From Paramecium tetraurelia (Eukaryota), in the NCBI GenBank assembly GCA_000165425.1, contig CT868085.1, positions 62,001-126,000 on the forward strand: DNA of 64,000 nt, in the 5' to 3' direction. The notes beneath the pieces were generated by a model. It did not search any database. It was given only the letters and a program-made list of their open reading frames with translations, and had not been told where the DNA came from. Made by a program: the position numbers and the translations under genes. Positions 1 through 64,000 of this stretch are shown piece by piece; the stretch's first letter is position 1, and each line of letters starts with the position of its first letter.

Positions 1-907
1 CATATCTTTAATATTATTATAAAACTACAAACTATCCTTTCCCTTCAAACTGACCATTTACAAACAAACCCTCATATTTTTCCTTATTATTAAATATTAA
101 AACTCCTTGGCCATGTTTTAAGCCATTCCGAAAATGCCCTACTTTTGTTTGTAGAATAATACCTTTATAATGAGAGTCAATCTTCACTTCAATACCATAT
201 CCATTATATTTATCATTGAACCATGAGCCTTTAAAGGGAATAATAATTTTATACCTTCATAAATCGAGCCATCCGCATAATAATACACTCCTTTACCATG
301 CATGTAATTCAAATGGAAGTCCCCACAATAATACCCTCCTTCCGAATCAAAAAATTTACCTTTTCCACTAGCATAACCATTAATCCACTTTATGTAATTT
401 AAAATTAATTACCTCGCCTTCATATCTGCTAGAATCAACAAATTTGTATTCTCCTTCACCCTAAGGTTTTTTTTTGTACCAGTATCCAGTGTAGCGTCCA
501 CCATTTCTCATCATAATGGATGGTAATTTTAACTTTTCTTTTTCACTCTTAGCTATTAATCGATTATCTTCCTCATTCAAAAGTGACAATAATTCTTTTT
601 CGAATAATTTCTCTTCACGTTCTTAACTTTATTTGCTTGATTTATTTGTACAGATAGAAGGTCTAATTTAACAGGATTCTTCTAAAGAATCAAATTCAGG
701 AACATCATCTGAGTGTGCTTATGGTACTTTTGAATTAGAGTAAACCTTGGCTATCTCAAATAATTTTCTGTATTTTTCTTAAGAACTTGATTTTGGTTTT
801 CTATTTTATAGATTTAGGTCAAACCTTTGTGAACTTTCGATGTCAAACTCAAAAACAGTCTAAAAACATTCAGTATGAACTTTAGTATGCTCAGATTATT
901 CTAGCAT
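1..907 (-). CDS. MORN-repeat protein (3' end runs off the window)
   Basis: Ciliate-code translation MLEQSEHTKVH...; repeated Y-x-G-x-W/F..GxG MORN units (GRYTGYWYKKKPQGEG, YEGE|WINGYASGKG, YCGDFHLNYMHGKG). 25-nt intron at 388-412. Confidence 0.85.
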
Positions 908-1267
908 CCTCTATTTTCAAGATCAATTAAATATTAAATATATAATCTTAAGCATGAAATTCTAATTTTTTATGTTGTTGAAACGAAACAATCGGTAAGT
1001 TTAATTTATGTTTCACTACTAAATCAAGGAATCAATTTGTTTTATTTCGCCAAAATTACAAAATTTACTTTGTGATATTGTAATATAAAATAAATACTTT
1101 ATTTACATTAAAACAATTCTTTACTATAAACTTAAATTAATTATAAACCAAAAACTATATAATTCCATAATTATTTTCTAAAATGCTCCACACTTTAATA
1201 AAGTGCATTTATAGATAATTGCTAACTTTATTAATAAGAATATGAAACATACAATAAATGTAAAATA

Positions 1268-4200
1268 TCAATACTCTTTGTCAAAATTAAGTTGTTCTAA
1301 TAAATCCAATTTAAGTTATCCTAATATCTTTGAATATGGACCACTTAATTTTTCAATTTGTTCTTCCTCAGTATTTTTTTCTATTGAATATGATGATATG
1401 TATTACCTTTATTGTTACTTTAAGCAGTCGATTCTAACATAGATAATAGATCTGTTTTCTCCATTTGTTTTAATGAAGCGTTATCTTAATTCACAATGGC
1501 TTTAGATATTGCTGATTTAAAGCGTTGAATTCCCATAATTTTCTCTTCCAAAGTATCCTTAACAATCAATCTAAACACTTAAACAACATTCTTTTATCCT
1601 ATTCTATGAGCTCTATCCATTGCTTATTGATCATTAACAGGATTATAATCATGATCAAACATTATCACAATATTTGCTGAACTTAAATTCAATCCCAAAC
1701 CACCAACCTAAGTTGTAAGAAGCAACACTCTGATGTCTGGATCCTCATTAAATTTAGTTACCAAAGGGTATCTTTAAGTTTAAGGAACACTTCCATCTAA
1801 AATTAAATATTATAATCCTGGAAATTAGGTTTTTAATAACTGTTCAGCTATCAATTACAAGGCAGCTCTAAATCTAGAGAAAACTAAAACTTTATTAAAG
1901 TTAGTATAAATTGTAATTTAATCTCCTTGAGTTTATTGTTATGGAGCATCATCTGTTGATTAAAATCCCAATTATTATAAAATATCTTTCAAAGCAATCA
2001 TCTTTCCTGAATGAGAATAGCTATCAGGTTTTTCTTGCTTGTCTAACAGCTAATTTATTTCTTACTCAGCTAACATCTCGATACTTTCTGTTTTGACTTT
2101 TTTCTTTGGTCTTTTGTTTGGTAAAATCACACTTCTGACTAAAATTGGATGATCTAAGGCTTATCTTAATTTATGTAATAATTTCAGAACAGATTCACAA
2201 ACCTTATTTTTTTACTCTCCTTAAGTTTTAGTAATTTGTTATTCAATATCAGTAGAAAATGAATTAGATTCTAAAATTTAATAAATTTGAGATTGCAATG
2301 GTTCTGATAAAGTACAGTAATAATCTCCTATTATTTTAGCTGGTAATTGTGGTAGCACATCTTATTTAGTTCTTCTCATTATAAAAGGTAATACCTTTTT
2401 ATGAAGCAATCTTAAAGTCTTAATTTATTATTCATCAAATAGAATTTCATCTTCAGTCAATGAAAAAATATTAGTGTGAAAAGCTTTAGAAAAATTCTTT
2501 TTAAAATATTCTTCATCACCTAAATAATTTGGCAATAGAATATCAAAAAGAGACCACAATTCCAATAGGTGATTCTGAACAGGAGTCCCAGACAATACTA
2601 TCTTATGTTTTGCTTTCAAACTCCTTATTACTTTACTGGTCTTATTCTTGCTGTTCTTTAAAATGTGAGCTTCGTCTAAGATTAGAAAATAAAATTCTTG
2701 ATTTAGAAAATTTTGATTTAATTTTAGTAATTAATTGTAAGAGACCATAATAAAATTGCCTGAGAAGACTCCATCATATATATGAGGTTTCAGAACAGCA
2801 TTACTTATATACTTCTTTGTTTCTGCATACCAATGATCTACAACTGTGCTTGGGGCAACAACAAGGGACACCAAATTTTCATTTTTTCTTTTAAATACTT
2901 CATTTGCTAACACTACTAATGTTTAAATTGTTTTTCCCAAACCCATATCATCACATAAGGCAGCATGTAGATTATATTTAATTAAAAATCCTAACCATCT
3001 AATACCGTCCCATTAATAATCTCTTAAAATGCTGCGATCTTTTATTCCTCCTTCCACTTTATAATCAACTTTGGTCATCTTACCAAATCCTAATTAAAAT
3101 TCCTTAGCCTTTTAAAATTTATTAATTAATTGTGGTGATGTTGGAGAATAGGGTGCTTCCATAATAGTCAATATGGGCACTAAAAATCCAAACAACTTGC
3201 CTGCTGCTTAGGCTGTATTTGGGTCTTTTGCAGTCAACTTTTTGATAGCTTTCAAAGTTAGAAAACCACTTATAGGTGCTAATGAAATTGGATATTCTTT
3301 CAAAATTATATTCAAAATCTCATACATTCCATTTTCATTCCTTTTCAGCATTTGATTTATTTGCATTATCACTTGATCGAATACACTAATATTCCTTGAA
3401 ACCGATAGGAAATGAATAAATTTAGCACATAGTTTAAGTAGGGTATTCTTTAATACTGCTAACTTTTTAAATGTTTAATCAAATTCTATTTATATTCCAC
3501 CCTTCAGATCATCCAAAATTATTTTATTATTATCGTCATCACTTATATTACTTAACACTGGTAAATAGTTCAATAGTTTTGACAATAAGTATTAGGCCCA
3601 TCTGTCAAAATCAGGATGCTCTGGATGTTACATGAATAATGAATACGCATTTTATATCAGACCTATCCCCCATAAATTATATTTCAAATCCTCTACTCTT
3701 ATAGTTAATTTAGTTTTTTAAGTTATCAGAGTTGAATTAAATCTTAAGTCATTTGGTATATAATTCAATTGTTATAGGAAAAGCCTCTCAAAAAAGAGAT
3801 GCCAAAATTAGAAATCAGTTTAATTTCTAAGCAAATGCCAAATCAACCTTTTTCTCCCATAATCCTTTCCTAAAAATATCTTGATATATCATACTTTTCA
3901 ATTCATTCTTCTAGGATAAGATATATTAGACTGCTTATTATGTACTCTATTTAACATAAAGAGATGTTAAATCACAACAGTTGGGATTTAACTACATCTA
4001 TCTGGATAATCTTTCTGAAGCAATATCCTAAATTAAATGAAATTTGTCTATTCTTAAATAAATAACAACTTTACCTTATTCTTTAAATTAATGATTCAGT
4101 GTGATCTGAAGTTAATACCTTAAAGTTCAAGCTCAGCTCATTGCTCAATTTTGTAAACGATTATAAACTTTAGACCAAATCTGATGTGGTATCCTATAAT

Positions 4201-6590
4201 TTCTATATTGATTCTTAATCCATCTCATAGTCAATTTGACTCAACTACTTCAGTTAATTTAGAATAACAGGATATAATTATCTCAGCTTTGGTGAATGAG
4301 CAGGGGCAATTGCAAAATCTCCATAAATTTTCACAAATCCTTATATGATTGCTAAATATTCTTGTTCTTTCTCAATTTACATATAGTTTTTCAGTAATAT
4401 ATTCAACTGTTGCATCGATACTTGAATTTTGAGATCTAATTCATCAAAACAACATCCATTTTAACTACTAACATCCACTTCTTGATTTAGATCTTTTTTA
4501 TTATTTATGTAATTTTTGAAGGTGTATATAAAATTAATCGGATCTAAATCAAAAGTTATTTAATGATTATAATTGATATCTTTAATCAAATAAGCAGTCT
4601 TTATCATTCTATATGTCTAATTATCAATAGGATTTTAAGTATATTGAGCTAAGTTTGGATAGTGTATATCTATAGATTCTCGTTTCATACCATCAAAGAG
4701 ATAAAAATATTTCTTAAATTGATGATCAGTAGAGAAATTGTGGACAAATTAAATAAATTCATATAGTTATTCTTCTTCTAAATGTTTTGATAATTGCTCA
4801 AGGATGCTCATTAAATTTTGGAAGGTCTCAAGTTTCTCTTCAAACACTCCAGTCTAAAATATGATTTTCATGAAGTTTATGGTTCTAGAATCATTTTATT
4901 TTTAAGTCTACTGCTTTGAAAAAGCTAATAAATATGAATAAAAGGATTCTTTGACTTCTACAATTCTATGAAAGAAGAACATTTTCAAAATTTCAACTTC
5001 TCCTTAAAATTGTTTCTGTATTTTAAAACCTGCTTGAAAAAGTGCACTTAGAAATTAGAATATTGATTTGCCTGCAAAACTGATATCATCTTATTTTTTT
5101 AATTATTCCATAGTAATGGAATAAACAGTAGTAAAATATTTCTGATTCAAACCTAACAATAGAAATTCCTTCCATATATCTGCCAATAATTCAAGAATCT
5201 CATCTTCATTGTCTCTTTAACCAACTTACAAAAGCATTTCTGAGAAATTATCAAAAATCACTTACAAATGATCTTTCAATAAACCTTTAACTAAGAATAA
5301 AGCACTCTAAGAGACTTCATATATTTATACTCTTTAACCTTCCTCAATGAAATCCTTTAATAATAGAACAAACTTCATAAAACTATCAGGATAATGAATC
5401 CAAATATTAGTGTTGTAATTTCTATCTGTTAAAAGCGTGATAGCAGTTTAACATGCTGCTTCTCTTACAATCATAATAGTTTAATTTCCAAAGTAGTCTG
5501 CAAATCGATCCATCACAATTAATACACAACATCTTGTTAATAAATATTCCAATTTATTTAATTAGCCATTCTTATCACTAATATATTCTATTAAGTTGGC
5601 TCTCAAAATGCCATTAATCTCCTTTTCATCCCCTTTTATTAAATAACTAAATCCTAAATTTAAAAATCCTTTTTGTCTAACAATTGATTTCAAAACTAGG
5701 GCACTTGCATGCCTTTCCTACCATTTATGATTCATTAATTCATAGACTGCTCTATTGTAAATGACATTAAAAGGATTTATTACACAATACTTTGTATTTT
5801 AATTCTTCTTCTAGGCCTATGGTTTCTTTTTTAGATTGGTTTCTGGTTATTTGGCTTTAGTTTTATTCCTTTTCCTGTATTAACCTACTGCATCATCATC
5901 ACTAGAACTCTCAACGATCTCTTCAGATGAAGAATGCATATCAATAGGTATCTCTGCATCTCCTTGCATAAATTCTAACAATCTGGTAATATTTGAGAGA
6001 TTAAAATTCCCAGACAAACCCATCAATCTCATAATTTCTTCTTATTTAATGTCAAGTGTTTCATCATCTAATTTTTAATTTTTATTCTCTTATGATCTTT
6101 TTAAGTACTTCATGTCTTTCCCTAGAATTGCACTCCCATCATTGATTAGATGAATGAAATCAATTTATTCACTTTTTAGCTTAATGTTTGATTTTATTTC
6201 TTCGTAATCGCGAATTTACTCTTATTGCATTGTGTCATCAACTTATTAATCTAATATTGGTTCAAAATGAAACAAATTTTCAGGGATGGAATCATTTGAT
6301 GATGATAATAAATACTCTTCAAGTCGTTCGCTAAGTTTATTCAAAATAAATTACTTGTATATCTTGTAGGTTCTCTCGATTATTGCAGCGGCGATCTAAG
6401 AATGTTCTAAACGAAGACGAGGATCTTAGGCTCTTGAATATATTAATTTGTTTGTTTTTCTTAAAATTTAATAGAGACATGCAGGGTAATCATTATATAC
6501 ATTCACTATTTGAGCCAAAGCCAAGCTAAAGAGTTATTGATTCTTGAAATCATTGAATAATGCAAAAAGTTTATTTATTTTATCTTCCAT
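1268..6590 (-). CDS. MOT1: Mot1/BTAF1-like TBP-associated SNF2 ATPase
   Basis: Long N-terminal region (WQERHASAL, MIVREAACQ) followed by SNF2 motifs LRDYQWDGIRWL, LCDDMGLGKTIQ, LDEAHILKN, LSGTPVQNHLLELWSLFD, LLTTQVGGLGLNLSSA, QAMDRAHRIGQKNVV. One short intron near 4.05-4.07 kb. Confidence 0.88.
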
Positions 6591-7193
6591 TTATTTTTTA
6601 ATAAAATAAATGAAAAATTTTAGGTGCCTTTTAAAGTTCTGTACATCAAGAAATTATAATATAATAAATATAAAAATTATTAAATAAAATTTGCAGTCAA
6701 TTAAAACTATTAATAGAACCAAAAAAAATCCATCTTGATATTAATACCCACTTTAAACTCAATTAAATTCAATTTCGGATAAGACATAATTTAACGAAGG
6801 CAATTATTTTAAAATGAATATTTGGCTATAATGTTATTTTAAAACTTAAAACCTTAATTTGTTTAATTATTAATGAATAATTGATGAATACGTTTAATAA
6901 TACTAGTTTTATGCATATTTACAAATATTTTTTCTTAATATATAAATTTAAACTTTAATTAAGTTTATTGATTACTTTTATAGAGCAAAAAGGAGAGGTT
7001 CAGCGTGGAATTAGCAACTACTTTCCTTATGAAAATGGGAGTCATGAGAACATGGGAAAAATTTTAAAACAGGGAACGATTTAATAATATCAGAGATTCA
7101 AAAAGTCTTTAGGAACAATTTTATTTCTCAATGAATTCAACAAAATTTTTTATGTTTAAATATTGATAATGTTATATCCAAATAAAATAGCAA

Positions 7194-7967
7194 TCATTCC
7201 TATTCCAAAATGTTTATTGTTCCATCTGATTTTACATAATAAGGGTTGTGTCGATCAGAAAACTTTTTTGCCTTAATAGCAACATCATTTATAATCAATG
7301 GCTTAATCCATTCTTTTTTGATTAAAAATTTACTACAATATAAAGTATATCGTTACCTCTCATCCCCAATAATAGCGCCGTCGTCTATTGGTAATATAAT
7401 CATTAGAAATGATCCTTTTGGAAAATGGGAGGAAACTTCCTTAATCTAAATCCGGCTCAAGCTGCCATAACCTTTTTTTATAATCGTTTATTAACACCCT
7501 TTGAAGATTGATTGGTTTTTGTTATTGTGAGTGAGTTTTTTAGGAATCTTGTCATAAGTCCAACTAATATTACTTGCTATACTTACATTTGCAATTCTAC
7601 AAGGAGGTTTATTTACATTGATTATTGTTTTTTCATTCTAAACAAGCCTTAGTTTGATTTGAAAGATTCTGTTTCTATAACATGGAAGCTCTAATTCTTC
7701 TTCCATTTAAAGCTCATATTTATATTACTGATTCTTGAGAATTTGTATCTCATCAATTCTTTGAGGAGGTTATTTGTTACACATTTTAGAAATTAGTTGA
7801 TTCATCTTCTCTAGTTGTTTTTGTAATATTTCAAAAGTTTTTTACTTTTCTGTGTATATTACTTGAATCTACTCACTTTAGTTTTTTATTTATTCTGCTA
7901 TATGAGTAGATAACTCATTAAGATTGAAAGTCATGCTCATTAAACAGTTTGGATTTAGCATATTCAT
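7194..7967 (-). CDS. Hypothetical protein (N-terminal coiled coil)
   Basis: Open in ciliate code from MNMLNPNCLM to ...GTINILEQE-TGA (774 nt). No family recognised. Confidence 0.6.
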
Positions 7968-8295
7968 TAATTTTTTAGTAATTAAAAGATAATCAGAGGT
8001 ATAATACAAACTTGTGTTATATTCTTATTGAAATTAGATACTGTATTCAATGTTGTAATAATAAAGAATTTAATTGGTATTAACATTTGCTATAATATCA
8101 TTAAATTCATATAAGAAATTGTATCAATTAATAATAAAAACTTTAAAATATAAAACAAATATTAACACATTGAGAATGTATTAAGGTAGTAATTTTATTA
8201 TTAATTTTTATAAATTTTATTATAGAAATTAAAAGAAAAACCTTTATCAACAAGGTTTGATTCTTAATCATTATATAATTATTAAATAATACAAA

Positions 8296-9561
8296 TCATT
8301 AATCTTCCATTTGTTCAATCTCTTCACTTGATTCATCCAATTGCGGCCTTTTCTTGAAACCCTTACTTGGTAAGAAGCTTGAAGTAACAGTTTGAAACCT
8401 TCCATCTCTAAAGTTGTTCACCTCTAACATTTTCTGATGCAAATGAGTAATGCCCATACGAGTATTTGAATATTTCTTATAAGTCGAAAATTATCAATAC
8501 CTACATAAAAGCTTGGCAAAAGTGACTTCCCATCCGACTCCCTATCCAACATTTATTTAAAATTTGGAGCTGTGGGAGTTCTAAAAAGCTTACTTTTTGG
8601 ATCCTTAGAATAAACATCAAATTCAAAATAAGTTTCATGATTATAGGGTGGTATTTTAGTCATAATATCCTTTCTCTATTCTAATTTATCGAATGCAGCC
8701 CCACAACTGCCCAATTATCTAATTATTTATTAATTTATTCATATACTTTTTACCAAATTCAAAATTTGGATGGTAATCGGGAGCAAATTATTTCTTTTTA
8801 TAAATAATCATTTGATCTCTAGACAATTATTTTTCTAATTAGACTGAAGGTGTTCTAGGAATCTTGCTCCATGAATCCGTTACATTTAAATAGGTAAATC
8901 TATCAGGATGAGGTGTTGGTCTTCCAAAAAATATGTCAGGTCTAATTATAACATATAAATTTATACCTTTATGTTTATCGTACTAAATCGATAAAACAGG
9001 TTCTAGAAAATCGAGGCCTATCTACTATTGGTTTGCTAAAAATGTATTTATTCATTACTTACTCAGTATTCTCAGGCTCTCCATGCTTTCCAGGCACTTC
9101 TAGAGGAATAGTTTACTTGAGTGATTTGTCATAATCATGTATTGAATGAACTGCCCTTTTAATCATTATTTCAATAAATACTTGTCAAGCTCACTGTATT
9201 TAACATGATATTGCCCGCAAGATGGTTTGCTGTCTTTACTTAGTTTTGTATAATGGCCTACTTATCTGGACAGTTGTCTTGAAAATGGCTAGGAAAGTTT
9301 GACTTGATTTTTGCGTTAAATCAATTCTGCTTCTGTTATTTATTCTTATGATTTCTTATTTGATATTTCTGGCATTTTCTTATCTACTTGTTGATTAACC
9401 TCTTCTGAAGATGCAGCTGATGAAGATTTCCCTTTGAAATACCTGGGCCTATTGTTAATGATCTCCTCTTTTCGTTGAAAAACTATATATTTCTCTGAAG
9501 TTATCTTTCCCGCTTTACTAAACATGTTTTGTAAATCATTCTGATTATGAATTAAGGCCAT
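8296..9561 (-). CDS. Hypothetical protein
   Basis: MALIHNQNDL... to ...EDQ-TGA with about three short GT..AG introns (~8.72, ~8.95, ~9.04 kb). No confident family call. Confidence 0.65.
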
Positions 9562-10391
9562 TATTTTTATAATTATATATATAAAATATATTTTTTTTCC
9601 ATTTATTTATTATTATAATATTGTTCATATGACTCTAAAACAATTTTTACATAAATCTGGATATTACATATTTTATTCTTAGCCACTTTTTTTTACAAAC
9701 TAAGGTTAATATAATTAATATTTAATTTGCATATTAATTTTTCTAACTATTCACAAAAAGTAAATGAATTATAAATTTAGAGTAATAATCACATTTTATT
9801 CAAAAATAAGGCGAAATATATTCTTCTTTCCGTATTAATAATATTTTTTATTTTATTGAATTAAGTACAACTTTTACTTAATTGGCAATATTTTCCATAA
9901 TATAAGTTTCGTATGAAAGGAATAATCCTCGAATTTAATCCTCATCCTAATAGGCTATTAAATAATTTAGAATTATTTTACAAATCGATTACCCAGTAAA
10001 ATTGTAACTTAAGACTTTAGTAATTCCATATTATAATTTCTTTCGGAATTTTAATAGAAATATCTAAAGTAATTACTTTCAAAATATTAGAATGAAGAAA
10101 TTTATTACTCTATGATATAAAAGAAAATTTTAGGAGATTTAGATGCATTATCGAATAATAGGAATTAAATGCAAAGTAAAGAAAGTAGTTAAATTATATT
10201 TTTTATGAACAGAATCATATATCTGAGAATTTAGTTTGCATTTACAAAATTAGTTCTGAGCAACATTAAAAAATACTTAAAATAAGATGGCAAATTTATT
10301 ATTAGAATTATTAATAAATTCAATCTCAATTAGTTTAATTAATATTGATTTTTGTAAGAGAAAATATTGATAAAATGATGGTATTACAAAT

Positions 10392-11378
10392 TCAAAAATT
10401 ATTGTTTCTAATATCATCAAACCATTAATTCATTAATAATTCTTTTGCTTATGGCCGGTTACTTGGATTAAATTATAGCATAGATTATAAAACCATGAGG
10501 GCTTGGTGATTTTGTTCTAATTGTGGAATTTTTTATGTTAATGGTTCACCTCTAAATTTTGGAAAAGAGAGTGTAAAATCGGGAAGCTTTGACAAACCGA
10601 AATAAGTCTCATCAGTTGGAGTTCCAAGTAACTTTAATATGAATAATAAAAATAAATACCTTCATTATTTTAAACAACATATCAACTTAACTATCACCTT
10701 GAAATAGTGGTGTACCAGTTAAGCATTCAGCCATAATGCAACCAACTGCCCAAATATCAACAGCAGTTCCATAATTGTCATCTCCAAGCATGAGTTCAGG
10801 AGCTCGATACCAAAGAGTAGCTATTTCCTTTGTGAATTTAGGCATTGGAAATGGGAATACTCTGGAGAGTCCAAAATCTGCTAATTTAATTGAATTTTTT
10901 TCATTCATTAAAATGTTCTGTGGCTTGAGATCTCTATGTAGAACTCTCCTACTGTGACAATACGATAAGCCTAGAAGTATTTAGTAAACGATAGGTTTTA
11001 ACTGATTTAAAGTTAAAGAATTATTTCTATCCAAATAATTTCTTAGATCACACTACATTGAGTCAAATACTAGATATATCTACTTTTCTTCAATAAAGTA
11101 CTTAACCTCAAACAAACTAAAATAACATTAAAATTATACCTTATAACATTTGGATGTTTCAACTTTAATAGTATTGCTATTTCTCTGATAGTAGTACTTG
11201 GAACACCTTCATCATGACGACTATCTAACTTCACTTTCTTTAAAGCAACCCATTTTTCTCTTCTCTTATCATATGCTCTTGTAACGATTCCATAGGTTCC
11301 TTCTCCCAATTTCACTTTTTGGGTAAAGTTTTAGAGAAAATTATTGTAATGAGTGTTCTCGTCTTACTCTATTTACAT
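10392..11378 (-). CDS. Cyclin-dependent kinase (CDK1/2-like, PSTTIRE)
   Basis: [52 protein letters not shown]. Two short introns (~11118-11139, ~10635-10659). Confidence 0.95.
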
Positions 11379-11476
11379 TTATTTGCGCAAATATTAATGA
11401 TACTACAAGGTTCGCGGATATTTAAGAATTGCTATTTTTGAGTAATTTTTCAGTTCTAAATTCACAGAATAATATA

Positions 11477-14012
11477 ATGTCTGGTCATAAGCAATTTTAG
11501 CGTATTAACTTGTAAATCATTAAAACCTACAAATTACAACGCTTCCCAATAATTTCAATATGCCTTGATCATTAATAAGGGAACGAACGTTTGTATTTTG
11601 GGACATGTGAGGAACCATCCAATCGGTTAGTGTCATTTCATGATTTGAACTTGTTTGTTAATAAAGCTTTTTATTTTCTTCATAGGAACACTCAGGAAGT
11701 CTATTAAGGTCTTATCCCCATCATGTATTATGCTTTTTATAGAAACCAATTTACGAATATGACATTTTTTGGACCTCCTGGAATATCTCAATTTATCATG
11801 TAAACCAAATATATGCTTGGAGTACGCAGTTTAGCTTTTGGGGCAATGGATTTGAATAAGGAAATGATAATAAAACAATAGAAATTTGGAATAGGAAATA
11901 AAATGTAATTCTTAGAATTGATCAAAACCTAAGTTGAGAGTCAGACTTCTAATTTAGAGTCAATTAATTAATATGTCCGGGAATAAACTCATCAATATGT
12001 GGTTCCAAAAGAATTCGTGGATTAGAATAAATATGTAGCATTGCAATATTCTAAAGTAAAATCTTTGTTTGGAAATAAGTAAAACTTGATATCTATATCC
12101 CTCTAGTCCTAATCTTACTCAATATCTAGTGACTTTTAAAGTTGAGTAACAAATAGATTATGAAAAATGTAGAAACCTAAACATTCCTCTAAGTCGGATT
12201 CCTGATATCAAAGAAGGAAGGTATTTTATCAATAACAAATAAATGACTATAGAAGATGTGAAAAAATTTAATCCCTAATTGCTGTAATAAGCCATTCTCC
12301 TTTTGGATTTTAAGACTGAAGAAGAAGTTGAAGACTTTGCTTCAAACATCTTTGAGCAATTGCAAGATGAATTAAAAATATACAGAGACGAATTCAAGAA
12401 ATTCAATCAAAATGCAGATTTGAATCAGACACTCGTAATTGTTCATTATGCTGATAAGGAATTGTTGGATTCATAGAAATATCAAAATATAATTGAAAAC
12501 CTTAAGAAATTAAATTATAAATTAGTCCATATTATAACTTCCTAAGAATATTATTGTGAGTTGGATCTAGTAAGTAAGAAGGATTTGGGCAGAGAACACT
12601 TTGGATATTATTATCTCGATTTTTTAAAATTTATGAAAACCAATTTGCCTGCTTTATTTAGAGGATAAGAACAAGTGAATCAATTTTAAATTAATCAAAA
12701 TATGACAGATCTCAAATCATTATGGCCAAATGAGTCAAAATATATTCCTATGAGGATGAAAACAATTTAGATTATCAGTGGAACCCTATATTATGAAGAT
12801 TTGAAAGTAAAGAGATAGGTTTCTTATTCATTATAAAAAGAAGAGAAGCAGTTATTAATTAGATTGTGTAAGGAGATTTCATAAACCTAAAATAAGAGCT
12901 ATGAAGTTTTGATGTTAGGAACATCATCTTCTATTGAAAATTAATCTAGAAATGCGAGTGGAATACATGTTAAAATCAATAACGTTGGAATATTGATGGA
13001 TTGTGGATAGAATACATTAAACTAATTTTACTTTAGTTGTTAGGATGATGGAGATTTCAAATAGAAAATAAGCGATTTATAAGTCATTTATATATCTCAT
13101 TCTCACAACGATCACCATTAAGGTCTATATGATTTTATTAAACATAAGTGTGCTGTGTCAAAAGAACCATTTTTTTTGTTGCTCCCAAAACCAATTTATC
13201 TCTGGTACTCTTAACTATTTACAAACTTATTTAGAGAAGAATTTGGGATGAAAAGCTATGTAAATTAAGTCAAAATAGTATTCACAGATGCTTTAATCAG
13301 TTCAAATTTTTAGGAAAAAGCTTAGCCTAAATAAAAAAAAACATTTAATGTAAATCAGTTAGAATCTGAGGAATTTCCTGAAATTAATTTTTCCTCTAAA
13401 TTTGATAACAATTTAAATAAAACCGAATTTTAGGAGTTTCTTTAGTACAAACAGTTACATTTGGATATAGAAATGACTTAACATTGTTAATATAGTACTG
13501 CAATTAAAATGAGTTCTAATGGAAAAACATTGGTTTATTCAAGCGATCGCTTGGGACAACTAACTAAATTCGGTACTAAATTTTCAAAATTTGCAAAAGA
13601 TTGTGATCTATTAATTCATGAATGCACATATCCAGATGAGATGGTTGAAAAGTAATTAATTTCCATATATTATTATAGAGCTTTATCTGCTAAACATTCT
13701 ACATTTTTATAAGCTTTCTTCAATGGCTACTAATTGAATGCAAAGAATTTAGTAATGACTCATTTTACTGAAAGAAGTCTTTTCTATTTAAAGCAATTCT
13801 TTCATGCAGATGGAAATTTAAACATACCTGCCTTCAAGAAGTTATTAGAATCATAATCTATTATGTCTTCTTAGCCATTTAATATTGATGATGCTGTCCA
13901 ATATTTAGAAAATAATGTTGTATTTGCTTGTGACTTTATGAATTTTGGAGATGGAAATATTGATAAGTTAAGCCAAATATCACGTATAATTGTAAAAAGC
14001 CTTCTTCCTTGA
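11477..14012 (+). CDS. tRNase Z, long form (ELAC2/Trz1-like metallo-beta-lactamase)
   Basis: N-terminal pseudo-motif LYFGTCEEPSNR and FGPPG; C-terminal half LGTSSS..RNAS, LMDCG, HSHNDHH, LIHECT, KHST, MTHF. Intron ~13652-13678. Confidence 0.85.
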
Positions 14013-14053
14013 GTATTCATTTATTTTATATATATATAAATAACAATAATATA

Positions 14054-17000
14054 ATGGATGATTAGAATTAGCCAATACTATAAGAATAACCGAAACCCAA
14101 GTAGAAGAAACCCTTGCTTAATACTAAGATGGTCAAGAAACAAAAGATGCAGAATAAGAAGGAGGAGAATTTGAGAGAAATTTTAAATTTCTACACGAAT
14201 CAAGTTGATGCTCGAAAGTTTTTATAAAAAATGAAAGCTGTTGTTGATTCTAATTAGCAAGAAAAGAAATATCAGGATGATTTCCTAAATCCAAACGAAT
14301 ATAATGAAATGTAGGATATTTATGAGGATTATAATATGGGAGATTTAGTCATAGTGTTTCCTAATCCTGATGCAGATGGAGTTAAAAATCCACCAATAAC
14401 ATATAAAGAAGCAGAGAAATTTTATGATGAAACTTTAGCATAAAAAAATGATGATGTCTCAGAATCATAATTAAAAAAGGAAAAAGAAGCATTTTTGTTA
14501 GCTTTTTTGATGTTGGATGACTATTAGGATGATAAAACCAGAAAAAAAATGAAAGAAGAAGAGGAAAAAAAGAAGAAAGAAAAAGAAGAAACTGCAAAAA
14601 AGGAGAATTAAGATTCAGTCGACAATGATTCAAAATCCCCACATATTGATAAGTCTCCACATCTTGAAAAATCAGTTTCAGAAATGAAAATGAAAAAAAC
14701 GTAATAACTTAAACCTAGTCCCACTCCAACTTAGATAAAAAGAGAGAAACAGGCTGCGTCTTAACATTCTCAAAAAGAAAAACCTGAGCGATAAAAATTT
14801 CCCTCATAACATTCTTAGAAGGAGAACAAAGGGTCTAATTAAGAGAAATCTTAAACAAAATAAAGAGATATGGATATGGATTTAAGTGATTTTGATATGG
14901 ATGTGGAAATGGAGGATTCTGAATTACATGAGGACAATGGAGATGGTTAACAAAAAGAAGAGGTTTAAGAAAATGAAGCAGATTAAGAGAATGAGGGTAA
15001 GAAAACAAAAAAGGAATTAAATAGTTATGAGAAATATTTGTAATTTATGGAAAAGTATAAGAAGATAGAGTAAGAGAAATTAGAAAGATTTGAAAAAGAA
15101 GAAAGGGAAGCACAGAATAGAAAGATGAAAGGTTAAGCTTTTAAGAAAGTCAATTAAGATAAGTCTGTGTCTGAAAATGATATTAGTGTGAACCAAATAG
15201 TTTAGTAAAAATCTTAACATGGTACTGGAGATGATACACAATATATGGATCCTATCAAAGAACTGTTTAAAATCAATTTGACTGATGCCAAACAATTTAC
15301 TAAGGTTAAGAAACAAGTTAACTTAGGTAAATATATGGAAAAAGTGAAGGATGAAAATACAAATGAAGAAATTTGGATGTGTAATAATTCGCAACCTAAA
15401 GACTTTATGACTTTGATTAGATTTACTATCATAGAAAAGTTGATGCGTAATGCTTTCTTGCACTGTAGATAATTTATTTCTTCTAATGGTGCCCAAATAT
15501 TTCTAGTTATTAAAAGTACAAAGTAGGTTGTTATGAGACAAGCCTAAAAAGTGAAAGTTGTAAAATAACTTGAATTAGGTTTTGCAGATCTATTCAGTTT
15601 AGAACCAGTTGATTATAAATTAAGACCATTAAGATTAAAAAAGTACTTAAGGTCATATTAATCTAATTCTGAAGAGGATTAAAGAATCTAAGCCAGATTG
15701 ATAGAACTTAGTAATCAAACAAACAAGGAAGAGAAGATCATTTCATTAACTAATATCTCAACTCATTGTGAATAACTATATGATAAAGTGGTTCAATGGA
15801 AACCTTTTGACCTTAGACTTAATCTCATCTTAAAGCAGTTAGAGATAGATATGATATTAAAACCTTTGGCTATTGACTTAAACATTGATCAGAGTCAAGA
15901 GAAAGCTGAAATATTGAATGATGAACCTATCTCAATTCAAGAATGGTAATCATACTTTATTTATCTTGAATGCATACTATGTTTTGGCAAGCAGATCTAA
16001 TCAATTAAAAGAAGTTCCTCTGAAGCCAAAGAAAGATTAAAAGAATTTGAAGCTTTTCTCTATAAACTAGTCTTTCGTAAAGCCATCAGCGATGCCAATG
16101 AACTTTGGTTTAAAAAGTACAAAACCATTTGGAAAGATATTAGTAATAATAGATTTATATTGTTTAACATTTGGGATAGATTAGAGATTTACCCAACTGC
16201 TCCTTACACAGAGTTTTTCATTCCACAAGGGGAATATGGTAGATAGATGTGGAGAAAGTATGAATTCAATGAGAAAAAGTAAAGGTCTGAGTTCTTAAAT
16301 ATGGAAAAGATTAAACTAACTCATGCGATAGTTTTGAAACATATCAACATTTAAAAAATGTTGTAAAGTTAAATAGCTTTATTCTACATTCCTATTCATG
16401 ATCCATATCAATTAAATGGAGAACCTAAAAATTAGTTATTTCAAACTTTGGAAGACAATGAATACATCAATAAACGTAAAAACGACCAAGGCCAAGGAGA
16501 TAAAAAACTTGATGAAGTATTAGTATAATTGAAAGCTCATGCAGAGTCAACTGACTATGATTGTAAATCGGTAAAAGAGGATAGCGCTTTCAATTTAAGA
16601 GTTCCTTGGCATGTACCTATTTAAACTTACCGAGATTATTTTGGAGAAAAAGTTGCAATTTATTTTTTATTTTTAACTTTTTACACTAAATAACTATGGT
16701 ATTTATCTGTAGTTGGCGTCATATTTTAAGGCTTGCAATCGTTAGCCACTCCAGGATTATCAGATACCCTTACTGTTATATTCTCTTCATTAATTATTAT
16801 TTGGAGTACCTTCTTAATTGAATATTGGAGACAAGAGTAAGTGATATTTAGTTTATAATATGGGTAGTAAAATATTGAATAGGTGGCTGCTGAAAGACCA
16901 GCATTTCAGGGTAAATTTATTAGATCCATCACTTCAGATGCATTAAATGAGCGTTTCTATTCTCCATTTAAGAGGTAGATAACTAAGCTATGTGCCTTTG

Positions 17001-18242
17001 GTGTCAGTCTGCTAATCATTGGAATGGTTGTAGGATGTGTCATAGCAATTTTTATTTTTAAGAATAAAATGATAGAAGAAGATTAAAGTGCATTATTGTC
17101 ATAAACACTGCCTGGTATTATGATGTCAGCTTAAATCAATATATTCACTACTGTCTATGCGAATGTTGCTAAAATTTTCAATTTTTTGGAGAATCATAAA
17201 ATCTTATAATCCTTTGAAAATTCACTTGTGGTTAAGAACTTTATTTTTAGATTTGTAAATAAGTATTTACAATATATATTTTAGTTTTAATTCTTTCTTT
17301 CTTGTATCATTTTTGTCAGGATTCTTTCCCAATTTGAACATTTGTAAGGTGAATGAAGAAATAACAAATGATTGTTTCTTGCTACTATCTAATTAGCTTA
17401 GTACTATATTTTCTTCTAATTTGACTGGGAGCATTCCTAAACTAATAACACCATTTGTGAAAGAATTTTCAATGAAAGTATGATTATCATATTGAATATT
17501 TAGTAAATAAAAAATAAACTATTTGTAGAGAAACAAAATACTCACCCTTTCAAGTATATTGACACATAAATTGAAGACTAATTAGGATTGGACCCATATT
17601 AAGATGATAAGGAAGAAGTGGATGGGAGTGTGCTAGATTATTTGGAGATATCTATTTAATTTTCCTACTTAATTTTATTTGGCGTATCATTTCCAGCTTG
17701 TTATATCATGGCTTTTGGATAGAACATTTTAAAAATTCAAGTAGACAAATTGAGATTTTTAAAATTTGTTAGAAGACCATTCCCTGAAGGAGCATCAAGC
17801 ATTGGAAATTGGTTAATTATATTGGATATCATAACTTTTTTGGGCATATTTGTTAATGCAGGGTTGATAGTTTTTACATCAGGATTTTTTACTTCAAATT
17901 AAGAACTCATCTTTCCAGTGATTTTAGTGTCGTTTTTGGTTCTCAAGTACATAATTAGATTTGTTATTCCATCCTATCCAGAATCAGCTAGAATTTTGAC
18001 TGCTCGTCAAAAGTGTATTATTGACAAAGCAGTGAAAGTATTGATATTTCTACACATTTTAGGGATTTTCCTCTTAAAACAGTAAGCCTTTGACTAAAAC
18101 AAACTTTTATTCGAAAATTGGAAATGTGTCTTACGAAAATGACATTGATGAATTGTGTGTTGATGAGATGGAGTATTTGAGAAATATGAGAAATGTTGAT
18201 GGTGAACATATGGATTAAGATCATGTTAAAGAGGAAATCTGA
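14054..18242 (+). CDS. Anoctamin/TMEM16 family protein with long charged N-terminus
   Basis: RDYFGEKVAIYFLFLTFY, FLENHKILQSFENSLVVKNFIF, DYLEISIQFSYLILFGVSFP, RRPFPEGASSIGNW; multiple hydrophobic TM segments; short introns near 17.26, 17.48 and 18.04 kb. Confidence 0.92.
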
Positions 18243-18286
18243 AGGTCTATTTGATAATCCTTGAGATTATTATTTTACTTAATAAA

Positions 18287-19590
18287 ATGGTTAAGTATAA
18301 ATTTATTTAAACCAAATCATCATTATTTAATTTTATTTCAGATTCAATGAAAAATGGAGCTTAACAAAGTTTACTGTTTGCAATATTATCGCCTCACTCA
18401 TGATTTTGATACTGGGCCTACCACATACCACTTCAAATTCTGGGTTATTTCTTATGTTAGAATTGCTGTTCTCGATTATTTTCTTGATTTTGAAATGGAA
18501 ATAAAAGTTCATAAGTAAAACTAATGATTATTACTTGGGAGGTACTCAAATAGTAATGATCATAATTGAAATCGAAATGCTGAAAGAGTTTGCATATGAA
18601 GTATTGCTCTTAAATTATATTACAAGTGATCCTTCATTTACATTATACTAAAATTCTTCGCCTTGATTTAGATTTTGTAATATAAATATTTTAATCGCTC
18701 CTTTTCTTTATCAACTCCAATCAACATCAACGGCATTGTATCCATTTTGGAGAGTTTAGATTGCAAAAGCGAAATCACTCAAAATAGAACAATATTCTAA
18801 AAAGGAGTTGAAATAAAAACATATTATGATATTCCCTCTTATCAAATTCATTCAGATCCAAATAGAATTAAACAAATTATAATGACCTTTCTGTCCAATT
18901 CATTTAAATTTACAGAGCAAGGAAATTTCATAATTTCAGTTCAAACACTCAATGCTGATAAGTCTTAACATATTAAAAGAAGCAATACTCCCTAAATTAT
19001 ACAATATTAAGTTGGAGATCAAATTGTCTAGCAAATTAGAAAAACATTACAAGGAAAATATTACAAGGAAAATATTACGAAAACTTCATCAATAAACTAG
19101 TTTACACAATATCTGTTGAAGATACTGGCTGTGGCATACCAGATAATATCAAACCATAACTATTCAACTTGTTTGCAACTTTTTCAAATTAAAAGATTGA
19201 AAATAAAAGTGGAATAGGGATTGGATTGATGGTTTGTAAGAATCTTGTAGGTCTACTTGTTCCATCAGAAAACATAGATCTTTGGAGTGAATAGAATGTG
19301 GGAACGATGATGACATGTTAAATCTATGCAAAATTACAAGACAATTGAATGAAATCAGCTAGTTATATCAGTTGTTTTAAGTAGGAACACTCTTCCTAAT
19401 ATCTGAGTATTTAGTGACATGATGATTCATCGAATGGGAAAGACACCATTAAGTAATAGTGAGGTCATCTCTTGTGAGAATCTATACAAAAGTGTAAGAA
19501 AAGACTGAAAATGACATTAATGAACCGTCTTCAGAAGATCCTGATTAAACAAAGACAAGTTCATCTAAGAGAATTGAAGTATGATTTGAT
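18287..19590 (+). pseudogene. Decayed sensor histidine kinase (HATPase_c) pseudogene
   Basis: N-box IHSDPNRIKQIIMTFLSNSFKFT, G1 VEDTGCGI, F-box LFNLFATF, G2 GIGIGL. No recognisable H-box; TGA stops at 18664 and 19346; frameshifting 14-bp duplication at 19046-19073. Boundaries approximate. Confidence 0.8.
19046..19073 (+). repeat. 14-bp direct tandem duplication (ATTACAAGGAAAAT x2)
   Basis: Two exact adjacent copies at 19046-19059 and 19060-19073, followed by a partial ATTAC. Confidence 0.95.
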
Positions 19591-19771
19591 AATTAATTTT
19601 GGTTTTATACAAATAAAAATTGAATTTTATAATTCTCCTTCAATAATGCAATATTCTAAGTTTGGTTATGCTAATATTGTTTAGGTTATCCATTCTAAAG
19701 AACATCTAGAGTTTTAAAAACTTCACTTATATTGTCCATATATAATTATTAAATTGTGATGTTATTTTATT

Positions 19772-19809
19772 AAACCCATAAAATCATGGTTTTAATATTC
19801 GTTTATATA
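19772..19809 (+). promoter_or_regulatory. Ciliate snRNA-type promoter: USE (AAACCCATAAAA) plus TATA-like box
   Basis: AAACCCATAAAA at 19772-19783 and TTTATATA at 19802-19809, about 60 and 30 nt upstream of the structured RNA. Resembles the ACCCATAAA upstream element of ciliate snRNA and telomerase RNA genes. Confidence 0.7.
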
Positions 19810-19834
19810 GTGGTTTATTATTAATGATAATTTT

Positions 19835-19926
19835 ACTCATCAGTAGGTGATCCTTACCTTCACCTAATATATGATGAAAAGGAGTTAGAGAAATGATTAA
19901 CGATTCTTCTCTCCACAGCGCTGACT
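19835..19926 (+). ncRNA. U8-like (SNORD118-like) box C/D snoRNA
   Basis: Stem TAGGTGA(19844-50)/TCACCTA(19860-66) presenting ATCCTTACCT; box C ATGATGA 19871-77; stem GGAG..AGAGAA/TTCTTCT CTCC with loop containing TGATTAACG (19894-902); box D CTGA 19921-24. Same motifs and order as vertebrate U8. Ends approximate. Confidence 0.8.
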
Positions 19927-19956
19927 AAAATAAAATTATTATTATATATATATAAC

Positions 19957-22000
19957 TCATTTCTGTCTCCAACTACTGTATGAATAATTAGCCTGTTAAT
20001 TATTTATGGATTGAGAACGAGCTGATTGTGAAGTATTGTCTTGTAATCTCTATGATTACACAGTGCTCTTTTCATATGTGATACCTCTAAGATTGTCGAG
20101 TTCAGCCGACATCATGACAATGATTGTTAAGAGTTCCATAACTTTATCTGATTTATCATATGAATTTTAATTCTATTTGGTGTTTCTAACTCTAGAAAGT
20201 TCAAGAGACAACATTGCAATCTTATTCTCATATTCCTCAATCTGTCTTTTCAATTTCTCTAATTCTGCATTATTATTGTTCATCATGTAGGTTTACTATT
20301 GTTAAGCAATTAGTTATTGATTCTTGGTATTCTATTCCTAAACTTGGGTTTGGAGAGTAGAAACCTATTATTGAAATTATTAAAGTTATCTCTTTAATCT
20401 TTCATTCTCCTGCAGAATTGTGGATGTTTATGTTGACTCATAGTCTTAGATTCTGTTCACACTTGTGTTGGCATTAATTTAATAAGTACTGATTTGAGAT
20501 TAAATAACGTCAAATTGTTTGATTAATTGATCCATATCATATTACTTCTGTTCTAATATTTTTTTTAATCGTTCAATTTCATCTAAAAGTAATTCATTTT
20601 TAGTGGCTGCATCTCTGTTTGTCTTTTCTATTTACCTATAATCCAACATAGCCAATTCCATTTTTTAATACTTTTATCTCCACTCATCTGCATCTGTATT
20701 CAATTATTTTATTAGACTATTCAATCTTTCAATTTCAGTTGTTAAAACAGCTACCTTATGATCTTATTATCTCAATCTCTCATTTTATAATTGAAGCTCT
20801 TGGAATTTCAATTCAAATTGCCTAATCTTTTCTTTGTATTCCTCAAAGATATACTTCTATTTATTTGCATCACTTAAGGCATATTGATTTTATTCGATAA
20901 TCATATTAAGTTGAGATATTTCAGACATTAGAGACTGGTTCTGAGATTGCAAACGAGCAATTTAAGATTCTAATTGGCTATTTTACTCTTAAATTCTAGA
21001 CACTTCATTTCTTAATCTTCTCAACTCGTCTTCACTCAAAGTCCTCAGCTTCAATTGTAATGAGTCTATTTCTAAAACAAGCGTTTCATTGTCTCCCCAT
21101 AATTTACTTACCTCTTTATTTAGTTTAGTAATTTCATTCCTTAATAAAGCTGTTTCACTATTCTCACTTTAAATCTTTGAACTCATGCTTATTGATAATC
21201 TCTTATTCTCAGATTCCATTGATGTTAGATGCGATTCCATTTCTTATAATTTTTATTCCAACAGTCTTACACGATTCTGAGATTACTATAATTACTATCT
21301 TAACACACTGGTATCTTCAAGGGATGACTATTTTCTCCTTAAATCGTCTAATTCTCTCAGCAATTCATCTATATTTATTTACTTTTATTACTAACATTCC
21401 TTCCATTCATTTGTCTTGAAATATCTTCATATTACAATTTCTTTCTCCTCAATTCCTCTAATTCCCTCATCACTTAATCTGCACTTTACCCACCAAACAG
21501 ATTTACTTATTGGTTTAATTGCTTCTAAAATGATGCCAATTGAAGTTCAGCTTGATTCAGTTTAGCTCTCCAATTTGGATCATAGTCTTTTTGGGTTTGC
21601 TATTATCTTCTCAGTTGATCCTCCAAATCCTAGACTGTTTTTTGTAATTTTTCAACATCAATCAATAGAGTACTCTAAGAACTGACATAAAAATAACTAA
21701 AAGCCAATACTTGCTCTGCACTCTAATCTTTTCCATCAAATCCCTAATCTAACTCTCATATTGAACTCTATCCAAATTGGAATCACTATTTGATTGTAGC
21801 TCTGATTTCAATTACGCATTCTCTCTTTGTAATCTCTCGACTTCCACAGCCATTACGAACAATGTAATATCGAGTGGTAATTTAGCTCTTTTTCCTAATT
21901 CTTCAGGAGCTTAAGAGTATCTGACTCTATTATCCTTACTTGATACACTCATCGAAGAACTATATTTGGACATCGTGTATGTTCCGTTTTTGTTTAACAT
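19957..22000 (-). CDS. Coiled-coil protein with repeated (K)IAxLxxEIERL-like motifs
   Basis: MLNKNGTYTMSK... to ...YSSWRQK-TGA. E/Q/K-rich heptads with MAVEVERL, KVAVLTTEIERL, LLLDEIERL, KIAMLSLELSR. Span length implies at least one intron. Confidence 0.8.
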
Positions 22001-22466
22001 AATTATAATTATTGATATTTATCAATTTATTCTAACCTTTGTCAAATATTCAAATTAATGTACAAACTGTAATCTCTACAGTTTACATCAATATAAGTAG
22101 CATAAGCTCAATTAAAGCTGTTATTTATTTACGTATAATTAGATTTTCATAATAATTTAATTTCGATAATAATATAATATCCTGTCTTGAATCGTTTAAA
22201 AGAAGATATTGAACAGATTAGAGGGTTGATTGGATTCAAGTTGAGAATAGATCTTCTAAGGAGTATACTATTGAAGTCAGTTTCCTCTTAAGTGCAATTC
22301 GCAATATCATATGAGGAAATGAAATATTATTGTTAATAACTTCGTTAAGCAGACAAAAGAGTGTATTAACAACTAAGCATTTTTATAATTAATCTATCTT
22401 TTGCAATTTATATTTTTTATTTGTTGAGAAAGGGATTGATTAAAATTTATTAATACTATTTATATA

Positions 22467-24365
22467 ATGAGCAGAATAACTAGGTAAAACTAACGTGCTA
22501 CTTATTCCTTAAATTAGTCAATGACTAATGGATTGCCAGCGTTGACCCCTGATAACATGAATTTGTGTATATCACAGTTTTATGGGAGAAGGCCTACTTA
22601 AAGAATTTATGAGTCACCCAATAATGACATTTATTCAGGAAGATAACACCTTCCATATCAAAAAGACATTGAATAATTAAAGGAGGAAATAATCTATTTG
22701 AAGAAAGAGAATGCTCGACTCAAAGATTAAAATAAGTAACTCTAGTTCTAAATTAAACTTGATGAGGTAACTAGGATAATATCTCTTATTAGAAGGAACA
22801 ATTGGATAAACGAACAACCCAAGAGGTATCTGATGACTAAATCAATTACAATCAAAGTTCAAGATTGGTCGAAAAACTTAAGCAAGCGAGAATGATGTTA
22901 TAGGAGAGATAGGCAGAGATTGATAATTTGAAGAAGAGCACCCGTTATATGAAACTGCAAGAAATGGAAGTATTGTGCTTATAAGTATTGTAAGTTGGAG
23001 TTAGGCAACACAAAATCTAAGTTTGAGATTTTGAACAAACAAATTAATGAAATCTTGAAAACCGAAAATGATGTTCATAAATTCCATAAATTGACAATCC
23101 AAACTGTAGAATTGGAAGAGAAATTGAGGATTCTCTCAAATTGCAATTAAAAGTAGAAGCGAAAAATTCTAAGTTTGAGATAAGAATTATTAACTTGTTA
23201 AGCAATGAAGGATAGATACAGAAAACAATTTGAGTAATGCTAAGTTGATTTTGATAAATATAAGAAAAATCATGAATAGGAAATATAAAAGAAAACCAGG
23301 TACAAAGAGATAATTGATAACTTAAATTAATAATTAACCAATAAGTAGAATGTCATTTAATCAATGTAAATGGAAATAGAAAAATAAAAGTTACTAGTCT
23401 TCTAAAAGTAGAGACAATTTAAGGAATTGGAAGAGTAATATCAAACCAAAAAGTCCTGGTTGACAAACAGAAAGGAGGCAGACACTTCATTTTAAGAAGT
23501 ATTGGATGATAGAGTAAATAAAAATTTAGTTTTGGGTGATGATGATCTTAGTAATTCCTATAAACAGCAATCAGAAACAAAAATTGTATTAGAGGAGGAT
23601 CACAGGGATAGATCATACACTATGTAAAATAGATTAAGTGTGGATTCAGTTAGAGATGAATAAAAATCTCCAAGAGTTTAAAGTTTATAAATCATACCTG
23701 ACATTGAAGTGACCAAATAGAAATTACCAAGGGTCAATCATATTGATGTTGAGGAAATTGGAAAGCGTTTGAAATATTAACTCATGTATTAACAAGTACC
23801 TTTTGAATAGATTAATCAATTTTTTGACCAGAAATCAGAAATAAGCATTGTTGAATTAGTTGATATATTATAAGGAGCTCCCTTTTGTATGCAATAACAG
23901 AAATAGGCTTTGTTGTTGGCCAGATATTTGATTGAAGATAATACACAGCCCTATGTGGAATTCACTCCTTTATAAACGAATGACAATTGTGTGATAAAAA
24001 GTGTTTTGAAAAACATCATAGGGAAATATTAATTATTTGATATTCAATCAGAGTGTCAAATTATGATAAATATTAGCCAATAAATTTGGAAGTTCAGACA
24101 ATCGATTGTTGAGTAAATCAAAATGATTACTGCAAAGAGATCTAGCTCCTAGTATAATGAGCTATGTGATGAGGGTGAATTTAAGATTGCGATTTAGGGT
24201 AGTAATATTCTTTTGGATGAAAGATAAAAGGAGTTTTTAGGGTTTTTTATTTTTAGAGAATTTGACGGTTCAAAATAATTTGATTACAAAATGTTGATTG
24301 ATAAGATTGGGAACCAGAACCCTCAGAATTCACCATCGAAAATTAATCCTTAGCAATTTCAATGA
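22467..24365 (+). CDS. Hypothetical coiled-coil protein
   Basis: MSRIT.. with introns (~22484, ~22767, ~22970); heptad-rich N-terminal half (EEIIYLKKENARLK, LKKSTRYMKLQEME); ends QQFQ-TGA. Confidence 0.75.
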
Positions 24366-24497
24366 ATTCTATGTTTAATTTTGTATTCTGAATATTTTCA
24401 TTAAAATTATACATCACATCTAAAGATATTATATTTGAATTATAAAAGTCACTTAATAAATGGATGTTTTGCAATAATATTTATTCATCCTTTTATA

Positions 24498-24956
24498 ATG
24501 GGCATTTGTTTCGCTAAAACTAAGAAAGATAAGCCATCAAATCTGATACGTCTAATAAAAATAGAAAATGAAAATACAGTCCCCAAACCTTTCACTTTGG
24601 CTGAATTTTAAACCAAGATATTAACCACTTGGTACAGAATGGACATTTTACTAAGCTCATTGGTCACTTGTGATAGAACACTTCAGATTATATTGTTACA
24701 AAAAGCCATTAATCAGATTTTAATGGGTTAAAGTCCAAATCATTAAATGAATGATGTCATAATTGGCATATTATTGGAGCTAATGGAGAAACTAGCCTTT
24801 CAGATTGAAGAATTAATAAGAGAAGAGCTTCTATCAGAAGAAGTCAGTACAAAGTTCTATCAATCTTACACTTAGATTGCATAACTTTCTATGGAATACT
24901 CAAACTGGAAAAATAATTCCACTACTGAGAAAACTCAAGCTTGGAGTTTTATTTGA
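24498..24956 (+). CDS. Small hypothetical protein with putative N-myristoylation/palmitoylation start
   Basis: 459-nt intronless ORF beginning MGICFAKTKKDK (Gly2, Cys4, basic cluster). Confidence 0.7.
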
Positions 24957-24996
24957 AATGTCATATATTTTCTTACTATATTAATTATAATTATAA

Positions 24997-25206
24997 ATGA
25001 ACTAATAAGAATAAGAAAAGTTTAATCAAATCATCTCAAATGGTTACAAAGAACTCATAACCAAAAGACCAAACAAACCTTTAGAGCATTTTATCTATTA
25101 TTTGTTGACATCTTTGCCAGAAGAAATAAGAAACAAAGACCAGATCACTCGTGACTTCTTTGAGCAATATCAGGAAATAGATCTAAAGGATGTCAAGGAG
25201 ATTTGA
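24997..25206 (+). CDS. 69-aa Dpy-30/RIIa-like dimerisation-docking motif protein
   Basis: MNQQEQEKFNQIISNGYKELITKRPNKPLEHFIYYLL...; G-x-x-E-L..RPxxPxxxxxxYL pattern of the Dpy-30 motif. Confidence 0.65.
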
Positions 25207-25777
25207 GAATATTGCATATTGCTTATCATTATTCATTATATATTTTTGAGAGTAAAGCTAATTAAATGTGTTTTTCCAATTAAATATTGAGAGAGCATAA
25301 ATAGAAACCAGGAATCACATGTATAATTCGATATTAGAATATTATACGAGCATATTAATGGATTTGGCACCCAAGATGAGTGAAAATAAAAAAGTAACGA
25401 CCAATTTTTAATTTAGGATAAAATAAGAATTTCTTGCAGGATAATGGGAATTGAGGGCTTTCTAAATGAAATCGAAGAGTTTGGAGGAGAAAATCAGAAA
25501 ATTTTGGCAAATTAATTATTATTTATAAAGTTTATATATAGATTAAAAATTATGTAATTAAGGCGGCAGGGAAATGTTCTATTTTTCTAATTTGTGTTTT
25601 TTTTGTTTTTGATGGTATTATGTTGATGATTTCCAATCTAGTTAGGAACCATTCTTATTTGTATTTAAACCCCCTACATCGATGATTAAATAATTGATTA
25701 AAATATCATATTTAAAGCCTCTAATTTTTTATACTAGAATAAGGTATTAGTTTTTGTAAGAATTATGCATTTTAGGA

Positions 25778-28700
25778 ATGTAAAACAGCTTTGAAGAGAA
25801 CCAAGGAAAAAAGTTGATTGAAGCACAATTGATATCATACTATATGAGGAAGCTGCAAAAGTCAACTATTTTAGAGAGTCAGCAGCAGAGAATCTGTGCC
25901 TAAATGATCCTGAATCACTTGCACGAGCTTCAATGTGAAAAACATCTTCTAGAGGGATTGGAGAATTTCTTCCATCAAAAGAATGGCCATAAGCGTGGGC
26001 ACATTCTACAGGCTAATGGTAATTAAATTTGTGATGCATCTGTCTAGATTTGAATCTTAAAAATTTAATCTCTACTAAATTGAGTCCTTCTTATGAAAGT
26101 GTTATCCAGAAGATGCTTCAACAGTATATAGCTCGTGAGACACCTGAGCCCAAACGACAATCCAGATTTGAGAGCGTAAGGAACAAATCGTAATCCCTTT
26201 AATAATTAAATGGTGGTCGAGTTGTGCGCCAAGATTATAAATCGCCAGTGGAATACATGAGAAAATTAAAGACTTGTTTTGGACATGCTCTTCATCCAGA
26301 CAATCAAGATTAGGAGGATCCATACATACCAGTGTATAACGTAATATATGACAGGTAAAACATGTTATGTAGACTAATTAGAACTGGTCAGTTATTATTG
26401 ACAGGAGATGATTTAGGATTAATAAAGATATGGTCAGCATCCAATGGACTGCTATTGTAATCACTAAAAGGTCATACAATGGCAATCAATTCAATGGATA
26501 TTAGTTATTGTAACAAATATTTGGCATCTTGTAGTAATGATGGTTTGGTGATCGTATGGGATATTTAAATTGGCAAGCCTGTGGCAGCATTAAAAGTACC
26601 TATATACTGTATTCAAATAGGAAGCATAAGATGATCCAATCCTGGTTTTGGTATTTTATCAATGTAGTTCTCAAAATGTTAATTATTTGACAGTAGCTAG
26701 TGAAAAGGGATATGTCTATATCTATGATGTGTAGGATCTGATTAAATGCAATGGGAGTATATTGGGTACATAGTTCAATTCAAAAATTAAGTAATCTGCC
26801 ATCAAACATCAAGCAGATATTATTAGATTGAATGTGAATTATAACAAAGCAAATAAAGGCAAAGTGAATGGGATATTGTGTATGGAATTCAACAAATAGG
26901 GTTATTTGGCTATGGGAACAGATCAAGGAGAAATAATAATCTTTGATAAACCAGAAAATCTATCTAAAGCAATCAATAAGGTGGAATGGCGTGAACATTC
27001 TGCCACTGTTCATTTGGCTCGTTGGTCAAAGGATGGTGATCAATTGTTAACTGCTTCTTTTGATGGAAGTGCTCGTCTATGGAAATGGTAAGAAGGAGGA
27101 ATTGCAGCTAATTAACATAATAGATCATAAGTGTTATTAAAATATAAATCTACTGAAGGGAGAAGAGTAGGAGAAATCCAATGTTTTGCTATTGCTTGGT
27201 CTACAAAGAGTACTTATGCTTTGGCTTCATTTAGTAAGAAATTGAAGAAGAAAGGAGATGAGGAAAAATCAAAGACTCAAATTCAAGTTTATTCAACACA
27301 TGAAAATTAAGTTATTCATTGTATGGATTAAGAGAATTTACCTTAATTAAAATTGGATTCTCACGTTGTGTTTTTGGAAGCTCATCCAATTTTTGAGGAA
27401 GTGGCATTATCAGCTGATGAAAATGGACTAATCATTTTATGGAATGTTCAAAAAGGTGTGCCTCTAAAAGTATTTCATGAACGAGGTTATCATTTGAAAT
27501 TACCAAACTTAGAGGTTCCTTTGAAAGATGGATGTTTCAGTCCAAATGGAATGACTTTCGTCGTATCCACAGATTTTGGATCTTTTTCTATTTATGGTTT
27601 TGGAGTTCAAGAAATCTTTGATTAGACTCCCATTGAATAGTTTTATGTTTCAGATTCTGAGCATCCAATAATAGATGAATCAGATGGATTTAGAGTTATG
27701 GCATTAGATTCAGATATGGAATTCTGTTATGTTGATAGGGGAAGTATTTGTAATTTCTATAGAATGCCATATCATTATAATTTCCAGAATAACTTTAAGA
27801 CTCTCTTTCCCTACTTGATATCCCAAGATTAACAAGGAAAAAAGAGTGTCAATCTATAAAAGCCTAAGTTATTTACATATATACAAATGTCCAAAGGGAT
27901 TGCCATAGATAACATGAAGAACGAGGAAATGTTCTAAGGCTATTTTGCAGAGATGAAGTAAATGGAAATTAAAATTATTCATGAGATCAAAGAATTAATG
28001 AAAATCTAAGATTAAGTCAGGATTTAAAAATTAGAAGGTGACATTATTGAAGTAGCTAATCAACCAATTCCAGAGAGATCACCTTCAAATCATAACTCCA
28101 AACTTATCAAAAAATTAGAACAAAAGTCAGGCGAATTAATTAAAAGAGCTTTAATTAAAGAAGATGAAGATAGTAGTCCATAAGTGTCTTAATAAGCACA
28201 TCAATAAGCAGTGATTACTATTAATGAATCCAAGAAATAGAGTTAAAGAAGAAAGAAGGTAATTGAAAGTGAAAGCGAAGAAGAAGTAAGCAAGTAGAGT
28301 AACTAAAATGTTAAGGAAGATGTTCAAATAGAATAATCTCCTTTGTAGACAAGATCTAGAAGAAATTAAAGAAGTCAATAAATTAGATTAATAATCCTTA
28401 ACAATCATAGACAACAAAACGAATTAAGACGTAATAGATCACAAGTCACTGAATAATGTACAAGATGCAGAATTTTAATGGATAATGTTGTTCGTTGTCC
28501 TGAATGCAAATCAGCTTATCATTAAGAATGCAGCGAAATTCGTCTATTCTTATGTGAATTGGATTTTGGAACTCAGAAAAGAATTTGTATTAATTGTATG
28601 GCATAATTTTAAAGAAAGAAATAAGCTCAAACTAGACAAGGAGATCACTTGAGAGACAAGTATTTAACTGATGATACCAATTCCCCTCAGATTGGAGATG

Positions 28701-29748
28701 ATGTTATCTTCTTTACCAAAGGATATGAACAATATCTCTAAAAATGTCTATAAAATTTAGATTTATCAGAATTATCCATTGATTCTGCATCAAAAAAAAC
28801 CATTGTCTTTCCTGGAGATATTCTAACAGATTAAGAATCAGCCAATTTTGTATATTGCAGAATCGTCAATATAAATTACATTTTTCCTGTCATCAATACA
28901 GTCTTTAAAAGACAAACTAATTAAAACACTTATATCCTATAAGTTTTTGAACTTCAAACAAAGGATATGACTTTTAAATGCTTTTACTCCTATGATTGTG
29001 ATCCTTATCTTATTTTAGAGGAATCGTATGCTTCTAGTGTCAGGTAAATTCGACCATATTTGAATCAACAATAAATAAGCCTCTAAACTGATACTGATAA
29101 AGATAATGGATTTGGCCATCAATATCAATTCATCGCTTAAGAAACTCCTGATAATTATCTCAATGCCAGTGATTGGTAAGTTTTGAAATGCAAGAGAATT
29201 AGCGATGAAACATACCAACTAAGGAATCAGAAAAGCATGATTGCTTATTGTCATTTAAACTTCTGGGAAATTGCCTCAATGATGCATAAATCTAATAAAT
29301 CAATTGAAATCTAAGGGGCTTCCTTATAATCTGCTTTGACTACTAACGAGGCTTAATAAATTAATAGAGACATTAATGCCATGATCAAAAAGTAAACTAA
29401 GATAGCCTTTTTCTTTTCCAATGAAGTTGATGTCCAACAGTATCCAGAATACCTAGATTATGTGCCCTTGATGAGTTATATCACACTCATTCAAAGAAGG
29501 TATTTATATCCATTTAATTCTAAAGATTAGAAAATGATTTCTATAGAAGTAAGGATCAAATACTTAATGATGTTGAAAGGATCAGAAGAAATGCATATAT
29601 TTTTAATCCTCCAAAATCTGAGGTCTGTGATTTAGCTGATAAATTAGCCAACCTTTTACATTCAATTGTAAATGGAGATTCACTCCCACAGTAAGTAATA
29701 GCCTAAGTTAGAGAAATTCAGACAAGAAAAAAAAGAAAATTATTTTGA
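25778..29748 (+). CDS. BRWD/PHIP-like WD40 + PHD + bromodomain protein
   Basis: WD40s (VYNVIYDR|TGQLLLTGDDLGLIKIW, EAHPIFEEVALSADENGLIILW), C4HC3 finger ~28456-28600, PQIGDDVIFFTKGYEQY, C-terminal bromodomain (VDVQQYPEYLDYV..RLENDFYRS..NAYIFN). Start codon somewhat uncertain; about four short introns. Confidence 0.88.
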
Positions 29749-29778
29749 TTAATTTTTATTTTAGTATTTAAGTTATAT

Positions 29779-30723
29779 TCAATCTAATAAGTTTATCTTT
29801 TATTTAATTACTTATTTATTTGGTTAAACATTTTCTTAATTAACAACATCTAAATATTAACTAATATAGTACTTTAATTTGTCATTTAAGACTTTTAACT
29901 ATTTTATTTGAAATCCAACCCTCTATCCTTAACCACCATAACATCATCCATGCAAGATTCAGGATAGTAATATCCATTTTCATCTTTCTTATAAGCGGAA
30001 TTAGTGGCCACATTATTAATTAGACTATCAAGTTTTTCATTCATTTGATCTCCCCAACTTTCTAATTTATCATGGAATTTATCCATATATTTGTAAATAT
30101 AATTTTCCAACATATCATCCAACTTAGATTAAGTCTCATCATTAACATTACTGCATTAGGCTTATAGTTTTAGTTTATTCATCTAAATTTTTAATTTCAT
30201 CTATTTTGCTATTTCCTTTTCTTTATACAAAAGATTTCTATTTGTTAGTTGTATTGTTATATTTTATGCTTTCTATCTAACTTTAAAATAATATTAATGA
30301 ATCTACTAGATTGGAATAGCGGTTCTTGGCATTCTGACTTATATTCTGAGTAATGTCTAATCAAACCTATGCGTTCTTTCAAATCATCAATTATCCCTGA
30401 ACATCCATATTTCAATAAATAATCTGTTATAATGAGTGTCTATTTTGAAATTTAAAGGTACTTTTAAAATATTATTGGCTGTGTTATTTGACGAGTTTAG
30501 TTACTTAATGATTTCATTTATTATTTTTGGATAATGTTCTCTTGTTTTAGAATATAAGATTATACATTTGAAAACTAAGTTCAGCTATTTAGTCTAGAAT
30601 ATTTATTGGAAGTATGGTGCTTGGATAATGATAGGCTTAATCGAATAATTTAAGAGCTTTTTCATCTTGAGAATATCCAAATTTTTATTTGAAAGTGTAT
30701 GTTGCTTCTTTAAAAAATTACAT
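29779..30723 (-). CDS. ENTH-domain (epsin-related) protein
   Basis: After removing short introns: ILDQIAELSF, K|TLIITDYLLKYGC, IRQKAQNITIQLTNRNLLY. Ends KINLLD-TGA. Confidence 0.75.
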
Positions 30724-31070
30724 ATAAATAATAATTTAAATTTAAAGTAATTCATCCGTTTTATCACTTTTAATTGATTTCTCTTTAATTATGAACTAAC
30801 AGAGTAATGATAGCTAAATATTAAGGAATAAGGTAGATATATTAAAAATAAATAATAACCAACTATTTTAACTAATTATATTTAGTGTATTTAAAATTTG
30901 CAATTTAATTCAGTTCCTCTGAAATATCCATTCCCTGATATCTTGAAGTTAAGTGAAATAACTTATCGAACCTTTTGATTTGTTTATTCTATTTTAGCTC
31001 ACTCAATCCAAAGTGTATTTAAGGGAAATAAATAAAATTATTCATAAATATTTTAATTATCTGTCTATAA

Positions 31071-31694
31071 ATGTTCCCTGTGAAGTTGATCGATTTGTAC
31101 TTGTCCCCATCTAGATCGGAATACAAGGATTTCTCCACTGACATTAGTGAAAGTGATTTGGACTTTGATTCATTCAAATTAGAGCAAGTCCATAAACCTC
31201 CATAAATAAAGAAGAGTTCTTCCTACCCCAGAAATTATGTATATAATTGACACTATTTGTTTAGTATAAGTAACAACTAATTGAAGAAAGCAACATTGAA
31301 GGTGATCAAATCATTTAGGAATGCAATCGCTTCGTTTAGGACCATTAAGTTTCTGTAACACAGCTACTTCAAGAACTTGCGCTTGAATAGCCAAAAAAAA
31401 ATAGAAGCACAGGTTATCTAAAGTTCTTTGACGAGAACAAAAACTATGGATTTATTGTAATGGACTCTGATGGCTCAGATATATTCGTATATGCTGATGA
31501 TCTTGTTAAGACAGGCATCGCAAAAGAGTATTTACGAACAGCTAAATTTGGAAACTACATCAGGTATGCATCTAATTTAATACAAAAGATTTACTTTCAC
31601 ATGCATGGAATATTATGGTAAATATAACAAATCCAGAAAAGCCGTCGATTTGGAGTATCAAAAGCCAAATCCATTCTTCCAAACCATATACTGA
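31071..31694 (+). CDS. Cold-shock domain nucleic-acid-binding protein
   Basis: GYLKFFDENKNYGFI (RNP1-like), DIFVYADDL (RNP2-like), ends ..SRKAVDLEY..; intron ~31564-31588. Confidence 0.85.
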
Positions 31695-32290
31695 TTTATA
31701 TATACAAATTATAACTTAGAATATATAATGTTAAGTCCATTTTTGAAAGGGGTAATTTATCAATAAAAATTAATCATAAAACCATTTTACTTCATTTTAA
31801 CAAAAAGACTTCTTTTCTAAAAACAAATAAAAAGAAAGTGATTTTGCTTTGTTTGCCTTAAAAAATGAACATAAATCTTGAATTTCTATATCCTAATTCA
31901 GATTAGAGTGATAAAATTTACATTTAAATGTGATTGTAAATATTGAAGTGAAAGTAGAGTCATTTGATGAATAGGAATAAAATTTTAAAATAACTAAAAT
32001 TTAAATCTCACTCAAAAGTCATCTTGAATCAAAACCACACTCTTGATTTCAATTTAGATCATAGTTAAAAACAATTTTGTGAGCTTTTAATGAAAAAAAC
32101 AGAATCCCAAAAATTATATAACACTTTTGAAATCCTTAGGATTCAAGTTGATAATAATAAAATTTAAATGTATTTTATAATTAAAATTACCATAATCGTG
32201 AATCTAATTAAATATGTTTTGCTTTAAAAATAGGTAAGATATATCTAAGCTTTTACAAAGAATGACTTAATTTGAATTACATATATATTT

Positions 32291-33488
32291 TCATTTATAT
32301 AAGTTAAAAATTTACATAATTTTCTGATTTGTTATTGATTATTCCTTATCTATTACTCTAGAATATTTATTATATAAATTGTTTGATTTCAATATTTCCT
32401 CAAATGCTTTTTTTTGATTGTCAAATAACTATTTGCATTCAAGTAGCTAGATATATTATTGGAAACTATACAATTTGATTCGTTTATTTTGATCCGCTAA
32501 CAGATCTATTTCGCAATTACATATATTTTTTATCTAACTCGAATTATTAAACAGTATTTGTTTCTGTTGTGCTTATTCTATCTTCAACAATATTTTCTTT
32601 TAATCTTTGGCTTTGTTCTTCTGACTTAAGTCCTCTAAAATCTTGGGGATTCTGATGAGCAGACGATGAAGGAGTGGCCACCTTTTTTGGTGGGATCAAA
32701 CCAAATTTAAAAAGAGGATTCCTCCTGCTTATTTTAGGGTGAGCCCTAGAGTCACTTATAATTTTCCAATCAGCAAATGTAGGTGTAAGTATATTTGGAA
32801 GTTTCGCTCTTTGTTCTCCTTGTTCTTAAACTGAAGATGCTCTAATTCTATGTAGTTATAGCATATTTTGAGACAATTTATAATAAAATAAAGAAATATA
32901 ACTATTATTTGCTTTCAATTCAGATCCAAGTATTTATTGATGTAAGAGTCACTATATTCATTATAACGATTTTCGTAGTCATCCATGATGTTTCGCATAC
33001 AAGGTTTCAGTAGTATCTTTCTGTTTGAGCACATAATATCATCTTATCCATAGCAATCGTTTAAGTTATTAGTCGACTCCTAGTTCTCAGTAATCAGCTC
33101 TCCCTATTACTGTTTGATTTTCTGATATTGGACTAGTGGGGTAGAAGGGTAATTTTACTTAGTTTGTAAGGGAGTTGGTGATCTCGAGTGTTTTGCAATT
33201 CTTGATGAAGTTGAGGGTTAACATGTCCAATTTCTTTGAGTAGATTATATTTTTTGAGTTTGTGAATATTAGAATATATTCTTTATTCCTGCGATTATAA
33301 AATTAAATAGAGTAACATACTTGTTAGGAACATATTTTGTGGATGCTTTATTTTTTGACTTAAGGAATCTTTTAGGTAATGGATTCAATAATATGAGGAA
33401 GGGATTTTTTGTGACTCAGTTAAATGTCTTTCAAGGGTGCACAATTCTCTTTAATTTCTTGTAGGTAAATAGGGTAGTTGGCATTCAT
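32291..33488 (-). CDS. Hypothetical protein
   Basis: MNANYPIYLQEIKE... to ...IFNLYK-TGA with short introns; Ser/Gln/Lys-rich. Confidence 0.6.
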
Positions 33489-33528
33489 TAAATAATTAAT
33501 GGTATTAAATAGTCGTTAAAAACAAAAA

Positions 33529-34524
33529 TCATTATTTGCTCATTTTTTTTTATAATAAAATCTAAGATTTTAATTCATGCAGTAATTTCAAAGGAGATCC
33601 CTTCAAATAAACATGTTCTGATTTCTTTCTTTTGGTTTAGGTCACTTTTTATTAACTAATCAAGGGTAATTTGATATTCATATTCACAGGCGAACAACGA
33701 GCACTTTGAGATACATATTTATCCACAGTCTGATTTGGCTTAAGATTGTGTGATTAAATTATATCATGATAGATTCTGGGACTATGTAGTGAAGGTTTTT
33801 GTTTAATTTTATAATTTACTCTAGGAAGATGAGCGATTAAGACTTGACTCTAATTAACATTCATATTCTAAGCACTAGTCACTTGAGATTCATCGATTGT
33901 TCTTTGACTTGCAGTAAAATTACCATTTTGTTGTTTGATTTAAGTTGGAGTTTTTTCAAAGGTACTATTAGTCATAAATTCTTGAGTCTAATAAGCAATT
34001 TTCAATTCGTTAGCAAAGAAATATTCATACCCAATATTGGAGTCATCTTTTGTCAGTAGTCTTTTGCATTTTAATAATGTTTATTCAATAATTTAGTTTT
34101 GGAGTAATGTTTTTGCTTTTCTTTCCTTTCTTGTCGGAATCATATTTGTAATATCCTCTATTTTAAGAGGCACTCTAGTGATCATGGCTGATAACTGTCT
34201 ACCACCTCCTTTATTACGATGCATCTTCCTCTTTCTTTTTTTGACATGATGTGCTCTGATGTAGGTAATGGGTTATAAAGCATTCTATTTTTCAACGAAT
34301 ATATTTGTTCCTCCGCACTCAGAACATGTACAAGTCTTCCTTCTAAACTTACACTATCCTCCGGTTGTGTTAAATAGATAGCATTTAAAGCTTCTTCCTC
34401 TTTGAGTATTCAAGGGAACGACTTGGCTGATTTATTTAAACAAGGGTTCCAACATGGGGAATCTTTTGATTTTAATTGTAGAGTTGAAAGAAAATTACTT
34501 ATTAGATTGTGAATTTTGGGACAT
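33529..34524 (-). CDS. Hypothetical Ser/Gln/Lys-rich protein
   Basis: 996-nt ORF in ciliate code, MSQNSQSNKQF...KKMSKQ-TGA. Confidence 0.6.
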
Positions 34525-34605
34525 TGTAAATAATTATTATAATTGCTTTAGAGATTTATTACTTAAGTATTAAAATAGCAATTAATTTATAATATTATTT
34601 TACGT

Positions 34606-36476
34606 ATGAATTACCTTATACTATTCTATCTTGTTGTTTGCTTTGCTAATTCGGATGTCTGGAATATTAAATTACCATCCTAGGTCAAGTTATTATAAAA
34701 GCTAAGAGAAAAACGAAATGACAGAAAGCTTGAGGATGTTAAAACTTAATGGGAGTCAATAAGAATACATTTTGAATTCTTGGAATCTCCACCTTCGGAT
34801 GTTTTAGAATAAACTAATACAGTACTAAATATAGTTAAGACATTTTTTGGAAGATTTATCTTGGTTAAGAGACAAACCGGAAATTTAGAATGGAAATCAA
34901 GCTATGAAACCGATTGGCAAATACTGACTATTCCTGCTTCACTCCAAAAAAGTTATGATGCTGACTTGGTAGATAGCCAGAATATCATTAGGTATTCTTT
35001 GTGGGTTAAGAGGATAATCAAGACGTAGAATACATTGCAAGAGCAGCTCCTGTAATCTTTGATGAAACGACAGGAAGACCAATTTTTGGAATTATGCAAA
35101 TGAACAATTACTACATGAAAGAATTTTAGGTATAAGTACAATTCAATTTTAAAGGGAACAGATGCAAAATTTGAAGCAGCAGTTCAAGTAGTACTACATG
35201 AATCCATTCATGGTTTAGGGTTCACTGATAATCTCTATTCAAACTATTATAATAGTACGAGTAATGAGAAATACGACTTTACAGTTTATCAAAGAGTGAA
35301 TTAGCAAATTGATTTACCTACTCCAAGATTGACTCAGTTAGCTGAGAATCACTTTGGATGCTCTAAATTGGTGGGAGGAACTGTATTAAATCTTATTAAT
35401 AATTAGATGGAAGATCAGATGGGAGGTGGAACAGCAGGTTCACATTTGGAAAGGTCAATCTTTTATAACGAACTTATGACAGGTGCATTGATGACTGGCA
35501 ATTCCCTCCTTAGTGAATTCACATTTGGTCTTTTAGAAGATACAGGGTATAATATGTAATTTGAGTTTAGATTTTATCGAGTGACCAAGCATATTTCTGA
35601 TATACAATTGTGGGGAAAGGATAAGGGGTGCGATTTTTATAAGAATTAATGCTTTTCTAACTAATAATACAAGGAATTCTGTACTGATCCTTATGATGAC
35701 TCCAACCAATCAGATAATCCTTTAAACCATTTATCATGCTCTTATACGCACACTGGAATAGGAATTTGCATGAATGATGGACTAGTAGAATGCCCTTACT
35801 ATTATGTGATTTCAGATTTAGATTGCAGAGATGCAGAAAATTATAATTAAACCTTATTTTAAGGATCTAACTTTCATTTCGGATATGATAGTATGTGCAT
35901 AGAAGGAGGTTTCGTAAGTAAAATAAAACAATCAATTGACATTGGATATAGTTGTTATTAATACTCTTGCGATGAGAATAATTCATTAACTATCATAGTT
36001 GATGGGGTGAAATATGATTGCAGTGTTGGAGGTTCATCTCCAAGTTATAACACTGAATAATATAAGTAAGGTATTGTTTGTCCCGATAATCCAAAGGACT
36101 TATGTGAATCAGCTAGTGAATGCCCAAATTAGTGCAATAAGAAGGGATATTGTTTAGGAGGAGTGGTAAATATAATTGAATTTCAACGTTTTAGTGCACT
36201 TGTATAGCTGGTTATTCAGGAAGAGCATGTGAAAAAAGTTGCACTAGTTATAGAGACGGAATTGAATGCGTTTAGAGTTGCTCAACAAATACATTTGCAG
36301 ATGACTCGACAATGTATTGTATAGGTTGTCCTGCAAATTGTGCCACTTGTTCAGCAAAGGATGTATGTACCTTGTGTGAGGATACTCATCTATTGGTTGG
36401 AGGATTTTGCGAACCTCTACCAACTTATTCAGTAATTTTAGTAACCAGCATCATAGCCTTGTTTTTAGCCTTATGA
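34606..36476 (+). CDS. Leishmanolysin/GP63-like M8 metallopeptidase, secreted and probably GPI-anchored
   Basis: Signal peptide MNYLILFYLVVCFA; HESIHGLGF (HExxH); GTAGSHLERSIFYNELM; Cys-rich EGF/furin-like C-terminus; hydrophobic tail. Several short introns. Confidence 0.93.
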
Positions 36477-36893
36477 TATATTATTGGTAGACTAAATAAA
36501 ACAAACAAAAATTTCATATTATAAATTAAGATCTTATGATTAAATCTAGTTCTAATTAAGTTTGCTAATGATTTAGTTTCATGTTATTTTGTTGTTATAT
36601 TAAGAGTATCACTATTTAGAAATAGAAAATGGAAATTTACAAAAAGTATACTTTAAATTATTTTTAATATATATTTCTTTTTCTTTCAAGAACTTGCAAT
36701 TCATAATTATACTAAATAACCCCTGTTTTTTGAGTCCATAGTTGTAAATCTTAAATTTATTTTTTATACACAGATTTTCATTTTATAAAATTAATAGAAG
36801 CATAGATAAATGAGATTAACTTAGGATAATTTTAAGAAAGTCTTGTGTTATATTTTGATGTAAATTAATAAAACATTTGCTTATCAAACTTAA

Positions 36894-38994
36894 TCAAATC
36901 TAGAGATTTGAGCATTTTTTCACAAAATCTTCTAATTATTATTTACTTAATGGAGTTTTATCAACTGAAGCTTTTTAATTGTTACGTACTAGTTATGAAA
37001 CTAGGTCAACAACAAATTTGTCGTTTATTAAGCACGAATGTTTGCAGTCACTTATGGCCTATTTATAAATTTAATTAATTACTGCTCCTTTTTTTAAGCA
37101 TTCACATTCTAATCCAATATATCCGCTTTGAGTTATTTATTTTTCTCCATCGATGACAGAATCAAATAGATTCTATTATAATGAACCTTTGTAATTAGAA
37201 CAATATTGAATCACTTTTATTGGATTTTCAGATAAGCCATTTTGATGTTCGTAAATCCATTTAATGGCAGGAGTAAGAGCAGATGAAGTCAAAACAGTCT
37301 AATCACCTATTGCATAACTTGTATGGTTGGGGAAATAAAAGTCTAATTTTTCTAGCACTTCATGATAAGGATTCCTTTGATATTTGAATTGATATTCAGT
37401 TTAAGCAAAGCCTCCATATAAAACTATGAATGGAACTTCAGGATTTTATAATGTGTTCAAAGCATTGGATTAGTAATTTTAGTAATATTATGATATTAGT
37501 GTACCATTAATTGTATAATTGTCTAGCAATTCCTGAATATCCTAAGCAGTAAACTTCTGATCTTCAATTTCAATAAAGTACTCCTTCAAATCTTACATAT
37601 GAATCAAACATGCCGATTAGAAGTCAGTTAAATTAGTACATAATTCTTTAGGATTGGGGAACCAAGACAAAGCTGTTACGTTATTTGTTTTATTTTCAAT
37701 AAACTCTTTTTCTTATTAAATTCTTTTCAAAATTTCTTGCATCCATGGCTCATTCTAATATTGGAAAAATGTAAGTTTAGGGTAAATGTCAACCTAACTT
37801 GAAGCTGAATTTATTGCTTTATTTTAGTTGAAGTAATTAATTCCAACTGTCATTCCTAAAAATGTATCTAAAAAGGAAGGATCACCTCCCAAATGTGCTC
37901 TGATTGCTTTAGATGAGCCTAAATAAGGTGCTCCCATGGTCATAATAGTGGCTATTGAATCTTGTTTCTCTTATTTAGTCATCTCTCCAAGTACGTTAAG
38001 AGTATGAAGGGATCCCAAAGAATGGGTTAAAATAATGGCCTTTTTTCCTGTGATTTTGTTTAGATTTGATATGCTCTGTCTAATTAATTATTTAGCCTCA
38101 GATTACTAGATACCTTTTCTATAATCATAAGGAATAGCTTAGAATAGAAGTCCACTCACATATCCCATATTCTTCAATAAATCTCCAATGTTGAGAAATC
38201 CTTTATAATCACACATCATGTATTTGATTAAATAGTCATCGGTCATCTCTTTGATTCCTCCTAAACCACATTCACTATATTTCTGGGTACTAGGTGTGTT
38301 TCCATAATAAGTCACCTAGTATTTATGATGATTTATACTTTAAGTCCAGGAGTTTCTTTATGACTTTGAGTTGCACTATCATATTTCAACTCCATCAAAT
38401 TACCAAAACAATGATCTTTAGCACTAGTCTATATCACGCCAACAGTGCTTGTTGTTGTGGAAATCCAAAGTCTGTATTCGACATCAGGTTTAGAATACCA
38501 AAAATACCATGAATTACATGTTTACCAACCACAACTCTCGAATACTTCTGGACTCTCTTTCTATAATTTTTCACAATCAATTTCAATCTACCATTTTATT
38601 GAATCTATACTTCTAAGGAAGTTCCTGCCAAGCCTGGAACTAAGATGACTGGAGCGCATGGACCTTTTATGAATTCATTAACAATCTGTTCGTAGCTCCA
38701 TTTTTTAGGATCTTTTCCATTTAAACAAATATTTTTTGATTCAGCAAATAAAGATTACAGTTTAAGCACTCTTTCTATCTCTTCAGCTTCGATTTACTGT
38801 TTCATCATTTAATGACTAGCTCATGTAATTAATTGATACTTGTCCTGTAAAAGCTTTCGTCGATTTGAAGAGGTTACAAAAAAAGTGTGAGCTTCTGTCT
38901 CCTCCAACCAAAGGGCAGAGTCAGTATTGTCATAGAACATAGGTATTGAAACTAGTACTAAACACACAGTTACTAGTGCATAAATCACTCTCAT
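36894..38994 (-). CDS. LCAT / lysosomal phospholipase A2 family alpha/beta hydrolase
   Basis: Signal peptide MRVIYALVTVCLV; PVILVPGLAGTSL, IPYDYRK, nucleophile elbow LTHSLGS, MGAPYLGS. Two 23-nt introns restore the frame (685 codons). Confidence 0.9.
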
Positions 38995-39679
38995 TTGTTT
39001 GATATTATAAAATAAATTTTCAAACAATTTTCTCAATAAAATTCCATATATAATTTATATTTTTAATATTTGCAAGTTTATTGCTTAGTTATTTCGCTTA
39101 TCAATAACTCTAGATTTCCAACATATTTAATCTATAAATAGTATGTTCCGAAGAATAATTATAATTTTTTCATACCTAATACAGAAAAATAAATTTATTT
39201 GCTCCTTTAAATTAAATTTATCAGAATGCATAAGATCATTCTTATTAAATCTAAAAAACCTCAATTATTGAACTATTATAATATTTTATCAGCTTAAATA
39301 AGAAATTTTAAATCTACAGAACATTACCTTATGATAGAATTTAAAATTTAGATTTTTATATTATTATTTAATAATATCTTTTATAGAATTATCAATTATT
39401 TTATATTTTATCAATTTAGAAATTTAAGAATCAAATGACTCTTAAATTTGCTTATTTCAAATTAGAATCTAAGAAATGAGAACGTACTATAATTAGCCAT
39501 ATAATTAAAATCTCTATTAAATAGATACTAATTTAAAAAATATCAATTTTTCTAAGTGAAATGAAAGATATAAAATAAAGTTAATTTAATATATACATTT
39601 TCTATATTAATTTCAACTCTATATTATTCAAGAAAGTTAAAAATGTCTAAAATTACTTTAACATATATATTTATTGATC

Positions 39680-42600
39680 TCACAAAATAGATTAATACAA
39701 GTTTAATACTTTTGTTCCAGTTAATGAAATATTAATCACTTGATAAAGAGAGACCTATATAGATTAGATTAGAATACCTTATAAATGATATTCAGCACAC
39801 CCAAAGGATATAACGAATTATCATAATCAAACTATCTATCTATAATCCATTGCTTTGCTATTTTGGCATCTCCAACTATAATTTAGTGATCACTCACTTG
39901 AACTTCAACTAATTTCGTTTTGTTCATCATAAAATCAATCTAGAATATATATAAATTGACATACCTATTCCAATTCTATTTTCATGATATAAATTGATTC
40001 ATCTAGACTTCTGAAACCAAATTTTGATGACCTTCTGGACTAATACTCTATTAAATTTATGTTTTCGTTCTCTTATATTTGGATTAACATTTATTATAAA
40101 TGGATCATCTTCTTCAAGTGCTGATTTTAACTTATAGTTTATTAAATGTTAGCATTCTCATTAGTATATATTTGGATTAATCTTTATTTACAATTTTCTT
40201 TTAATTAAAATGTGTCGTCCTTTATAATCTTGAACATCTAGGTATTGTTGCACAAAATTTCAAATTATTCTAAGTCATATTCAGTTTGAGTAGATCCATC
40301 GGAAAAGAGATTTTGGAATTTGGTTTGGTCTCTCTTTTTAGCAATTTCTAATTCTTGGAGTAATTTTTAATAAAGAGATTCTTCGAATCCAATTTAATTC
40401 TTCAATGATTGATTCTTGCTATGAACAGTGGCATACTGAATTTCTAATCTATCTTTTTCTTATTGTGTTTCACTTATTTCTTTAGCAATAGATTGAACTA
40501 ATGTTTGCTTCTCATTTTTTTCAATCTCTGCATGTTCTAAATCTGACTAAATGTCTTATAAATATTATAATTTATTTTCTTTTTCATTCTCTAAATTCTC
40601 GACTTATTCAGCCAACTATCTTCCTTCTTGAGAATATATGGCCATTCTATTTCTTAATTGCAAAAGCTTTTGATCACTTTCAATCAAATTTTTGTAAAGT
40701 GTTTATAAGTAATCTTTCTTCTCTTTTAATTTGTTTCTTGCGTTGCCTTCTTACTCATTGAGTTCTTGGGTTTCATCTTATAACTCATAAATTCTTTGTA
40801 AAACACTGACCTTTTGGGATTCTAAATCTGATTATTTCCCAAAGATTGCTTAAAGTTCAAACTCAATTTATTCTACACTCTATCTTCTTGAGTCCAATTC
40901 TTTAGCTAATCTATTTTCCTTTTCAGCCCAATCCTTCAATTATAAAGATAAACCTAAGTGGTTTTCAGCAGTCTACTTAATTTTATTTTGTAAGTCCTTC
41001 AACAATTCACTTTCCTTAGTGAATTTCTCTTGCAATTCTAAGAGTATCGGGTCGTCATCCAAAAAGAAACTCGGCTGCATTGACATCTTAGATTAAAACA
41101 TAGAAGGAATTATACTATTTTTTTCTTGTTGTTACTATTACAGTGTCTAAATGGTCATTTCTAATATTTCTATTTTCTTATCTCTGTCTTGCAAGGCTTG
41201 TTAGATTTTATCTTGAGCAAATTGTGAAACTGAAACAGGAATACCTTTGTTCACTTACTCTTCCTCAGCCTTCTTTTCTGTTGTGTCTGGACTCTACTCT
41301 ACCAATTTCTAAAGATCATCCTTCAAATTATTATTACGTGAATTTAAAGAAGTGATCTTGTCTTAGATATCTTCTTCCATATCCTCATCTTGTTATTGAG
41401 GCTCTGCACCTAAGGATCTTTGTTTCTTCCTTTTAGTTGTCAATTGTTTCTAAGCTTCATTAACATCATTGTTTATTCTCTCTAACTCATCAATTAAATT
41501 TTCTTTCTTCTTTTGTAGTTATTTTAACTCCTTTTCCTTCAATTATAAAACAGCTTCCATCATCTTAGACTCCTCATCTACTTTCTTAAATTAATCATTT
41601 AATTTTGTCAATTCGTCATTCTTTTCTTCCAATTAAAATTTCATTTCATCTAATTAAGCTGATGCAGAATGAAGATCTTACTCTATATCATTCTTTTCTA
41701 ATAATTTGAATTCAAGCTCCTACCTCTGATCATTATTGAGATTCTCTTGTTCTTCATTCTGTTACTTAAGTTAATTACATTCCTCTTATAATTTTTATGA
41801 TTCATCTTTATAGCCTTGAATTTCCCCTATTAATCCCTCTTGTGCACGAATTTATTTGATACGGTCTTGTAATAAAGCATCGAGATCTTACAATTGTATT
41901 GAGTCAATCTGATTCTTTAACTCCCTTTCTCTCTAATAATTTTCCAGAAGTTAATTTTCAATATTTTCATTCAGTCTAATTTAATCCTCCAACTCCTTTT
42001 CCTTCGATTCCTTCTTTTATTATACTTCATCAAGTAGTTTATCTAATTTATCTACTTCTTATTAGGCAGCATCTAACATATCATTTTTCTTCTCAACGAT
42101 TGATTACAATTATAATAACTATTCCTCCCTCTCAGGAATTATCTTTAAATTGATTTCAATGTCTTATTCACATTTTCCAATCTAATCCTTCAAATTTTAG
42201 CACTGTTATTATAATTGTTAGAACTATTCCTACTCAGCTTTCATTTTTTAAATTTCAATCAAAGTTTTCATTAACTCTTGTTCCTGAACTTATTTTTTCT
42301 TCAAAAAATCTTCTAATTCAGCATTAAGTGAATTGTAATTCTGTTTTTCAGCCTCTAGATTTTCAGCTAATCGTTTTGATTTAGAAGCAACTGCAGCAAC
42401 CAAGACTTCATCCTTCTTTATTTAATCTTCTAGATTAGCCTTCTTCTCATTCAAATCCTATAGCATATGATTATTTTCATCTACATATTTCTCAGTCTCA
42501 GAGATTTCTTAGAAAATTTTGTTCTTCTGTTCAATCTTCTATTGCAATTCCTGTTATAAATTATTTAAAGCTTCTACATTTTATGCGTATTATAATTTTG

Positions 42601-45600
42601 CAGATTCTTTCAATTCATCAATCTCTTTATTTTAAGGGAGCAATAAACTGATTTATTCCTGTGTAGCTTTTTATTCATCTTATAAGGTTTCATAGGTTTA
42701 CTTGTCATCATTTATCTATTTTGTAAGAGCATCTATTTGTTCACTTAAAGTGATATCTTCTAAATTGAGATTCCTATAAATCTTTACTTCTTATTCTATC
42801 CCTTGATTTTCATTTCGCAATTAATTCAAGTCTGATTCTAATAATTGTTTCTTCTCGTTTTATGAACCTATATCTTGATTCAAAGTTGACAATTGTAATT
42901 CCAAGGCAGAATTTATCTCTTGCTTCTACTTGATTTATCCTTCTAATTGTTTTTTCTTGTCATCCAGATTTTATAAATTTAACTCAAGCTAAGCAATCTA
43001 TTATTACATTTATTTTTCCGTTTATTGAAGTTCTTAAAGTTGAGGCTCTAAAAGTTTAAGTTGATATTATAAATTATTTTGTTCTTTGTGTAATAAATCT
43101 CTCCTTCCTTTTTACTTTCTATTCTATTACTAGTAGAATTAATTATCTTTATTCAATCTCTAAATCTAGTTTTTCTTGTCTTCAACTACTGTTTCCAGAT
43201 CAATAATTAAAGAATCATAATTAGCAATTTGATTCTTCAACTATTTCTAAGTCTATTTCAAATTTTGAACTTTCTTACTCAATTCTAAATTCTCTGATTT
43301 TGTTTTAATTATTTCAGTTTACTCAGGACCTCCAATTTCTTAAGGTTAATTGTAATCCTTCTTTTGTATCTCCTACTCAATCATTTGTTTCTAATTTTAT
43401 TACAATTCCTCCACCAGCTCATCAAAATTAGAATTCTCCTTCTGAAGTTATTCAATTTATTATTGCATTTCAATTTGCTCTTATTTTAAATCCTGCATTA
43501 CTTCATTTTATTAATATAATTGTTATTTTAATGCCTCTATTTCCAATTGTTTTTCTTTCTTCTATTATAAATAGAATTCAACTTCACTATCATCAAGACT
43601 CATTTATCTAACTTACTCCTACGCCTGATTAATAGAGCTAGCCAATTCACTCAAATTGTCATTATGCTCTTGGATCAATGGATGTTGATGTTAAGTCTTT
43701 GGAGATGCCTCTGTTTTCAAATTGTTAGCCTTGTCATCTGAATCTTCTTAGTAAATGTACATAGGCTATTGCAAAATTCTTGAATTCTAATTAGGTATTC
43801 TAGCCTCTTTTTATGATAACTACTACTATTTATCTAGGATTCTCAATTCCAAATTTTTTAATGCTTCATCTAATTCTAAATTCTTCTTAATTAACTCATC
43901 AGTTTGTTAAATCCTTTGTTAGAGTATTTAACTTTCTTTATTTTACTTCTCAACCTATATTTGAATTTCAGCATTCTTAATTTCCATATCCAATTCTTTA
44001 GCTCTTGACTTTTTCTCTTGTAACTTAAACTCAGAATCACGAATCAAGTCTTCGTAATTTAAGTTCTCTTAAACTAAAGCTTGTATCTCATCCTACAATT
44101 TCTAATTTTGCTTTTTGATTACCTTGACATCCTATTGAGCTAATTAAAAACCATGAATCTATTTCTTTAGATCGGCTACTTGATTACGAAGATCTGCATT
44201 AATCTTATCTTTATCAGATAATTCACTGTTCAACTATATTATTTTATTTTTCAATTGATCAATACTCAAGCTATAACCTTAAAGGACTTATTCCTATTGT
44301 TGCAATTATGAATCTTACTCTTAATCATAAGATTTAATGATCCCAGCATTTTCAACTGCTTCTTAGATATTCGAAATGCTAGAGTCAAAACCAATATGAT
44401 TTTAAATTTCCTTCAATCTCTATTATTTCTCAGCCAGTTTCACTTCCAAATTATTCAGAGTTTCTTCTATCTCTACATTCTTCCTAACTAATTCATCAGC
44501 CCTATCACAGTTATCTTAATAAGTCTTAACTAATTAACTATTCCTAACTTCCCTATCCTTTTCATCAATTGCCTTCTCCTTCTCAAATATTTTTTACTAT
44601 AATTTTGATAATTCCTCATTCAAAGCAGCAATTTATAAATTTTTTTAATGAACTTAATCCTGCATTTGCTTCTTCTCATTAACACTATCTGACACTCTCT
44701 AACCCAATAATTCTTAATCCTTATTAAACACTCCTTCTAGTTGTTCTTTTCTCTTGTTCTTCCTTGCCAATGCATCTCTCAGCTCCTATATTCTTCTCTC
44801 AACATCATTATTACTTTTTAATAAATCCAAAACCTCTTGTAACTTTTTCCCATCTATTCCTTCCTTCACCAAAAATTCTTGAGGCGATGTAAATCCTTAT
44901 GTAGATTTAACTTATTATAGTTTTGGTTCAGTCTCCTCCTTATCTGCTCTAGTAAATACAGGTTATGATCTTGCAGGATGAAGTTGGTTGGATTCCTATT
45001 CAGAAGGGTTTGGTTCTTTGAGATCTTACTTTTAACTATCTCCATCCAATTCTTGTAGAATCTGTCCTGTTTACAAAGGAATAGAAATTTAATCTTCGAA
45101 GTTGCTGACTACTTATTAAACATCACTAAGTTCTTAGATTTGTTCAATCATTTATCCTTAATTCTGCTGTTTCAAAAATAGTTGATTTGGTTAAACTTGG
45201 TTAGGCTATTAAACTTGTTTAGTTCCTTCTTATAATTAACTTAACAATTAATCTTTATAGTCATTTTTAGCTACAAGTTTCTGTTCCAATTCTTCAATCA
45301 GGTCATCTAAGCTTAAATGCTCTTTAACTAATTCATCTATCTTTTATTATTTTTCTACAAGTTTTTGCTTGTTATCCCTGATTTAGGAATTCGACGAACT
45401 CGAATCAAGAGAAGATTCTCTTATTTTTTGAGACAATTAAGCAGCTTATTCATGCTAATTATCCATTCTTTACTATAATCCTTTATTTAGTTTTATCTGA
45501 GCTTCTAATTGATCTTCCAATCTTTGTATATCCTTACGCAATTCTGTGTTTACTAATTCTTCTTATGAGTGGAGGAACTGTTAATTTTAATATTCTTGTA

Positions 45601-48600
45601 TCGATGGTATTTATTCCTTATAAGATTAAAGCTCGTTCTCTTTTTCTTTTACTAAGTCTTTCAATTTAGCAAGCTCTTTTTCTTTTTCTGTCAACAAGTC
45701 CTTCAATCTTGATATTTGTACTTCTTGATCATACTATCTTTACAAAGTTTCCTAATCCAATTTGGATGTGCTTGCCATAGTCGCTGATTCCTAAAGTTAA
45801 GAACTTTGTGATCGAGCTTCTGTCTTTTTCTCTAAAGCACAAAGTTGAGCTTCTAATTCATCCTTTGCCTCTTTCTTGGCCTATACCTTGAGTTCCAGAT
45901 TTTCAATTATATCCTAAAGGGCTTAAACTTCTTAAATCAAGTCAGTTTATTTCTCTAAACCTTTTTCATATTATTGTTGAAGATCTTGGGTAGTTTATGG
46001 CTATTATTATGACTTTTAAGGTTATTCAGATTGATCTTAATTTTAAACTGACTTTTATACTTATTTAGTTTTTATGTCATCCTCTTGTTAAGGAATATGA
46101 ATTTATTAATTCTATCCTTCGCTTAATTATTTTATCTAATCCATAAGTTTTTTATTTAGTCTTTTGAGATCCTTTATTTTTTTTTCATATTTTTCTTTAA
46201 TTGTTAACATTTTGGGTTTTCTTTAAAGATCTTCAGATTTCTCTTATTCTAAACCTTATTAATTATCATACAAAGGTTCTTCTTAAGTTAATTAGGGAGA
46301 TAATGATATATCCTCATCTAATTCTTTGTTCAACATATACACCTCATACATTTTTGATCTCTACTATTAATCGTTATATTCTTTATTTGCTGCTTCTAAC
46401 TATTTCTTTATCTCTTCATTCTCAATCTTCCTATTGGCTAATTTACTTTCCAAATCTATTATTAAATCTGCAATTTCCATATTCTACTTCACAAGATCAT
46501 CAGACTTTCGTTGATTTATTTCTAATTTCTCTCTCTACTGTTCTTCAGACAATGTTCCAAATTGCTTAAGTTCCTCAATCTATTCCAAAAGCATCTATAT
46601 GTAATCATCCTTGGTCCTTATTTTCTTCTACAATTATTCAATTGTGGCCCCTTGATCTTCTGGATTTTGTTCGTAATTTTGATCTGTTCCCTAAGCTTAT
46701 AACTAAAAGTTATTATTATCTTATTCATTAGATTCCATATTTCCACTTTAGAAATTAAGAGGTATACTCTAAAGCCCTTAATTAGCAAGTTCATTTTTGA
46801 GTTCATCTATCTCATTTTCTTTCTCTCTAATTAAATATTCATAGTTCTTAATTATATCTAGGGGAATAGTTATTAACTTCCCATCTTGAGTTTTATGTTT
46901 AGCAAATTAAGTGTACTTAGGATTTTCAGGGGTATTTGTTACTTCTTATGATGAAACTTCTTATTAATTAACGCTACCTAAATCAAACGAAAATTCTTCT
47001 TTATCCAATATACTTTAGAATGGCTCTCTAAATTTTTCGACAGGAGTCGTCCTTTATTGCTCGACTGATTTACTATAATTAGGTTTTGCTGATTCCTTGT
47101 TCGGCATTTATTCTTTTTTCAAGTTGTTTAATTCCTCTTCAAGTTGTTGAACTTGTTAAGCCAATTCTGAATTGTTTTCCTTTGTATCCTATAATTTAGA
47201 TTTTAGATCCATCAATTCCTCTTATAGTGGTTAATTATCTTACTGTTATTATTTTAGTTCTTCATTCAGTTATTAAACCAATTGTTCTAATATTTTATTA
47301 TTCTCCTCTGTCTAATTAAATTTGTCCTATAGCTTTTAGAAATCATCGTTAGCTAATTTATTAGAATTTTTATTCTTTTGATCCTACAATTATGCTAGCC
47401 TATCCTATTATTATTTAATTTATGATTAAGTTTGATTATTAGAATCCTATAATTCTTTATTTTCTTATTGTAATTTTTATTATATTTCTTTATTTTAATT
47501 ACACTCATCTTGCAATTATTAATTTTCTTTTTTCTGATTTTGATAGTCAGCCTCTAATATTTCATGTTATTTCTTTAGATCCTTTATATCTTATTATAAA
47601 GCTGGAATATTGAGCTTCTTAATTTCATTTTCAATCTCTTCTTTTTAAGCTTATTTATCAACTAATTTCTATTATAATTCTGCAATCAAATCTTCCAATT
47701 TTTAATTTTCAAGTACTAGATCATCTATATTATTTCTTCCTTAACTTGTATTTAATTTCTCATTATCTTATTTATTTAAATTAGGTTATGATTAATTATC
47801 ATTACTAACATTAAGTTATTTCTACAGTTGATCTTTTTCATTCTATTTTTAAATCAATGCTTTTTAAAGTTCATTAATTTTATCATTAACATCTAAATTA
47901 GCTTTAACTAATTCATCCACTGTCTTTGGTAGCTGATCTTTAGATTATTATAACTATTTCTCCAATTCCACATTTTAGATTCCCACATCCAATAATTTTG
48001 CTTCTAATTCTTTTTTCCTATTATCTTATGACATTAGCTTTCTCTCCAAATCATTTATCATATCATCTATTGTGGCTGTTTACTTTGCTAAATCTAATGC
48101 TTGATCTGATTATTTAGGAGATATATCTCTTTTTTTAATTTCAGAAATGGAGTCATTTGCTTTTTGCTGTTGGAGTTAAAGTCGAGATTTCAGATTTTGA
48201 ATTTCAATATCCTTTTCCTCTATTAGAAATTGCATTCTTCTATATTCCTGTATGATCCTTTCAATAACATCTTGCAATGCTTCTGGATATTATTATAATT
48301 CATTCAGTACATTCGATGCTTCATTTCCTTGTTGAGTTGCTCCTACTTTACTTCGTTTCGATTAAATATTCGATTAAAGTTATCCTATCAATTAATCTAG
48401 GGTACTTTCCTAAGTTTTTAGTTAACCGATTACGGCATCCTTATTCAAAATTTGATTTTGCAGATCCCCTATAATATTTTGTAGCTATAGATTCTATTAA
48501 ATTAATTGTTGTTGTGCAGCAAGTATGTCTGGTGATGCTGCTTATACTGGTTTAGAAGTAAATTATGCAATCATCTCATCTTTCTCTTAAATCTCAGCCC

Positions 48601-48873
48601 TCAAAAACTCAATTTATGTCTTCAGTTAAACATTAATGTTCTTCAAATGTTGCACTTATTCATTTTAAAAGCCTAAACTTTCGAATTCTTATAATCTCCT
48701 TCTAAGTTCTTCAATTTCCTTTGCTTATTGCCAAATGATATGTTCTTAACTCATCAAGAGTTCTTCAATCTCTAGTTTATTTCTAAACCTATTTTACCTT
48801 GGATAGTGGCTGTGGCACCCTTCAAGTGTCCTTGTAGTTTAGACACACACTGCTCGTGATTTATATTACTCAT
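39680..48873 (-). CDS. Giant (~3,000 aa) coiled-coil protein
   Basis: MSNINHEQCVSKL..; about 9.1 kb of Q/E/K/L-rich heptads using TAA/TAG as Gln; short introns near 48.78, 39.95 and 39.77 kb; short globular C-terminus. Interior not checked codon by codon. Confidence 0.85.
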
Positions 48874-49242
48874 TTATAATTATAATACAAATTATAACAA
48901 TTAAACAAAACACTTATACGCATTATCAATGAATTATTCACAACAATTTTACACACTAACAGTGTTTAAATTTGAGGCAACAAACTCCTAAAATTTGTGA
49001 TAGACCTCAAAATTTCTCTCCAATATTTTATAATAATCTTATTGGTTTTCTTTTTTATTAGAATTAATCTTTATAGTGAATTCATTTTTGGGGTTCTGAT
49101 AGAATTTAGTAGACTTCTATTTCTAGCCTCTTGTAAACAAGATTCAGGATTCAGAAATCCAAAGAATTGATATGTCATATTATATTAAAATACCATGTAT
49201 TTTATAATTCAAAGTTGCATTTTAATTAATATAATTTCAAGT

Positions 49243-52200
49243 ATGAATACATATAGCTCATTAAAGTATTTTCAAATATTTATAGGAGATCTTTTGATTC
49301 TTAAATTTAGGGGAGAAAAATCTAAGAACCAAACGTTGCCATTACTAGCAATAGAGCTAAAAAGAGTCCAAGATTATGTTCACCTGAATAAACTCTTGAC
49401 TAATTTATTGAACTCAAACCTCAACACATCTAATAAACACTAAAGAAGAAGAAGGTGATCCAAGGACAATAAGGGAAATCAAAATCGTAAATAAATACTG
49501 CAAAAAAAGGATTTTTTCCATCCTAAGAGAAGAAATTGAAAAAATCAATTTAACAACAAACTAAAAAGAAATCAAACACTTTATTTTTAAGCAATTCTAC
49601 CAGTCCTTAAAAGTAAATGAATCCTAAAAAGCATGCTTAAATTAATAATATTGGAGAGATGCTAATTAAATAACAAATAAATAAATAAAATTTATAAAAA
49701 GATGTTAAATAATTACCAGAGAAGAAAAACTTGAATAATGTTGAAAAAAGGTAGCAAAGCAAGAAGGAAGACATTTAACTTTATATAAATTGCAAAAGAG
49801 CTTAGGATACAATCAATTTGAAACACTAGGAGATTTAAATGCTCCTAGAATAGAAGAAAAAGTATTAATTCCTAATTAATTAGAATTGAGAATTTAGTTA
49901 AATTGGATTAATTGAGAAAGAAGATTTTATCAAAATAAAAAACAATAGATGCAAGAATAAAATCACCAAAAAAAGGTAAAAAGAAACTGAAAAAAAATAA
50001 GTAAAAAGAATATCCTGATAAAATATTAAGTCCTGAATAAGAAAAGCCTGGGAAACTAATAGATAAATTAATAAAAAGATAAGAATAGCATACTAAGATG
50101 CAGTAGAATCAATTCTAATTAAAATATGAGCAACAATAAAATAAATAAACTAAAATTAAAAAACATATAGATCTACCCTAAAATGAAGAAGAGCATTCCT
50201 TATCATACATGTAACCTAATGATTAAATATTGCCTAACGAAGTAGAAGAAACATTGAATTAATTCCCGCCATCAAATTATTTAAAAGAACTAGTAAAGAC
50301 TCTTATTTCAAACAATGAGGTGTTGTCTACTGCAAACTTAGCATAACACGACTTTTAATTATTGGAATTTTATTACATGCAAGCAGCTGCGACTAAGATT
50401 TAAAGTGTTTGGAGAGGATTTTATTAAAGAAAATTGATACTCGATAGTTATCTAAGATATCTCGAATAAGAAGATTAGTTACAATAAGAGAATGGATAAT
50501 ATTAAAACTCTTCATTCTTAAAAGAATCGAATTAATCTAGTTCCCCAAAGGTTGCTAATCCTCCACAGAGTTAAAATAATTCAGAGCTTTAATATGAAGA
50601 AGAAGAAGAAGAAGAGGATTCACAACGAAGATAGTTGGATGTCCAATAAGCCATTACAAAAATATTAAAAAAATAATAAGATTCGCCATAAAATTAATCT
50701 TCATAATCATTTAGTCAATAGCAGAGCGATGATCTAGTAGTTATTAATTAAGTGCCTAGAGGATCTGAAATTGAAGATAATGATAATGAAATTAAAGAAA
50801 ATGGGGATCTCTAAAATAGTATTCATGATCATAAGATATCTAAATAAGAGTCCATTATATAAGAAATTTAACATCAATTAAATGATTGGAACTTCAATTT
50901 AGAAAACTTAATAACTGAAAATAGAAAATCATATGCAATTAAGACTCTAAAAGAATAGATGTAATAAGCAATTATAACTATTGTGCAATCTCAAATCTAA
51001 AAGTTTTAGGAATAATAAAGTAAATAATAGACTGAAACAGAGTAATCAGTGGATTTTAAAATGAGATTATCATAGGAAACTAATACTGAAAAGAATTTTA
51101 ACGATATAAGAAAGAAATTTAAAAGCGTGTAAGAGTAGAGTGAAGAAAGATTACTTTAATCCTCCAAAGATTAATCCACAGATATCAATAGGTCATCACT
51201 TTTAGCATTATAATCTCAATTAATGAGAAGAGAGATTGAATTACTGAGTATGAGGGAAGAAGCAATTCAATTAAGATATTAAGCAGAAATCAAAAAAAAT
51301 GAGAATGATGATAACAAGAAATCAGAGCTGAATTTATGGTTAAAAAAGGAATTGGAAGATTTATAGTAAACTAGATAGGCCATTGAGATTAGTACAAAGA
51401 AGGAAGCAAGTGCAATGAAAAAGATATAAAGAGACTTGATAATTGCTTAATCTTTTGATGAAAACAATTCAAAACTTTAGAGTCTAAGAAAAAGAGTAGA
51501 TGAATAACTAAGTAATCTAAAATAATCTAAGTAAAGCATATCTGACATAAAATTGATTAATAATTTTTGTATACCAAATGAAAATGAACTTGAGAAATTA
51601 GCAGAAACGTAATCAGAAGATTTCAATTATGAAGAATAATTTCAATAAAAATAATTCCTAAAGGACAACTTTATTGAGTCATATGAAACAATTGAAAAGT
51701 CAGCTAAAGTGAATTTAGTTGTTAGTGATCTGGTTCTAGATTTACTATAAGAAATGACTGAAGGTAATTGTTATAATTTTAACATTAGAATTATTTTTAA
51801 GTGAAAATAAATTTGACATTCTTATATAGACTTTGATAAGGTAATCGATAATTCCTTAAATACCAACTTCTATTATAGAAATTCGTTATTATATCCATAA
51901 TCTATTTGATTACATATTACCTTAACACTATTATGAGATCATTAAGAACATAAACTTGCCTTATGGATTCTCACCATAGAAGCGTCTATAATTTATTCAT
52001 GGCTACATGGAATAAGATGAATCTCAGTACAATGAATTTTTGACATTTGTTTTAAAAGAAGAATATTTCTTAGAATATGAATAATATAGATTATAATAAA
52101 ATGAGGCTGAAAATGAAGATAGTGTTACACAAGCTTTGAAAGAATTGGAACATATACATAATAGAGCAATTTTTGATGCATGCAATGAAGCTCTAAATTT

Positions 52201-52707
52201 TTAAAGGCCATATTATTGCAGTATTTCTATATTAAATTTTAGATAGTGGATCACCTTATCCTTGGGAAGGAAAAATCGGTCATAAAGTTATAAATGATAA
52301 TGATTTGAGTGAGATTTTTAAGAATATGGAACTCAAAGTTGTTTAATGGGCTAATTCCCTTTGTGGACTTTTGCCTGTTGAGGAGGAGATTGCTGTATCC
52401 AAAGAAAAGTAAGTCATTTTAGATGAGAAAAATTAACAAATAATGCTTCAACAGATGCAATACTAGGACAATCCTGAGTTGATGGACCAAGATTATCAAT
52501 AGGATCCGATCTCATAAATCAGAGAACAAAGACTGTATAAAGCTCTTATTCAAGATGTAGATATTTCATTTAAAATTTCAGTTTAAGGATTTAGAATACA
52601 GATGGAATCAAGATTAGGATGACAAGGCTGAATTGTTGATGGAAATTGGAGATTTGATCTTTGAGTAATGTATAGAGGAGTTTTTAATAGAGTCAGTTGT
52701 TTTGTGA
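49243..52707 (+). CDS. CEP350/TRM-like protein (IQ-like motif, C-terminal DUF4378-like domain)
   Basis: AAATKIQSVWRGFYQRK; LLSMREEAIQLRYQAEI; HIHNRAIFDACNEAL; EIGDLIFEQCIEEF. Several short introns, the first at ~49266-49285. Confidence 0.7.
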
Positions 52708-52949
52708 TGTTAATTCGATTTATGTTAAATTATTGTTTATCAATTAAAAAAACATTATTGAATAGTCATAAAATTCTATTTTATAAGTATTCATCTAATT
52801 TTTCATATGATTAATTTTGATTTGATATTAATAAATAAGGTAAATAGAAAAAATTTAAACTTAATTTCCAAAATTAAGAATAACTGATAATCAATTAAAA
52901 CAACTGACTGTGATTATACATAAAATATTTATTATTTTGATTAACTGTC

Positions 52950-54094
52950 ATGAATCAACTTCAAATTGAAGAACTTCAAAGAAAGCTATAACAATTAAAA
53001 CTTGAAAGAATGAATGAGGATTCATCAGAAGATGAGCCTACATTTTAATCTGTTTAAGGAAAACTCAATGATAAATAGTTGTTCTAAAATCTCTCGATTG
53101 ATAGTTTTGAAGTGTACACCACACTGGGCACTGGCACTTTTGGACGTGTAAAATAAGTTCGAATTAAACGCGATGTCAGTCGTTAAGTTTATGCTCTTAA
53201 AATTATGAAGAAACATGATATCTTAAAATTAAAATAAGTTGATCATATCAAATCAGAGAAGAATATTTTGAATGAAATTTCACATCCATTTCTAGTATAA
53301 TTAAAAGGCTCATTTCAAGATCAAAAGTGCATATACATGTTATTTGAATTTGTTTCAGGTGGGGAATTATTCTCTCGTTTAAGAAAGGATGGCAGATTTA
53401 GTTAAGATATCACATTGTTTTACGTGTCTGAAATATTACTGGCAATTCAACACTTGCATAGAAAAGATATAGTCTATAGAGATTTAAAACCAGAAAATTT
53501 ATTAATAGATAGAGAAGGCCACATCAAAATAGCTGATTTTGGGTTTGCTAAAATAATAAAAAATAATCATACACAAACATTGTGTGGTACACCTGAATAT
53601 TTAGCGCCTGAATTAATTCAAGGAGCAAAAACCGGGTATGGAAAATCTATTGATTGGTGGGCTTTGGGAGTTCTAATATTTGAAATGCTGGCAGGGTAAT
53701 TATTAAGTACATAATCTTAGCCATCCTCCGTTCTATGATATTGAACCAACAAATATATACAAGAAAATATTAAACGGAGTGATAGAGTTCCCGAGGTTTT
53801 TGCATGTTCGAGCAAAGGATGTAATTAGAAAATTGCTAAATTCTGATATTAATAAAAGATTAGGAGTGGAAGATGTAATGTAACTATTTAAAATAGGAAG
53901 GGGCAGCATTAATGAATCATAAATTCTTTAGGGGAGTTCCTTGGCAAAAGGTTTATGAAAAAAAGATTCAACCTCCTTGGACTCCATTCTTGAGAAATGA
54001 AACAGATTCACAATGGTTCGATAAATATCCAGAAGAAAGGGAAGACATTCCACTTATACATGATGAGTAGTAGCATATGTTCGATGACTTTTGA
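52950..54094 (+). CDS. cAMP-dependent protein kinase catalytic subunit-like (AGC) kinase
   Basis: [60 protein letters not shown]-terminal FDDF. Two short introns. Confidence 0.95.
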
Positions 54095-54630
54095 TTAATT
54101 AAATGATTTAAATAGAAACTAAAGATGAATATTTAATGGGTTAGTAACATGTCAATTATTAAATCTGAAATAAATATATTAATGATTGATGATTGCTTAT
54201 TTTTGTTTTTTAATTTCATGTTATCAGAAAAATCTGAATTAAATCTTTTGAATCTATTTTAATCACATTATAAATGGTTTATTAGATATTCATAATGAAT
54301 TATTGATAATTCTTACTAATATTAGATGGATAAGAAAGATTAGTAAAGACTATATTTTAAATTGAAATTGTTTAATGGATTTTTTAATTTTATCTTGTTC
54401 TCAGAAATCATCTTAATAATTCTACATCCTTTAATGATTTGAAGAGACTGTTCTTTTAAGTATGGAATTATCAAAACAACCTAGGAGTTTCAACTTTGGT
54501 ATTTCGTTCAAATAAGATTGTAAATTTATTCTTAAAATGAATTATGTGATAAAAATACAAGTTCTCTATATTACTTAAATGTTCAACAACAATTTTTTTC
54601 CCGCTTTTTTGAGAAATAAAATTAAAAAAA

Positions 54631-57218
54631 ATGCAAACTGAAGTTGCTCCCTGTTCATAAGGTAAAATGTTCTCCAAATGTAGATCAAAATTAAAAGGAC
54701 ACTCTAATGAAGATGGATAATTAAATAAATGAAGAAGACAATTAGAACCAAAATGAAGCTATGGATATTGAGAACAATCATTTCAATTAATAAAATTAGA
54801 GTAAAAATTGCAAATATCCTTTCATAGGAAAAAGAAAACAAATTATTGTTTAAACATAGCCATCTCTGATTCTTAATGAAAAAAGGCAAAGAAAACCACC
54901 TTCAACAGCATATGCATATAGAGATCCATCCCCATAAAAAATTGTGGAAAAAAAAAAACCTTAAAAATACTAAATAAGTTCTAGGATGGACGAAATTTGT
55001 ACAAATATAGCAAAATGGGAGTAGTTTTAGAAAGGTCTAAACAACCTAGGATATCCTAGTATCGTCTTAGATGAAGAAAAGATTTACGATTTATTAAAGG
55101 ATTACGATTAGAAAGATGAAGCTGGTAAAGAATACTTATTAAAAATGCTTCTAAGAATTGTTGGAGAAGCTATGTGTTTTAATAATAAAAATGAGATTAA
55201 TACACAAATAAAGAATAAAATTGAATCGATCACTTAGAGCAAGAACATTATCATAAATTGGACCTTGTAAAAGTGGGAGGAACAGATTAAGTCTTTCTTA
55301 GAGATTAAGGCTGAATTAAGCGAGGAAATCCAGTTTGCATAGCATTTTGATTTTTAAGCATTGTAAACTATTATCGGAAATAATCTGCCTAATTATATAG
55401 AGGAAGCAAAATTCAATGTTACATTAATTGCATTGAAATCAAAACAAATTGATGATTTAAAAAAAGTATGCGATTTGAATGAGTTGAAAAATGTAAGATT
55501 AATAAGAGAGTATTTGATTACTTTAAATCACAGAGTAGATTCACTCAAGAAAATTAAAGAGAAAATAAATGCTATAAAAAAATATGAAGATGAAAATGAG
55601 ATTATAGAATCATATAATCAATTGGATTCAAAGATACTAGAATTTAAAAATACTCCCATTAAGTTTCTTTAGAAAACAGAAGTAAAGGTGAAACCACCTA
55701 CTACACAACCTAAATAAAAATCAAAACCTTAAAACCTTGAAAAAATAGAAAATAACTTAAGTAATGAAAATGAATAAATAAATTCATAAGGAAACGTTTA
55801 AACTGAATCAAATCAACCAACAGAATAAAAAATAAATGAAAATAAATCAAATAAAAAGAAAGAGAAAGAATAATAGAAATAGGAGAAGGTTGCTAAAGGA
55901 GCACTTGATAAATATAAATTTAAGAAGCTAGAAATATAAGAAATTCAAAATTAAAATCCAAAATTAGAAACATAGAATAATTAGTTTGAGTCAGTCACTT
56001 CTCCAAGAGATAATAATTAATAAACATCAGGAAAAGATGTTTAATTATAAGATACAAATGAAACTCAATAAAATCGTTAAACTTCTCAATAGCCATAGTA
56101 ATAATAATAACCATAACCACAAATTACAGGAAAAAATCTTAAGCATTTCTTTTTTGAAAAGAAATAATAAGTAGTTCAAAAATAAGATGAATATTAAAGA
56201 AAACAATTAACACCTAATAGGATGGAATAATTCGAAGCCTTGATTGAAAAAATGTCTAATATGTAATTGTAAGAAGAAAAGGTATAAGTATCCTTAAACG
56301 ATTATAACTCTGATGAGATTGAAATTTAAGAAACAAAACCTTAATAAGTAAGGATTAGAAAAATTCACATTTACATAGCAGATTCAGATAAAGAATTCAA
56401 TGGACATTAGTTTGTATAATTAAGTCAAGTCATCAGACCAAGAGCTCCTTTCTAATTAGGTATATTTATAAAATGAATATTTAGATGATGAAATCGATTA
56501 TGATAAAGACTCCTTAGATGAAGTAGAGGAAATTTTAGCAGAAAATCTATCAGATATCAATGACTCTGATGAGGATTAAAGTGAGGAGAGTGAATAGAAG
56601 GATAGTTTTCTAGTAGATGATAATCATCTATCTTAAGATGAGGTCGAGGATCCTGAAGAAATGTTAAATAATAAATGTATTGCAAATAACACACAAGTTC
56701 AAAATGGAATAGTATACATTAAATTCTCTTAAATTGAGCCCGTCTTCTTTGAAAATTATAAAGCTTAATACATTCCTTAATATTTTGCAAACTAGCAATT
56801 AAAAGAGTAGACTCATGGAAATACTCTATAATCTATTTTAACTTAACAAGGAAATAACACTAAAATAACATAAATTCCAAAGGCAAAAATGAATTTTAGC
56901 AATAACAATTAGAAAAAACAAAATAAACCTAAAAAACCAAAAGCCACCCCTAACCCTACTACTGATTCATAAAATTAAACTACTTCTCTATAAACATAAA
57001 AATTGCAATCAAGCAGCAAAACATAAGTGGAAAAAAGTGCAACTAAATAAAAATCTTAGACTAAAGTCGATAATAAAGTTGATGAAGAGAAAATACAATA
57101 AAAGGTTGAGGATAATAATAAATGTGAATAAGAAAAGAGAGTGGACCAGCAAAAAGAATAAGACAATGAATAGAATCAAAAATTGTAATAAAACTTTATT
57201 GATGAAAACTTATAATGA
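54631..57218 (+). CDS. Chromatin assembly factor 1 large subunit (p150/CHAF1A)-like protein
   Basis: IRPRAPFQL|DDEIDYDKDSLDEVEE..NLSD..DSFLVDDNHLSQDE matches the CAF1A acidic domain; PIP-like NLKHFF upstream. Introns ~54662-54683 and ~56460-56484. Confidence 0.7.
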
Positions 57219-57570
57219 TTAATCTATGAACATTTATATTGTATAATCAATTTCAATTATTTGATATAATGCATGTATATCTTTTCACTAACAATGGTAA
57301 AGCATAGGTGAAATAAAGACATTATATATACATTACCCATAAGCAAAGCTATTCCCATCCTTCTGAAGTTCTATTCATAACCTTATTAATCCTTTTTAGT
57401 CTTTTTTTGATTCATAATTTGGAAAATAACATCCACAACAAAGAACATAAATCCTATATATTATGGAGTAAAATTTCAGACCTCCAGTCACTGATTAGTT
57501 CTATAGAGGGTATTTATGAAAAGAATTACATGATTTAATTAAATAATTAACTGCTAAAATGAATTATATG

Positions 57571-58146
57571 TCAGAATGTTCTTTTGACCATGATGTTATA
57601 AAAGTCTTCTCTTGAGATATCTCTACCATTAGAGGCAGCTCTCTCTAACATTTCAGCCAATTCCTCTGCTGTCATAGTTTCTCCCAATTCTTTGGATACC
57701 TAATTATGATTAATTTAAAATGATACTCTTTTCAAGTTATTCAAATTAATTGAGTTGCTTCCATCATCATCAAACAAATCAAATATTTTATTGATTCCAT
57801 CTCTAGATTCTCTATTTCCTAGTTTTGATGTTATGGCATCCAAGAATTAATCAAAATCGATATCAGTTCCTTCATTTTCTAATTCGGCAATCATATTGAA
57901 AATTGTGGGATTCTTTTAATCAAATCCCAAACTCTACATGGCAGCCTTCAATTCTCTGGGGTCAACTCTTCCTGTGCCTTCTGTATCAAATAAGTTGAAG
58001 GCTTCTTTTATCTCCTCAATCTCGTCTTCTGTCAATCCTGGTCTATTCATAAATGTTTAATTTTACCTGTCTTAAGGCTTTCTATTGACTTATTATTATT
58101 TGCCAACAGGTTTTTATGCTACTGGTGCTTATTGTTTTTTGCTCAT
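57571..58146 (-). CDS. Centrin, ICL1e-type (infraciliary lattice) subfamily
   Basis: [64 protein letters not shown]..; EF-hands; introns 58043-58066 and 57700-57726. The exact paralog cannot be named. Confidence 0.93.
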
Positions 58147-58573
58147 TAAAGTTTGAAATTTGAAAAATAATTAATATATAAATCAACCAAAAATATCATT
58201 TATATAATAGCCAACTTTGTATATACTCAATTCCATCATACAAAGAACCTTAAATATTTTATCATAATATTTAATAATTCTTCATCTCTAAATGATTTTA
58301 ATTAAAAGCTGATAATATTTTAAGTGCACTTAAGTATGAAGATCCAAAAGTGGTCAAATTTTTTTTTGATTTGAGATGATCAAGTTTAAATATCAAATAA
58401 TAAGGCTAATATTTAACTTGAAATTGCTCATCCTAATTTGAAAGTTTTGAAAATAATTGGAGTTTAACTTCATAAAAATGGTTGAAAAAGAAATATTAAA
58501 ATATAAAGAACGATGCATCTTTACAGTTTTAAAATAAGGTTTATATATAAATGAAATAAACTTATTAACAAAC

Positions 58574-61500
58574 TCATTCAAAAGGGTTATACATATACCT
58601 ATTCTTTACAATCTTTTAGATTCCAAATGACAATTAATTATACAGATCGTTAATTTCAAAATCCCAGACACTTCCTTTTCCATTTATCTGTTTGGCATCT
58701 AAATATGCTATTAACTAGTACACAAAAAACTACTAGGCTAAAATCCGCCTATGTATGGTAACTCTGATACAATGGTTTTGAATTTACTTGCCTAGGATTC
58801 ATCATCAATTTAATCGAACATGGTCATACTTCCATCCAGAGATGAGATTATTAATTCTACAGATATACATTAATTTTACTATTGGCTATGCTTAACATTC
58901 TGCAAGGATTCATAATCTGGCAATCAGCTATTTTTTTAATTTTAGTCTAGTTAGTTAAAATTATTACTTTGTAGGTTATTGAATATATTTGAATGCTATT
59001 CTCATAATCTAAAAGAACAAGAAGAGGCTTTTAAAATTCATTCTTTAAAAGCTAAATATCCATTACTCTTAAAACACCAAATTCAATTGACCAATCTACT
59101 TTCGGTTGAGAATTGTCCTCTTCAAATTTGCATATCACAACTTTAAATCCCCCATTCAATACAGCTATCCATCTATCAACAACCGATACAGCCTCAATTT
59201 AGATCTATACAAGTTCCCCTCTTAAAGAGTCAGGAGTTAATGAAAAACCAATTGCACTTTATCCAACATGCAAATCAATATATTTTAATTGATCTTACAT
59301 GAACACAAGAGCTAATTTAGGCGGCATTACTACGAAATCACATGGAACAGCCTCTTTGAATAATCTTGATTGTTGCTATTCAGTGATCTTCTAGTATTAA
59401 TCTAACTTTAGAATGTGTAATTTAGTATTTGGATAATCCCTTGTTAACTACGAATTAACGAGTGTCATTATTAAGATGAGGTCCATCCCTTAGAGAAATT
59501 AGACCTTAATAATCTCCTCATTATCCAATTAATCATACTGAGCAAAAGGATCATTCAAATTATCCGACCTATAAACAAACACTTCATTCTTAAGCTAATT
59601 TTAATTAGTTCTCCTATTTTAGGCCTTGTTAATCACTAAAAGATACTCATTTGAATGGAACTATAATTATTTTGAAATTTGTTACACTAAAGCTATGCAT
59701 CATTATTGCAGTGCATCTATCCTTTAATACTGGATTTATTATGATATTGTTACAAGGCAGATTACTTCTCTGTAATTAGGGAAAATAATAACAACTTCCA
59801 GAAAATCCCATGAGGAAAGCACCTAATTAATATAAGAATACTATTTACTTTATTGAACCAATAAGACTTAATCATATTGATCTTCCTATTTGATAAAATG
59901 GATCAAAATTTCGCCTAAGCTTTCAGTTAATGTTAAATTCAACCCTGGAAATATAAACTATTAGAAATTGGAAGGTCCAACATAGTGAAATTTTTAGGAT
60001 TTCAATTAAACATTATTAGATTGATAGGAAAAGATTAACTTAAATATTTTAAGCTAATTAGAGTTGTTTTTGATTTGAGAATATATTGACACTTTTCCAG
60101 ATGATGTTATCAATATTATTGCCATTCCTTTATTTTTATTAAAATTCACTAAGTAAGAATTGATAATGTCTTCATCTTCTGCAGGTGAGCATTTGATTTA
60201 AACTGAAGGACATGTAAATACAGCATTTTGACCTAGGTTCAATTCAGGAATGGTTGATATTGCACACAAATTACCCATAAAGTCATTAGTTATAAACATG
60301 AGCTAGACTTGAATTTGTTATGACTAAAATTTGACTGACAAAATTGATAATTTCTCTTTTTCGATCATGAGTATAAGTATATCATTCTCCTATTAAGCCA
60401 AATCAAATGAGACAATTTCACTAGAGTTTATTTTTTGGCTAATTAATGATTTTTCATTCAAATAAGTAACAATGAGACTTTTTTAATCATCAAATCCAAC
60501 AAAATAACTCATCAATTATTTAACTTAACGAATATCGTACTATCTAGAGAATTGACAAAGTGGATTAGTTTAGATGAACCATAAATATGTATCAAATTGC
60601 ACATAGAAACAATTTGCATTTATAGTACCATTGGAAAATACATCTTAAAATTCAGGTATTTGGATATTATCCACCAATTGAAAATTGCCATCTTTTAAAA
60701 TCTTTGAAAAGGTCAATTATTTATATTCACTAATAAATCCAATATGATTTTCAAAATAAAGAGGAAACTTTTATTCATTTATACCAGTTTTAATTTTTAA
60801 AGATACAGTAGTAATGGCTGGAGTGAGTTCATGTTATAATTTATAGATTTATGATGATGCTGCATTCCCAGATAAAATGTAAAGGGAATTGCCTACAACA
60901 GTAAAATTGAAAATTCTGCTAAAAGTTTGAAACACTCCTAAAGCTTTGAATAATTAATCATTCTCTTCTAATTTGACCTTCTTCGTAAGTGATGGATCAA
61001 GATCTGATATCGATGGCATTCTAACAGCATTCATCTAATTGAGGGTTCCAGATGTTTCAGTCTAAATCCAAATTAAATTATCAGCAATTACAATGTCAAT
61101 TTGTGATATATAGATTGCTTACAATCTTACCATATTCTAAATTTGATTAAAGTCATCAAATCTGATTTCAATAATTTCAACCGAAGTTGGATTGCATAAA
61201 AACAATTGATTATTAACTTAATTTAATTTCATAAATGTAGCAAAACAACTAACTTAGGCAGGGGTCGAAAAATGTGTTTTCCCATTCTTTAAACACAGGA
61301 TCTCATTTTAAGTCAAAGCAAGTATGTCTTCCATTTCTAAAGCAATTATTTGTAGTATAATAAATTTGAACTTATAATTCTACAAACCCTTATCTTTGTA
61401 ATGCATTTTGCAATAAAAAATAGTACTTTCAATATTAGCAATCATCTGATTTTCTCTAAGTGGTTCATATTGTTAGCACATGATGTGTAGAGTATCATCT

Positions 61501-61967
61501 AAACTGGCATCTATTTATTTAATTTCCTAATTCTTTATATTAATGGAATGGGACACAAATTCTTATTTTTAATTTAATTCAAATATCATTATTTCATTTT
61601 GAAATTGTACTATGATACATGATCTATTTTATGATGCTAGTAACAGTGCATCAGAGGTAAAATGTTCAGGTAGAATGACTAATTTATGATCATACGGATA
61701 TTAGGTTGAGATTGCTGAAATTTAACCTTAAACATTTTAGACAACGAGATATTTGTGGTTGAATGAGGATAAAAACACAATTTTCTTAATTTGAGTGAAT
61801 AATTAAATTTTGTCATAAAATTTAATCTCAGAATCTCCCACACCATAGATTTTGATATTTTGTGTATCGTACAATATTAGCTATTTAGATGTGCCATCGT
61901 AAAGTGATTCAATGAGGGCTCCTTGGATTGTAAAACTCTTGAATACTTTTGTTTTCCTCCAATTCAT
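58574..61967 (-). CDS. Large hypothetical beta-propeller-like protein (possibly Lgl/tomosyn-related)
   Basis: MNWRKTKVFKSF.. (alternative in-frame ATG at 62036). Two introns (23 and 26 nt) give a whole number of codons to ..YNPFE-TGA. Beta-rich composition. Confidence 0.6.
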
Positions 61968-62649
61968 CTATTTAATTAATTAATGAAATTATTCAATAAA
62001 TATAATTTTATGTGCCAATTAAGATAAAATAAACATAATTATATTCTTTAAGATAATAAATAAAAATCATTATTCTAATCTAAGGATAAACTTATTAACA
62101 CTCTGCAAATTTAATTTCTATCACTAATCCTAATCATCATTATCTGAATTTCATTTCTCACATTTAATTAATATTTTTGAGATAACTTAAGAGGAATACT
62201 TACATCAAATTAATGAAGTTAAATGTTTAATAATCATATGTTTTAATTGTTAATTACTATTAAATAAGCTCTATTTAAGTGAATGATTATTATAAAGAAG
62301 GATTTGCATATAAATAAAAGTGGTTCCGAATTATAATCTATAGCCAAAAAGATAAAATTTTAAGTATTTGATTAATCTCTTTTAAATTACCTCAAGTGCT
62401 TTGTATTTTAAAATCATAAATTAAGATCACATAAATATAATTGACATATCAATTCATCACAATTTCTACTACTTTTTTATATTTGATTGCACAATTTTCC
62501 ATGCATGGATAGAGAGTGTGATGAATATGAGATGTTTTAATCGCATCTCTATTCTTTAAACAACTCTTATAACAAAGAGAAAATCCTAATGTCTTTATTT
62601 CATCATCATAGTGTTTATTATCCATGAATAATAATTAATTTTATAATAT

Positions 62650-64000
62650 TCACTTTAAACTGAATTAGCACAATTCGCAAAAGTGATTAGAAGAAGACTG
62701 GATGATAGTACATTGAGGACACTAAATCTCTTCATCTAAACTCATTTAATTTAGTTTGTCTGTAGTTTGAGCATCAGCTGCTGTTTACGTTCTAAAATAT
62801 ATGATGAAAATACTATTGCTAAGTTTATTGTTTTTAGTTGTTATTATTATTATTCTCACTGTTAAGAACTACGCTCAAATTGAAATCAAAATTTCCCCAA
62901 TCCATCAAAGGAACGGTTTTCATGATAGTTGTTAAATATTATACACTATATGGAGGAACAATCTTACATACATAGGTAGGAAATCTAAATATTCATAGAC
63001 ACTTACAAGAAATTAATTTGGGAATCAGGATAAAAAATAATTCGAAATGTGACAAGGACAGTTTAATCAGTCTAATTGTTGATCATAAATCGTTTCAACA
63101 ATTGATCGACTTGCATTTATAAATTGCATTCTACATTTTATTATTCTTATTTGTTATCCTGTTCATATTATTGAAATACTTATCTTTATCTTAGAACATT
63201 CTAATTTTAATATGAATTGTTGTTGCTCTATAATTCATTGATAAAGTCATCATTGACTTATTGTTATTCATTATATCCAATTTCATTTGAACAGATATTT
63301 TCATTCCTTTCTTGTAAAATGTTTGCTGGTCTTTAAATACTCTATTAAAAACCTTAATTCTACTAGAAACATTCATCACTATTTAAGATAAAAAATATAT
63401 TGGAGGAGGGCTCAATCTTAGAAGATTAAATAAAAATGTTATCTTTAAGTATTGCCTATGGAAATGCTTTGTTACTAAAGCGATTAGGATTTGATTTTAT
63501 AAAATAAACCAAAGACTCATGGGTTTCCAAGTATACATTATTTACTTGTGTTTCTCTTTAAACTGATCCAGTTTCCAATATGTTGCCTATTATGTAATTT
63601 TGTTGCATAGGATCATATAATCGAAGTTGAGTCATGTGATTGAAATTGGTTTTGAAAATCTCCCATAATTTAACAGTTTACTCAAGTTCTTATTCTCTAT
63701 TGAAGAATATTTGATCTGTCATTGCTGGATATTTGATGCAATCCTGTTTAAATTCATTTAGAAATGTTTCAAACCAATCTGTATATTTAGCATATAGATA
63801 ACTGGGAGGAGGTAAATAGATAATATATGAAAAAACTGCTTTATTTTAATTCATTACGTTTAACAGCATTCTCATCATTTAAATTGCCATATTTAGAAAT
63901 ACTTGACGATTGGAAAATAACTGATTTAATATTGACATAGTTTCATTTTGACATCCAATTTGTGTTAAATAAGTAATACATTATTATGATAAATTAATTG
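62650..64000 (-). CDS. 3' part of a large ubiquitin-specific protease-like protein with C-terminal RanBP2/NZF zinc finger
   Basis: YLPPPSYLYAKYTDWF motif recalled from C-termini of large protist USPs. After two 22-nt introns it ends IQCPQCTIIQSSSNHFCELCQFSLK-TGA. The catalytic domain is not in the window. Confidence 0.6.

Follow-up and report, generated by a model that had tools for sequence, protein, structure and literature searches.

Does a ciliate possess U8, the small nucleolar RNA (snoRNA) whose variants cause human brain disease? Vertebrate U8 assists the maturation of 5.8S and large-subunit (LSU) rRNA according to a review that also calls it 'unique to vertebrates' (PMC8993069), and a second source describes it as 'vertebrate specific' (10.1101/2025.10.10.681432). 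The question is raised by a locus of Paramecium tetraurelia, which lies within a stretch of 64,000 nt that was analysed as a whole (hereafter, the window). An initial annotation, made from the sequence alone, had read this locus as a shortened U8 orthologue. We put the probability at roughly 70% that positions 19838-19925 of the + strand hold an independently transcribed box C/D snoRNA gene, orthologous to TtnuCD26 of Tetrahymena, whose RNA of ~88 nt represents the U8 lineage in minimal form and whose function we infer. The features on which this reading is built are collected in Table 1.

Table 1. Coordinates of the snoRNA gene, its upstream elements and its predicted RNA motifs (positions in the window), and of the related loci in metagenomes (positions in their own contigs).
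Feature	Position	Strand	Remarks
Upstream sequence element (USE) AAACCCATAA	19772-19781	+	-66 to -57 from inferred 5' end
TATATA	19804-19809	+	-34 to -29; same in second copy
Box C/D snoRNA gene, probably U8-type	19838-19925	+	~88 nt; ends from Rfam alignment (5') and reads (3')
Conserved 5' element CATCAGTAGGTGATCCTTACCT, proposed LSU rRNA-binding guide	19838-19859	+	TtnuCD26 consensus, homologues
5' TCAG	19840-19843	+	sequence
Hairpin 1	19844-19866	+	stem TAGGTGA 19844-19850/TCACCTA 19860-19866, 7 bp; 9-nt loop TCCTTACCT 19851-19859
Box C ATGATGA	19871-19877	+	aligned to box C of U8 and TtnuCD26 models, high posterior probability
Hairpin 2	19881-19914	+	GGAG 19881-19884/CTCC 19911-19914; inner stem GAGAA/TTCTT
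Hairpin 2 apical TGATTAACG	19894-19902	+	holds GAUU
Box D CTGA	19921-19924	+	aligned to box D of U8 and TtnuCD26 models
L031 homologue	271-422	-	151-nt RNA; AT-rich contig, 25% G+C
GC-moderate U8-like gene L010 (=L025, L047, L049)	398-500		contigs of GC-moderate genes 43-47% G+C
GC-moderate U8-like gene L016	320-421	-	as above
GC-moderate U8-like gene L039	370-472		as above
L006 homologue	72-151		AT-rich, 24% G+C; box C GGATGA, box D CCGA

The gene occupies an intergenic gap. Its upstream neighbour is an anoctamin open reading frame whose product matches a macronuclear protein from P. tetraurelia at 100% identity and a P. sonneborni counterpart at 93%, and a coiled-coil open reading frame on the - strand, convergent with the snoRNA gene, ends at 19957; the reading frames of the window are open only if TAA and TAG are read as glutamine. 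The island of high G+C content that the initial annotation had described is evident from the composition (39.8% at 19838-19925, against 20.6% at 19600-19837, 3.2% at 19926-19956 and 28% in the whole window), and direct reading of the window sequence finds all of the motifs that it had listed in their places. The 20-mer at 19840-19859 occurs only once in the window even when up to three mismatches are allowed, with 0 matches expected. A spacer of 31 nt and 3% G+C (19926-19956) lies between the RNA 3' end and the point at which the convergent - strand gene has its stop codon. No T-tract lies within 35 nt downstream of the snoRNA and no run of three or more Ts is present in 19926-19956, unlike in Tetrahymena, for which T-tracts have been reported after single snoRNA genes (PMC3273799).

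Upstream of the gene, the sequence AAACCCATAA has its one exact match in the 64 kb, both strands scanned, and this match ends 57 nt before the RNA. From base composition, 0.27 exact matches would be expected per window and 1.6e-4 per 80-nt upstream zone; when one mismatch is allowed, the sequence is not enriched in the window (10 found, 8.25 expected). AAACCCATAA is the USE reported for snRNA and snoRNA genes of Tetrahymena and for ncRNA genes of Paramecium (Andersen & Nielsen, PMC3273799). Between the USE and the RNA, the sequence TATATA is a possible TATA-like element, a weak sign in DNA this rich in A and T.

Transcription was assessed with raw reads from about one third of RNA-seq run X22, a stranded oligo-dT library, of which 30 reads fell on 19700-20010. 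Read depth was 5-24 in the bins covering 19843-19930 and 0 in 19700-19842 and 19931-19952. First mates from the small RNA map to the - strand and those from the - strand neighbour gene to the + strand, and this opposite orientation identifies the small RNA as a + strand transcript. The start points of 11 molecules, at 19923 or 19925, mark the 3' ends of the RNA, the latter position being one nucleotide past box D. Coverage starts at ~19843, and homology places the 5' end at 19838 (TtnuCD26 alignment) or 19837 (U8 alignment). The snoRNA reaches a depth of 24, compared to ~6 at the neighbouring mRNA 3' end, a ratio that in an oligo-dT library does not stand for abundance proper. Discrete + strand reads confined to 19843-19925 fit the RNA of ~90 nt that the initial annotation had called for, and positions 19838-19925 are a real, expressed snoRNA gene. 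On the - strand, two Rfam matches at 19767-19849, snoR72 (24.6 bits) and TtnuHACA12 (17.1 bits), were rejected, as they score below their cut-offs and show no reads on either strand.

A second copy of the gene is present in the same organism (contigs of run X2, compared over 19767-20004). The two copies are identical over 19767-19798, which includes the USE, and over 19837-19909, and the RNAs differ solely at 19910 (T>A), a position in the unpaired bulge of hairpin 2 whose variant is found in 2 of 12 RNA reads. The flanks show five changes in 19799-19836 (including 19799-19801, 19832 and 19836) and several changes plus an indel downstream. Given that a single RNA position but many flank positions differ, the RNA body is conserved and the flanks are drifting. 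The second copy is probably the partner from a whole-genome duplication. Contigs of X12 and X14 are labelled as two other organisms; their sequences match the window completely or almost completely and therefore offer no true sister-species comparison.

To which family does this RNA belong? A scan of the whole window at Rfam gathering thresholds returned 0 matches. A permissive scan of 19700-20050 (351 nt), a stretch picked for its U8-likeness and for which alone the E-values are valid, gave 11 matches with E up to 10; among these, U8 (RF00096) had the lowest E-value (0.03; 23.2 bits, cut-off 41) and TtnuCD26 (RF02302) the top bit score (27.4 bits, cut-off 90; E 0.063). Both models align end to end on 19837/8-19925, U8 with its positions 1-135 and TtnuCD26 with positions 1-108. 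The U8 model, which the initial annotation had proposed as a check, hence covers the exact stretch at full length, with a score that falls short of its cut-off. The cut-off of TtnuCD26 appears to be tuned to Tetrahymena, as the family name and the 27-31 bits attained by the Paramecium gene and four metagenome homologues indicate.

The alignments reveal which parts of U8 are retained and which are missing. The U8 5' terminal element (model positions 1-23) is matched by UCAUCAGUA--GGUGAUCCUUAC, with posterior probabilities that mostly carry the top mark, and the first 22 nt of the RNA share 21 bases with the TtnuCD26 consensus. Besides the 5' element, three further parts of the U8 model align with high posterior probability: box C with the adjoining GGAGUUAG, the loop UGAUUA, and box D; both boxes fall on the model boxes. 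This is the order of motifs that had been read from the sequence as that of U8, and the model alignment bears it out. Hairpin 2 aligns to the model stem-loop after box C, placing UGAUUA on the consensus loop of the same sequence; GAUU is the conserved motif of the U8 LSm site, and the loop is a predicted LSm site. Two stem-loops are absent: the 23 positions of the U8 5' stem-loop (about 24-46) are reduced to 6 nt, and the 32 positions of the 3' stem-loop with its conserved loop to 5 nt. The latter has been called essential in zebrafish (2025 preprint), and the Paramecium RNA has only 6 nt between hairpin 2 and box D.

In Tetrahymena, TtnuCD26 was proposed in 2011 as "the first U8 outside metazoans" (Andersen & Nielsen, NAR 2012, PMC3273799). 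The grounds given in that paper are an Infernal match, an RNA 5' end complementary to that of 26S rRNA, and U3-like abundance, and its account of the structure, which is described as deviating, notes the lack of one U8 hairpin (the 5' stem-loop) and of the LSm motif; the supplement lists 'TtnuCD26 (U8)' as an intergenic RNA of 98 nt (PMC3273799). The Paramecium RNA resembles TtnuCD26 in its 5' 22 nt, followed in the same order by box C, an internal hairpin and box D. Both derive from intergenic single genes with the AAACCCATAA USE (at -66/-57 and exact in Paramecium, where it precedes a discrete transcript), and both lack the U8 5' stem-loop. The Paramecium RNA differs in being ~10 nt shorter, in having no room for the small 3' hairpin that bears the conserved loop in Tetrahymena, and in its hairpin loop UGAUUAACG, which contains GAUU, whereas the LSm motif is reported as not conserved in Tetrahymena (PMC3273799). 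With animal U8 (SNORD118), the RNA shares the 5' element, the order of box C and GGAGUUAG, the stem-loop with its UGAUUA loop and box D; that its 5' end also resembles animal U8 in being able to pair with the beginning of LSU rRNA is predicted from rDNAs of other organisms. It differs from animal U8 in its length (88 nt against a model of 135 positions), the missing 5' and 3' stem-loops and a score of 23.2 bits, below 41.

Additional members of the family were sought in metagenomes using an 18-nt pattern from the 5' element (with one N), which yielded 50 loci. Eight of these (L006, L010, L016, L025, L031, L039, L047 and L049) carry the full 22 nt, beyond the bases that the pattern requires, and represent five distinct sequences (L010, L025, L047 and L049 being identical). 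All eight have A at position 12 and otherwise the same 22 nt, followed by motifs that resemble box C and box D with a hairpin between them. The remaining 42 loci lack the extended 22-mer and the C/D motifs and were set aside as bacterial-looking chance matches and a repeat family; a scan of viral contigs produced two loci, which correspond to the chance matches L017 and L034. The repeat is carried by six loci that share one id prefix (L004, L015, L019, L030, L038 and L040); it is ~85-90% similar among them, begins ...AATAGAACAGTAGGTCATCCTTACCAAGG[T/C]TAGAA, has no C/D boxes and is unrelated to the snoRNA. The open reading frames in the 400-nt flanks of the homologues include no recognisable genes.

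Five of the eight homologue loci were scanned with Rfam. With 43.2 bits (E 9.5e-6), L031 exceeds the cut-off of 41 of the U8 model, and it possesses all U8 hairpins; the other four match TtnuCD26 only, at 28.5-31.3 bits (E up to 1). Combining a ciliate-type 22-nt 5' end with a full U8, L031 provides the best argument here for placing the ciliate RNAs in the U8 lineage. An upstream element of the CCCA type is found at about -50 to -75 in all homologues except L006, whose contig ends 71 nt upstream. In L031 this is AACCCACAAT, at about -75 to -66 of the RNA, which resembles the upstream element of Dictyostelium ncRNA genes; in the GC-moderate genes (L010 group, L016 and L039) it is GTCCCATAATAA, at about -61 to -50, with TATATAA at about -32 to -26. 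The GC-moderate genes differ from Paramecium in their box C variants (GGAUGA/AGAUGA), and directly after the box D-like CTGA they carry ACCTACTG, the perfect complement of their own 5' CAGTAGGT. This complementarity between 3' flank and 5' end recalls the duplex of 5' end and 3' extension in human pre-U8. In L006, the boxes are flanked by self-complementary CTAG...CTAG, which could form a stem beside the kink-turn.

These data bear on a rival view that accepts orthology with TtnuCD26 and questions the family: C/D motifs and a short 5' motif might have converged on those of U8, with the RNA serving another assembly step or target. Rfam scores under the cut-offs, the absence of two U8 hairpins, the deviating structure and missing LSm motif that Andersen & Nielsen describe for Tetrahymena (PMC3273799) and the four of five scanned metagenome homologues that match TtnuCD26 only (E up to 1) are all compatible with such convergence. 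We nevertheless consider it unlikely. Four elements fit the U8 model in both order and spacing, namely the 5' element, box C with its GGAGUUAG, the loop UGAUUA, and box D; L031, with its ciliate-type 22-nt 5' end, scores above the U8 cut-off and has every U8 hairpin; and the 5' element is, in most of the non-host rDNAs, complementary to the rRNA region reported for U8 of Drosophila, Xenopus and human (PMC3273799). Membership of the U8 lineage thus remains our preferred reading. The initial annotation had arrived at a shortened U8 orthologue in a ciliate, and its proposal is supported by the alignments to both models, the published Tetrahymena candidate, the USE and the discrete RNA, with scores below the cut-offs and two hairpins missing.

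The predicted fold of the RNA is better than expected (z -2.38; 4 of 200 shuffles as good), and hairpin 1 in particular outperforms 198 of 200 shuffles (z -3.43). Taken by itself, hairpin 2 does not stand out (z -1.09), with 28 of 200 shuffles equalling it. The perfect 7-bp stem that the initial annotation had emphasised is real; it is, however, specific to Paramecium, as it is absent from the other homologues and from the TtnuCD26 consensus. G19849 pairs with C19861, and the five other homologue sequences and the TtnuCD26 consensus all have A at this place (position 12 of the element) and lack the TCACCTA partner, which argues for a lineage-specific hairpin. In the other homologues, an alternative AGGTA/TACCT hairpin is possible inside the conserved 5' element. 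A MAFFT alignment of six homologue sequences is reliable only for its first 22 columns. Conservation in the metagenome loci is seen in the 22-nt 5' element and in the presence of C/D-like boxes; hairpin 1 is missing from them and the sequence outside the 5' element aligns poorly.

A second feature of the fold concerns the 5' end itself. The invariant 5' UCAUCA (19837-19842) is exactly complementary to UGAUGA of box C (19872-19877), and the two are paired in the minimum-energy fold; the same pairing of 5' UCAUCA and box C is found in L006. In the modelled structure, this pairing may let the RNA switch between the kink-turn form and that of a closed precursor, and may be relevant before snoRNP assembly. 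In human pre-U8, a duplex of the 5' end with a 3' extension has been reported and proposed to delay kink-turn formation. In the window, the ~40 nt that follow box D contain no complement of the 5' end, and none of the + strand reads extends past 19930.

If the RNA belongs to U8, its 5' element would be expected to pair with the start of LSU rRNA. As the window contains no host rDNA, complementarity was analysed on 54 fragments of eukaryotic rDNA that contaminate prokaryote assemblies, none known to come from Paramecium and most of fungal appearance, with LSU position 1 set 22 nt before the rDNA search pattern (Rfam). The first 26 nt of the RNA served as query on 51 of these loci, three having been dropped for too little upstream sequence. 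Thirty-five of the 51 non-host loci had their best duplex at the start of the LSU, mostly 11 nt before the pattern and corresponding to LSU nt 12-32; the other 16, including the two rDNA loci whose LSU 5' ends look least fungal (L065 and L093), had it elsewhere. How significant this is depends on how the comparison is framed. When shuffled queries were free to pair over 1.4 kb, the signal was weak: the LSU site was best in 5 of 13 non-host loci, where 4-42 of 300 shuffles matched it, and another site was best in the other eight. With the comparison restricted to a 44-nt LSU 5' site, where the U8 literature would place the target, no more than 7 of 1000 shuffles reached 33 of the 45 distinct non-host sites and 9-123 reached the other 12; rDNA locus L065 was reached by 3 and L093 by 0. 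In this test, the 22-nt segments of the RNA that pair best begin at RNA positions 1-4. Pairing of the 5' element with LSU rRNA, as predicted from these sequences, agrees with the pairing published for Tetrahymena and remains indirect for Paramecium.

The RNA could also be an ordinary 2'-O-methylation guide, in which an rRNA nucleotide is selected by the bases preceding box D, or preceding a cryptic D' box, and TGATTA represents a degenerate C' box. The boxes C and D are canonical, TGATTA does resemble a C' box, and 88 nt is only slightly above the 55-77 nt given as usual for Tetrahymena C/D RNAs (PMC3273799). Against this, hairpin 2 takes up part of the 18 nt before box D (19903-19920) in its stem, these 18 nt vary among homologues, and no CTGA-type D' box exists between box C and TGATTA. 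On the 54 partial rDNA loci (5.8S, ITS2 and at most the first 700 nt of non-host LSU rRNAs), the longest complementary run of 19903-19920 was 10, with the maxima of 30 shuffles ranging from 10 to 13. The sole conserved segment lies 5' of box C, outside the guide position, and we regard guidance of methylation as improbable. That the locus is not a functional gene at all, being a chance cluster of motifs or a dead copy, is highly improbable, since sub-threshold Rfam scores and nothing else speak for it, whereas the exact USE, the discrete stranded transcript and an RNA body conserved between two copies whose flanks differ together exclude a chance cluster, and the 22-nt element is common to Tetrahymena and the metagenome homologues.

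For the favoured reading, a U8-type snoRNA orthologous to TtnuCD26, a mechanism can be proposed. Boxes C and D would form a kink-turn and recruit the core snoRNP proteins (Snu13/15.5K, Nop56, Nop58 and fibrillarin), and the GAUU loop would bind LSm2-8. The 5' 22 nt, partly sequestered in a metastable hairpin 1, would be released to pair with LSU nt ~12-32, within the first ~30 nt of LSU rRNA, in the pre-rRNA, which might keep the LSU 5' end competent for processing and thereby allow removal of ITS2 and maturation of 5.8S and LSU rRNA, in keeping with the role given for vertebrate U8 (PMC8993069). The RNA would thus work as a chaperone rather than as a methylation guide.

A U8-type RNA in ciliates is already known, and the caution voiced at the outset, namely that ciliate U8-like candidates might pre-exist, was justified by Tetrahymena TtnuCD26, which has been in print since 2011. 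We found no mention of a Paramecium U8: among the papers searched, Paramecium and 'U8 snoRNA' co-occur only in PMC3273799, and the Oxytricha ncRNA paper contains no U8 term; the 2009 Paramecium ncRNA survey may list the gene as an orphan C/D RNA. The additions made here are therefore modest, namely that the GAUU loop is retained, that the RNA is very small and that the 22-nt element occurs among uncultured eukaryotes.

Taken further, the homologues suggest a broader scenario, which we advance tentatively and somewhat short of even odds. U8 might be an ancestral eukaryotic chaperone of LSU rRNA rather than an animal invention, with the near-invariant 22-nt 5' element acting on LSU nt 12-32 as its core. 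The 88-nt form of Paramecium (guide, box C, GAUU hairpin and box D) would then be a minimal functional U8, and the vertebrate RNA a derived and enlarged version that lost part of the ancestral complementarity. This scenario draws on the presence of the 22-nt element behind snRNA-type CCCA-box promoters in several unrelated-looking, uncultured eukaryotes (the AT-rich L006 and L031, and the GC-moderate L010, L016 and L039; the upstream sequence of L006 ends at 71 nt) and on the pairing of 3' flank and 5' end in the GC-moderate group, as in human pre-U8.

A second ciliate orthologue strengthens the 2011 proposal for Tetrahymena, as the Paramecium RNA is expressed, has its own promoter and, unlike that of Tetrahymena, carries the GAUU loop. 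The U8 core that it delimits is also very small. Given that knock-down and pre-rRNA northerns are routine in Paramecium, U8-type LSU processing outside animals becomes directly testable, and the metagenome homologues hint that this RNA could be far more widespread than has been assumed.
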